A stretch of DNA of 63,098 nucleotides, counting the filler, from Reticulomyxa filosa (Eukaryota; Protista; Foraminifera), in assembly GCA_000512085.1 (NCBI GenBank). It is 15 parts of 15 records of this genome, joined end to end, with 100 filler letters (N's around TTAATTAATTAA, not from the genome) between each part and the next. Parts side by side here need not be neighbours in the genome. Positions count along the whole stretch, not along the records: positions 31,951 to 34,675 come from ASPP01004840.1; 14 more parts are not named here. The stretch is one strand, 5' to 3'. The notes beneath the pieces are model-generated. The model was not told where the DNA came from. It searched no databases and saw only the letters and a list, made by a program, of their open reading frames with translations. Shown here one piece after another: positions 1 through 63,098 of this stretch (the first letter of the stretch is position 1; each line of letters opens with the position of its first letter). Position numbers and translations under genes: made by a program.

Positions 1-62
1 AAAAAAAAAAGAGTAATAACCCAAAGTTAAACAAATTGAAATAAAAAATAAACAAAACGAAC

Positions 63-2707
63 CACATGAGAGTATGTATGATCAAGACTTTAATGAAAAG
101 CAGACCCAAAACAACCAATAAGGCAACATAAACAGCAGTCATGGAGAGCTGTAGAGTTCCGACATGTGCCCACAAATTGTGAATGTAAACATAAATGATA
201 AAGATAGCAGGAAAAGCGGTGTTGATGCAACGAGACAACAAATAAATCGGGCCAACCACAAAGCTCATTACAGAGACAAAGCAAAGACGAAAGAGGCTTT
301 CAAGGCGTCGAAAGCCAGATTGAGTACGTATATTATAAAGATCATTGTTTCGCGTTTGGCGCCATGTTTCCAAATAAAATTCAAGTAGCTCTTTTTTTTT
401 TTTTTTGCTGCACGTTGCAACGAAGAACACCCTTGGCATTAACACATCATCACATCAAACAAACAAAAAAAGCAACGTACCCTTTAAAAAACTCGATGAT
501 CCAGTTGCTCGTATTTTCTTTAGTGTGACGCCTTTGTACAACTCTGCTTCCCATTGCTTATTTTGGTTTGCAATGTGTCCCATTTCGGCATTTGCGCATG
601 CCAAACGAGTGCTAAAGTCAAAGCCTCCTTGCAAAAACGACAGTAGTTCCGCTAGACCCTCGCTTTCGCCATTTGTCCCTATTTGCGTTCTCATCGTAGT
701 ATGCCAACAGCAATAATGTATATTACAATAGCACACTCCTTTCCACCTAATTACATCTCCCCCCCCCCTCCTCATACGACCCATTTGAACTTAACGGAAG
801 GCCATTCGTTGTGTCGAGATGACGCCAACAACTAATGCAAGGTAACTGCAATTACCAATTTCGAGCCTTTTTTTTTTTTTAAAAAAAAAAAAAAAAGATG
901 TTTTTTTCATGAAAAAAAAAAAAAAAAAAAAAGACTTTGGAAACACAAATGACAAACATCATGGCCGTGAGCATGGTCCCACCAACGAAACAAATCAAAC
1001 CAAAGATGTTGACGAAAATGAACTTTATAAAGGTGGAACAGTGTCCATATTGCTGGACCAGATATCGATACTCGCTAACAAACAACGATATAAAGGCAAT
1101 GAAGCCATTGACGCTGATCCACAGCGTTATTGGAGCCACTGCGATCAACATTTTGTAATAGAACAATGTGCTCATCAGGCTATACGTTGTATCGCCCACT
1201 TTCGGCGGATGAAACACCAATGACACGCAAAAAAATATTCCGAAAAGTTCTTTTTTTTTTTTTTTTAAATAGTGTGACAAGTTTATAAAGAGGAGGGGGG
1301 GAAGAACATTTTCAATAAAGAAGTGGTACAGTATATACATATACGTATACACAAACCAGTGACAATGCTAAGCCAGGTCCACAGAAATGTGAACTTTTCT
1401 GGTGCCATAGCAAATACCAAAGCCTTGGTGGACACACTGGTCATTGAAATTAATATGGAGACGATGGACATTATATTGGTTTCGTTGTACAACACAATGG
1501 CTGTCATTTGCAGTATTGCTTCAGGAAACGCTGTTTCAAGTGTAACAAGCATTTTCAAACCAAAAAATATCATCCCCGTCCCACACCCAACTTGTTTTGT
1601 GCAGAGTACTCTGTCTAAAGTCTTTCAATGGGTCCAAGGATACTTAATCCATCATCGAAAGCACAACAAACAACAACAAAAGAACACAGTGACACACCTT
1701 CTATCATAGCCTCGAGAATGAAGCCCATCTTTCAATTTTTTCCCAAGCCATTTTATCGACCGTTGGTTATGTTGTTATGTATTTTGTGTTCGTTACAAGT
1801 CCATCAACTCTTTTTACCATTTTCGGAAGAGAGAATTTTTTTTTTTTTTTGTCATTCCCCTTTTTTTTTTTTTTTTCTTAAAAAAAAAAATAATAAGACA
1901 CACTGGGTCAGCTTATAACTAACATGTTGATAAAGTTTAGTCTTGATCCATCTGTATTGTTTGTCATAGATATACAGCATATGCAAATGTACATACTTAC
2001 AAACATTCTCATAGATATATGTATATATGCATATACATATACGTATATATATTTTTTGGTTGTTAAAAACACCAAGAAAAAACAAGAAATGAAAATGTTA
2101 ATACGTATTCGTACGTATACATATGTTTGTATATATTATATATTTGCGTGCCTCTCCTTTCCCCTTCCCTTTCCTTCTCTCTTTTATTATACAAACCTTT
2201 TCAATTTGGATGCCTCTGGATCAATGAAAGGAGTGGAGGAAATTCGAAAGTCAAGTCTTTCCATGAGTTTGCTTAGATAAGAATTGTGATCGCTTGTAAA
2301 ATAAAATAAAAAAGACACTGTCCATGCAAATGGAAGCATCAGAAAAAAATACATTATTTGCTTTGCTCCCGATTTGTGGTCACAAAATTTGATCACAAAT
2401 GCAAAGCAATAGGCCAGCTGGGCTAACACTAATATCACCAAACTCATCCAAAAAAATATGTAGCGACCACGGAGGTAGAACTCTACTAATACATACAAAT
2501 CTGTGAACAAATCTGCCACATTTATTATCGCGTTTGTTGCGTCATACACAAAATTCCCAAATTTTCCACAAAAATCATTTTCCTTTTTGGGCTGCTCGAT
2601 TCGTGCTTTTTGTTTGTTTTTATCATACTGCATTGACAAAAATAAATCAAACAATGTCAATAGAATAAGAAACTCTGAAGTGTGTGGTTATTTCGGGCAA
2701 CCTCCAT
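63..2707 (-). CDS. XK-related (XKR scramblase-like) multi-pass membrane protein, multi-exon, 3' end runs off the window
   Basis: Exons read ADLFTDLYVLVEFY...FWMSLVILVLAQL (first XK helix pair), GFILEAMIE|AFPEAILQMTAIV...SIVSILISMTSV (XK 'E..PQ..LQ'-like motif), then further hydrophobic exons down to ~63. Start codon uncertain (ATG at 2707 assumed). Confidence 0.65.
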
Positions 2708-3570
2708 TTATTCAATTTATGATTCTGAATATGAACCGATTGGCTTTCAAAATCACCCCGTTTGGTTTTTTACTTACGTTTTTTTAACCTACAAAAATTT
2801 TCTTTCAAAATTCAGTACAAATTTGACGAGTCTTTTTGATGAAATTTGGATTTCCACAAGTTGAAATTCTTTTATGGGAGAAACATTACTCAACGTAAAG
2901 AAACGTATTGTTGCTCATTCAGGTAAAATGGTCTAAATAAAAGAACATTAAAACCCTCACTATTGCTTTGCTCTACGCTTTGTATCGACCATTTGAGACT
3001 GAAACGTCTCATACGCAAGAAAAATTTACTTATATTTTTTAAACAATAACAATTTTTAAAAATGATTTGTCATATTGCTAAGCAAAAATTTTGCTTTGCA
3101 AACTAATTCTTTTTGAAATATTTTTAAAAATGTGAAATTTTGTTAATGTTTAAATCAAAAAATGTTATCACTTTTACAAGATTATTTTCTAAATCAGCGT
3201 TTCTTTGTCGACTATGTTTCACTTCAGGACAAATAATATCAATAAACATGAATCACACAAAATAAAAAAACTAATTTTCACTACAAAATGAATATCAATA
3301 TTTCGCAGACTGTTGTCATTTTAAATTAAAAATTCACAAATAGCACACGTCTTCGTGACATACCATAAAAACAGATGTATACAACTTTAGATTATGATGT
3401 ACTATGATTTTATTCAAACTTTACAAAATAAGATGCAAAAAAACAAGTGTATTGCATGATCCTCAAGTGCTATTAGTCCTTTTTTATCAAACAAAGTTGT
3501 TTTTTCTGTGACGTCAACGTAATGGATGGTGCCACTATGAATTTAACCCGTTTCATTTATGGGCACAGAT

Positions 3571-6500
3571 ATGGAAAACATTCTACAGAAGGAATCGCAG
3601 CAAAGTTAGAAAAGACAACAGCAGAAAAAGCTTGGCAGCCGCACGACTTCTCACACACTGAGAGACCAAAATATGAATAAAATCAATGACAACAACCTGA
3701 CAACTGCCAATAGTGATCACACAGTCACAATTTGGCAGCCAAACGGCGTCCAAGATGTTGACAGTATTGGAGGGTTAAAAGCAGAACTATTCCGAAAAGA
3801 AAAATTATTGACACAAATAGAAGAGAAATTAAAATGGCACAAAGATCAAATCAGTGCCACAAAAGATCTAATGATGAGAGAAAGGTCAAATTTGTTAATA
3901 TGATATTGTTTTTAACAAGGAATCAAATGCCTTTTCTTGGTAATGATATTTAAAAAATGTACATCCCTACAGACTTAGAGAACTTGGAAATGCAACCAAT
4001 AATATCATAACACAGCGGTACAAGCTGAACAGCCAAATCAATACCCTGAAACATGTCATCAGTTTAAAGCGAAAAGAAGAACAAAATGTTTTGAAAGAGA
4101 TGTTTGAAATTGAGCTCAAATATAAATCAAACATGTTACGTGTTAGAGAATTAGAGTTGACAAAAGTTCAACGTCAAAAACACGAACTAGAAGATGAAAT
4201 CATGCTGAAAGAATCACAAATGCTTGCGATCAAAGCCGAACAAGAGCGCCGAAAAAAATCTTGTAAGACAGAGAAATACACAAGTACTAATAAAAAAGAA
4301 ACGTTCAAACGACGGGTATGACCCCTTTTTTTTAAGTTTTTCTTACGGTGAGGTCAGTGATAAATAATCTTTTCAGACAGTCCACAACAAAGGGCCAATC
4401 CCAAAGAAAAATCGCAGCTGCTCGTCTTGCAGAAAAGAACAAAGTCGATATTAAGAATCACATTAAAAAATTGCAAGGACAAAAGATACAGCTAACAAAT
4501 GAGATACAAAATATAACAAAAAAAAAAGAGTTGTTTGTAGCTGAAGTTGCACAAGGTCACCTATACTTCCTTGAAAAGGAGTGGAATAATAGTAATAAAA
4601 CCAATGCGTCTGATACAAGTTTTTGGTATTGATCCTAACATATTTTTCAAAGAGCAATTTGAATTTGAAAAGCAGAATAAAAAACGAGCAATTTCAAGTG
4701 AGTGGATGAACTTTACTCAAATATTAGAAGGGAAAAGTTCAGAGGCAGTAGTTCAGTGGGTGCAATGTTCAATTCAAAACATGGAGTCTAAATTACAATG
4801 GGACAAGCAGCAACTCGAGTTATTTTTTTTTATGTTTACGATTCTGCCCTTCCCTCTTTCAGATTTAATCTCACCAGTCATCATTTGACTGTACCATTTA
4901 TTCAAATCTTATTTGTCGATAAGAGATTTCACCACTTCATGAACCCCTGTGTTTCTTGGCATAAACACAAATACAAAGGGTTAAAAAAGCAAACGTTCAC
5001 GAAGTCCCATTGAGTGAATTTGGGAAAAAAATGTATAATAAGATGAAACTTTTTCTGTTAACTACTGTTTCCAACCGTTTTGTAACCGGTATATCGTCAA
5101 CTCATTCAAAACTATGCAAAAAACAGCACACACTATCAATAAAGTGCTAATCATCCAAAAAGACTGGGAAGATACCCAAAAAAAAACTTTTCAATCTGAA
5201 ATTTGTACGTTTAAGATTGAAGTGACGCCCTTTTTTTTTTGCTTTCTTTTTCTCATATTTTCACTTTCCTTGTTTTAATTCATCAATAGATGGTTTCGCT
5301 GGTGATTTGATGCTGGAAATTGTACACGAAACTGTTTATGGCATGCTATGTCATATTTTTCAACAATTGGAAAGTTTGCAAAGCTTCTCAGCGCAATTGT
5401 CTTTGGAATTTATAATTGGATCTCTTGGGATCAATTACTTAGAGCTAAAAGGTATTTCTAATCTGTTTATGACAATCCATGCAATTAAGATCTCTGGAAA
5501 TGCTGTGCTACTTTTTTCAATCTGATCTTTTTTTTTGTTGCAAAAAAACTCAAAGATCAAGCGAACAATATTCTGAGACAATTGATTGTAGAACGAGAAA
5601 ATCCTAAACACTCAAGAGGAAGATTTTCATTGAGATATCCAGTGACAAACGTGCAAAATGCCGAAAGAGAAGGAAATCATTTTTTGGCGTCCACACTAAA
5701 ACTGTTAGATTGGGCAAAAGAAGAAAACGAACGTACAAAAAAAAGGCAAGAGGCAGTACACAAAAAAGTTGCAGCAAAAAACAGTAACCAGCAATTTAAA
5801 GGGCTGAAGCGTATCTTTGGAGGTGACAAGAAAACATCTGCTGATCAAATTGACGATATAATCAGACAATCAGTTTTACTTAACTCCATCTTTTTTTCTT
5901 CACTCCAGTGTTTACAAAATGACATTAAATTTGTTCTTGTTTTCATTGGTGTCAGTCCAGAGTTGAAAAAAGGTGATAAATAACAATGATAACAACAGAT
6001 CTCTTTAGACATAGCAGAGGCAAGAAGAGAGTTGATGGAACAAAAAATCAAATTTTATCAAACGGAAAAAGAGGATGGTGTTACATTTGAGTGGCTTTCC
6101 ACTTTGGTCATATCGTTTCAAAATGAAGAATTTATCCAACGAGAGTTAGATTATTGGCAGAAAATTAATCTTACAAACGATATGGACACTCCAGCTAGCG
6201 AGCACAAATCGAACTCTAAATTTGGAAAAGTAGAGCCAAATGGAAGAGTACTTTTAAAATACAACCATTCAGGAATCAGTCGAGTTGTAGTTACGTCACT
6301 TTCCTTAAACCCTTTAAATCATTTTTTCCCTTTCTTCCCTCTCCCCTCATTTTTCTCTCTCTTCTGCTTTACATTTGGATATGCTGAAATAAGAATAGCT
6401 GTCGCAAGATGGTAAATTTATTGTAGTGGCGACAGTGACAGGAGAGATTGTAATGTGGTACATCCCTTGTCAAAGGTTGCATGCCTACACTCCAAAAAAA

Positions 6501-8623
6501 TTCAAAAGTGACACTTCCGTGACTCAACTGCAAATGGCTCCAAACAACAAGCAAATTTTGACTCTTGACTGCAAATCCATTATTCGTCTGTATATGGTGC
6601 AAAAGATCACTACAAAAATCGGGAAAAAAAATTCTGACGATTTCATTCAAGGAGGGTATTGGCAGTCCACGAACACAATCCCTGTGCAAGATATTGTCCC
6701 CTATTTTCAATTGAGCCCTCCAGATTTAATGCGACCTGCATTACTTCGCACTAAATCAGTACAGCCCACTCAAAAGGAAATAGACAGCTATTTGCCAGTG
6801 GTTGTGGCGTTTCATTCAGTTACAGTCATTACTGGAAGAAGATAAAGAGGAAGGAGAAGAAGGGAAATATATACGTATATTTTTTGGAAAAAATTTATAT
6901 TATACATATATCCAAAAAAACTAGTGCGTGTCCATTAGTGGTATTCGTCCAAGTATTTTGATTGGTTTGAGCGGTGGTATAATTGTGAAATGGAATACAG
7001 ACGACACTATGCCTAACAATAATGAAATACTCTGCGGTCATTGTATGGCGCCAGATGAGCCATATTTTCCAATGTATTCAGTCGAGTCGACTCCAAATGA
7101 AAATCATTTGTATATCACCAGAGAGTATTTTCAAGCACACGCTTCATCAATTGTTCTTGTTTGCAACTATCAAAACTCGTCAAATGTATTGATGAGCATC
7201 GACGAAGAAGGACTTATCGCTATTTGGGAATATCAGTTTGTAGTTTATTTTTACATCTGCTTTCTTAATAGCCCCCATAAAAGACAACTTGTTTGATTTA
7301 CCAAACTTAAACTTGAATTAAGTGACAAGTCTTGGACAGATTATGGATGGTTCCAACCAATGCATCGACTTCGCTTGGATTTGGATGATTTCTTGTATTT
7401 GGAACAAAAAGTTATAACTGCTTTACTTCTGCTTTTTTTGGCACAAGTAAAAAATGAATTTTATCGATGTGATTGAAAATATTAATCAGCAGAAAGTCGA
7501 ATGTGCACAATTTTTACCAAAAAGCGAAGAAGAAAGAGCAAGAGAATATTATGAAAAGCTTGATTTAAGTACGTACAATGAGTTGATTTTTTAAAAATAT
7601 TTGATCTTTTTTGTTTATTGTGAAAAGGTAAGTATCAATTTTGGAAATCTACAAAATTGCCGACCAATAATACAATCGAAAAATTGTATTTGCCAGTGGA
7701 AGAAACAAAATTGGATATTTTAACGGCATCAGAATACGAAGAAGGTATCACCATTCAAGCACTGACTTTTGACTGTAGTAACGGGAGACTTTTACAACAT
7801 TGCACACAGCAGCATGTCCGGATAAAGCATTTCGGACGATTGCATGGTGCAAAAATGTGTTACAATGGTCAAGATATCGTATTAGCGAATATTTTGGAAA
7901 GTGTTTCACAAGACACAATTAATCGAACATTGCAATTTCGACTAATTAGTTCGAGCTATGGCCGCACCCTCAACGTTCCGAAGAAACGACGTTTTCGGTG
8001 ACAGTAAACTCGTTTAATGTTTCAATAAATATATCTTCGAATGACAGTACGCTATCTGAAATACAATTTGAAGTATCACCAGTGTTATATCCTCCAGGGT
8101 CTGATTATTTGTATGTGCTGCAAAAGCAAAAATTGAGCGTGTATTCTTTATTAACTGGCTCTTTACTTACCACTTCTATTATCTGGGAGAGTGTTCCAGA
8201 TGTATCCACATTTGGATTGGATTATTTCCATAAACGATTAGTCGGTGCCTCTTCTCGGGCAAACACACCATTAGAATTAGTGAATATCATGATAACAACT
8301 CAAGACATTACAAATACAAAGTTTGTCTTATATTTAAATAAGCTTGCAAATGTCAACTGTAGTGAACATACACTCTATAGTTTAAAGATGTGCTGGGCAG
8401 TGATATATCGGAACGAGTCAAACGGACTCCATTGCAATATCGAGTCAATGATATTGGAAAGGTTAGGACTTGTTGTTTTTTGACGATATAGCAATCTTTG
8501 CTAAGTTACCCAATCTTGGGGTTTTTATATCCATAGCAATCCAAGAATCAAGATATGAGATCATTCGTAGAAGCCCACATGCGAGCATTGATTTACGAGT
8601 GGACAGAGAAACTTGCTTTATAA
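3571..8623 (+). CDS. Large multi-exon protein: N-terminal coiled coil plus C-terminal WD40/beta-propeller-like region, function unknown
   Basis: Coiled-coil exons at 3673-4560. Propeller-like exons SQDGKFIVVATVTGEIVMW, GLSGGIIVKWN and FQAHASSIVLV...SIDEEGLIAIWEY. Last exon ends ...WTEKLAL-TAA at 8623. Apparent -1 frameshift near 7995. Start uncertain (in-frame TAG near 3607); could be two genes. Confidence 0.5.
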
Positions 8624-8849
8624 CTTTTACAAAAAAATTTTTTTGAATTACTATCTTAATGTCATAAAGTAATCCATTTCGACTCTTTTTTTTTTAACAC
8701 GATTGAGGAGGGAGAGGGTATTTCAAAGAAATAGTTTACCAAAAAAAAAAGTTTTTTTTAATATCAAAGACTTTGCAATTTCAATAAACAATTTTTGTCA
8801 CAACAATGAATATTTAAAAAAAATAATAAATAAATGGCTCCAAATTTGA

Positions 8850-9495
8850 TCAATACCATTTCTGAAACGATGACTGAACAAAATATAAGTCCGTTCCGAA
8901 ATTAGCCAAATACTGATATAACAACTCGTTGCAGTCGGTATAGTAATGTTGCAACATTTGTAGTGTTATGTCAGACATGTCATTCACACTTGCGCTCCCA
9001 CGATGTGGGAGTGACTTTATCTGTGGCTTCCGATTGAACCCTCCAATCCATGAAGTAAGGTTCATCGCGTACTGTTGATAGTTGTCAATGAAATGTTCAA
9101 ACTGCACAATTTTGAAATTGCCCATGGCAATATAACTCTTTTCCAAAAACTTTAAGTACATAAGCAGTTGCGGATAATAGCAGCCGCGAGCAAATTTGAA
9201 AAGTTTGTTCGTGTACATGTACTCAACGTTTTCAAAGATTTCAATCCACAGTCCAATGGATGTATGCTCGAACCAGTTTGTGTACCTCTGGACATCACTC
9301 CATCTCGCTGTGCGATTCACTGCAAATGCACTTCTGAGGTGATCATACAAAGCCCTCATCTTCAACAACGGTCGGGTGTCATTGTGGATCGACTCCTTTT
9401 TCAGCAATTTTATATCTTCCATATGCGCCGCTATGTAAAACTCTAACTCATCTTGCACTTCGGCACTTGTCACTTTCGTAGTCAGTAGAGGCCGG
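8850..9495 (-). CDS. Sulfotransferase family protein, C-terminal part (5' truncated by contig end)
   Basis: RGCYYPQLLMYLKF...FKIVQFEHF...NLTSWIG and LQHYYTDCNELLYQYL match the C-terminal pattern of membrane/heparan-type sulfotransferase domains (G.Y..QL..WL; L..FY...N..L). Confidence 0.65.
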
Positions 9496-9546
9496 ATACG
9501 TATTTGATGTTGATATGTTTAACACACATACGTATACTTATATATA

Positions 9547-9646
9547 NNNNNNNNNNNNNNNNNNNNNNNNNNNNNNNNNNNNNNNNNNNNTTAATTAATT
9601 AANNNNNNNNNNNNNNNNNNNNNNNNNNNNNNNNNNNNNNNNNNNN
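9547..9646. other. Artificial contig linker (44N-TTAATTAATTAA-44N)
   Basis: All-frame stop linker flanked by N runs; identical in 14 places. Confidence 0.99.
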
Positions 9647-10741
9647 AATCAAAATTCAATCATGATTTTTTTATTTATATATACTAGAGATCTTGGGGAA
9701 TACGAATCTGTAATCAGAATTCTTCTATGATGAATACAATTCAATATCAGCTCATTTCAAGATCATTACATGAAACTGGAATTGCTTTGTTATTTAAGTT
9801 TCATATTGTGGTTCAATTGACTCACTTTGTTTCGAATTCCAATGATAATAGACTTTTTTTATTGCTAGTTTGCTCATTGGCATCGAAAATTATAATTTTT
9901 CCTGAGATGTGATTCTCAGTTTCTGTTTCTACTTGTTTTCCCATTTTGCTATTATGGTTATTAATCACTGGTTGCTTGATGGATTTTAACATTTCAGTGA
10001 TTGAGACCTAGATATTTATATCGCACTGAGTTGAAACTGTTTATCTACTGTTCAATTATTTTTTGATAATTAGAAGTTGTATATAATTGTTTTTTGCTTT
10101 AAAGATTTTGTTAAATGTTGCGGCCTATTTTAAATGTAACTCATTGAATTAGGATATTGATTTACTTTTTGAAAACTGTTAAATGCTAAATTTTTTGTTA
10201 TAATATCTTAAATTGAAAAAAACCAAAAAATAAAATATGGTATCGTAGACATTTGGTTCTTTTTTAAAGTTCAAACTAAAAAGTACACGTATAAAGAAAT
10301 CCTTTTCATTTTCTTTACTTTATGTAAAGCTTTAAACTGTTGTTCCTCTAAACAGAAAAGTGAAGAAAGAAGCCGTTGTTAACACAGCTCACGCAAATGG
10401 AAAAAAGGCGTTCGCTTTTCTGATAAAATCTTATTTCCATTCAAAGTCAAAAAGATTGATGTCCGAAGTGATTGAAGTTTTTTATCAATCTGAAAAACTA
10501 TGTTTCAGATGCATCAAAGAAAACGGCTTTGACGATTTACACACGGAGTATGCATGATACAGAAAAAGGCATGGATCAAAGGTTTGAGAAACCAATTACT
10601 TAGAAATAAAATACGAAAGACAGTCGACATTAATTAACGATAAAATTCACAAAATTGCTTATGCACACAAAAAATGGTGTTTTGTTTTCATTTCATCCAC
10701 TTTCTTCAAGGCAGTAAAACTATATATTATTGTTATTATTA

Positions 10742-11179
10742 TTATGTCTTTAAAGCAGACACTTCACACGTACACATGACAAGTATACTTACTTGACATG
10801 CTAAAAAATATCCGTACACGCATCCATCGTACCATCCCGATACTATCTCTTCTTCTTCTTGGCCAGAGGGACAGTCGGTGGTATTGTATACCAACAATGA
10901 AATATTATTTAAGTTACACCCGATTATGTTGAACGAAATGTTACTTGGAGGAGTGCTGTTAAAATACATGTTGTAGCAGCCCATGCTAAAAGTTCCTTCA
11001 AGTGTAAACTGCCACGAAGGATGAGAACAAGAATCAGGGTAATATCCGTGCAGGCTACATTGGCAGGATTCTTCGCTGCTGCTAACAAGCTCTGGTTGGT
11101 TGCTGACGCCACCCAAAATGGCAAGAATGTATAATAATCCTGCCATTATTAACGTACATTTTAGGGAAAAGGGCAACAT
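10742..11179 (-). CDS. Small secreted cysteine-rich protein, unknown family
   Basis: Intronless ORF from MLPFSLK with a hydrophobic signal-like segment (LIMAGLLYILAILGGV), about 9 further Cys and several N-x-S/T sequons. Confidence 0.55.
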   Translation of the reverse strand: MLPFSLKCTLIMAGLLYILAILGGVSNQPELVSSSEESCQCSLHGYYPDSCSHPSWQFTLEGTFSMGCYNMYFNSTPPSNISFNIIGCNLNNISLLVYNTTDCPSGQEEEEIVSGWYDGCVYGYFLACQVSILVMCTCEVSALKT

Positions 11180-11593
11180 TTGGATTTTGTAACGAGATGA
11201 AAAAAACACAAAATTTAAGTTAACCTAGCGTGAAGTTTTTTTGTAAGGGCTACGTGAAGTTCGTAGAACGCACTTTTTTAAACCAAAAATGAGTTGCTCG
11301 TTCATCAAAACAATTTATCAACAATAGAAAACTCATGTTTTCCTTTTTACATTAACATGTATCATCTTGGAAATGGAAAAAAGAAAATATTTGATAAATT
11401 TTTTTGAGCAAGCAAATGCTACTCTTATGAATTTGTCGATATTCTGAAAATGTTTTTTTCGAAAAAACATAAGTTTAATGTTGACGTCATGTTTATTGTT
11501 GAAAGATATGCGAGAGTTAGAGATTTTTTGCAAGAACAAACAACATGATTCTGAACTGAATTCGGTTGTAATTCAAGGAAACATAAAGTTTAA

Positions 11594-13853
11594 ATGTTTG
11601 AAAAACAAGTAAAGAGTGATACGACATCTGCTGGCTCAACTGAGGTATCTTGCCATCTTGCTATGCATGAATTATTCGGGATTAGAGCCCCGCTCAACTC
11701 GAGTTCAAACAGCGAGGACAAAACAAGAGTCCTTACAGAAAAAGAAAGAAGTGCACTAGATCTCAACTTTGTAAATCATATTTTAACAGAAATATGTCTC
11801 ACTTTACTACCATATTAGTTTGCAACACGAGTTTCAGGTTCGAAAACAAACAATATACATCAATAAAAAAAGAACTTGGCTTTCAACGATTCCGTATTAG
11901 TAAAACAGCCGAGTGGATTTTCTCCTCCCGAGTATCATTTGTACACAGAAGAACAAATCCAAGGTATACTACATTGGAAGAAAGGAACCCGCGACCTTGT
12001 TGGTAGTGGTTTGCGAAACTTGGGAAATTCTTGTTTCATGAATGCCACCTTACAATGTTTGGCATACACACCTGCATTACAACAATACATCCTTTCCAAG
12101 GATCATCCTTCAAAATGTAATTTTGTATTATTTTTTTTTTTGACGTCCTTTCCTTCCAAAAAGTTTAAAATGCGCTCTATCTGATCGTTAAAATCAAAGG
12201 TCAGATGTCTGAGTTCTGCGCATTTTGTGCAATTCATAAGTTATTGCCCCAAATGCTGTATTCTACCTTTCCAACCACTCCTGACTTGTTATTTTGTAAT
12301 TTGAGAGGTAGTTAATTCAAAGGATTTTTTTCCTTTCCCTCTACAAGTTTAATATCTTCTAAATCACAAACAATAACTAGCAATATCAAAGCAATTGAGA
12401 CCAGGAAGACAAGAAGATGCACATGAATTTTTGAGATATTTGTTGGACGCGTTTCAAATGTCTGCGTTGAAACACGAAAAAAAGAGTTTATCTATACGTG
12501 CCATCCCCCCTCCCCCCCAGTGTAACTACTATTTATTACAAACACAAAACATTGTTTTTTAAAATGCTAAAGAATAAAAAACGTGAGAACACAAGAAACC
12601 ACCATTGTACATAAAATTTGGGGAGGATATTTACGCAGTCAAGTCAAGTGTTGCGCATGTGGCAAAGAATCAAATACGTATGACTCCATATTAGATCTAT
12701 CTTTAGAAATGAAAGATTGCTCTGTGACAGAAGCATTAAAGCATTTTACAGCTAAAGAATCTCTTGAAGGCAACAACAAATACTTTTGCAAGCAATGCAA
12801 CACACTCCAAAAAGCAATCAAACAATTGACAATATTTGAGCCTCCAAATGTGTTGGTGCTTCATCTCAAAAGATTTCAATACGAGAGCGAGCGTGAATCG
12901 AGCAGACTTCGTGACATCACAAGTACAAAAATTAATCGTTTTGTTTCATTCGACTCTGAATTAGATATCACATCATTATGAGCTATCAAACGAGTCCCAA
13001 AGTCAGTTACACATTGTTTGGAGTGGTGGTTCATTATGGTTATAGTGTGCATTGCGGGCATTATATTGCCTATGTTATGTCATCTGATGAACAATGGCAT
13101 TGTATGGACGACTCGTGCGTTGACGAAGTCCCATTAAGAAGTGTCTTATCCAAAAACGCTTATTTACTTTTTTACGTTCGAAATGAACCTAAAGTTCCTT
13201 ACCGGTCGCCTCCTTCTTCACCCAAGCCTAAAAGCGCTTCACCCTTTGCTTACTCATCAAATTACCTGTCTCGTAGCTCCTCAAAGCTTTTTGACAACAC
13301 ATCACAAACACAACAGCACAATGCATCTGAGTGGATCGGCGGCGAAAGCAATCTCTTCAAATTGAGTAATTTGCTTTTCAAAAACATTAAAAGCAACGAC
13401 AAAGACAACAAAGTTTCAAAAGAGCAGCTGAAAGATATTGTGAGCACAGCCAATAATAACTAGTAAATGAAAATATGCACATATACACATATGTTCTTTT
13501 TTTGTTGTTGTCGTTACTCGTGTGAGTGAGAAAGTTAAAAAATTCCCTTTATTTTGGTTTGTGTATATACCACATGATTAGCTCACCATGTGCGGACTCG
13601 CTATCATCCGGGAAACAAAATACAGCTGATGCAGCTGTACCAACTTGTGGCAATGTTTTGGTGAGTGTGTATTTATCTTTTTGCGAAAAAAAATGTGCGA
13701 GTGCAATGAAAAGCATCTTTCGAATGCTTTGTTATGTGTTGTGGACAAGACAAAGCAAGAAGAAAAAAAACTACGAAATGAACAAAATGAAAGCGAACTT
13801 ATCAACAAAAAAAGGTCTGATTACGTTCAAACAAAACAGCAAACAACTGTACC
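11594..13853 (+). CDS. Ubiquitin-specific protease (peptidase C19), USP36/USP42-like, multi-exon, 3' truncated
   Basis: Cys box GLRNLGNSCFMNATLQCL, GRQEDAHEFLRYLLD, Zn fingers KCCAC and YFCKQC, LVLHLKRF, His box VVVHYGYSVHCGHYIAYV, MDDS and AYLLFY. Apparent 1-nt deletion near 12975 (LDITS-MSY). N-terminal exon join unresolved (TAA 11864-11866 next to an A run). Confidence 0.9.
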
Positions 13854-13953
13854 NNNNNNNNNNNNNNNNNNNNNNNNNNNNNNNNNNNNNNNNNNNNTTA
13901 ATTAATTAANNNNNNNNNNNNNNNNNNNNNNNNNNNNNNNNNNNNNNNNNNNN
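13854..13953. other. Artificial contig linker
   Basis: 44N-TTAATTAATTAA-44N. Confidence 0.99.
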
Positions 13954-13990
<37 letters not shown>

Positions 13991-14019
13991 AAAAAAGAAG
14001 AAAAAAACAGGAGGGCTTG

Positions 14020-17000
14020 GAGATAAATTGAAAAGCATGATAAAAAGAGATTCAAAGTCGCCCAAATCTCTTCGGAAAAACTCGGTCGAAACGTCGAAGA
14101 GCAGTCGAGAGGGATCGAGGAATAGGTCGCATGATCGGACTCCGGAGACAAGCAAAGTGAAGAAAAGCCCGAAAGGCAAGGAAGATGATGAACCGAGCTC
14201 ACAGAGCAGAGGCAGTGTTGCGTCGAGCATTTCTCGGCCGTCGGTCCAAGACGAGTTGGACGAACATATACTTAGCGTCGATGGGTATGATAGACAGGGT
14301 TGGATGTATTGTCACAAGTTGACAACTGAGGCTTTTCGATGGAAGTCCACCGACAGTCCCAGTCAAAGGCACGTGTATCGTCGCAGAGTTTGGGTACGTG
14401 CTGCTGTTTGGCAACCTAAGATTACCAGTCGTCTCCCTGTGTCACAATCAGGTATGCAATAAAGATTTTTTATTTTTTTTTAAAAAATAAGTCTAATCCA
14501 ATATTCTTACTTTGTATACTACAGATCGCAGATCTCAAACTCAAAGTAACAATGGGACAGGAACGGTTGTCGACCCCTGCGAATATCTAATGGCGGAACT
14601 GTTGAACGGACTCATATGGCATGTCCATTTGATGAGTCATGAAAACATTGTAAACATTTTGCCGAAAGAGGGAACCAGCATTGACAAGGAAGCCTGGGGA
14701 AGTTTAATGCGACCAAAGAGTTGGTCAATGGTAAACACATTGAATATCGCAAGTGCGACAAAGACGAAAAACATGACAATGAAAACACCATGAAGACGCA
14801 AAGCGGTAAGAGTGCCAGTCGTCCATGCGAGCCCCCTGAAGAGGAGAACAAAACTAGTTACACCACCAAAGTCGACAGCACCAAATCCATCGTTATCGGT
14901 ACTTTGTCCACTCTGCGCGGAGGACAAAAAATATTCATTTATCAACGAGTCACCGACCTCTACTTTGTCGACGACATGTTGGAACGAACTTTGAAATTGA
15001 GCGATTTGGTTACCGCTTTGAAAGGTTTACAATTCCATTATGAGCCAATGAAAAATACAGGTAATAATACATATACATATATATATGTACATATATGTAC
15101 ATATATATATGTATATGTGTATATAAAAACAAGTAAAAATATAAAATGCATCCTTTTTCAATGTGTTTGCAAGGAGTAACTGATACCCGTTCGACATTTG
15201 ACTATCATTTGCAAAGTGCTGGAAGTTATTTGAAAAAAAAAAAAAATAAATAAAATGTTTTCTTTTGTCATACAAACTAACACCTAATCTCTTTGGTCTT
15301 TACTTTGCATTGCATAGCTGGACAAGCCAATGTGCTAACGAGCTGTGACAAAATTTATGAACTGCTTGCGGAGGTACTGTATGAATGCATGTTCCATTCT
15401 TCGGCACGTGTATACGCCGATTCCGACAGAAGTCGCCTGTTGCATGATTTGGCCGAAATTGGCACATTGTACAGCAACTTGAAAAAAACGAAACTCGTGT
15501 CCAATGTGTTATGTATTGTTACTATCACTTGTTCTTTTTTTCTCTTGTTGATGAATTCTTGTCAAAACAAGGGAGACAAAATTATATATATATATATGTA
15601 TATGGTCACATGTTTTTCCAACTCTTTAGAACGCAGTTGGCGCTGCTGTTGCAAGCGTACATTCGAAGTATCCACAAAGGAAAGGGGGACCATGATAATG
15701 AAGTCAATCCATTATGGATCGTTGATGATCTATTCCATTTTAAAAAAAAATTTGCTTCATTGCGATTAGATCAGATTCAGTTGGGTCATATTTTGACAAA
15801 ACCATTTTTTTTTTTTTTTTTTAAATTCCAACGAATTATGATAAACTCAAGTTCTATTTGTATGTGTGTGTGTGATGTGATTGAATGGTATAATACTTGG
15901 ACAGACAACTCTGTTTGTTCTTTCCCGATATGCTGACAGATATGAAACATCTGTCGTGGATCATCCGTCGCGTATGTGAAGAGAAGAGAGAATCGGACGA
16001 ATTGAATACAAAAATGTGTCAATTGCAGCTGCAACGGAGCCAACGGACCTTGGAGCAGTGGCTCAAGTTCCTGCACGATGGTGTCAAGGCGTATGTGATC
16101 GGAGAGATCATTGCGCTCTACACAGATATTTGCGCCTCCAAAGACGACGTCATTTCCAATCCACAGTCGGCGTATACAGACTATGTCACCTTTGTGTTGG
16201 AATGCTTCAAAATCTCCGCCGAAACTGCTGTTTTGTCTCTCTGTTTTTAATTCTCGTTATTATTATTAATAACATTACTATTATTTTATTTTTTTAAAGA
16301 ATCGAAATAAACAATTAATAAACTTAAACGTGTGACATTTGTTTTTTTATAATGAACGCAATTTTGACGGGGGGGGGGGGTGCAGTATTTGAAAAGGAAA
16401 GAGCAATACGAAATTGGAATGATTTTGAATGACTCAGCGAATGACGACGTTCCGCCGTCGTCGCATGAGAGCAAAGACGAAGAGAATAAAGAAGATGCGG
16501 ACAGCAAAACAGAAAAAGAAGCGAAAACGGCAGAGCCTGAGAATACAGACGTCGTTGCACAACAGCTGAAAAAGAACCAAGACGATTTGTTGGAATACTT
16601 TCGTGACGAATCGAAGCGAAAAGAGTGGTTCGAGTTTGTTGACGAAATCGAACAGCTGATCAAAGACGACTCGCATATGAGCATCACGCTGTGGAAGCGT
16701 GATGTCTTTACGACCATACCACAAGTTACAATCACAAATCTGAAGAGTTTGAAAGGGGGAGAGGGGGGGGGAGGAAAAAAAAAAAAAGGACAAAAGAGAT
16801 AATAAAGGGGACAAATATTAAATATTATAAACATGAAAATGAAATATAGATTGGAATGGAAACTTTGGCATTGAAATTCGCCGGTGATGTAATCAATTTG
16901 TTGGCATCGAACCAAGAAAGTTTAGAATTGGCATATCGAATCCTTTTAACTGGAGCTTACCGATTGCAACTGCTCTTGCAAAGACTGTGTTACCAACATG

Positions 17001-17091
17001 CATTTTTGCAACGGCAGCATGAGGAGAATGAAGATGCTGAAATTGACCAAGATGCTGATGTCGAGACCGATGCTAATGATAATGTTAATGA
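14020..17091 (+). CDS. Multi-exon protein with a DysF (dysferlin/Pex30-type) domain followed by helical regions; both ends truncated
   Basis: DRQGWMYC...F.W......RHVYRRRVWVR at ~14290-14400 matches the DysF GW.Y...RRRRWVR signature. About 8 collinear plus-strand exons separated by GT-AG introns. Confidence 0.6.
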
Positions 17092-17191
17092 NNNNNNNNN
17101 NNNNNNNNNNNNNNNNNNNNNNNNNNNNNNNNNNNTTAATTAATTAANNNNNNNNNNNNNNNNNNNNNNNNNNNNNNNNNNNNNNNNNNNN
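17092..17191. other. Artificial contig linker
   Basis: 44N-TTAATTAATTAA-44N. Confidence 0.99.
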
Positions 17192-18958
17192 CAAATTTAC
17201 TGCAAGAAAATATGTCAAAATTATAATGTGAAATTGTTAAATACATTTTTATCCAACTAGAAATAATTTCATATTATAATTATTTATATTAAACAAAAAA
17301 CAATTTTTTTTAAAAAAAAGAAAGTATGATAAATATAAAACGAAAATATTATATATATTTAATTATTATTCAATTTAAAAAAATAAAATAAACATTTATA
17401 ATAAATTTCTCTTAAATAACATCAACAGTTTTTTTTCCACATAAAATACAATAAAACAAATTTTTAAATATAAATATAAATATATATAATGTGTATAACA
17501 AAATTAGCACATATTTGACACTTTTTATAAAATGTTTGTTTTTAAATTAAATACAATTATAAACTTTTTATCAAAAACTTGTTAAATTTAGATTAAAAAT
17601 CAGTTTCAAGTAATTTTGTTATGATATTTATTAAAAATTTATTAATAATGAAGAAACTTTGATAAAAAGATTAAACAAGCTCAATCATATTACTTTAAAA
17701 ATTTGAACATATTGCGGAATAATTGATCATGTTTAGAGGTGAATACAATAATTGTGTGAAAATTTCTGTTGAAATTAAACTCTTGATATGAATAAACAGA
17801 AGGTACAAAATTTTCAGATAAATATTAATGTCTATTTTTTATGGTAATGTAATCTTTCTTATTTCAAATATTGTTGTACTTTACTTACTCCTTTCTTGAA
17901 GTTTTAAAACGTTATGTACAATAACGATGATCTATATCATTTATCTATTTATATACAAACGATATTACTATAGACATAGCACAAAATAAAAACTGATTTA
18001 TATTACTTATTATTAATGGCTATCCTAAAGGTTATCAAAAAGAAAAATAGTATACCATATAGATAATTATTTTTTATAACTTTGTTGAAAACCAAAAAGA
18101 ATAACAAAAAAATTGAATAATTGTTAGATTCCATCGATACATATAAAAAAAATGTTAATATTTGAATGATTAATCACAAATATATCAAAACAAAAATCCA
18201 ACAAATTTTTTCAATTTTTTTGAGGAAATCAAAATATCATCCATTCTGATACGCGAAAGCCGCAATTAATAAAACATCACGAAGCAAGAAATTATTGTTA
18301 TTCTATTTGTTAAATGAACACAGCCTTTAAGTGTTTATTTATCATTTATTTGACTCTTGTCTAATTATGTACAATTGGCTAAAATGCTTTTTTTTCATTT
18401 ACTAAATAGTCTTATAAACGAGAACAATCTAAAATATGTGTTAAAAAATTAATGTCCAAGTTTTGAAATTGTATTTATAATAAATCTAATATGTGAAAAA
18501 TTATCAAGATTAAATAGATATTTATTTCAATCTTTCCTTTTGTTAAAAATTGTGTATAATTAAATTTGTGATTATTGTTTGAAAAAAAATATATATATAC
18601 ATATATGTATATATTTTTATATTAATAATAATAATTTATGTAACATGAATCGACAAAATAATTATTTAAAGTTTTATTTACATTATTATAGGAATATTGA
18701 GACGACTAACTGTAATACGAAAGGAACTTAGTTCTAAAAAGTAACTTCAAATAAAAGGAAAACAAAAAGTGAGTCCTATGGGGGTTTCATCGTTCCATTA
18801 GTATTTGAAATTGTAATAAAATGTTTTTAAATGATTTGATTATATTTCTGAATAAGTATGAATCACACATATTATATAATATGTGAATTTAAAACTTATT
18901 TAAATGTTAAAAAAAAAAATTTAAATAAAAAAAAACGTAAATGATGTTATATAAATTT

Positions 18959-19700
18959 TTAAAAATGATTTGATATAGAAAAATCAATTGTAGTTTCTGA
19001 TATAATTTCTGGATATGTTTGAATAAGATTACTTTGATCAACATTTTCAGATTGTTGAATATGAATAAAATCTGTTTGATTAAATTGATGATTAGATTTA
19101 AATACATCTTGAATAGCTCTATGAAGCATATCTTGTGCAAAAGTATCAGATGGTGAAATACTTAAAACTTTATGATAATAATGAATAGCAGTTTCATAAA
19201 TTCCAGTTAAATGATAAATAAAAGCAATAGAATTTAAGATAGTAGGATCTCTAGGACTAATATGAAAAGCTTGCATATAATAATGAAGAGAATTTTTAAA
19301 ATCAGATTTTTTTCTAAAACAATGTCCAATATTTAAATATATACTTTCCCATTGATCATACATACAACTAATATTAAAATTTTTTTATTATAAGATAAAA
19401 GATCAATAGCTTTTTTAAAATATTGTAATGATAATTCCCAATTTTTATCATGATATGCAATAACTCCTAATTCATTCCATATCATAGGATCTTTATCATA
19501 TAAAATAGAAGATGCTTTTAAATATTTTTCACTATAAATATAATTATTACAATGTAAATATTCTATACCCATACAAAGTAAAGGTAGATATGATCCAGGA
19601 AACATTTTATGAGAAGTTCTATATGCAGCCATAGCTTGATCATGAGCATCTTGTTCACTAAATGTATGACCAAATGCGATCCATGCAGGAGAAAAATATT
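18959..19700 (-). CDS. CDC16: Anaphase-promoting complex subunit 6 (CDC16/Cut9), C-terminal TPR part
   Basis: PAWIAFGHTFSEQDAHDQAMAAYRTSHKMFPGSYLPLLCMGIEY...DPMIWNELGVIAY...WESIYLNIGHCFRK...AIHYYHKVLSISPSDTFAQDML is the APC6 C-terminal TPR pattern. One-base frameshift in an A7 run near 19380. Confidence 0.9.
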
Positions 19701-19743
19701 TATCTATTATGTGTGTATGATATATGATATATCATACATATAT

Positions 19744-19843
19744 NNNNNNNNNNNNNNNNNNNNNNNNNNNNNNNNNNNNNNNNNNNNTTAATTAATTAAN
19801 NNNNNNNNNNNNNNNNNNNNNNNNNNNNNNNNNNNNNNNNNNN
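19744..19843. other. Artificial contig linker
   Basis: 44N-TTAATTAATTAA-44N. Confidence 0.99.
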
Positions 19844-20999
19844 GTGTGACACTGCAGAAAATTAAGTTGAAAAGAACTGAGATAGTCAAATTTAGCCAAG
19901 GCAAGTGGACAAAGACCACGGGCGAAAATATGGACATCGCAGTTGAGATCAATTCCGGCCCAAAAAGACTTCTTCGCAATCTTCGTTGCAGTCTTCTCTT
20001 CCTCCACGCTCGGCCACTTCCGATAGATTGCATCAAAAAATTAAACATTCCATCCAAAAAACTACTTCATTTCGAAAAAAATAGAAATTTCAAGCCTACT
20101 TAATCCATTCCGCTTTTGTGTTGATTTTTTTGTTTGTTATTTTCGAATTGAATTAAATTACATTATTTTATTACATATTATCTGTGTCGTTGCAATCTTT
20201 CGGTGATACAAACAAAAAAAAAAGGTGACATACTTTTATTTGTAAGTAATAATACAGTTTTTGTCATCTTTCATTACAAATTCTTAAAAAAAGCGTTTTA
20301 AGTGCTATGCAGCTAGTCTTTTACTAACTTAAAAAGTAATCACAAGTTGTGTACAGAGTGAATATGTTCTTCCGAATTCAAAACATTTACCGTTTTCTCT
20401 TTCACCAAAAAGTAAATACAAAACAATATAATAATGCACAAATCACAAACCATTATATATAAAAAAAAGAATATTTATAAGTTTTGAAAATAAAAAATAA
20501 TTAAAAACAAAAATTGATGTTTTATTTATCAATAAAACGTTATTGTAATAATCCTTTTGATTATTTGTAATTTCTACGGTATATTATTACAAAATATTGC
20601 ATAAATACAAAATTAAATATTGACAATATGCGTTTGCTCGACAACAACCAGCGTTGCAAGTGCTGTCGTCCAAATCCGACAGAGTCATTGTTCAAAGAAG
20701 AAGAAAAAGCAGGAGATCACGTTTTGTTACATTCGGGCGAAGAAGGCAAACGGGTGTGCAACAATTACATAACTCAAACGTTGATAAAAAAATGTTATTG
20801 ATCAACAAATCAGTCAATGTAATATTATCAAAATCAACTTATTGCACACCAAAAGGCTTGATTAACAAATGCGAAAATTCTCATCAAAATCAAACAATAA
20901 ACCTGCCCATTTTGGTTTGAAACAAGGTTTGTCCATTAAATGCTCCGTATTGGTATTGAGATCCCACGTGTCCAACTCTCGCTCTAATGAGAGGCTCCG

Positions 21000-21825
21000 C
21001 TCATCCGAGTCATTGCCGGCCATTTGACTGTGCCGTCCATGGCATTGGCCGAAAAGTCATTCCAACACGAGTCCGATTCATGTCACTTTGGCAAACTCCG
21101 TGGTGAAATACTTTTTGCCATTTACATTCCAATCATCTTCATTGGGCCATCAATGTTGTGATTTCAATCCGATAATTTCGCCGTCGCTGAGTACAAGGTC
21201 AGTTTGGACAATTGTGTGAACACTTTGTGAATGTCTCTCGGCGTCACAAACAGTCCATAGCCATGTCTTGTCGAAAACTTGTATTTGCCATCATAGCATT
21301 GAGCGAGTGATTTATCCAACTCAATTCCAATGTTTTCATTGTTATTGATTCCATTTTTTGAATATACCAAATCGTTCCTTTCATATATATGTGTACATAT
21401 TTTTGTATGTCATTTATTCATTTGAAAAAACAAATAAAATTCTAAATTATAAATGATAAATTATTATTAAAATAAACTTGTTCGTCCTTGCAGCTATTTC
21501 AATACGATTATTCAATCGTTTTACTCAATTCCTCCTTTGCAACCCCTTTCTTTTGTTCCAAAATCTTGAGCCGCTCTTCCACGCCGATTCTGTTGCTCGT
21601 TCGTGGATTGTACTCTTCGTTCAAAAAATAATTCAGGTCGAAATACTTTTAGGTTGGAAGGGACCTTCAAATCTTGCCAATATCTTTGAGTTCTCGTCCG
21701 GTTTTGTAACTAAAGTGCCGCTTTCCATTTTTCGATCCATCGTCTGCATTTTCGTCGCGTTCGTTGAATTCCATGACGATAAAATTTTCACCTTTGACAC
21801 AGTATTTGACAACCTGAAATCCTAA
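21000..21825 (-). pseudogene. Decayed multi-CAP-Gly domain gene
   Basis: Three to four degenerate CAP-Gly fragments: VVKY...FIVMEFNERDENADDGSKNGKRHFSYKTG; IGIELDKSLAQCYDGKYKFSTRHGYGLFVTPRDI; WNVNGKKYFT; TEFAKVT*IGLVLE.DFSANAMDGTV. Broken by stops and frameshifts. Confidence 0.6.
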
Positions 21826-23163
21826 ACGGTTTCAATCCAAAATTTTCTTACAAAATATGTGTTCCTCCCAAAAAAAAAAAGATTTGTGTTTTTGATATGT
21901 TATTGTATACGTTGTTTCCTCATTAGCGACTACTTTTTCATCATCTACGCAAAAAAAAAAAAAAATTATTTGTCAATCCGATTTCTGCTCCTGGAATGTT
22001 CAGAAATTATAATTTTGCCTAAATGTTTTTGTTGCAATGGTATCAAGTCGCTTTTTTTTTTTGTGCTGCTGAAGATTTACATGACAAATATCATCTGGTT
22101 GATAGTATGTACATTTACCTGTGGTTTTTCCTCTTTTTTCTCGTATTCGGTATCACACCTTTTTCCCATTGATGATAATTCCAACAAAGAGAAATTTTTC
22201 AACTTCACCCCAAATTGGGTCATTCCTAATTTTGTTATGCTTTGCTTTTCGGAATCCCTTTTTATAAGATGGCGAGTGTTCTTGATAGTCAATGTATTAA
22301 AATATTAGATTTGAAATAAGATTGGTCACAATGATGCGATAAAAAATACATAAAACCATGACCCTGCTAAACAGATTGAATGAAACAGCAAAAAAATGGA
22401 TATCCTCTCTTGACTGTGAAGATAGATTGTACAACGTCAATCTGAATGTTGCCAATGTCAGGAGAGATCACAATAGGCAAGCGCATTTGTTTTGGCCGTG
22501 ATGGCAGCATCTCTTTTTCGAATAATGTTGTTTTGGGTGTATTGGGTACATGCTGATTGTTTTCTTTCTTTTTGGCAGCTGTTGCATTTTGCAGAGGAAT
22601 ACATTAATGAAAGAACGCTCCATGTTGTCTACGTTTGGCTTGTTAGACTGTTTAAAGAGAGAAGAGTTAAAACCACATTCGTAAAGCCCAAGAGAACTTT
22701 TTCTAAAAAGGGAAAACTTTTTCTCTTCAACAGAAAAATCATTACTCAAGGAAAAATAATAAATCATTCCAAAGAAACAATTTTAATTTTCAATTATTTG
22801 TAATTAATTCGTTTTTTGGAATTACAATTGTAGAAATATAATACAAAAAATTTTAATAATTATTTTTCAAGTTTTTTTGTCAAAATATCCCAAAAAATTA
22901 CAAATTTACATCTTTTTTATTAACATTTATGAGTTGTGCATTATGTCTTAACTAAGGAAAAAGGTCTTTTTTTTTTGTTGTTGTTGTGTTTCTGTCGTAC
23001 CAGCTCGTAATTAGGGTGATTACACCCTCTTTCACTTGTATGTCTTTTCTGTTTTGTTTCTTTAAATAATTTCAACTTAAAAAGAAAAGTGGTTTGTTGT
23101 TCACAGCCGTCCACTTTTTAAAAAAAAATGGCTTTCTTATTCGGGTGCTGTGCATCCTTTAAC

Positions 23164-23263
23164 NNNNNNNNNNNNNNNNNNNNNNNNNNNNNNNNNNNNN
23201 NNNNNNNTTAATTAATTAANNNNNNNNNNNNNNNNNNNNNNNNNNNNNNNNNNNNNNNNNNNN
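23164..23263. other. Artificial contig linker
   Basis: 44N-TTAATTAATTAA-44N. Confidence 0.99.
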
Positions 23264-24163
23264 GAAACATAGCCATTGACATCAAACAAGTGAGAATGTA
23301 TGCAATACAATCAAACTTAAAAAAAAAAAAAAAAAAAACTTATATATATACATATATATTTATATATATGTTTATTTATATTTTATACTTTTGTTTTATG
23401 TTCCTCATTTCTTCTCCACTTTTTTTTTTTCTTCGGACAATTAACAAACAAAAAAAAAAACCCGTGTTTTTTATCATTTTCATTTAAAGAAAATAATAAC
23501 AACAACAATAATTAGCAATAAAAATACTAATCGCGACAAAACTTATCAAAGTAATAAACTGCTCGGTATATCGTTTCGCGTTCCAATTTCAAATCAATTC
23601 CCATCATACAAATCCAATTAACGCACGTTGTTCGGTGCGACAAATGGCAAGCGTCCGAATTGTACCAATGTTTTTCTGCACAAATCTGCTCTTCTTTTAA
23701 CATTTGCTCAAACACATCTTTTTCACTAGTATCCGGACCTATTTATTCGTTACATATCCAATTTTTTTTATTTTTTTTTTTGCCTTTTGGTGGAAAAAAA
23801 TAAGTAATATCAAAAAAACATTGACACAAGTGAAAGACTGTTTCCAAAAAAAAATTTCTTTTTTTACAAACCTATGATTTGGATTATTTCTTCCTCGCAA
23901 TACATTTTTAGTGGCGTTATTGGCTTGATACCCTTGAATTGTGACACACCGTTTGGGGGAGTCACATTTTCGTGTTCCCATTTTTGAGGATTTGGCGAAC
24001 TTGCCACTTCATCACTTTTCCCGCTACTGTCTAGCGATGCCGATACTTTGTCTTTTTCATCACTACTTGATGCTAAACTTGTTGAACGCGAAAAGCTTTC
24101 TAAATACAAATTATCAATGCCAATCTCTAGCTCCTTTGTCGAATTTTGAACGGTTTGACGCAT
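23264..24163 (-). CDS. Cyclin, N-terminal part (3' truncated)
   Basis: Ser-rich N-terminus, then cyclin box start HRTTCVNWICMMGIDLKLERETIYRAVYYFDKF (R..LV.W......L..ET...AV.Y.DRF); next exon ...ILTCLMSMA. Confidence 0.8.
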
Positions 24164-24682
24164 TTCAATGTTTTCTTGCGAACAAACACGACCAAAATTA
24201 AAACTAAAAAGGAACAAATAAAGACCTTTTTTTTTGTTGAATTATTTTTTTTTCCTAACAAAATGAAGTGTCGAAACAATACACTTTAGAATTTTAAGTG
24301 CCAAAAAGATTATGTTAACCTTATTCTTTTCAAAAATTAGTCGTGTAATGATGCTTTCTTCAACAAAGAGATAGAAGGCCTATATTCGATCAAATGCACA
24401 ATTATATGTCTTATGTCCAGAGTACCACACAACTGCGTCCATTCTTTTTACTTAGTTATTGCAAGTACTATTAATTTAAAAATGAATATTCGAAAGTTTG
24501 AGATAGAATTGAAATATCAAACGAACGAGATCTCGTTTGTCAAAAAAAGCTTGAAGAATATTGTCACAGCTTAAGCTTTTCTTTCTCTTCATTTTCCTCA
24601 AAGTGAAGAATATATTGAAGATAAATGTGAATACAAAAATGGCTGTAATTAAAAAGTAAGATCTGCACAAGAGAGAAAAAGT

Positions 24683-26136
24683 TTACAATTTCGACTTTGC
24701 ACTGCCAGCAAGATTTTTGGGCAGACACGTGTTATCAATACAAACAACCAATTTGCCCACCGATTTGCGTGAAAATAATTCCACAAAGGCTTGCCTGACA
24801 TCGTTGATGGTGAAAGAGAAAGTGTTTCCAACGACTGGTTTCAACAACCCTTCGTCATACAAGCGCAACGCCCCAACTAAAGAGGAATAAAAAGAAGGAA
24901 AGTCTTTGAGTCCAGTGGCACCCCACAGCACTCCAGAGACGTCGATGCTTTTTAATAAAATCCGATTGGCCGCAATTTTGGGGATCTCTCCGCCTGCAAA
25001 TCCAATAATCATCATTTTTCCATACCAATTCATGCACTTTAATGCTTCATCAAACACTTTGCCTCCGACGACATCGACAAACAAATCCAATCCTTGATTT
25101 TTGCTTATTTGCAGGACTTCAGACGACCACTTGTTTTTTTTTTTTTTTAAAAAAAAAGGAGTGTTGAATAGTATATAAATATAAACATATATATATATAT
25201 ATTTTTATTTATAACATATACATATATATTTCAGTATACGCACTCACTTACATTAGGTACGCGCTTGTAGTCAATGATATGAGTGGCTCCACATTGTTGG
25301 ACCACGTCTGACTTTTCCGAGCCTCCACAGCAAGCGATAATGTTCACTGGCTCCTTTTCCTTTTCGCTAAGTGCTTTCAAAATTTGAATGGAAGCAGTGC
25401 CCACCCCTCCTGCAGCTGCACTTACCAAGGCGTTAATGCTGGCACTGTTGCTGCTTGCGTTTGCACCTTTGCTCTGTTTTTTGGATCGATGAGCTTTCAA
25501 TAGCTCGTCAAATTTTGCTCTTTGCACGATCGTCATATACGCCGTTCCATACGTTATGGCAAAGCCACTCGCGTCCAGCCAATCCATTTCATTGCTTGTC
25601 TTCCAAATCCCTGTCGGGTTGCAGATTGCATACTCACTGAACGCTCCGTGAGGAAACGCAGGGGACCCACAAATGTGATCTCCAACTTTGAAACCTTTTA
25701 CTTCTATTTTTTTAATGTGACGTTGCTCCTTCCCTTCAATTCTCCTTTCTCATTTTCTCCAATGTGCACCAAAAGAAAATTCTTTCTTTTTTTTTTTTTT
25801 TGCTCTTAACTGGAACCAACCTTAGTCACAATTCCGGAAAATTCTGAACCTGGAACAAATGGAGGTTTGAACTTGATTTGATATTTGTCCTTTTTTTTTT
25901 CCCCCAATGTTAAAAAAAAAAATTTGCTCTATCTATATTAGTCCCTCTTCTTTGTTGCACTCAAAACAACACGAAACTTGAAGAACTAAGCCGTCCAAAT
26001 AATTCAGTGCTGCTGCTTTCACTTGGACTTGGATTTGTGAATCATTTGGCTCAGGTATTGGGCGTGTTGTCAGTACAAGATTTTCCAAGCCCTCTTCCAA
26101 AGTCTTTCCTGTTTTGGTGCAAACAATGGCCTTCAT
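24683..26136 (-). CDS. NADPH:quinone oxidoreductase (MDR/zeta-crystallin-like) with PTS1 (-SKL), 4 exons
   Basis: MKAIVC..., VKAAALNYLD, PPFVPGSEFSG, ALVSAAAGGVGTASIQ, GATHIIDY, IIGFAGGEIP, RKSVGKLVV; ends AKSKL-TAA. Confidence 0.9.
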
Positions 26137-26404
26137 TTAATTCTAATCTTGAAAGATAAATTTTATTTCCTATCAAGAGCTCTTTCCCCTTCTCTTCGTT
26201 CACAGTGACCGACTGCTTTGTCAGCTAGGCTAAAGTTAAGACATAATATTGATAAAAGATTCAGTTGAAATATGTGATACTTTTGTTAAAAATAGTATCA
26301 TATTTCCAAAACTAAACAAGTCAAGACTTTTTCTTCTTCCTTGATACCTTTCCAGGCACGAAACACGCAAAAGGCAAAACATAAAAATATAATTTAAAAA
26401 AAAC

Positions 26405-28043
26405 ATGAATTTTATTCTTTTTCGTGTGGTGATCGCGGTCTTGCATTGCGTCTTGGTCTTTGCAATAGAGGTGCCAGTACTTTGTTACGTGGTGTACTTA
26501 TGGAAGCAAGACTCGAAAAAGAAGTACGTAGAAATAAGGTATCCAACATGGGGCAAAGCGATCATGATATCATGCGTGTTATATACGCTAGTGTACATCC
26601 CCATGGAGATAGTCGGAGTTGTAATGCAATGGATAGAATTTCCAATACGAATCGCGTCTTTGTTAGACGTCAATTGTGTGTTGATGTTGATAAACATGTT
26701 GATCGTGAAGCATTGGTTCACATATATCCACGTAAAAGTAGCTCAAGGGTCGCAAGAGTGGAGAAGTCTATTAAATCCAAAATATAAAAAGGCCAATGTG
26801 TTCGTGAAAAACCAGCAACTGCTTACCAGTCCTAAATGCATTACCGTACTTTTGCTTCTTCCCTTTCTTTTTCTCAATTCCATAATTATTCCGCTGTTTT
26901 TTCGCGATAGTTTTGAACTTAATTTTTTTTTTTTTTTACATATGCATATACTTCATATACATAAATTTAAACATTTATGTATTGTGGCTTATATACGTAT
27001 ACGTGCGTGTGTTTAAGTACTGCCTCATTAGTACTAATGTAATGAAGGCTATTGTATACGTACATTACAATTTATGCGATTTTGTTGAATGTTCTAAAGC
27101 CAAAAAAAAAAAAAAAAAAAAAAAATTTATAATAACAAAAATACAAAATGTTCAGATTTTGGTTTAGCGTTGGCACTGGCAATATTTCTGTTGCTAGGAA
27201 TGCTACTATTTTCCACCGTTTTTTTGAAAGACATATTGCGATTTGCCGATTTCTGGTTTTTGCGAAGGGAATTTAAAGTGCACATCTATGTATTGATATT
27301 CTATTCCCTTTGCTATTTGACATGCTTGGTGGTGACAGTGTTTCCCAAAGGGTTCAGACGGATCATATTGCATCAATCCTCGGGCGTGAACGGTCATTTC
27401 GAAACATTTGAAGTGTTGTTTATGTTCTCCTTGTTATTGAATCACAGCACTTCGGTGGTCTTGCTCATCGTCTCTGGCATTGAAGTTGTGCGGTGGAACA
27501 AAACCGCACAAAAATCAGTTCGACAAAACACACTACGGATACAAATGGCACAAACTTTACAGTTTGCCGAAACAGAAACAGAAACAGAAACAGAAACAGA
27601 AACGGAAACGAAAATGAAAACGGATGTCGACATTGCAAGTGAAAAAGAACTTGAACCCGAACTCGAACTTGTAACCGACTGTGACATAGAAATGCAAACG
27701 ACCACGGAAAGTACTACCAAAGCCAAGTCCAAAACGAAAATCGATTCGGAAAATCACAACACTGATACCATTGACATTGGCAGTGCTAACATTGTAGAGT
27801 TGATTCGAGACAAGGAAGCTTTTGAAGGTTGGCATAAAAAATAATTTGCAAAGAGAGAGAGACACAAAAAGAATTTATTTTTTTAATTTTTTAAATATGT
27901 AACATTATGTGTAGATGATTTACTTTTTGTGTAGCGAATTTTTAACATCAATATGCTAACTTTTTTTTTTTTTTTTTTTTTGTTGTGCTTTTGTACTTCA
28001 CCAATAGCTTTGATGATTCATCTAACCAGAGAATTTAGTGTTG
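26405..28043 (+). CDS. Multi-TM protein fused to an RGS domain (7TM-RGS type), 3' truncated
   Basis: About 6-7 hydrophobic helices with the IRYP motif after TM1, an acidic linker, then IVELIRDKEAFE|ALMIHLTREFSV(E) (exon 28008-28043), the start of an RGS domain (F..FL..EFS.EN). Confidence 0.7.
27569..27610 (+). repeat. (GAAACA/G)7 coding hexanucleotide repeat encoding (ET)7
   Basis: Directly visible tandem repeat within the 7TM-RGS linker. Confidence 0.95.
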
Positions 28044-28113
28044 GTTAGGTCACCCAATCAAAAAACGAAAATACGTCTCTTCTTTTCTTTTTATATTTAA
28101 AAAAAAAAAAAAA

Positions 28114-28213
28114 NNNNNNNNNNNNNNNNNNNNNNNNNNNNNNNNNNNNNNNNNNNNTTAATTAATTAANNNNNNNNNNNNNNNNNNNNNNNNNNNNNNN
28201 NNNNNNNNNNNNN
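28114..28213. other. Artificial contig linker
   Basis: 44N-TTAATTAATTAA-44N. Confidence 0.99.
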
Positions 28214-29699
28214 ACACAAAATTGGATCACCTATCAACAAGGGGCGCATCCAATATTTGTCATTCACTATCTGTCACCTTTGACTCAAGGCAAGCGAGTT
28301 ATCATAGACTTATTTATTTATTTTCGAACACAAAAAGTACTATGAAATTGAATAACTTACAAATAAAAAAAGGTCTGAAACAGCTCAAGATATATGTATA
28401 ATGAAGCAACGAAAGTAGAAGGTGAGCTGCAGCAAATGCAAATGGAATGTAGACGCAACTCCAACATCCCGATTTTCAGTTGCCTGTGAGGATGAAGTTG
28501 CTAGCAGTCTTCACAAACAAAATCAGAACGCAGATCATCACAAATGGCAGTTGATATAATGGGGACATCTTTCAGATGCAGCCGCGTATGAATCTGGAGA
28601 ACATCACAAGCGACAAACCTGCCAAATGGACAGCCCGCATCGAATGTACTGACTGAATGCCATTGAGAACAGAATGATGATACTGACCCCCAAAATTGGA
28701 TGGCCGTTCTTCGACATGAGATCGAGTAAATTGCCGCTGCAGACAAAGACTCCGTTTTTGCGTCTTTTAAATATTTGAAATTGGCCTCTTACTTAATTCC
28801 AATCTGCTTCAAGTTACTCTTTTTTTTCTGCTATTGCTGACAGTGATTAAAATTAGTGCATTGATTTTTTGGTAAACTATAGGACGTTAACAAAGAACTG
28901 ATAAATTCTTGAAGTAATGAAGAAAAAAGACAAACACTCGCTGGAAGATTTCATTTATGTTTTGTTTTTGTTTTTTTGTTTTCGAACAAAAAAATATCAA
29001 TCAAATTTAGTTTGATTGAAAAGTCTCTTTTTTACTTTTTTCAAGAAGCAACAGAAAAGGGATTTGCTATATTCATAATAATTTCCTTTATGAATGTATT
29101 TTGTTAGGCATTTGCTTTTCTCGTTTTTATTTTTTCCTTTATTCATTTGTTGTGTTTGATTCTTTATTTTATATCTTTTTTTGTGTGAAATGTTACTTTC
29201 ACGTGATTGTTGGATATTTAGTGAAAGCAATATTTTGTTTTGTACTTTTTGTTCGGATATTCATCAGCAGGATGTTTCCATCTGCGAAACTGTGCTTTTG
29301 TTTTACTTTTTTTTTGCTTTCTTCTTTTCGTTACTTGGTTTGAAAAGAAGATCACAAACAATCTGAAAAAAACCATTTAGTGATAAAAAAGTTATTGTCG
29401 CTGCTTTGAAAACTTCCAACTTTAGTGCATAAAATTTCTTCTAACCATGAAAATATCTTTCGAACTTTAAATAAGGAACGAAACTGATGTTGTACAAAAA
29501 ACAAAAAATCTGGAAAAATCTTTTAGTTTATATTGAGTTTTTTATTTATATGCTGGATAGTATCGTTGTGCAAAATATTTTTAAAAATTATTATGTATCA
29601 TAGGATACAATGACAAATGGTAATATCATAAGCATTGTAGAAATCTTCATCTTTGACTTTTTTCCATGTATTTCTTCTCACTGTTTCCGACAGAACACA

Positions 29700-30970
29700 G
29701 AATTCATGATGTTGCCTCCCATTGGAAAGATCGTCACTTATGTGATTGCCGTCATGCCAATCATTATTTCCGTTTTCTATTGATTCATGAAGTCACAATC
29801 AGATGACGTCAACGTGATCCTTTGACAGGACTGATTTTTTTTTCACTTTGCCAATGAAGCGAATGTATAATCATCGCCACATCAATCAGTTTGAATGCTA
29901 TTAAGGACATTGTTGAACTGTTTTATCAATATCTACAAATGCATATTCACATCTATCAAAACACTACACATAATGTATAACATAGCGATGACAAATGTAA
30001 GTACCAGATTTGCTTCAGATCGGCGAGTTGTCGAATAGACAGGTGGAGTTGGCCTTGCCTTGAGCATTTATATCGATTACCAACTGCAGGAGCCTTCCCA
30101 ATCTTGCAATGTCATATATCTGCCAATAGTCATATCATGATCGCATGCTCTCTGCCTGCCATGTTTTGCGTCTGTTCAATCATTATCAGACAGTTTCCCA
30201 TTCATTAATGCAATTACTATTCTCCAACTTGTTTGCCGCCACATCAGTCATATCGCAATTGCTCTTATCCATATATCGATTGTGTTCATTTCACTAACGG
30301 CAATTGCGGTATTGATATCGCACACATCATCAATCGTCTTCACTTTGGTCGAAGTCATTGTTTTTATCAGCATCTTGGCTGTGATTTTGTCTTTATCACA
30401 TCGATTGCTTTTTTAATTCACACAATACAGAACAATTGAAAAAAAAGAATATACATAAATCATATATACACACCCGTTGATAGTTTGTTGTGGTCAAAAC
30501 TGAACTTTGTGCTGATACCGTCACGTACAAAGTGGTCATACGAAGGTTCCAAATTGTCTGCATTTGTTTCCCCGTGTTTCTATTGTTGTTATTATTGCAA
30601 TTATTGACACAAACGTCAACAGTGAGTTTGAGTGAAATAGCATGTGGACTTTTCTTGAAGCTGTAATGTGGTATTGATAGTAGTTGATACTTGACGAAGA
30701 TGATTACTGCATAAATTAGTTCTTAGATAGTGTCCATTGATTGCTTGACTTGTTGTTCGTACTGCAGCACTGTTTTTCTTCTCTTGACACGTTTGCAATT
30801 CTCTTTGCACTGTAACTCATTCTCTATATCAATTGCGCTCGTACTCTCTTTGTGGACCGCTTTAGCACGCAATCAATCGATGAAGTGTTCATCATTTATT
30901 TACGTCATTAATTTGACTTTCATAATATCTTTCATTATATTCTTTACTTACATGGTTTGATTTATCATGT
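29700..30970 (-). pseudogene. Degraded coding-like sequence, possible ZZ zinc-finger remnant
   Basis: Higher GC than the flanks, no long ORF. Fragment CKIGKAPAVGNRYKCS near 30060-30110 resembles the ZZ 'PI.G.RYKC' motif. Confidence 0.25.
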
Positions 30971-31850
30971 TTTCTCTTTTCTTTTCTGATAGCAAACGCC
31001 ACTGAAACTCATTTTTTGTTGGTGAAACTTGATACATTACAAAAACCAACATAAAAAAAATTGAATCACATCCCCCATCAAACACTTTTGTAAATTTTTT
31101 TTTTTACAAAAAGTGGTTTTTTTATAAAAATTGGTTCAAAAATGACCCGCAAATTACAAAAAATGACCCAGTTCTGAAAAACGTCTCATTTTAGAAAAAA
31201 AGAATAGTTGATATGTCATTTGACCGATACTGCTTTAACTAATTACTGTTTTTTTTTTAATTGTTATCCAAAAATATGCAAAATAAAAAAGTGAAATCAA
31301 AAAACATCATAGTCCAACAGCAAAAAGCACACAAAATTGGACAAAATGTTATTTATTGAAAACAACATTAACAAAAATTTAAATTTCTATTTGAAAAAAA
31401 AAATACGTACAAATCATAATTATTTAAAAACAGTTTACATGTACGTATCGGCATAATCAGGAAACCAAAGTTTTAGCTTCAAAGTTGCGTTTTTAAAAAA
31501 CCGGAACAATTTAATAGAAACCATTGTGGAAACTTGATATAGGACAAACAATCTATTGTTGATCCTTGAAATTTCAAAAATAAAAAATTCGCGGATGAAC
31601 ATAAGATTTCATAAATAGCATACATATCCACACGCTTTCAGTTTACGATCACCTTTATAAGCCAAGAAATTCTAATTAGAAGCGCAACCAGATAAACCTT
31701 TTTTTTAAAAAACATGTCCACAAAATTATTCTTTTAAAAAGTTTTAAACATATACTCACCAAACAAAAAAATCTCGAGTTTCTAACTGACAAAGTCGGCG
31801 ACGAATGCAGTGATATTGTCACCAAGTTAGTTTTGGTCATGACAGTGTGG

Positions 31851-31950
31851 NNNNNNNNNNNNNNNNNNNNNNNNNNNNNNNNNNNNNNNNNNNNTTAATT
31901 AATTAANNNNNNNNNNNNNNNNNNNNNNNNNNNNNNNNNNNNNNNNNNNN
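31851..31950. other. Artificial contig linker
   Basis: 44N-TTAATTAATTAA-44N. Confidence 0.99.
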
Positions 31951-34675
31951 CATTTCCATGATATAATATCTAATACTATTTTTTGTGCTGCATAATATTC
32001 TTGACATGATTTATGTAAAAATTGATATTTATTATCACCTATTCTTCTTAATACATATTTAGCAATACTATCACCATTAAAATATTTTTCCCAATTATCT
32101 TTTATTTTTAATATTGATATATTATCTATTTCATTCATTTTTATTTCTATTTTTTCATCAATACTTTTATTCTCTATTTCTATTTTTGGATCTAATGTAC
32201 AATATATTTCTTCTTTTTCATATCTAATACCTTTTTCAATAGCAATTGAATTTTTATATAAAAACATATCATATGCTAAATCTTGACAATATTTTTGAAA
32301 TGATAATTTTATTTTTTTAAAATTTGTTTGTATATTTAATTCTGATAATTTATTACAAATATTTTGTATATGTATATCAATCCATTGTTCATTAAATGTT
32401 TCATATACTTGTGTTTTTAATATTTTAGTTCTTAAAGGTTGTTGTTTCATTAATGATGGTAATACTGTTAATAATAATTTTAAAAAAAATGGTTCTTCTA
32501 TCATTTTATTTAAATTTGGATAATTTTTTAATGTTTTTTCATATGTTTGTGATGTCCAATCTTCTTTTGTATTAATTTTATTCTTTTCTTTCATTTTAAC
32601 AAATTTTTCAATATAATCATGTATTTGATTATTTGAAAAAGGCCATAAATATATTATTGATGTTGATAAATTTTTACCAATTAATACTTGTTTTACATCA
32701 TCATTATTTAATATATTATTTCTACAAGTAATAATTATTTTTGAATTCCATTGATCTAAATTAAAACGATTATAAAAATATTTTTCTTTATCATTATTAT
32801 TATTATTATTATTATAACTATCAAATATTTCATCAAATCCATCTAAAATAAATATAAATGAAATATTTTCACGAATAATATCTAACATTTCTTTATTAAT
32901 TTGTTTCATTTGTAATGCTTGAGAAATTAATCCTTGTTCATTAAAATGATTATAATATTTTGGTAATGATATATAAATAGGAATATATTTAGTTGTATTA
33001 TATGTTTTCCATAAAATTTCTTCTAAATAACGACAAAATAAACTTTTTCCAGATCCTGAATTTCCTTGAATTATCATAACTTTTTTTTGTTGATAATCAT
33101 TTTTTGATTCTTCTAAAAAATTAATTATATGTTCATAACAATCATAAGCATTATTTTTTTTTCTATCTATATTATCATTATATGGATAATTATTTGCTTG
33201 TAATGGTATATATGTTTCTATAGCTTGTGATATTATAATATCTTCTTCTAATTCTAATTTTCTTGATTCTTGTAATATTAATGAAACATCTATACAACTT
33301 GCTGGATTTGTTTCACCAATAATATATTTTTTATAATATTCATATAAAATTACATAAATAGCTTGTCCTTTTATTTTAATAGGTGTAAATTTACAAAGTT
33401 GATCATATATAAATTTAATTAATTTTAATACAATATTATTATTAATTTGTTCTTCTGTTATATTTTTTAATTTTGGTGATTTTAAAATTCCTATTTCTAA
33501 ATTAGATTTATAATAACTTGCAATTCTTTTTATTTCTTTTTCATCAATCCATTCATATATAATATCATTCATTTTTATTAATATATCATCACTTGCTCTT
33601 TTTAATTCTTCTTCTTTTGATGAATTATTTGGTTTCCATCCTTTAATTAATTCATAAAATATATCAATTAATTTTGGATTTTCAATTATAGTATAACCTT
33701 CTAATGTAGTAAATTTTTTTAAAGTTGTTTGTATTTCAATATAAACATCATATTTTTGAATATATAATTTAATATTATGAAAACGATAATGTGTTTTTGA
33801 TTGTTTTTCAAAAAAATCTTTATCTTCAGAAATAATTAAATTAAATTGTTCAGCTTTTTTCATTATTGCAATAGCAGTTTGTAATTTTGTTAAATTATCA
33901 CATAAAAGAATAAATCTTCCAATATCAAATACTTTATTAAAATCACCATTATAATTTTTTTGAATCTTTTCTATTAATATTTCATTATCTTCTTTTATAT
34001 TTAATTGTTTTATAATTGTAATTGAATATTTTTGTAATTCTGTTACTAAATTATTTATTTCAATACTATTCATTGCTTTTTCAATTCTTTCTTTTAAATC
34101 TTCAATACTTATTGCATGTTGTCTTATTTTTTGTGCATTTAAATCATAAGAAATTCCAGATTTAATTGAATATAAACGTTGATAATGATTATCTTTTACT
34201 GATATTGAATCACCTCCATTTGTACATATTGAATATTCACAATTATAAAACATTACTTTCATAATTGATGCAATTGTCATTTTTTTACAATCAGGACAAC
34301 AAAATGATGTCTTATCTGATATAAATGAAATATTATCAAATCCAATGTTAATCCAAACTGGTAATTTTTCTTTTGATATAAAACAATTTTCATTTGTGCA
34401 ATATCCTTGCAAATTTATTCCTGATTTTATTTCTCCAATTTCTGTTTTTTCAATTTCTTTTTGAACACTTTTACGTTTGATTTGATTTGTTGTATTTCCT
34501 TCATTTATATTTTCCTCCAATTGTTGTTTCTATTTTCAATTTTATAAATATATATATATATATATTTTTTAAAATAATAATAATTATTATATCACATTTT
34601 CAACCTGCTCAATATTTTCCAATTGTTCAATACTTGTCTCTAATTCTAATTTCTTATTTGCATTCTTTGTTTTTT
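31951..34675 (-). CDS. NLR-like STAND protein: Cys4 Zn-ribbon-like module + RelA/SpoT-like nucleotidyltransferase domain + NACHT NTPase; truncated at both contig ends
   Basis: Walker A GNSGSGKS (33065-33042), YIPIYISL, Walker B FILDGFDE (~32855-32829), sensor IIITCR, P-F/L motif EPFFL and winged-helix motif YQFLHKSCQEYYAA. Upstream: EKIQKNYNGDFNKVFDIGRF...KDFF...THYRFHNIKL...YIEIQTTL (~33998-33642) and GINLQGYCTNENC...CPDC (~34421-34285). A short upstream exon lies at ~34595-34675. Confidence 0.85.
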
Positions 34676-34775
34676 NNNNNNNNNNNNNNNNNNNNNNNNN
34701 NNNNNNNNNNNNNNNNNNNTTAATTAATTAANNNNNNNNNNNNNNNNNNNNNNNNNNNNNNNNNNNNNNNNNNNN
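34676..34775. other. Artificial contig linker
   Basis: 44N-TTAATTAATTAA-44N. Confidence 0.99.
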
Positions 34776-35110
34776 GGAGAATTTGTGGGAAGAGAATGGG
34801 GGGAAAAAAGTGTTGGAGGGAAAAAAAAGGAGGGAAAAATTTGAGTGAAAAAAAGGGAGGGAAAAATGTGATGGAAAAAAAAGAGATTGGAAAAAAATGT
34901 GAAAAAAAGAGAAAAAAATTTTATTTGAGAATAGAAAAAAAAAAAAGAATTAGAATCAAAAAAAATAAAAAAATGACTGGAAAATGAAAAATAAAAAAAA
35001 ATGACAATTGGAAAAAAATATAAAAAAGAGATTAAAAATAAAAGAAATAAATAAAAAAGAAAAAAAAAAAGAGAAAAATAAAAAAAAGAAGAATGAAAAT
35101 GAGAAGAAGA
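34776..35110 (+). repeat. Purine-rich (A/G) low-complexity tract at contig start
   Basis: Irregular A and G runs with almost no C; possibly a low-quality read end. Confidence 0.8.
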
Positions 35111-36218
35111 AGGAGAAGGCAGCAACAATAACGACAACAGCAAAAGTGGCAGCCAAACGCGTTTGAAGGGCTTGTGGTTGATGTCGAACAAGTCTATGTG
35201 AAGTGGCAAAGGTCAAAGAGATTGCGGGCGGACAATGGAACTAAGTTGTGGTGGAAATGGCGAAAAGTTCATAATCGATTGAGGAGACTGGTCATTCATA
35301 TAAAAACTGATCGTGTACGTGCGCGTATGCGCAACTTTGAACTGTTACAAGTGCGACGATGTGAAGAACCTTGAGCTCGCGGATGGAATTTAGAATTGTT
35401 GAATATGGAGATGTGCAGAAAGATTTGTCTCATTTTTAATTTTGTTGCTGCAAAAGTTACGTGCCTTATGTTTGTCGAGCGATGCTGATTTTCTTTGTTT
35501 GATTGTCTCCGGATCAACTTTGTGCAAACTGTAGACTTGTTAGTTGCAACGTAATAATTTGCATTTGTTGTATTTTCTCAGCACTTGAAGAAAATCATAT
35601 AGCCAAAAAGAAAAAAAGACTATGATATCGCGCAAGCGAAAACGATATATGGCAGCAGCGACTGTACTTAGAAGAAGATAAGGCGAGTAAAGAAAAGGAC
35701 GATGAAGTTGTTAGAAAAGAATCCACATCTGGATCAAGCAAACTACTACGTTGGAGAACCGTTCGACGTGATATTGGTTCAAGTTGGTTGAGGAGTTGCG
35801 CGAAACTCACACGAAGACCCGCCAATCAAGAGAAAGAGTATGTGGATGAAGAGAAAGAGTATTTCAAGCATATCGTGTTGGACTTGTTTTTAAAAGAAAA
35901 AAAAGCGCCGGTCGGCTTCGCTGAGTTTGGTGATGAAATTCCGATTCATGTCTGGAAACGCGGAAATTCGCCATTCGCGGGCGTGGACTACCTTCTCGTA
36001 TCGCACACCAATGGAAAAGTCTGAACAAATGCGACAATGTCTAGCAATGGCAACGCGAAACATTGGAAAGGACTTGTTTGTCATCAACGTAGGCGCACAC
36101 AAGTCTATGAGGATAACACTTGGCGCAGAACATCACCAAAGAAGAAGTCGAACTGCGGTCTGTAGGTGACAACAAGTGAAAATCGTCGTTATGGAAATAA
36201 TGTGAACCAAAACAACAA
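35110..36218 (+). pseudogene. Coding-like but stop-riddled sequence, family not recognised
   Basis: Elevated GC and short protein-like fragments in alternating frames (e.g. EKEYFKHIVLDLFLKEKKAPVGFAEFGDEIPIHVW); no intact ORF. Confidence 0.3.
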
Positions 36219-36318
36219 NNNNNNNNNNNNNNNNNNNNNNNNNNNNNNNNNNNNNNNNNNNNTTAATTAATTAANNNNNNNNNNNNNNNNNNNNNNNNNN
36301 NNNNNNNNNNNNNNNNNN
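36219..36318. other. Artificial contig linker
   Basis: 44N-TTAATTAATTAA-44N. Confidence 0.99.
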
Positions 36319-36362
36319 AAAAAAAAAAAAAAAAAGAACCAAAAAAAAAAAAAAAAAAAAAA
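36319..36362. repeat. Poly-A/T tract at contig break (intronic)
   Basis: Visible homopolymer; many contigs in this window break at such runs. Confidence 0.8.
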
Positions 36363-36515
36363 TGTGAGCTTTGGAGTTGTGTTTCTGCATGGTACACTAC
36401 AATATTTATTTGTATTTATTTGAGTATATACATCATATACATGTACATATATATATATATATGTATAAAATAAATGGCATGTATTTCTTTTCTTTATTTT
36501 GTTTATGTATTGCAC

Positions 36516-37893
36516 ACCAACAGTCGAATACATCAATTTCTTATCCTTTCTTCGCTCTGCGGCTTTGCTTTTCAAATCGGAGTCGCTCATCCTTTTCTCT
36601 TCATCTGGCTCTTCAGTCTCATTTTCAGGATCGCTGTCGCCCTCATTGCTTCCATTGGGAGTCTTGTTCTGATATTTTGTCACAAACGCGTCTGTGCTTG
36701 TGTTGAATGATTTGGCCAGGCCAAAGTCGGTGAGTTTGATATGACCATTACTTGCGATCAATATATTGTCTGGTTTCAAATCTCTTTCATTAATTTTTTT
36801 ATTTTTTTTTTTATTTATTGTTTACAAAAAATTGAAAACAAGTGAAATATATGTATATGTACATATATGTGTATATACACACATATATTGCAATTTGTAA
36901 CCTGTGAACAAATTCCAAATCGTGTACCGCGTTGATGGCAAGCGTAACCTCCGCCATGTAAAAAGCGGTTTGAGCTTCGCTCAAAGTGTCGTGTTTCATC
37001 AAGATGCCCATAAAGTCGCCCCCACCACAGTATTCCATCACCAAGTACAAATACGTGTCATCTTGGAATGAGTAGTGTAGTTTCACCAAAAACGGACTGT
37101 CGACTGCTTTTTCCATCAGTTCTTTTTCCGCTGGGCCCAGGTCGATCGGACAGAGGGGAAAAAAAAAGGTCATATAATTCCAACAGACGACAATCCCCAA
37201 ACAAACAAACAATAAAGTGTTATGGAATGTCTCTCTCTCCAATATTTTTAATTCATTTGAAAAGACCCTAAAAAAAATAATTATTATTATACGTTTTTTA
37301 TGCACAATGTCTCCTTCCCCCTTTTTTTTTTTTTTTGAGCATAGGATCGTGTTCAAACTTTTTAGTGGTTGCGTGAGCGCTCCATGGAGTGAAATTGTGT
37401 GCCTTACAAAAAAAAAAAAAGAAAACTATGCATAGTATACATATGTTTCATTCTTACACTTAACGCGGCCCGCCTGATGACGGGCAATCATATCTTTTTT
37501 TCGCATCGTTTTCATTGCATATACTTCTTTGTTATGCTTGTGTCGCACAATTCTCACTTCTCCAAAACCCCCTTTGCCAATCACTTTGATTAACGCAAAG
37601 TCTTTGAGACACACTTTATGTCGCTCTTCACGCAAGGCACTTCTCTCGTTTTCCATAAATTCTTTCAGGTATTTTTGCTTCTGACCCTCTTCTAACCCAC
37701 TGTCTTGCAATTTTTTGTTTATTTGTGATAATCTGGTCTCCCGCTCTCGTTGAAACGATACCCTTTTTCTCACCGTGTTTTCTACCCTCTGCTTCATCTG
37801 AGCCACCTTTTCTAATGTCGCTTCACTTGGTGAACGATCATGTGTATTGGTCTTTTTTGCTGCTTGAGCAGCTCTTTGAGCTCGAAGTGACAT
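36516..37893 (-). CDS. NDR/LATS-family AGC serine/threonine kinase, 3' truncated
   Basis: Mob-binding NTR (RETRL...E..ALREERHKV), IGKGGFGEV, YAMKTMRK, FQDDTYLYLVMEYCGGGD, HR|DLKPDN, TDFGLAK, long activation-segment insert ending MYSTVG. Confidence 0.93.
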
Positions 37894-38814
37894 AATTGAT
37901 TTATTTGCTTTTTTTCTTTATTGCTTTATACTTGCACAAATTTTCATTTGAACTTTTTGGGCAAGTCTGTACCAGAAGTTTGTCCACATTAAAAAGATTC
38001 GTTACAAAAAAATGCAGTGATAAAAACTCGACAAAGGCCAGCCAACAAGTAAAATCATCTACAGATACTTTTGATTGACTCAACAAAATACGCAATCATC
38101 AAAACTAAAATAATGCATTCAATAACTTAGAAGCAATTGTGCATTTTTCAAGAGATGTAAATCAAACCACATTGTAGATATAAATAAAAAAGCATAATGG
38201 GATTAGACATTTTCATTTAAAGCATAAGTGGCTTATAATATTTTTGACGCTAAATAGCGAGGAAATATGATGTGTTCACAAAAAAAGCTATGTATACATA
38301 GTCTTCGTAAAGTGTTAGTCTATGTAAGAATTATATGTAAATATAAAAGTTAATAATATAAGAAATGCATGCATAAACACGTTTTTGATTAAAAAGATAT
38401 TTTAAACTAATAAAAATAGTGCAAGAATGAGGGAAAGTTCTTCGAAAGTAGGTTTGAGAAATCCTGTTTTCTGATCGTTGAAGATCGTTACAAGATATGA
38501 TCAATCATTAGAATAGCAAAAATATTTGACCTTAGGCCGGACACTATTTTTTACAAGGAATATACTTTTTGGAAAAGATCCTAATTTAGAGATGACATTT
38601 TAGCTGAAATTGTGACTTTAGATGTTTGTGATTTGTTAGTTTCTACTCAAATGAAAATGCAAGTTGTCTTCAAGTTTTTTTTTTTACTTATTGATTTCCG
38701 TAAAATAGGACCAAAGCGTGCAAACAAGGAAAAAAGAGAATTTTTTTTTTACATCCGTCCCCGTCCAAAACAAAGCAAACAGCTGAAAAAAAAGATATAT
38801 TAATGCATGATTAA

Positions 38815-40640
38815 TTAATCCCCAAGTTTGTTGGGTACGGGCTGCTGTCCAGAGTTTTCATTTTCATCCTCATAAGCAAAATCGGTGCCAGAAGGTGATG
38901 TCAAGACAATTTTCAGATTGGGCACGGTTCCAACATCTTCCGTATGAGCCGAATTTTGTGATTCAAGATGTTGCCATCTGCCATTGAGATCGCTCATACT
39001 AAGATTTTTTTCTTGCATTTCGACACCCGACGTGCTGGTTTTGCCATCAGTGTCTATAGTATACGATGGAACAATCGACGTATGTCCAGTTCCAGCGCTT
39101 GGTTCCAAACCTTTTTCTTTGCTGCCTTTGCTCTGTTTGCTAGGTTTACTGCCGTCCAAAGATCGAATTGTTGACGATTTTTGCTGTTGTTCTCGAATTG
39201 CCTCCGAAGTTCCCCAAATTACTATTTTCGTCAATTATTTTTATAAGTCCATGCAGCAAAATATTTCAAAAAGGGGAGAACGAAAAAAAAAACACCAAAA
39301 AAAATAAAATCTCCACACGCTTATATAAATTTGCGCAGAATTAACTGGCATTTCCCATGCCAATGGATGCAAGACTTATATGATGCATCCACACGAGGAA
39401 AGGCGGAGGTTCCTGTGTTGTTTTGTTTTGTTATTGCAACAAGTGTGATTGCACGTGCCAGAGGGGGAAAGCCAAAAAAAATGAACATAACTTTGTCGGT
39501 GACATTACCACGTAAACGCAAAATAAGAGGAAAGAGCCAAGTTGCAACAAATACCACTGTATATAACGTCAATCTTAGTGCCTGTAAAAAAATAAGATGC
39601 AAACGTTTTATTATGGTGTCGCAAAGTAGTAATAAAGAAAGTTCCGCTAAATAAAAAAAAAACTAACCATTGTAGAAGTTCGAAATCCTCCTTGATAAGC
39701 TCTAACGAATGTAAATAATAATAATAAAAACGCAAAAAATACCTAATTTTTTTTTTTCCATATTTCAGTGAATAGGTACATTTTTTTCTTTTGTCATTTT
39801 AAGGAGTGAAAGAAAGGGCAAACAACACCGAAATAACTTAACGAATGCCATCACTGGGGCATATAAACATAATTGGTAATGAGGTTCGTTGATCCAGCAT
39901 TCGAAAGGTGTGAAGCCTTTGCAATTATTTTTCGCAATTGTAGTGTACGTTTTTTTTTTTATGTACCTTTAGCAGATTTATTTGGTATTTTTTTTTCCTT
40001 TAGCAAAAAAGAAAAACGAGGGTGTTTTCGCCACAAGACATATCGTACATACCATACTTAAGCTCAATGTTGAGTGTATACCCGTAATGACCTTTGATCA
40101 GCGGCGGTAACGTGCAAATGAAGGCTGTTCCCCAACAGAATAAGTGATGGAATGGGATTTCTTCTTTCAAATTATCAATCCACAACCGCATAATGATTCG
40201 CATCAGACACAATGCGATCAAAAAATTCCATGACGCACTTCCAACCAAAAAGAATTGTGAAAACACGCCCAAGGTCCCGCATGATGCCTTTGACCAGCCA
40301 GAGGCAAATGACGAATTTGTTGCTGGTGCCAGCCATGTATATGCAACCTTTACAAAGAAAAATAGAATAATCGAGTTTTTTTTCCCACTTCTCTCAAAAA
40401 AAGAAGCCTGCGCTCAACACAGAAAAAACTAACCCATGACTGTTGGACAATGTCACAGAAGGACATCCATAGCACGTGATTGGTCAAAAAAATTGGACTA
40501 TTTTCCATTCGAATTCCAGCAGTGGCAAGCTGGCGCATTTTACATGCTGAATACATTATCCATGCTGCTCCAAAAACCGATCCTAGCCCAAAAAGAAAAG
40601 TGATAATTGCCAATGCTTGGTAAGAATCATGCTCAGACAT
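38815..40640 (-). CDS. 7TM GPCR of the Dictyostelium cAMP-receptor / GCR1 / Git3-like class, multi-exon
   Basis: TM1 LGSVFGAAWIMYS, TM2 VLWMSFCDI, TM3 CGTLGVFSQFFLVGSASWNFLIAL, TM4 FHHLFCWG...LPP, ECL2 ECWI, TM5 LYAPV, TM6 RLTLYTVVFVATWLFPLILR, Ser/Thr-rich tail. Confidence 0.85.
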
Positions 40641-41139
40641 TTTGCCTCCTAAAAATGATTTTTGTTTACTGCTTTTTTTCTTTGACAATCTTTTTCCCTG
40701 TTTTAACTGGCACCGTCTAAAAGCGCCACATTAAGTTTAGTTGTTATATGATTTCGGATAAATTAACAGTTTGTTTTTGTTTAATCAATCACAAATTGAT
40801 TCATTATATTAACTTAGAAAGCTATTGTGAGAAGGCATGCAAAATAGTGTTCCATTTGTATCACTTCAAAGCCGGTCATGTTTATTGTCCGTTTTTATGC
40901 AAAACTACATGACCAAAATATAATTAATCCATCATAGAAGAAAACCTTACACACTAAAATGGACTGCACACCCATAAACAAAACGAATATAATTCATTGA
41001 GTCAGAAGCACATTCAGATGGACGGATATATTTTTGTCAGTAATTTCTAATTTTAAAATTTGTATATGCCACTTTTACGATAGTTTCAACAGCACATAAT
41101 TCAATCAACAATCAACTATTCCACAAGGAGTAAGTACAC

Positions 41140-43550
41140 ATGGCAGAGAAAAAAGTGAACAAACTTGTAAACTTAAAAAAAAAGGGGGAGGGGGTGATAA
41201 AGTGCAAGATAGAAAATATGAGTTCAATCTTTCCAAATGAATTCCGTTTCATCAAAGTACAATCAGATGCAGAAAATTTTGCAAATTTCCGTGGTATTGA
41301 AGTGCTAACCTCTTTTGCAAATCAAACATGGCAAGAAAAAAATAAGAGTAGTAGTGAAAGCGAAGGGACAAGCCAAAGCCAAGGCAAACAAAAATCAATA
41401 AACCCCGTGTACTGTGCAAACAGTGTACCAGGACACATTGTGATTTCGTTTCATGACGGCAAGCAATTTGTAATGTTTGACCGTGTTCCAGAAAGTTTGC
41501 AATTGGAAAAGTCAGAGCAAATCAAATTAGATAAATTTGTGTTAAATCAAGTCAACGATTTTTTTCCAGATTTGTTGGCAGTGAGAAGTTCAAACGCATT
41601 TATTATCTTACTCATATTTTTGAATCCAATTCAATCCGTCCAACATCAGAGACCCCCTAACAAATCTGCAAGTTTAGCAAATTGATTTATTATTATTATT
41701 ATTATTATTATTAATTTTATAATGTTACATAACATATACACGTTTTTTTTTTTTTTAGAAAAAAGGGAAGGGTGGAGGAACAAAGAGTTTCGAAATTCCG
41801 TGACTGTAAAACAAAACAAACAACAATAACAACAACAACAAAAAAGCGGGTATCTCTCGAAAGTTACAATTGCTGGCCGCTTATTCGGATGGATGCATGG
41901 TATTATGGAACTGGAATCGATTGAAGTTCACGTGGGAATACCACTTACGATTGGTACTGCCCACGCCATTGACGACAGTAGGCATGAGTAATGTGATGAG
42001 CAGCATGAGTGAAATGGAGTTGCTGTCGATGAACGTCGGGAGTGGCATGGGTGGAGCAGGCAGCACGACTGGTATCGGTAAAGAATGGATGAGTGATGAC
42101 TTGGCGCGCAAAAGTGGTTCGATCGGTGCAGCTGCAGGCAATCAAAGAACATCGATAGCCACCTCATCGTCGCAACAACAAAGTAATGAACGGCCGGGAG
42201 TGTTGGCGTTTTGTGGCTTTTTGCAACACAGCGAAATGGTAATCAAGTTGTCTTCGAACCCAGAAAGTGATCCCCGCGTCTATGCCACGAACACAGAAAA
42301 GACGACCAAGTTAAAAGAGGGAAAATGTACAACTATAAGGCTTTGAAAATATTCAAAAAAACAACAACCACTTACCAAATGCGATACAAATAGAACGGAT
42401 AAAAACATTGAAGAATTTGAGAATATATTGTATGAAAATCAATACTTAATGTGTGATGAAAGTGAGATGAATCAGGCCATTGGACAAAGCAGCGATGGAC
42501 GAAAAACAGATGGCTCATTTTATGTGTTGATGATTGACTACATGCTGGGCGATTTGTCGGCGGTTAAAACCAGCCCATTTCATCGCATGCACCGCCAATT
42601 ACTAAAACGCAAGTTTCCCGGCGTTCTCAAGTATGAAAATCTCACCACGCGCTTTGTGATCAGTCGCGTCAAATTGGAAATGGATTACCAATCCATGCAA
42701 AACCCTAATTTGCTCATTGGCGCCGAAGATATCACCATCGACCATTCCGATCGATCCAAAGTATGTTGAAAACAAACAACCACAATTAACACCAAATTAT
42801 ATATATATTCATATTGTACTATTGTTTTCGGAGAACCCATATTTGACTTTGAAAATATCGTGTTTGATTTTAATAAAAATAAAAAAAAAAAAAAAAATAA
42901 AAATTGACGAAAAGCACAGTTTGTGGACTTTCAAACACTAATGGACGGGGTGGAAGAAATATCGTATTGGAATGACTATTTTGACTCGAAAGATAAGGAA
43001 AAATATGCAGGAATGGAAACGGAAGGAAAACAGGAGTCGATCAATCCTCGTGCCAAACGTTCGATGGTAGTCGTGGAAAATGTGTGGACGACACGGTTTG
43101 GATTTGTGATTGAAATGACTGTTCGCAGAATGGACACGAGTGACGCCTCGACAGTGGAAAGTGCGGATACAAAAGAGGAAGGTTTGGAGTCGGATATAGA
43201 TCTGTCCTTGGTGTCAGTGGAAAAACGCTTGATATATTATATGAATCCACAGTCCAACCATTTGACCAGAGTGCCTTTTCCAAGTAAACATAATTCTGGC
43301 AGTAAAAATAGTCGCAATGAGTGTCTGCGATTTGTGATTGGGCAACATGGGACAACAAAGCAAATGCTATTGTTAGATCGATGCAATGACTACTTTTACA
43401 TTCTCGACGAAAATCTTTTGCCGCCCGATGCTCTTTCATCCGGCCAAAAGTATCAACAGAGACTGAACAATTCTTCCAAAACCTCAACTGATATCATGTT
43501 TGATTTACCCTTTGGGCACTTTGCTGACAATACAGGCAAAGCCAAATGGT
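41140..43550 (+). CDS. Large multi-exon protein of unknown family with beta-propeller-like segments; 3' truncated
   Basis: Collinear exons at 41218-41580, ~41847-42320, ~42394-42760 and ~42916-43548. WD-like piece LLAAYSDGCMVLWNW. Confidence 0.5.
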
Positions 43551-43617
43551 TTTTTTTTTTTTTTTTTTTTTGTTGCTTGTGTTTATATGTATGTGTATCT
43601 CTTTGGGAGGTGATTGG

Positions 43618-43717
43618 NNNNNNNNNNNNNNNNNNNNNNNNNNNNNNNNNNNNNNNNNNNNTTAATTAATTAANNNNNNNNNNNNNNNNNNNNNNNNNNN
43701 NNNNNNNNNNNNNNNNN
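43618..43717. other. Artificial contig linker
   Basis: 44N-TTAATTAATTAA-44N. Confidence 0.99.
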
Positions 43718-44479
43718 AAAAAATTTTTTTTTTTTTTTGAAAAGTTTGTTAACATCTCTTCCCATCCAACGGTCCATCCAAAAGTTAATCTGATGACACA
43801 ATCGTGCCAGGTTATCCTCATTCAACTGGTTCTCATTTAGTCCCAAGTCGTGCAGTAGCGCTTGCTTGATTGGCTTCAACCGCTCCAACTACATCGTTCC
43901 GTTTGTCATCGAGTCAGTGTCATGTTGTTCAATGTTTCGATGCGATCCATTGGTTTGATTTGTTAGTTATGTTTGTTTTTTCCAGCAATTTCCCCAACAG
44001 GGGGCTTAGTGAATCACAAGGGCATTAACAAAAACTTAACATACTTACAATCGAAGAGACAAGGTATTCATCCAATGAAGGGCAACCTGATTTGCGCAAT
44101 TCAGCCATTATCTTTTTTTTTTTTTTGATCTCCCAAGGAACTTAAAAAAGTTTTTTACTGACATTTTTTGAGGAGAGCCCTTCGACCGTTCTTTTTAAAA
44201 CACATTTTAATGCCCTGCCACTTATCAAACAATAATGCCTTTTTGTTGATGAAAATAAAAATTGATTTGAAAGCTTTGTGTTTTCCTTAAAGTTTCATGC
44301 AGAAGTGTGTTAAGGAATATTTTTTTATACGTGGAAAAAAAAATGAGGGTATTAAATACTGACAAAACATGCCCAAGCATGTACTGCCAAGGGCTCATCA
44401 GAAACTTTTGAATGTATATTAATGTCTGAAAAACGTCAAAAGTCAGAAAAAAAAAAAAATTGGATGATCAACATGCAGT

Positions 44480-45085
44480 TTAGAAATTTTGAATAATCAA
44501 ATTCTTGATTGTAACAGCTGCGGGCAAGTCCCATGTATTTCCTGCAAAGACGGGCACTTGATATTTTGTTTGAAGGATAGCATCGTCTTTCTTTGCAATG
44601 ATATTGCCGTTCAATGTAACAACAACCCCTCCATTGTTTTGAGATTGTAAAAACAGTTTATATGTCTCGCCAATAGAGCAAGTAAAGCCTTCTTTTATGT
44701 CATAGGATTGATCAGTACCATCACAATCACTGAATCGAATATACAAGCGGAGGGAGTTTGGGTAAAACCATATCCCAGGTACTCTTTCACTTGCACTGCT
44801 TCCGACATGTAGCATGCTCCCCCAACCATTTCCATGTATTCCATGCACTGTAAATTCAAAACTCACCCTGACCGATCCGGTAATTGTTACACGGCCAAGA
44901 TATTGTCGTCGTTTGCATTTCCCTCCTGGCCAAGCAAATGATGTGTTCATCAGTGAGTAGGTTGCAAACGACAACACCAGCTCTAACAAGTCGTCTACAG
45001 TTTTAGAGGAATATATACGGAACCAATTGTTTAACACAAATGCATATCTTTCTTTTGAAGAGCGATATACTGTGGTTTGATTCAT
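44480..45085 (-). CDS. Intronless 201-aa protein: short N-terminal helical motif plus concanavalin A/LamG-like beta-sandwich
   Basis: VSFEFTV...WGSMLHVG...ERVPGIWFYPNSLRLYIRFS...VVVTLNG...VFAGNTWDLPAAVTIKNL is an all-beta LamG-like pattern. No signal peptide. Confidence 0.6.
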   Translation of the reverse strand: MNQTTVYRSSKERYAFVLNNWFRIYSSKTVDDLLELVLSFATYSLMNTSFAWPGGKCKRRQYLGRVTITGSVRVSFEFTVHGIHGNGWGSMLHVGSSASERVPGIWFYPNSLRLYIRFSDCDGTDQSYDIKEGFTCSIGETYKLFLQSQNNGGVVVTLNGNIIAKKDDAILQTKYQVPVFAGNTWDLPAAVTIKNLIIQNF

Positions 45086-45398
45086 ATGCTATTATGACTT
45101 GAACCAAAACTTGAACATCTCAGAATTTTTTCTTCTGCTACTCGTTTACCGCTAAACGATAACAACTTTTCATTTTTAAACAGTATAAAAAAACAATTTT
45201 GTTTAATCTGTTCGCTGAATGATTTAATTAGAAGTTATCTTAAGGAGACTTGTAACTTCTTAAAGGAGTAATTTTACTTTTTTTCAATTGGATATTTTTA
45301 ATATTTTTACAGACAGATTAATTTAAAAAGTTATTTACTAAGAAAAAAAATTTGAGACGTTAAAAAACGCGTTTTATTCAGTAAAATGACAAATATAT

Positions 45399-47814
45399 TT
45401 ACTTAGAAGGACATTTTAATGCCAATTCTTTCAAAGTTTTAAAAAATTCTGCTGCGGATATCAGTCCACTGTTATCATGATCAAACTCTCGAAATATTAC
45501 ATTTAGTTGATTTGGATTTAAGTCCCATTTGTAGTCTTTATTTATTTGGTCTAAATCAGCACGAGAGAGCCGCTTTTTTGCCTGTAAAGTGGAAAAAGGG
45601 ATATTGAATAAATGTTTTTGGAAATTTTTGGAGTTGATAAATGATAATCCTTCTAATGTAACTTTTAAACAAACCTCAAAAATTTCATTTTCATTAAAGA
45701 ATTTGTCACTAATTTTACTTGCCACATCATTCATAATTTCAGTAGGAGTGTCGCGTGTGAACTGTTTGTACTCTTTATCCATCAACTTTTCTGAATGCGG
45801 ATCAGTCTCCAACAACTGAAACACAAAGCCGTTGATATTTAATACAGCACCAACATAAAAATCTTCACAATGGAACAATTTTTTTTTGTCGGGGTTTATT
45901 ACTTGCCTATACAATAAGTACACTCGTTTTGACCAGTTTGTTTGTCAAAGAGTCAATATAATGTTAACGAAACGATCGTTCCAGAAATTTACCACCAATA
46001 AAACCAGAATTCCGAAGTGGTTTTTGATAAACACGCACAGTTTCATCTTCTAAATAAAATTGAATTAAGAATCGACTGAACAAAAAACACAAAATGAATC
46101 AATTTTTAATTGTATCATTTTTATTTAATTAACGAAATATAAATAAATATACCGTTGTTGATTGGCACGAATTTTGTCAACTAATTTTGCTAAAAAAATG
46201 ATCGTCTTTCCTTCATATTTTTGTTTTTTTATGCTGTCAACCTGTAGAGCGCCTTTTGATACGACCAATTTGTCTTTCAAAGGCAGATTTTCGTCATTTG
46301 GATCATCATTTTCGACAATATTATCATTTTCTACGATATTATCGTTTTCATTTATTTGAGTAATCGGCTCCAGATCTTCATCTTTTAGTTGATGTACTTT
46401 TTTGTAAAATTCTTTTGTAAATGGATCTACTCTTGTTAGTAAAACTTGTCGACCATACATATTGATATACGATCCAATGCGCAAATCATCATGAGTATAA
46501 CACTCAGCTCTGTGACAAGCACCTATAAATATGCGTTTTTGATTTCTTTATTCTTATTTTTCAGTTGTTTAAACAGGCGGGAAAAGGGGGAAAGCAAGTT
46601 AAAAAATTCACTAGTAAATGTGCAAGAAAAATGATAAATAGAATAAAGAAACGTTACCTATATCAATTCCATTCGGTATAAATTGTTTGGGAAGTTTGCG
46701 TCGAGATAATACCATGGGAAAAGAGTCAGTGCCAATATTTTCGAGTCCTCTTTCTAGGACTTCCATTGTATCGTCCGCCAAAAAGTAACGAATTTCATAT
46801 TGACATTTTTTGCCATACAATGATACATCATCCCATACACCCCAAAACCTTAGCACCTTGCGATCATTCGCTAAATATTTTTGTTGCTTTACCAAGTTTT
46901 GATGTGCTTGTCGACCTAAGGTTGCTTCCAAGTAGCTACTAATGTCATTTTGTTGGGCTTCTGATTGAATTCTGTATTGTTCATATTGTTCCAAGTAATT
47001 AATATAATCATCTTTTGGCCACTCCAAAGCCTCAGGATAGATCATATTGTATGTCTCTTTCATATAGTCCTATATTCAATCCAATTGGCTCATTTTTTGA
47101 AGATATTAAATGGAGTGAGGCAAGACTCTTTAACAAAGATAAATGAAATATTCTTTAAAAATATATACAAAACTCGAGTAGCAACATCTGCATCAACAAT
47201 GCAAAATTGATAGCTGCTCACCTCTATCTCTTTTCCAATTTCAATATCTTGTGGCATTAAATAACCACCATGAATATTTTTGGGTTTTTAAAATTTTGTT
47301 TCGATGCAAGAACTTGCCTTGAGGGATACCCGAATTTTCATATCTAATTTCTGAAATCATAAAGGTGCCATCTTCCAAATAATGATAGATCACACACCGT
47401 CGTACACGTACTTGTTCTATGGCACTATTTGACACGTTTTCTTTGAAGTACGCAAACCAACGTAAAACTTTACGGTCAAAAGCGACCCAATACGGCTTAC
47501 GCTTTGATGGATCGTCTTTTGAAATATTGAGAGATTGTGCATTTTCATCAATTTCATCATATGAGCTTACATCCTGATTGATATCCGACTGTGCAATGTT
47601 TATTTTATTTCTTTTTAAATCAGCCACAGGAGCCCCGTTGCGAATATCAAATAAGTGAGACTTATGAAAATTATTTCTCTATTTTTTGATAAAATAATGA
47701 ACTATTAACCCATATTCACAAACAATAAACAAGTACGAGATTAACTAAGTCCATATGAACCCTAAATCCTGGGACGTTTGGAAGCTGGGATTGATCCAAC
47801 AGCTTGTTTTTCAT
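45399..47814 (-). CDS. EFHC1/EFHC2 (Rib72) family: three DM10 domains plus C-terminal EF-hand
   Basis: N-terminal LPNVPG. DM10-1 WVAFDRKVLRWFAYFKE...YHYLEDGT...NSGIPQGKFL; DM10-2 NDRKVLRFWGVWDD...YFLADDTMEV; DM10-3 FLIQFYLEDETVRV...RNSGFIGGKFLER. EF-hand DHDNSGLISAAEF. Confidence 0.92.
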
Positions 47815-48336
47815 TCTTAGTTATTAATATAAAGTTTGTTGAAATTTTTAAATGAAATCTATGTGCAAAAACAAGGCTCAATGCTAACAAATTATGAACA
47901 TTTTTTGCAAGAAAATACCCAATTGATCTGGTATCCCAAATTATCGCTAAAAAAATGTAAGAAAAAAGAAAAGTTGTTCAATGACTAGTCTTTTAATGGT
48001 TTTTAATTTGAAAAATAAATGAAAAGAGCATTTGTCTTTTCCATTTTTTCAATGATCAAGTATGTACCCCCTCTCTAATATGCTCCAGTAAACTGACACA
48101 ACCTTATCATTGTTCTGTACATTCTTTTTAAAAATGTGAAAAAAATGAGAAAGCGACTAAGTACTGTTGAAAAACGAAAAGAACATGCCAAAAAACTGTA
48201 TTAGGTCAATTATTTGACGACTGGCATCAAATAAATATTTGCGAGGACCACATTTTTTGTTGCTTTATGAACATTCGGAGGAAAAAAGCAAGTCAAAATA
48301 TCACAAATCAATTGGATATGAACACGTGTTTTTTTT

Positions 48337-51081
48337 CTATTGAAAAGCAGCAAAAGGATCTCCGGTGTCAAAATCATCACCGTCAGTGGTTTCTTTACTT
48401 TTGGTCATTGTAGCAAATGGATTGATCTTTGGATCTGTAGGTTTGATGCTCCCCATGCTACTAAAAGGATCTTCCAGCGTATCGAATGGATTGACAATTG
48501 TCTGAGTATTGGATAGCGAAGTATTTCGATAAGAATCTATATACATACATATATGTATGTATATATGTATAAGACAAAGCAACATTTGGAATGGAATGCA
48601 CTTCCAACTCAAAAAAAAAAAAAAAAAAAATTACCAGATGACGCGCCCGTGGCAGGCACCTTTACGTTATTTTTTTGTGGTTGTGGATTGGATACATTTT
48701 TTTTCGGGGATGTCGCCGTTGGATTCCCAATTAAAAAGTCATCAAACACGCTGGGATTGGTTGTGTTGCCACCAGAAGAGGATTGTTCTTCCGTCGAGTA
48801 TTTTTTTTATATTATTCATTCAATTTTTTTTTTTTTTTTTAGAACAGTAAAACTTTTACTAGCAAAAAAAAAAAAAAAAAAAAGAAAAAAAGACACAACT
48901 CTTTCCTAAATCGGGGGCCTTGTCAACGGCAGTGACGTTTGAGCTGGGATTAGTAGACGAAGAAGATGTTGCATTGGCAGTGGAAGTGGAGGTAGGATTG
49001 TCAGCGAAAAAGAACAAAGGATCTAAGGACTGTTTTGGAGCGCTGTTGTTGTTATTGCTTGCAGGTTTTCCCGACGTTTGATTCAAAAATGCCAACAAGT
49101 CACCGTCATCGACTTTGTTATCTTTTTCATTTCCTTTCGGCGATAGATTCAAGTTTGTCTCTGTATTATTGTCCTTTGCTCCCAATACATTGTGTTTCGA
49201 CTTCTTTTTGCTCGTTAATTCTCGTCTACTTGACGTCGGCTTTTTTTTTTTTTATCAAATAAAATAAAAAAAAAAAATTGACACATTGATAACATTAAAA
49301 AAAAAAAAAAAGTGCCAAAGGGGACATTAAAAAAAGAAACACACAAACAAAACAAAAACAAACTTCAGAAGGTGGTGGATCCAAAGCTTCAAGAACAACA
49401 TTTTTGTCTTTATCTTTATCTTTCAATTGTTCTTGCTCCTTTGAATCTTGTTTGTCGACGTCATCGACCATTTGCGCGACATTGAGCTCTTCTTCGTAGC
49501 GTCGCTTTTTGCCGCCGGCCAGGGCCTCGTAATCGGTCAGTACTTGCAGCAGCATTTCGTTGACCGAAAATGAGTGCATCAGATCTGTCTCTTGTGTAGT
49601 CGAACTCGTCGCAATGCTCTGCACATTGGCCTGTTCCGCCTTCACCGCCGCCACCATGTCCAATATCACGCCCGGAGCTCGCAGGTCTTGTCCGACCTCG
49701 CTCGTGTTCAACACGTCAAATAAAAACGCTGCTGTGTCCTTTTTTTTTATTTTTTATTTTCATTATTTATTTATTTTTGCTGAGGAAGAGAATGAGAAGA
49801 TATGTTCCTTTCTTCTCCCTCCCCCCCCTTTTTTTTTTTTTTAAAAAAAAAAAAAAGGGGGGAAATTTTTGAATAAATTAGGACGTATAAAAAAAAAAAG
49901 AAACTTGGGCTTGCATGAGCGCGACGTTGGTGACATTAGGGATCTTGACAATGGGCTGTATCATTGGCAAGGTGCGATCCACATGGGCCACTTTGGTAGA
50001 CGAGTTGCCTGTCTTTGGAATCGAACCCATCCCCGAAAAGGCGCCTGTTGGACTCTTTGGCTTTGACTGTGCGAATATTTTCAAGTCTTCGTCTTTTGTT
50101 GGTTCCGGGAAACGGATCCCCTTTTTTACTAATTCCTATCACAATAGCATCAACAACAATAACAATGACATTCACTTAACAATTTTTTTTTTTTTGAAAA
50201 AAGATTAACATAACTGAATAGGTTTTATAAAAAATGGGATAAAGACTTGTGTCTTTGTAGGCGTCGCTTAGCATCCGTAATAACAACAGCGACTTGTCTA
50301 TTGTTTGTGATTTCACAAACTCTTTATTGATTACTGTTTCCTTCTTAAACCCAAGTCTATTGTGTACAAATTTTTTTTTTAAAAAAAAGGGGGGAGGAAG
50401 GGGAAAGAAAAGAAGTTGAAGCTATATAAAAAAAAAATTTATATTTTAAAATAATGAAAAGAGTCACCCCCCTTTTTTTTTTTTTTTTTTGGTTACCCTT
50501 TCGTTCCCCTTAGTAAGCAAAAACAAACAAACTTTTTCAAAAATCCTTCTTTGCGTTGATCCAATGCCAGAGAAACAAGAGAACGCATGAATTGAGGACT
50601 GGCAACGGCGCCATGGGAGCATGGACAATTTTTTATGATTCCTTCAGCTAATGTCAAAGCGAGGAGCTCAATTTCTGGATTCGTGGAATTTAGCAATTGC
50701 CGAACTTCTTCCATCATAAACCCACTTAAATGAGTGTTGCTATTTTGTCATCCAACCCCCCCCCCCCCCAGATTTGTGATGTTGTGCAAGAAAGATATGT
50801 TATTCGTATGGATGCGCAAATTAGTCGCATAGGAGAGGGGAGGGAAAGAAATTGTGGTCAGGTATAAAAATTTGCCTCATTTTTTTTTTTACTCCATTTA
50901 ATTAATTATCTTTATTTTTATTATATTGTATTGTTTTGTTTTACCGGTTCAAAGTGTCCACAATCTCCATATTCTTGGCCCAATCTGGACTGCTTCGAAA
51001 TTCATTGCAGGCATCTTTGATCTCTTTTGCTAATTTTGTTTTTAGGGCTTCGAATTGATTCCCAACTTCATCTGTCCACAT
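48337..51081 (-). CDS. TOM1-like VHS-GAT endosomal sorting adaptor with NPF/DPF motifs, multi-exon
   Basis: VHS: IKDACNEFRSSPDWAKNMEIVDTLN...LLALTLAEGIIKNC...VASPQFM. GAT-like helices ...DLMHSFSVNEMLLQVLTDYEAL. Tail with NPF x2 and DPF x2 ending DPFAAFQ-TAG. Confidence 0.85.
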
Positions 51082-51622
51082 CTTGTATGCCTCAATTTTT
51101 GAAAAGGGAGGCAAATAGAAAAAATAAAAATGAAATTTTGAAGTCTTTACACAAAAGCAACTGTGTTGGAACATAGTTTTTTTGTTGTATGTGCAATCTT
51201 GAAAGAACAAGAAACAAGTTATTTAACACAAAAGCCCTTAAAAATAAAGGGTGGATGAAAAATACACTCCAACCATAGAAAAAAAGTTACAGTAACACAA
51301 AAAAGAAATGAATGTTGGTTTTTTGAAACAAAAAAACAGGCCTTTTCTCCCTCTTTTCCCCCTCACAATTTTTGCTGTCATAGTTGCGAGTCACAACAAA
51401 ACAAGTTTAATCTCTTTTTTTTTTTTAGAAATAGACAAAAAAACTAGTCTCCAAAAGCATCACTTTTAGAATGTGTGTTTTTCGATACATTACCTACTTT
51501 TGTCTTTGATGATGCAAATTGGCAACGAAGCAAACAAACTACACAAACATGTAAAACATAAAACTTAAAAAAAAAAAAAAAAAATGCTTGCACGTCTCTA
51601 ATAGTGGCGAATGAAATGCAAA

Positions 51623-52190
51623 TCAAAGTTTCTTTTCTTCAATGTCCTGTTCATCTTCTTGATCTTGTTTATTATTTTTTTGGTCAATGAGTTCGACGTG
51701 CGGTTGAACCAAGTCTTTTTTGACTTTACTTTTTCTTGTATCCCTATCAATTGATTTGAGTTTCGAAGCACACAGATTTCTCATTCATCAAAACAAAACA
51801 AAAAAAAAAAGAACGAACGTAATTTGTTGCTGCTCATGTTCAACCATTTTCTGTTGTTGATAGCCAAGCAATGTGTCGTACATCATATCTATAAATATAA
51901 GTATACATACATATATTTATGCACATGTATACGTATGTACATATATACATATGTACATACATATATACATATGTACATACATATATATTTAAAAAAAAAG
52001 ATAACGTAACGTCGAACACCGAATTTGGTAGTGATAGACTTTTCAAACTCAAAGGTCAAATCGAATTGGGGACATGTGATTTCTTCTTCTTCTCGATGCA
52101 AGTCTTTGAGCCATTCATGATTCAAGGCTTGCACTGCGGTGATACGTTCAGCTGGATTCAATGCTAACATTTTCAGCAACAAGTCTCGGG
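51623..52190 (-). CDS. MAP kinase, C-terminal exons (5' truncated)
   Basis: RDLLLKMLALNPAERITAVQALNHEWLKDLHREEEEITCPQFDLTFEFE is kinase subdomain XI plus the MAPK common-docking/L16 region. Confidence 0.8.
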
Positions 52191-52224
52191 CTAATGTTTT
52201 TTTTTTTTTTTTTTTTTTTTTTTT

Positions 52225-52324
52225 NNNNNNNNNNNNNNNNNNNNNNNNNNNNNNNNNNNNNNNNNNNNTTAATTAATTAANNNNNNNNNNNNNNNNNNNN
52301 NNNNNNNNNNNNNNNNNNNNNNNN
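52225..52324. other. Artificial contig linker
   Basis: 44N-TTAATTAATTAA-44N. Confidence 0.99.
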
Positions 52325-52979
52325 TATGTAATATATAAAAAACTTTGGAAGTCGAGAAAATAGATTTTTGCAAATAGAAATCCAACATGGTAGCATGTAT
52401 ACTGTTATTAGCCACATTGGTGGTGATGTCGTCTTCCGGGTTGTCCTCGTTTTCGAGGATGGAATGCAAGTCCAAATCGGACTGTCTGGTCGAGTCTCGA
52501 CGAAGGAGATTCATGCGGGCATTGGGATTATAAAAGTACTCCAAGTACATGGGGATGCAAATGTCGCTGTTTTGCAGCATTTGGAGTGCGACTTGTCCTT
52601 GTGTTTTTTCTTTTTCGTTATTGCCAGCTTCTTGTGAAAATGATCACTGAAATAAGAATAGGAGGAGGAAGAGAAAGAAGAAGAAGGTTTGCCACGACCA
52701 CTGACCTGAAACGACTGCATATGTCGGCCATTGTTATTGTTGTTATTGTTGTTGTTGTTGTTGTTGTTGTTGGGCGCAAGAAGACCACGTTTGCTAAGTT
52801 GATGTCTCCGAATGCGGTCTTTCCAGTATTGGAACGTGTTCACATCAATGCCACTGACAATGTGACTGTAGATTTCTTCGTGATGTAATCGCTCTTTGCG
52901 TAGCAGAAATAATGTCTCGGCGTAATTGTAATCGCAACTTAAATGCAGTAGATTCAATTCCCCTTTCGTCGCACCTATG

Positions 52980-53014
<35 letters not shown>

Positions 53015-53878
53015 CATTGCAATGGGCGTCGCCACTGTGACCACACCATTGGCTGGGGTCATCACTGATATCGATGAAGGTGACCATGTACAAACTGGCT
53101 GCGATGGCGTCGGTATGTTGCCATCTATCTTTGGTCTTTCTTCTTCTTCTTCTTCTTCTTCTTCTTCTTCTTTGTGAAGGTGTGCCGTGGCTGCTGCTAC
53201 TGTTGTGACCGTGGTCGTGGTTGGCACACAGTCTTTCATTCCATTGGCTTCTTCCGGGGTCGACAAACAGATTACATTGGAATATATTTTCCTCCGTCAA
53301 AAAATACAACATCACATTGTCGCCTGGCATCCTCTTCTTCATCGAGTTGCCATTCAAATAATGACAGGTCAATAGCAACACATCCAGAATTGGTATCCAA
53401 TTGTCACCACCACTTGTGCTCATTGCTCGATTGTCTATCGTCATCTTTGTCTTGGCTGCTTCTATTGCCAAATATGCTCGGATGAAACGATACAGATCGT
53501 TGATTGACAGGCTGCTCCATTCAATCATCTTGCTCTCTTCTCTCTTCCCGTTCCCCATTACGCCATTACATGTTATTACTACCTCGCCGAGACCTGGTCC
53601 CGGGCTTGGCGAATGCTTTACTCCTACTGTTGACTTTGAACTTTCTTTCGACTCTGTCGTATCCTTTTTTTTTTTTATTTGTTGGGTTTTTTGATTGGGT
53701 GACAAACAACCTCAAACATTTTTTTTTTTACTGTATATGCTCCACCACTCAGTTGTCGTTTTTGAATTGGTGTGTCACAATGAGAATCATCGTGGTCTAG
53801 TAGATAGTCATCATCATCGTCTTCAGCTCCGTCGTTCTTTTTCTTCTCCACTGGAGCTGACATACAACATTGGCCCAT
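52325..53878 (-). CDS. Low-complexity protein with N-terminal dual acylation motif (MGQCCMS); reading frame unresolved
   Basis: MGxCCxS myristoylation/palmitoylation-like start, intron ~53664-53731, then overlapping ORFs with homopeptide tracts. Frame changes near 53266 and 52640. Confidence 0.45.
52730..53171. repeat. Cluster of trinucleotide microsatellites: (TTG/TTA)n ~52730-52772, (TTG)n ~52979-53012, (TTC)n ~53137-53171
   Basis: Directly visible; encode poly-N, poly-Q/T and poly-E/R on the minus strand depending on frame. Confidence 0.95.
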
Positions 53879-54583
53879 TATCTTTTTTTTTTTTTTTTTT
53901 TAGTTATTGTTGTCTTTTTTTTTTTGTTATTGTTGTTGACTTAAACCTGAATTATCTGACTAACAAAAAAAAAAAAAAAAAATGTGACTGCTTGCGTCCA
54001 TTATTGTCAGTGGTTTTTTTTGTCGTCAAGACAAGAAAGGGGAGAGGGGAGGAGGAAGACAGAAAACATAATTGTTGTAAGTGAATGGACTGTTCACACA
54101 AAGATCAGAACTCAAACAGATGGAAACAGAGACGTGATTCCAAAAAACAATTGCTAAAGCACTGAATTCCTACTGCTATAGACGCGCATGGAGCAGTGAA
54201 TTTTTCGTAGAGACTGGAAAAACAAAAAAAACTAAACCAATCAACAGCTAAACGTTTAATTTTGCGAAAGAACAATATGTTGACATGCTGTTTTGACGAG
54301 GACTTTTGTGTCGAACCAGTTCAAAGTTTTAAACGAAATTAATGTTTGTCCTTACGCTCTAAACTGCAGAGTCTATGCTTAAGTGCAGTAAAACAAGAAA
54401 GAACAAAGGTATTGCCAAAAGCAAAAAGTTGGGCTAGTACGAAAATTTTAAGTGGCACGTCGAAGTTGGCAACTCCTTTTTCTGAACCGAAGTTTTTAAC
54501 TTAGAAGGGGATGACCTAGCATATTGACACAAAAATACTTTTGTGCAAAACAATAGAATCCTCACTTTTTTTTTTTTTTTTCC

Positions 54584-54683
54584 NNNNNNNNNNNNNNNNN
54601 NNNNNNNNNNNNNNNNNNNNNNNNNNNTTAATTAATTAANNNNNNNNNNNNNNNNNNNNNNNNNNNNNNNNNNNNNNNNNNNN
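54584..54683. other. Artificial contig linker
   Basis: 44N-TTAATTAATTAA-44N. Confidence 0.99.
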
Positions 54684-54696
54684 AAAAAAAAAAAAA

Positions 54697-55406
54697 ATGG
54701 AGATTCTTAATCATGGCAATCTAATAGATGATTATAATCCATTCGAGCAATTATTCTTGCGTTGCATATACTTTGAAATGCCACATTTTGAATATAAAAT
54801 ACAAGGCATTCCAGAAATATCAAATATTACATCAAAAGCGAAGGAATTTTACAAATATTTAATCGCGTTTGATGATAAGCATCAAAGAATCGTGATGTTA
54901 GAAAATGAAAAACTTAAAGTAAAGACGCTGCAAGTTGGCAAGCGAGAGAACTCATTATTGGGGCTGAATGTCGATACTAAATGCTATAATGATTTTTTTG
55001 ATGTTAATACAATGATAAAACATGAAGATGATACACATGCAAATGATATAATTGACATGGACAATAATGATCAGTTCATACAACAGACTATCCAAATAAG
55101 TGCAAGATGAGATCATGGTATTGATTTCGATGTGGTTTATTTAATGTTGAAACTGACAAAATGAGATATGAACGAAAAGCCCTAAGCCATAAGCGTCTTT
55201 TGATTGTCCAAAAGATTTGTCTACTTATGAAAGAATTGTTTGCACTGCTAAACATCGCAATTCCAAATTTAAAATGTTTCACAGAAAAAAGAAAAGTAAT
55301 AAGCGTGTTGTCAATGTTTACTACTTTTATTGTTTTCCAATTCAGCGATATCAAGTTTGCAATACAAATTTCCCATTTTCAATGTCAAGTCTCTTTTAAA
55401 GTGTAA
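54697..55406 (+). CDS. Hypothetical protein fragment or pseudogene
   Basis: 137-aa ORF with protein-like composition followed by shorter ORFs; no family recognised. Confidence 0.3.
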
Positions 55407-58400
55407 GCAAGTTCTTACTGTGTATGGCAAAGTCTCCAGGGAACTATGGCCTTGGGCTAACTTTCTCCTTTATTAATTAATTTTGTTTCACAGAACAAAG
55501 TTATTTTTGTCAGGGAACACGTTGAATATTCCCTTTTTCTAAAACTTTTCAAGCGTTTACTTGGTTCCATTCTCTGTACTTGTCCATAAACTGTTCACAA
55601 AGTCATTGGCAAATTTATAGTGTGCTAATGCCGTCAAGTGGGACTAATTTTGAATTTCGTATTCCAAGAACGCCTGGAGTTTGTTGTCTTCTTTCGAAAG
55701 ATTTTTATTCATTCGAAAGGAAATAGCAACTCTTGGCAGATGTATACAAAAAGTCCAAGTTTTAAAGATCTAGAAAATGTACAAAATATCTTTTGCCATA
55801 CAATCTATATTACTATTTTTGATTTTGGGTGTTTTATCGTCTTTTTGTCATTATCATATACCATAAACATCATTACTTTTTGAAATGTATTTAAATTGGG
55901 GAAACCTTTTTCAGAATTTTGCACAAGAGATCGAACGTAACTGAAGACAAAAAGGACGGCCCTTGAGATGTCCTCACTACATTCTTGTTAAAAATATTTT
56001 CGTAATAAAATTTTCAATTTTTTCACAACAAAACTGTAAATTTGCAAAACTGGTACAAAAAAGTATGTTTGAGCTCTTCAGGTTTGGAACAATATAAAAT
56101 GTTAAGTGTTTACAAAAGAGAGTTTAGAAGATTGAGATCAGCTTTATGTTCATTTTTATCCATTGTTAAATTTTCTGTTTACACTTTGCTTGTAATGTAA
56201 AGAGGACAAAATTTGCTAAACTATGCAAACAACACAGCAAAAACGTGGTTAATTGAATATACTAACAGTATCTCATAAAATATTGAACGGAAAACGAATT
56301 AGTTGTTAGTCTTGCACCCTTCTTGTGCAATCAAAAAGACAAAAGAAAGAGATTGAATATTTTTCCAACTCAATTTATCTCAGAGGTTGCTCTTCTGTGA
56401 ATAAAAGTAAACATGTTAAAGTAAAAATCAAGAAATTAAATAATCTTATAATACTTATAGCAAAATAATGTCACGTAGACTGTGGGACGTCGGGCTGCAC
56501 TAAATGTAATACAAAAAGTTTTCTACTCGAAGAAAAACTGCTTTCGATAAGACAATAGTGAATTAACCAATAAAAGATAATAACACAATAAAAGCAAGAA
56601 AACAAAGACGAGAAGTGAAGAAAGTTGGTGAAGAAGTTTAGCCCACTGAGGGTTCCTCAAAGATTTCATAGTTCGGCCATCTACATTATGGAATTGCCCT
56701 ACAAGACTCACCTAAATGTATCTCAATCTTCCTCATTGTCTCTTCAAAATGAAGAATGATTTACAAAACCAAATCATCAGTGCCTGCACAACAAATTTGA
56801 AAAAGTAATAAAAAAATTTCATACAGAAAAGATCATGTACAAGTATTTCCATCAAAGAGAGTGGATGATTGAATGAAATAACAACACAAATACGTTTTGT
56901 TGGTTGTACATTACAAGCAAATAAACATCTTATAAATAATTGATCAATCCTGACACAAATTATTCATTTTCTGCTGTCTCTCAAATTTTTTTTACAAACA
57001 ATTTTGAGCAATCCAACTCAAATGAAACAACATAAAATTCAAATAATATAATCGCAGTAAATATATTATAATAAAAAAATTACTCGCAAATGAAAATAGC
57101 AACAGTTTCAAATTGTAGAATTCATATAAAGTTCCGAATATTTTTTTGTTCTTAAAAAAAAATCCTTCTCCTCCCAAAAAACTACAAGTTTTATAAAATA
57201 AATTTTATACGTTTTGGTGCAACGTGCTGAATTGTTATTCTTTTCATGTGTCTTGCTGGCGTGCAATGATTAGTATTGATCAATAAACTAAAACCTTGGA
57301 ACCTCTCACCCACCAAGTCAAACAAACGAGCAAATAAAACTATTTTTTTGAAACAAGTCTTACTCCATTATCCTCAATGTTTCGAAGATCTCTTTTTTGT
57401 CCTTCGTCTTAGCCTATCTGTTTAAACGTGCATTGAATGCGATATTTAATTGTTTTGTTTGATTGATAGTGTCGCTTTATCAAAAGCTCAATTTTGTTAT
57501 TTTTTATACATTGTTATTTAGACCGACAAAATAAAATTGAGAAATAAAAAAGTTTAAAGTTGTACAAAACCCTTGCAAAACTCTTTTCCATTTTTTGTAA
57601 CATACGGCCAGACCCTTTATATCAACTGTTTATTGAAATGATCTTTGATATTGTTTTGGAGTGATCTTGCTTTTGATTCAAGTAGCTTTTTTGAATTACG
57701 CAAGTCTAGCCCTTCAAGTAATATTTCCTTTCTTTCATTTTCGTCCTATAATCTTTTGTTTTTGCACCATGTGCTTACGTAGCTCTTTTCGCACTCTTGG
57801 CAGAAGTTGTACATACGTACAGTTTTTATCGTTTTCGTGTTTCTGTCACATTATTTTTTTTAGTTCGATGAACATTAAAGTACTTAGTCAGATAAAAAAC
57901 TTAAAAAAACAATTTTTTTTCTATCAGCAACAAAAAACATTTTTTATAATGCATCTCATAAAATTTTGGATCGTTCTTATTGTACTAATCCAAAAATTTA
58001 CAGTTTTTTTTTGAAGCCCGAAAAGTGCTTTTGTTAAAAAAGTACTCGTCGTAGTAACACTTTTTTTTGAGGACTTAGTCAAAAGGAAAAGACGTATGCG
58101 TAAATTTAGTCATAAGAAAATTTACCGAAAATCTTTTTTTTATGCAAGGGACCGAATTGACAAATAAGTCTTTAAAAAATCTGATTATTTTTTTACTATC
58201 AAAAAACGGGAGCGAAACATTTGTTTGATTCTTTATAAGAAATTTTTGTGCACTAGTCAAACTTTTGTGCATTAGATATTTTATGCATCAGCCAAATTTG
58301 TGACACAGAAATATCTCAGCATTTTTTTCTCGTTTGGCCAAAAAAAAATTTATTTTGCATTGAAAAATTCGTACATTTTTATCGCGAACTATTGTTTTTA

Positions 58401-58993
58401 TTTCTTGCGTAGGGAGCAGTGACGGGGAACGTGGAACGTTTTTTAAAAAATTTAATTTTATTTGGCAGCCTTGTGAGCTCGCTGTGGCTTTTTTGAAAGC
58501 CTGACACGACTTAGTGTCAAAGATGTTGTTAAAAAGATAACGGCGAAAAGAGCCGCCAAATACGCATACTCAATAATTAATTTTTTTTTAAAATTGGACA
58601 TTAAAGTCCGTACCAACAACAAATTCCATTTGCACATACTATCTTCATATTTCGGAGAAAGTTGTTTAAGAAGTTCATCTTATTGGATAATTTCCCAAAT
58701 TATGCCAATAGAATTTTTTAAGAAGTATCTTGTCATTTTTTTCTGTCTTTCTCTTGCACTTGTTATTGCTGATAATATTGATAAACGACTTGCTCTTGAT
58801 TTTATACTTGATGCTTCCACGTTCGTCTTATAACAAACATTTTTTGTCTCTTGATATGATCTTTTGCTGTATTGCTAACGATATCATTGACGTTACGTTT
58901 TCCCTTGTAATAAGTGTTTTATTAAATTTCTTTTTTCCGTTGCTGCAACAAGTGAGTTTGAGTTGTTTCCTTTTTTTTACCGCTTTCTTTAAG

Positions 58994-59611
58994 CAATGTA
59001 TTGACAATGACGTGAGTGCATTGAATGCTTATGGATTATTACTTGAAAATGATCTGGCGAATGGTACGGCAAATGGCAAAATGACCACATCAGCATCTCC
59101 TCGATATGTGTGTGGTGGACTATGGGACAATGCAGCCCACATTGGGTGCTCATAAAATCTTGGAAAATGGCACGAGTGTTTGATTGCATCGACATCAAAA
59201 TCCAAGCATTTGTGGACACAAATTGGATGAATTGATAATGAAATACTGTGCGGATGACTTCAAGCAGAAGTCGAAAGGGCTGATTATTGAGCCCGGTGAT
59301 CGAAAGACGCGTCTAAAGCTGAAACAAGAAATCGATGCAATCAAAAATTTGCTGCTGTTCACTCCAGCAAGCAACGAAGTGGCTCTGTATGTGGAAGAGG
59401 AAGAGTATCATACTTCCATTAGCAAGACGCGCTTTGAACGGCTTATTTTACGATTGTTACAAAAATATACCCAATTGGATTGCTCAAGAAATAAGTGCTT
59501 TAAATTTGGAAAAAGATGCCTCTTTTGAAGTCATTGTTTGTAGTGGACTCGCTCATTTGAATAAATTTATTGAATGCACTTTGCAACAATCATTGGTCAA
59601 ATTACTTAGTC
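58994..59611 (+). pseudogene. Divergent Hsp70-family (Ssz1/HSPA14-like) NBD fragment with lesions
   Basis: IDNDVSALNAYGL (cf. INEPTAAALAYGL), VVDYG (phosphate-2), CGHKLDELIMKYCADDFKQK...RKTRLKLKQEIDAIKNLL and SISKTRFERL. Frameshift ~59110, in-frame TGA 59181-59183, frameshift ~59465. Confidence 0.7.
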
Positions 59612-59711
59612 NNNNNNNNNNNNNNNNNNNNNNNNNNNNNNNNNNNNNNNNNNNNTTAATTAATTAANNNNNNNNNNNNNNNNNNNNNNNNNNNNNNNNN
59701 NNNNNNNNNNN
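59612..59711. other. Artificial contig linker
   Basis: 44N-TTAATTAATTAA-44N. Confidence 0.99.
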
Positions 59712-60814
59712 GTATGGAATAATAAAAAAGAAAAAAAATGTAGTAATAAAAAAAAAGGATTAATAATAAAAAAGAAAAGAAAAAGGAAAAAAAAAGAACG
59801 TTTTTTATAATGAAAAAAAAGAAATAAAAAAGAATAAAAAAAATAATTGAAATATATTTTAATTTTTTTTTATTAGAAAGAAAAATAATTTATCCTGCAC
59901 AAGGATATTAACAAAGTTAAGCATTGTATGCTTTTTTTTATGTGTGTTTGTTTTAAAAAAAAAAATTTGGAACATAGTACTATTTCCAGTTGTATATTTT
60001 ATATTTATCATGTTTTCAAATGCTTGCGATAATTTGTATTAAGCTATTAACAATCTTTTTTGGTTTAATCGTGTTAGTGGCTCCACTAACGAGTTAACAA
60101 TATATTTTTTTCTTATTTAAATATTTAATTATTTTTTTTTTTAGGAAGGACCATTTTGGTCCGTGAAAATCGTAGTATCGATTCTTCCAGACATTCAGCT
60201 CTTAACAACTTACTCTTCCAACCATTATAACTTTTCCAACTATTCAAATAACGCTTATAACCATTTTTAGAGGTCATAAGTTTTCGAGATATAAATTGGA
60301 TGAAAAAAAAGTGAACTACAATATTAAATAAAAACTTATGTTTTTTTTATTTTGAAAGAGTTGTTTTTGATTTGTTTGTTAATCAATTTTATTTTTTGTT
60401 CTTTACAGTTCAATCCGGTTTATCAAACCTTTTGAATTTCAACTTTGTTTTTTGTCTTATTGTTTTTTCATCGCTTTCCTTCACAAGCTTGAAAACACAC
60501 TTTTCAGTAAGTATAGATCTCCTTCAAATCAGCACATCGATATATGTTGATTTGAACCAAGTATAGTTCTAATTTTGTCTTCTTTGAGGCAGGCGTCGTA
60601 AAGGTTTTTAAATTCCAAAAATTTTCAACAATTTTTAAATTTTGCTTTTCTTTTTCAAACACAAACTTCGAATTTTCATTACCATCAAATTCAGAGCAGG
60701 GGATATTTTAATCACAAACAAAATCGTGATTATTAGTATAGCAGACAAAGTGTATATCAACATCAAGAATACAAATACCACAATAATAAAAACAATCGTT
60801 ACACGGAATATCGT

Positions 60815-61934
60815 CATGGTAATCAAAGTGATGATGCTTTATTTTGGAATCAAACAGACAGAAAAAAGTATTGTAGACGTCGAAAGAAACTATATTCGGT
60901 AAACTAGATAATATATATATGCATATACATATATACAAATATGAAATATTTTTACTTTTTTAAACAAATTTTAAAAAATAGACAAGTCAAGAAGCAGATT
61001 TAATAATAGAACATTGGATTCGATCTTCAACGAATAAAAGAGGATGGATTTATGAATTTAACAAAATAATTGCAAAATATGTTAAATTATCAACACATTT
61101 CATTTATTCATATAATCACATATTGATATATTAACATACTAACATAGGTCAAAGGTTTTAAATTGTCAAGAGTATCAAAAGGAGTATCTTACAGTATTGA
61201 CAAGCTAGCATTTTCGGCAGATGGTCGCAAGTTTTATTTGTTCGCAGAGGATAGGACATTTGAAATATGGGACATTGCATTAGGTAAGAAAATTCAAACT
61301 TTCAATAAAAGTAATGAAATACAAGATTTTATAGTATTTTCACCAGATGGAAGACTTTTGTATCGAATACAAACAATGGAATGCAATCATGGGATATAGA
61401 GTCAGAAAAGAAAGTGATGCTATTTGAAGGGATTATGGAATTATCTAATGCTGAAATACAATTTTCTTCAGATGGTAAATATATTGCTGCAATTTTATAT
61501 AGTTATGATATTAGATTCTGGGATGTGGATTTTGGAAAACAAATTCAAAGACTAGAAGAAAATAATGATAATGTATTTGATAAGAAATATTTACCAAATA
61601 GACAAATAGCTGTATTATTAACTATGAGGACAGTTAGTTTATGGGATATGAAATTGGGTAAAAAAGTGAAAGAAATATACATAGATCACGTCACAAAAAC
61701 AAAATTATCTCCAGATGGTAGATTTCTTGCAACTTTTTCACCCTATGGTATAGTTACAATACATGACTTGGAATCAGGAGATGTGTTACAATGAGTATAT
61801 GAAGGTTTTGTAATAAATTGTCAAACAATTTTGATTGGATTTAATAGTGGTTCACTTTTATTGTGGGATATAAAATCAGAAAATGACACAAGATATTACA
61901 TAGACATACAACAATAGCTATTTCTCCAAATGGT
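60815..61934 (+). pseudogene. WD40-repeat gene with N-terminal IIEHWIR...GWIYEF motif; disrupted
   Basis: Repeats FSADGRK..EIWD, FSPDGR..SWD, FSSDGKY..RFWD, SLWD and LSPDGRFLA. Frameshift in a T run ~61368; TGA 61792-61794 with another WD repeat (LLLWDIKS) in frame after it; further frameshift ~61915. Confidence 0.75.
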
Positions 61935-62034
61935 NNNNNNNNNNNNNNNNNNNNNNNNNNNNNNNNNNNNNNNNNNNNTTAATTAATTAANNNNNNNNNN
62001 NNNNNNNNNNNNNNNNNNNNNNNNNNNNNNNNNN
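61935..62034. other. Artificial contig linker
   Basis: 44N-TTAATTAATTAA-44N. Confidence 0.99.
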
Positions 62035-62054
62035 AAAAAAAAAAAAAATTTTCA

Positions 62055-63098
62055 GAAGTATAAACCATCGTCATGTTTGAACATCACTGTGCTAGCAGTG
62101 AGAAGTCGTAGATTGGCTTTGTCAATTCTGTCTCGAATAGAGACACTGTGATGTTTGGCCGAGCCTTGGCCTATTTTTTTTGGATTTCAAGCGGACAGCT
62201 TTTTTTCAAATTCGGACCATTCTTTTATTAAAGGTTCAAAGCCCTGGTGTTTTTCAACAATATGTTGCATCACTTGATTAGGCATTTGTGCGTGTGATTT
62301 CTTCTCCTGCTTTTGTTTCCGTATACAAAAAGTTTGACAATGTTCGTAAATATCTTGCAATGACTCCTTTGCGCTCTGTATTGTGGCAGGCACTATCGAT
62401 AATAATTGCGATGGCGCCTTGTTTTACCAAAGGTCGCGAAGCGGTGGGATAAACGGATAATTTGGACAAAGCCATTGCGGCATTTCCTAAGAACACGGAA
62501 TTGTCATGATGGGCTTCAATTGCCCTTCAACAATGCAATGGAACCTCCTTTCGCAAACAATTGTGCATTTTCTTCGAGCCCACTAAAGTTCACAACCACT
62601 TTGATGACTTCATTCATAATTTCGAGATTTGCCCAATTGTCTTTTTCACTGCTAATGGTGACCATCAATTCTACAATGCCCTCGTTTGCGATTATTTTTG
62701 CCGCCTCGTTTGTCGATATCATTTTGCACAGCGCTTGACACCCTAATGCGATCAAAGAGGAGTTATTGATATTGTCTTTCAACAGTCTTGCCACTGCCCG
62801 ACATCCCCCCCTCCCCCCACTTTCCGTTAATATGTTTGCGAGATCAAAGTTGAAAGCCAGGATCTTCAATAGCTTGCAACACAAAGATGTGACCGACTCT
62901 TCAAGTGCGAGCTCTTGCATTATTTCAAATACGCGAATGTGTCCCTTCTTGTCCAAGAAGGCCACTACGTTCGAGGCTTCATTCATCAGATTGCCAACAC
63001 ATCCCAAGCATGACTTTTGGATTTCAATTTCATCCGGATAGCCTTTACTTACTGCTAATATCAAATCCAGCACTCCCAATTGAACCATGATGTGAGCG
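62055..63098 (-). pseudogene. Armadillo-repeat protein fragment with frameshifts and an in-frame stop
   Basis: ARM repeats GVLDLILAVS...EIQKSCLGCVGNL, GCQALCKM...EGIVELMV, GGSIALLK/AIEAH...NAAMALSKL...QGAIAIII. Frameshifts ~62524 (GGG) and ~62283; TGA 62187-62189 followed by in-frame coding-like sequence. Confidence 0.7.

Follow-up and report, generated by a model that had tools for sequence, protein, structure and literature searches.

To our knowledge, toxic small alarmone synthetases have so far been known as bacterial weapons and as anti-phage devices, and the RelA_SpoT domains of fungal NLRs, though listed in catalogues, have not been the subject of any study. A separate immunity protein normally keeps Tas1-like enzymes in check, and we know of none for the protein family of the foraminiferan Reticulomyxa filosa described here. 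The logic of an NLR combined with a nucleotide-consuming enzyme is familiar from the TIR NADases.

By sequence profile and predicted fold, the closest solved relative of the R. filosa RelA/SpoT-homologue (RSH) domain is Tas1/Apk1, the (p)ppApp synthetase toxin of the P. aeruginosa type VI secretion system (PDB 6OX6). Tas1 and the R. filosa family have in common a K-x3-R-x3-K basic helix that lacks the Arg of the RxK motif, a D-x-x-R-x-T motif in place of D-x-x-G-x-R, an E-x-Q motif and a G-H-x-x-Y-x-x-x-R motif. There are several important differences. Identity to Tas1 is only 13-17%, and the R. filosa domain sits N-terminally in a eukaryotic STAND NTPase, behind a beta domain with four cysteines and with no secretion marker. 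Most R. filosa paralogues also depart from the Tas1 clade in that His replaces the acceptor Tyr and Phe replaces the Asp that follows the Y-R pair. In the bacterial relatives that were found, the RSH domain lies C-terminally in large polymorphic toxins with eCIS_core. Note that relatives of Tas1 may be promiscuous, as SaEAS makes both pppApp and pppGpp (PMC12691689, which gives 2,959 Tas1/Apk1 homologues).

A second point of comparison is CapRelSJ46 and the toxSAS enzymes FaRel and FaRel2, from bacterial toxin-antitoxin and anti-phage systems, where an RSH toxSYNTH fold and its sensor or regulator share one polypeptide that is off until triggered (PMC11782079). The substrate that CapRel and FaRel2 pyrophosphorylate is tRNA, and their gate is a small pseudo-Zn-finger domain, as opposed to the NACHT oligomerisation switch that we propose for R. 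filosa. The bNACHT anti-phage proteins have the same NACHT with Walker A, Walker B and winged-helix His, and share the logic of effector, NACHT and repeats. Finally, in regards to the fungal RelA_SpoT NLRs, compared here by published architecture, the same order of RelA_SpoT, NACHT and WD40 is listed by Dyrka et al. 2014 (PMC4986451), a precedent that the first-pass annotation of this DNA had correctly given for the RelA_SpoT domain, and 17 cases are described in Sordariales (PMC12258605). The role proposed for them is also the same, that of an enzymatic effector released on NLR activation, and Dyrka et al. suggested (p)ppGpp aimed at bacteria (PMC4986451). RelA_SpoT is nonetheless rare in fungi, at <1% of annotated N-termini, versus a family of dozens in R. 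filosa (Rhizaria), which additionally has the four-cysteine beta domain.

Gene model and domain layout of RFI_05553

The window analysed, the whole 63,098-nucleotide stretch, includes one whole 2725-bp contig (31951-34675), which carries RFI_05553, a deposited partial protein. The minus strand has a single stop-free ORF of 856 codons, which spans 34520-31953 and is cut off by the contig edge. It is 98% identical to deposited RFI_05553, the sole difference being an annotated 14-aa 'intron'. The deposited model begins with an upstream exon fragment (34596-34675, minus strand) that runs past the contig edge, so that the true N-terminus is absent. Residues 1-23 of this model were located in reverse-strand frame 2, from 34664, and this region is not conserved among the paralogues and thus has no paralogue backing. 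The annotated GT-AG intron (34530-34595, minus strand) is 66 nt long and nearly all A+T, with its GT at 34595-34594 and its AG at 34531-34530. The exon that follows (31951-34529, minus strand) is in frame with the long ORF and remains uninterrupted to the contig edge. Searches were run with this uninterrupted exon-2 frame and the deposited spliced model was used for comparison only. The ORF breaks off where paralogue P0003 (1328 aa) has its residue 853, approximately 475 residues short of the full-length paralogue end. Full-length paralogues carry 6-14 C-terminal WD40 repeats, and the sensor region of RFI_05553 would lie off the contig, as had been suspected.

The NACHT NTPase domain (32598-33080, minus strand; residues 481-641) scored 34.7 bits in Pfam against a cut-off of 26.7. 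Read in the ORF, Walker A spans G486-S493 (33042-33065), Walker B spans F555-E564 (32829-32858) with D560 and D563-E564, and the winged-helix motif spans F834-A845 (31986-32021) with the conserved H836, all on the minus strand. The role of this His has been described for NLRC4 and bNACHT25 (bioRxiv 10.1101/2022.07.19.500537). The NACHT is thus intact, as was claimed in the first-pass annotation, and every motif quoted there was found at its numbering.

The family of RFI_05553 counts at least 38 R. filosa proteins (E 1e-160 to 2e-34; 44 cluster representatives at E<1e-10), and its layout runs from the four-cysteine beta domain through the RSH domain and a NACHT with winged helix to the WD40 repeats. 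The beta domain (34131-34436, minus strand) is an all-beta unit of about 100 aa that precedes every RSH domain in the family, and the family alignment shows four invariant cysteines, C41, C46, C75 and C78. AlphaFold modelled it with a pLDDT of 87.9 and a pTM of 0.80. Pfam yielded only weak zinc-ribbon matches to it and no known family, and no known fold was matched by Foldseek (best E 0.12) or by a wide VIA search (best Z 5.2). We considered this domain as a counterpart of the pseudo-Zn-finger gate of CapRel and make no claim to that effect.

Profile and fold evidence for the RSH domain

The RSH synthetase-like domain, of the Tas1/Apk1-like branch by profiles and predicted fold, occupies residues 130-340 of the ORF (33501-34133, minus strand). 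Within it the Pfam RelA_SpoT profile PF04607 matches residues 181-265 (33726-33980, minus strand) over profile positions 8-89 of 113. When the RFI_05553 domain is taken alone this match reaches 26.8 bits (E 6.5e-6), 0.2 bits short of the gathering cut-off of 27, and within the whole protein it falls to 22.5 bits. The profile check proposed in the first-pass annotation therefore comes out just under threshold for this one copy, although PF04607 is matched by all 36 paralogue domains (best E 1e-6). Paralogue RFI_08856 scores 30.2 bits, and three paralogues carry a precomputed PF04607 match.

More sensitive comparisons were made at the family level. A phmmer search of the PDB with the single RFI_05553 sequence gave no match, while the family profile matched Tas1 and nothing else in the PDB (E 0.078). 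Against 1.84 billion proteins the family profile retrieved RelA_SpoT-positive relatives at E 3e-8 to 1e-3, and hhalign joined the family to distant bacterial and metagenomic RelA_SpoT-positive relatives with a probability of 99.3% and E 1.3e-20. These bridging relatives in turn match Tas1 at E 2.6e-22, compared with 3.7e-8 for YwaC and 1.2e-4 for RelSeq, a lead for Tas1 of about 14 orders of magnitude. The extended profile also matches YwaC and YjbM, which are canonical (p)ppGpp synthetases, and gives no sequence match to CapRel or FaRel2 at E up to 1. PADLOC and NCBIfam scans of RFI_05553 returned no meaningful match, and no PADLOC model fits.

The AlphaFold model of the RSH domain (pLDDT 78.6) fits the synthetase fold, in which helices frame a mixed beta sheet at the centre. 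The combined AlphaFold and Foldseek check that had been suggested returned RSH synthetases for all of the top 50 matches, with Tas1 first at E 1.2e-6 and CapRel at E 1.5e-3. VIA gave Z of 8-11 over 117-159 residues for RSH synthetases versus at most 7.9 for other nucleotidyltransferases, a gap put at about 3 units; Tas1 had the longest alignment at 159 residues and CapRel a Z of 9.6. An atlas shape search likewise returned RelA_SpoT clusters. The profile, profile-profile and predicted-fold results thus uphold the earlier proposal of a RelA/SpoT-type domain upstream of a NACHT in a rhizarian, and by this homology residues 130-340 are a real RSH synthetase-type domain.

Active-site residues, selection and base composition

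In 14 outgroup domains, 18 positions reach a conservation of at least 93%, and the R. filosa family consensus retains 17 of them. They map to the residues by which FaRel2 binds ATP, Mg2+ and the acceptor base. D199 in the FDIGRF motif (33924-33926, minus strand) is the equivalent of the catalytic, Mg2+-holding D90 of FaRel2, and E262 of the E-x-Q motif (33735-33737, minus strand), together with Q264, is the equivalent of E145 and Q147, the roles of these FaRel2 residues being taken from PMC11782079. The D and E positions are invariant across all 26 aligned sequences, which agrees with their earlier designation as catalytic. The Y-R pair behaves differently. RFI_05553 itself has the acceptor-stacking Tyr and Arg (Y245-R246), but 29 of 36 paralogues carry His for Tyr. 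His at this position is unlike any characterised enzyme, and in FaRel2 a Y-to-F change at the acceptor-stacking site cripples the enzyme (PMC11782079).

RFI_05553 is not a typical member of its family. The Tas1/Apk1 clade signature, defined here by the K, R and E-K of the basic helix, D-x-x-R, Y-R, E-x-Q and G-H-x-x-Y-x-x-x-R, is matched at 17 of 18 positions by the family consensus, and RFI_05553 departs from it in lacking the helix Arg and the His and in having K293. Specifically, I181 (33978-33980, minus strand) is a substitution limited to RFI_05553 that replaces an Arg present in 14/14 outgroup domains and in most paralogues, at a site within the basic helix whose role is to bind the triphosphate of ATP. 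This helix also has a one-residue insertion in RFI_05553. The second private substitution, D286 (33663-33665, minus strand), falls in the G-H-x-x-Y-x-x-x-R motif, where K293 also stands in place of the Arg, and replaces a His found in 13/14 outgroup domains and 92% of paralogues. The absence of a late conserved His had thus been read correctly, and it concerns this copy only. The Arg of the RxK (Syn1) motif is absent as well, as had been noted, but it is also absent in active Tas1 and in the whole clade. The two clade-conserved residues that RFI_05553 has lost are a different Arg (to I181) and the His (to D286), and for this reason its enzyme may be weakened.

The RSH domain is under purifying selection, with an NG86 dN/dS of 0.18-0.26 and the lowest dN within the N-terminal half. 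These NG86 values are rough, as YN00 was unusable on most pairs owing to saturation and composition. RFI_05553 is in addition a hyper-AT copy, with a GC3 of 4% and approximately 97% of its synonymous G/C sites now A/T. Its frame remains open over 856 codons and retains 42 CAA and 10 TGG codons in spite of this drift, indicating that selection kept the protein while the drift took place. In a four-sequence parsimony analysis the changes private to RFI_05553 were 48 GC-to-AT against 6 AT-to-GC. The reverse trend seen in the paralogues by this analysis was set aside as an artefact of ascertainment, since the hyper-AT copy was itself in the set, and the direction of drift rests instead on a family-wide composition outlier test. 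A RIP-like signature was also considered and not called, the CpA/TpG context being present in 21 of 39 transitions, which is too weak.

Proposed effector function and competing readings

We consider it fairly probable that the contig holds the middle of a STAND/NLR-type gene, RFI_05553, in which a Tas1/Apk1-like RSH domain would serve as an ATP-consuming (p)ppApp effector gated by the NACHT and WD40 parts. In the resting protein the enzyme would be kept inactive. Ligand binding to the WD40 sensor would lead to nucleotide exchange and oligomerisation of the NACHT, and the RSH domains, once clustered or released, would use ATP to pyrophosphorylate an adenine nucleotide, giving (p)ppApp. The resulting drain on ATP would arrest or kill the cell, or one region of the syncytium, in an immune response or in allorecognition. 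As the RSH domain appears to belong to the Tas1/Apk1-like branch, its sequence placement makes (p)ppApp a more likely product than (p)ppGpp or pyrophosphorylated tRNA. That the protein is a receptor for immunity or cell death, and that it turns on a pyrophosphotransferase, is our inference.

The competitor that we take most seriously, though we think it rather doubtful, is that RFI_05553 is a decaying or catalytically dead paralogue, heading for loss or for use as a scaffold or decoy, in a family that may otherwise be enzymatic. RFI_05553 is the most deviant of 36 copies, differing at 21 of 134 family-conserved positions where the median is about 4, and the unique losses at I181 and D286 point in the same direction. 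Its terminal branch of 0.31 exceeds the 0.04-0.08 of its nearest paralogues, pairwise dN/dS with RFI_05553 is 0.25-0.30 versus 0.12-0.17 among the other paralogues, and the AT drift is extreme. It is the most degenerate copy of the family, and degeneracy had been raised as a possibility in the first-pass annotation. Against a dead copy stand the long open frame with its surviving CAA and TGG codons, the ordinary deviation of the NACHT part (11/169), and the intact D199, Y245, R246, E262 and Q264. Less probable again is an active domain with another acceptor, either the tRNA 3' CCA end, as for CapRel and FaRel2, with a stop to translation, or one that makes (p)ppGpp directed against bacteria taken as prey or living as symbionts. 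The place of CapRel among the structural matches, the YwaC and YjbM matches of the extended profile, the promiscuity of SaEAS (PMC12691689) and the His at the acceptor position of most paralogues would all suit such a domain. The sequence evidence points elsewhere, as the bridging relatives match Tas1 at E 2.6e-22 and other enzymes at 3.7e-8 or weaker, Tas1 is the only PDB match of the family profile, CapRel and FaRel2 give no sequence match at E up to 1, and the motif variants D-x-x-R-x-T, K-x3-R-x3-K and G-H-x-x-Y are those of Tas1.

We think it improbable that these proteins are housekeeping or stress regulators, in which a STAND switch would gate a nucleotide second messenger with no role in immunity or death. 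The literature yielded no biological data on any R. filosa NACHT protein, which leaves room for such a role, but lineage-specific expansion to dozens of copies with WD40 repeats is also what characterises the NLR repertoires of fungi and animals, and the nearest enzyme relatives are toxins on bacterial polymorphic-toxin and eCIS proteins. From the empty single-sequence phmmer search of the PDB and from the PF04607 score just below cut-off, one could argue that the RelA/SpoT likeness comes from motifs matched by chance in a protein that is AT-rich and of low complexity. This reading is refuted by the Foldseek, VIA and hhalign results, and the PF04607 match in 36/36 copies and the RelA_SpoT clusters of the atlas shape search also speak against it; we give it almost no weight.

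A broader version of the (p)ppApp effector proposal, which we offer tentatively and regard as the less likely outcome, is that a syncytial foraminiferan with an expanded NLR repertoire uses a Tas1-like (p)ppApp synthetase as its death or arrest effector, with the new four-cysteine beta domain as a gate and with an RSH-NACHT module that predates the R. filosa expansion. Such an early origin would follow from metagenomic Ank-RSH-NACHT proteins that share both the RSH and the NACHT with the R. filosa family. When GTDB genomes, IMG/VR and JGI metagenomes were scanned by pattern, no relative was confirmed. Searched by words, P0098 led to nothing beyond NACHT-WD40 proteins, from Mortierella, Benniella and Bacteroidota and Chlamydiota MAGs, which have just this part in common with the family, at about 50% coverage, and not the RSH domain.

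Among the papers searched, none links Reticulomyxa with NACHT or NLR proteins. If the proposal is right, a eukaryote would for the first time be seen to use (p)ppApp, and the depletion of ATP by an alarmone synthetase, as an output of innate immunity or allorecognition. A large, selected family that joins a Tas1-like RSH domain to NACHT and WD40 in a rhizarian would extend the nucleotide-consuming logic of NLRs to a third eukaryotic lineage. The chemistry, pyrophosphorylation from ATP, would be new for NLR effectors, and the prediction that results is regulated (p)ppApp synthesis in a eukaryote. The family supplies consensus-like paralogues that are fit for assays, and in all of its members the four-cysteine beta domain travels with the enzyme.

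The contig and its RelA/SpoT-like domain

The window segment 31951-34675 is the entire 2725-bp contig, from the Reticulomyxa filosa assembly GCA_000512085.1, that carries the deposited partial protein RFI_05553. On the minus strand, a single open frame of 856 codons begins at 34520 and stays open as far as the contig edge (31953-34520), and the deposited model adds a short edge-cut upstream exon (34596-34675, minus strand) separated from it by a 66-nt GT-AG intron (34530-34595, minus strand). Since the upstream exon and the main frame both run into contig edges, the gene is truncated at both ends. A second annotated intron in the model takes out 14 residues around position 752 (~32222-32263, minus strand; ORF residues ~752-766). 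This intron is doubtful, and probably spurious, because the alignment with the 1328-residue paralogue P0003 continues straight through the segment. The uninterrupted minus-strand frame was the query in all searches, and residues are numbered along it.

All of the motifs quoted in the first-pass annotation were found in this ORF at the numbering it had used. On the NACHT side these are Walker A (residues 486-493), Walker B (residues 555-564) and a winged-helix motif that includes H836 (residues 834-845), all on the minus strand; the ORF also carries D199, Y245-R246 and E262-x-Q264. Pfam NACHT scores 34.7 bits against a cut-off of 26.7. Pfam RelA_SpoT (PF04607) matches residues 181-265 of the whole protein with 22.5 bits, and the isolated domain scores 26.8 bits (E 6.5e-6) where the cut-off is 27.

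The RelA/SpoT-like domain proposed for this protein is real, as both profile and structural matches were obtained and five lines of evidence agree: family-wide Pfam matches, a PDB profile search, a large sequence library, profile-profile comparison and fold. A word-indexed search showed that at least 38 R. filosa proteins share the domain (E 1e-160 to 2e-34), and in an alignment of 36 of these copies PF04607 matches every one (best E 1e-6). The only PDB sequence matched by the family profile is Tas1, the type VI (p)ppApp synthetase toxin of Pseudomonas aeruginosa (E 0.078). Searched against 1.84 billion representatives, the same profile returns the R. filosa copies followed by proteins from other sources at E 3e-8 to 1e-3, several of which reach or come near the 27-bit RelA_SpoT cut-off of Pfam (scores of 40.6 and 30.0 bits). 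Eleven outside relatives, aligned with R. filosa sequences excluded, match the R. filosa family in hhalign with a probability of 99.3% (E 1.3e-20, 154 columns), and on their own they match Tas1 (E 2.6e-22), Bacillus subtilis YwaC (3.7e-8), Staphylococcus aureus RelP (2.9e-5) and RelSeq (1.2e-4). As for fold, AlphaFold modelled the query domain with a mean pLDDT of 78.6, and the best 50 Foldseek matches of this model in the PDB are all RelA/SpoT homologue (RSH) synthetases headed by Tas1 (E 1.2e-6). VIA-align gives RSH synthetases Z scores of 8-11 versus at most 7.9 for other Pol-beta-type nucleotidyltransferases, with the longest alignment again to Tas1 (159 residues), and an ESM Atlas shape search returned RelA_SpoT clusters.

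Active site and divergence of the RFI_05553 copy

The active site was mapped from an alignment with 14 relatives from outside R. filosa, from HMMER alignments to Tas1, YwaC and YjbM, and from the residue roles described for the toxic small alarmone synthetase FaRel2 (PMC11782079). In the query, K176 and K185 are the lysines of the basic helix that binds the triphosphate, D199 is equivalent to the Mg2+-holding Asp, R202 is the Arg in the D-x-x-R-x-T variant typical of Tas1, Y245-R246 are the acceptor-stacking Tyr and the Arg that follows it, E262 and Q264 form the E-x-Q motif, and Y289 belongs to the late G-H-x-x-Y-x-x-x-R motif. At 18 positions, conservation among the 14 outside domains reaches at least 93%; the R. 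filosa consensus retains 17 of them, and at the remaining one it has Phe in place of the Asp that follows Y-R. The acceptor-stacking Tyr (86% conserved outside R. filosa) is His in most R. filosa copies. Possible catalytic degeneracy had been suggested from two missing residues. The canonical RxK Arg is indeed absent, but this is uninformative because active Tas1 and the entire clade likewise lack it. The late conserved His is also missing, replaced by D286, and this change is confined to the query copy, as are I181 for the helix Arg and K293 for the late Arg. The basic helix of the query additionally has a one-residue insertion.

This copy deviates at 21 of 134 family-conserved positions, the most of the 36 copies (median ~4), and its terminal branch is 0.31 long versus 0.04-0.08 for its nearest paralogues. 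Its NACHT part is not unusual (11 of 169 positions deviant). Coding GC is 18.7% and GC3 4.0%, the latter compared with 18-29% in three paralogues (loci L003, L004 and L005). Differences are strongly directional, with 426 sites that are GC in the paralogue and AT in the query versus 62 in reverse, where paralogue pairs are roughly symmetric. The query is also an outlier in amino-acid composition (FYMINK/GARP 5.37 versus 2.67 +/- 0.40, z 6.7). About 97% of synonymous third-position G/C has been replaced, 42 CAA and all aligned TGG codons are retained, and the 856 codons contain no stops. The dN/dS of the RSH domain (NG86) is 0.18-0.26, rough values given a nearly saturated dS and the skewed composition. 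We read this as selection having held the frame open under strong AT pressure, with the enzyme domain partly relaxed. Candidate causes of the drift are local AT-biased mutation, a RIP-like process combined with selection on the frame, or a contig derived from another strain or organism. The contig holds a truncated, probably weakened representative of its family.

Family architecture and a proposed mechanism

Full-length R. filosa paralogues carry 6-14 WD40 repeats C-terminal to NACHT, so the sensor absent from the RFI_05553 contig is almost certainly WD40 as well. N-terminal to every RSH domain of the family is a conserved, all-beta domain (~100 residues; 34131-34436, minus strand, in the window) in which four Cys are invariant. 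In RFI_08856 (P0001) this domain and the RSH domain are tandemly duplicated as a pair, with beta domains at P0001:25-121 and P0001:403-503. Its AlphaFold model is confident (pLDDT 87.9, pTM 0.80); a Pfam search assigned it to no family, and comparison with PDB folds gave no convincing match (best Foldseek E 0.12, best VIA Z 5.2). P0044, a 1017-residue R. filosa 'vcbs repeat-containing protein', has an RSH-like domain near its C-terminus (residues 710-914) and neither NACHT nor any other Pfam match; thus the domain is also used outside the NLR architecture.

The architecture itself is already known, because RelA_SpoT/NACHT/WD40 proteins were catalogued among fungal NLRs in 2014 (PMC4986451), where they are still rare and uncharacterised (17 in Sordariales; PMC12258605). 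A survey of Tas1/Apk1 covers bacteria only and never mentions eukaryotes (PMC12691689). Our literature search found no pairing of Reticulomyxa with NACHT or NLR, and NACHT together with 'alarmone synthetase' returned a bacterial NLR study only. What is new here is the lineage, the size of the family, its assignment to a Tas1-like branch and the accompanying beta domain.

For the R. filosa family, the identities of the domains, their order, their conservation and the selection on them are established. In STAND/NLR proteins, a ligand at the repeat sensor causes NACHT to exchange its nucleotide and oligomerise, and the N-terminal effector is thereby switched on. Tas1 pyrophosphorylates adenine nucleotides with ATP as the donor, depleting ATP and blocking purine synthesis. 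The R. filosa proteins may combine these, acting as immune or allorecognition receptors whose output is Tas1-type chemistry. The enzyme would presumably be kept off by the 4-Cys domain, by NACHT-WD40 or by the two together. The acceptor could be an adenine nucleotide, a guanine nucleotide or tRNA, of which likeness to Tas1 favours (p)ppApp as product. As R. filosa is described as a giant syncytial network, heterokaryon incompatibility in fungi offers a conceivable, if speculative, parallel.

Relatives outside R. filosa

The nearest RSH domains from outside R. filosa are those of P0079 and its neighbour gene, P0080 and P0098 (L001:2745-6257), three metagenomic proteins that combine NACHT with ankyrin or TPR repeats. 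At locus L002, RSH-TPR and Ank-NACHT parts were called separately as adjoining genes 57 bp apart (L002:508-2025 and L002:2083-3222). A maximum-likelihood tree places the metagenomic RSH domains as the sister group of those from R. filosa (support 93/83; each clade 97-100), and the P0098 NACHT is related to that of the query (32% identity over 407 columns, E 1e-62). The RSH-NACHT pairing thus seems, from these relationships, to predate the R. filosa expansion. When GTDB genomes, IMG/VR and JGI metagenomes were scanned, no additional members turned up. These relatives have a GC content of 45-50%, and P0079 begins with a signal-peptide-like hydrophobic stretch. More distant RSH relatives are bacterial, two of them lying within large eCIS_core proteins, which are polymorphic toxins.

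The highest query TM-score in the ESM Atlas search (0.62, 175 residues) belongs to a 59-member cluster of Nucleocytoviricota hypothetical proteins that have no Pfam family in common, a hint that giant viruses of protists may carry RSH-like domains. Finally, P0050, from a 1581-bp ENA metagenome contig, is the only strong family match (E 2.7e-59) that could not be traced to the R. filosa genome record, and thus a close relative of the family is present in at least one environmental sample.
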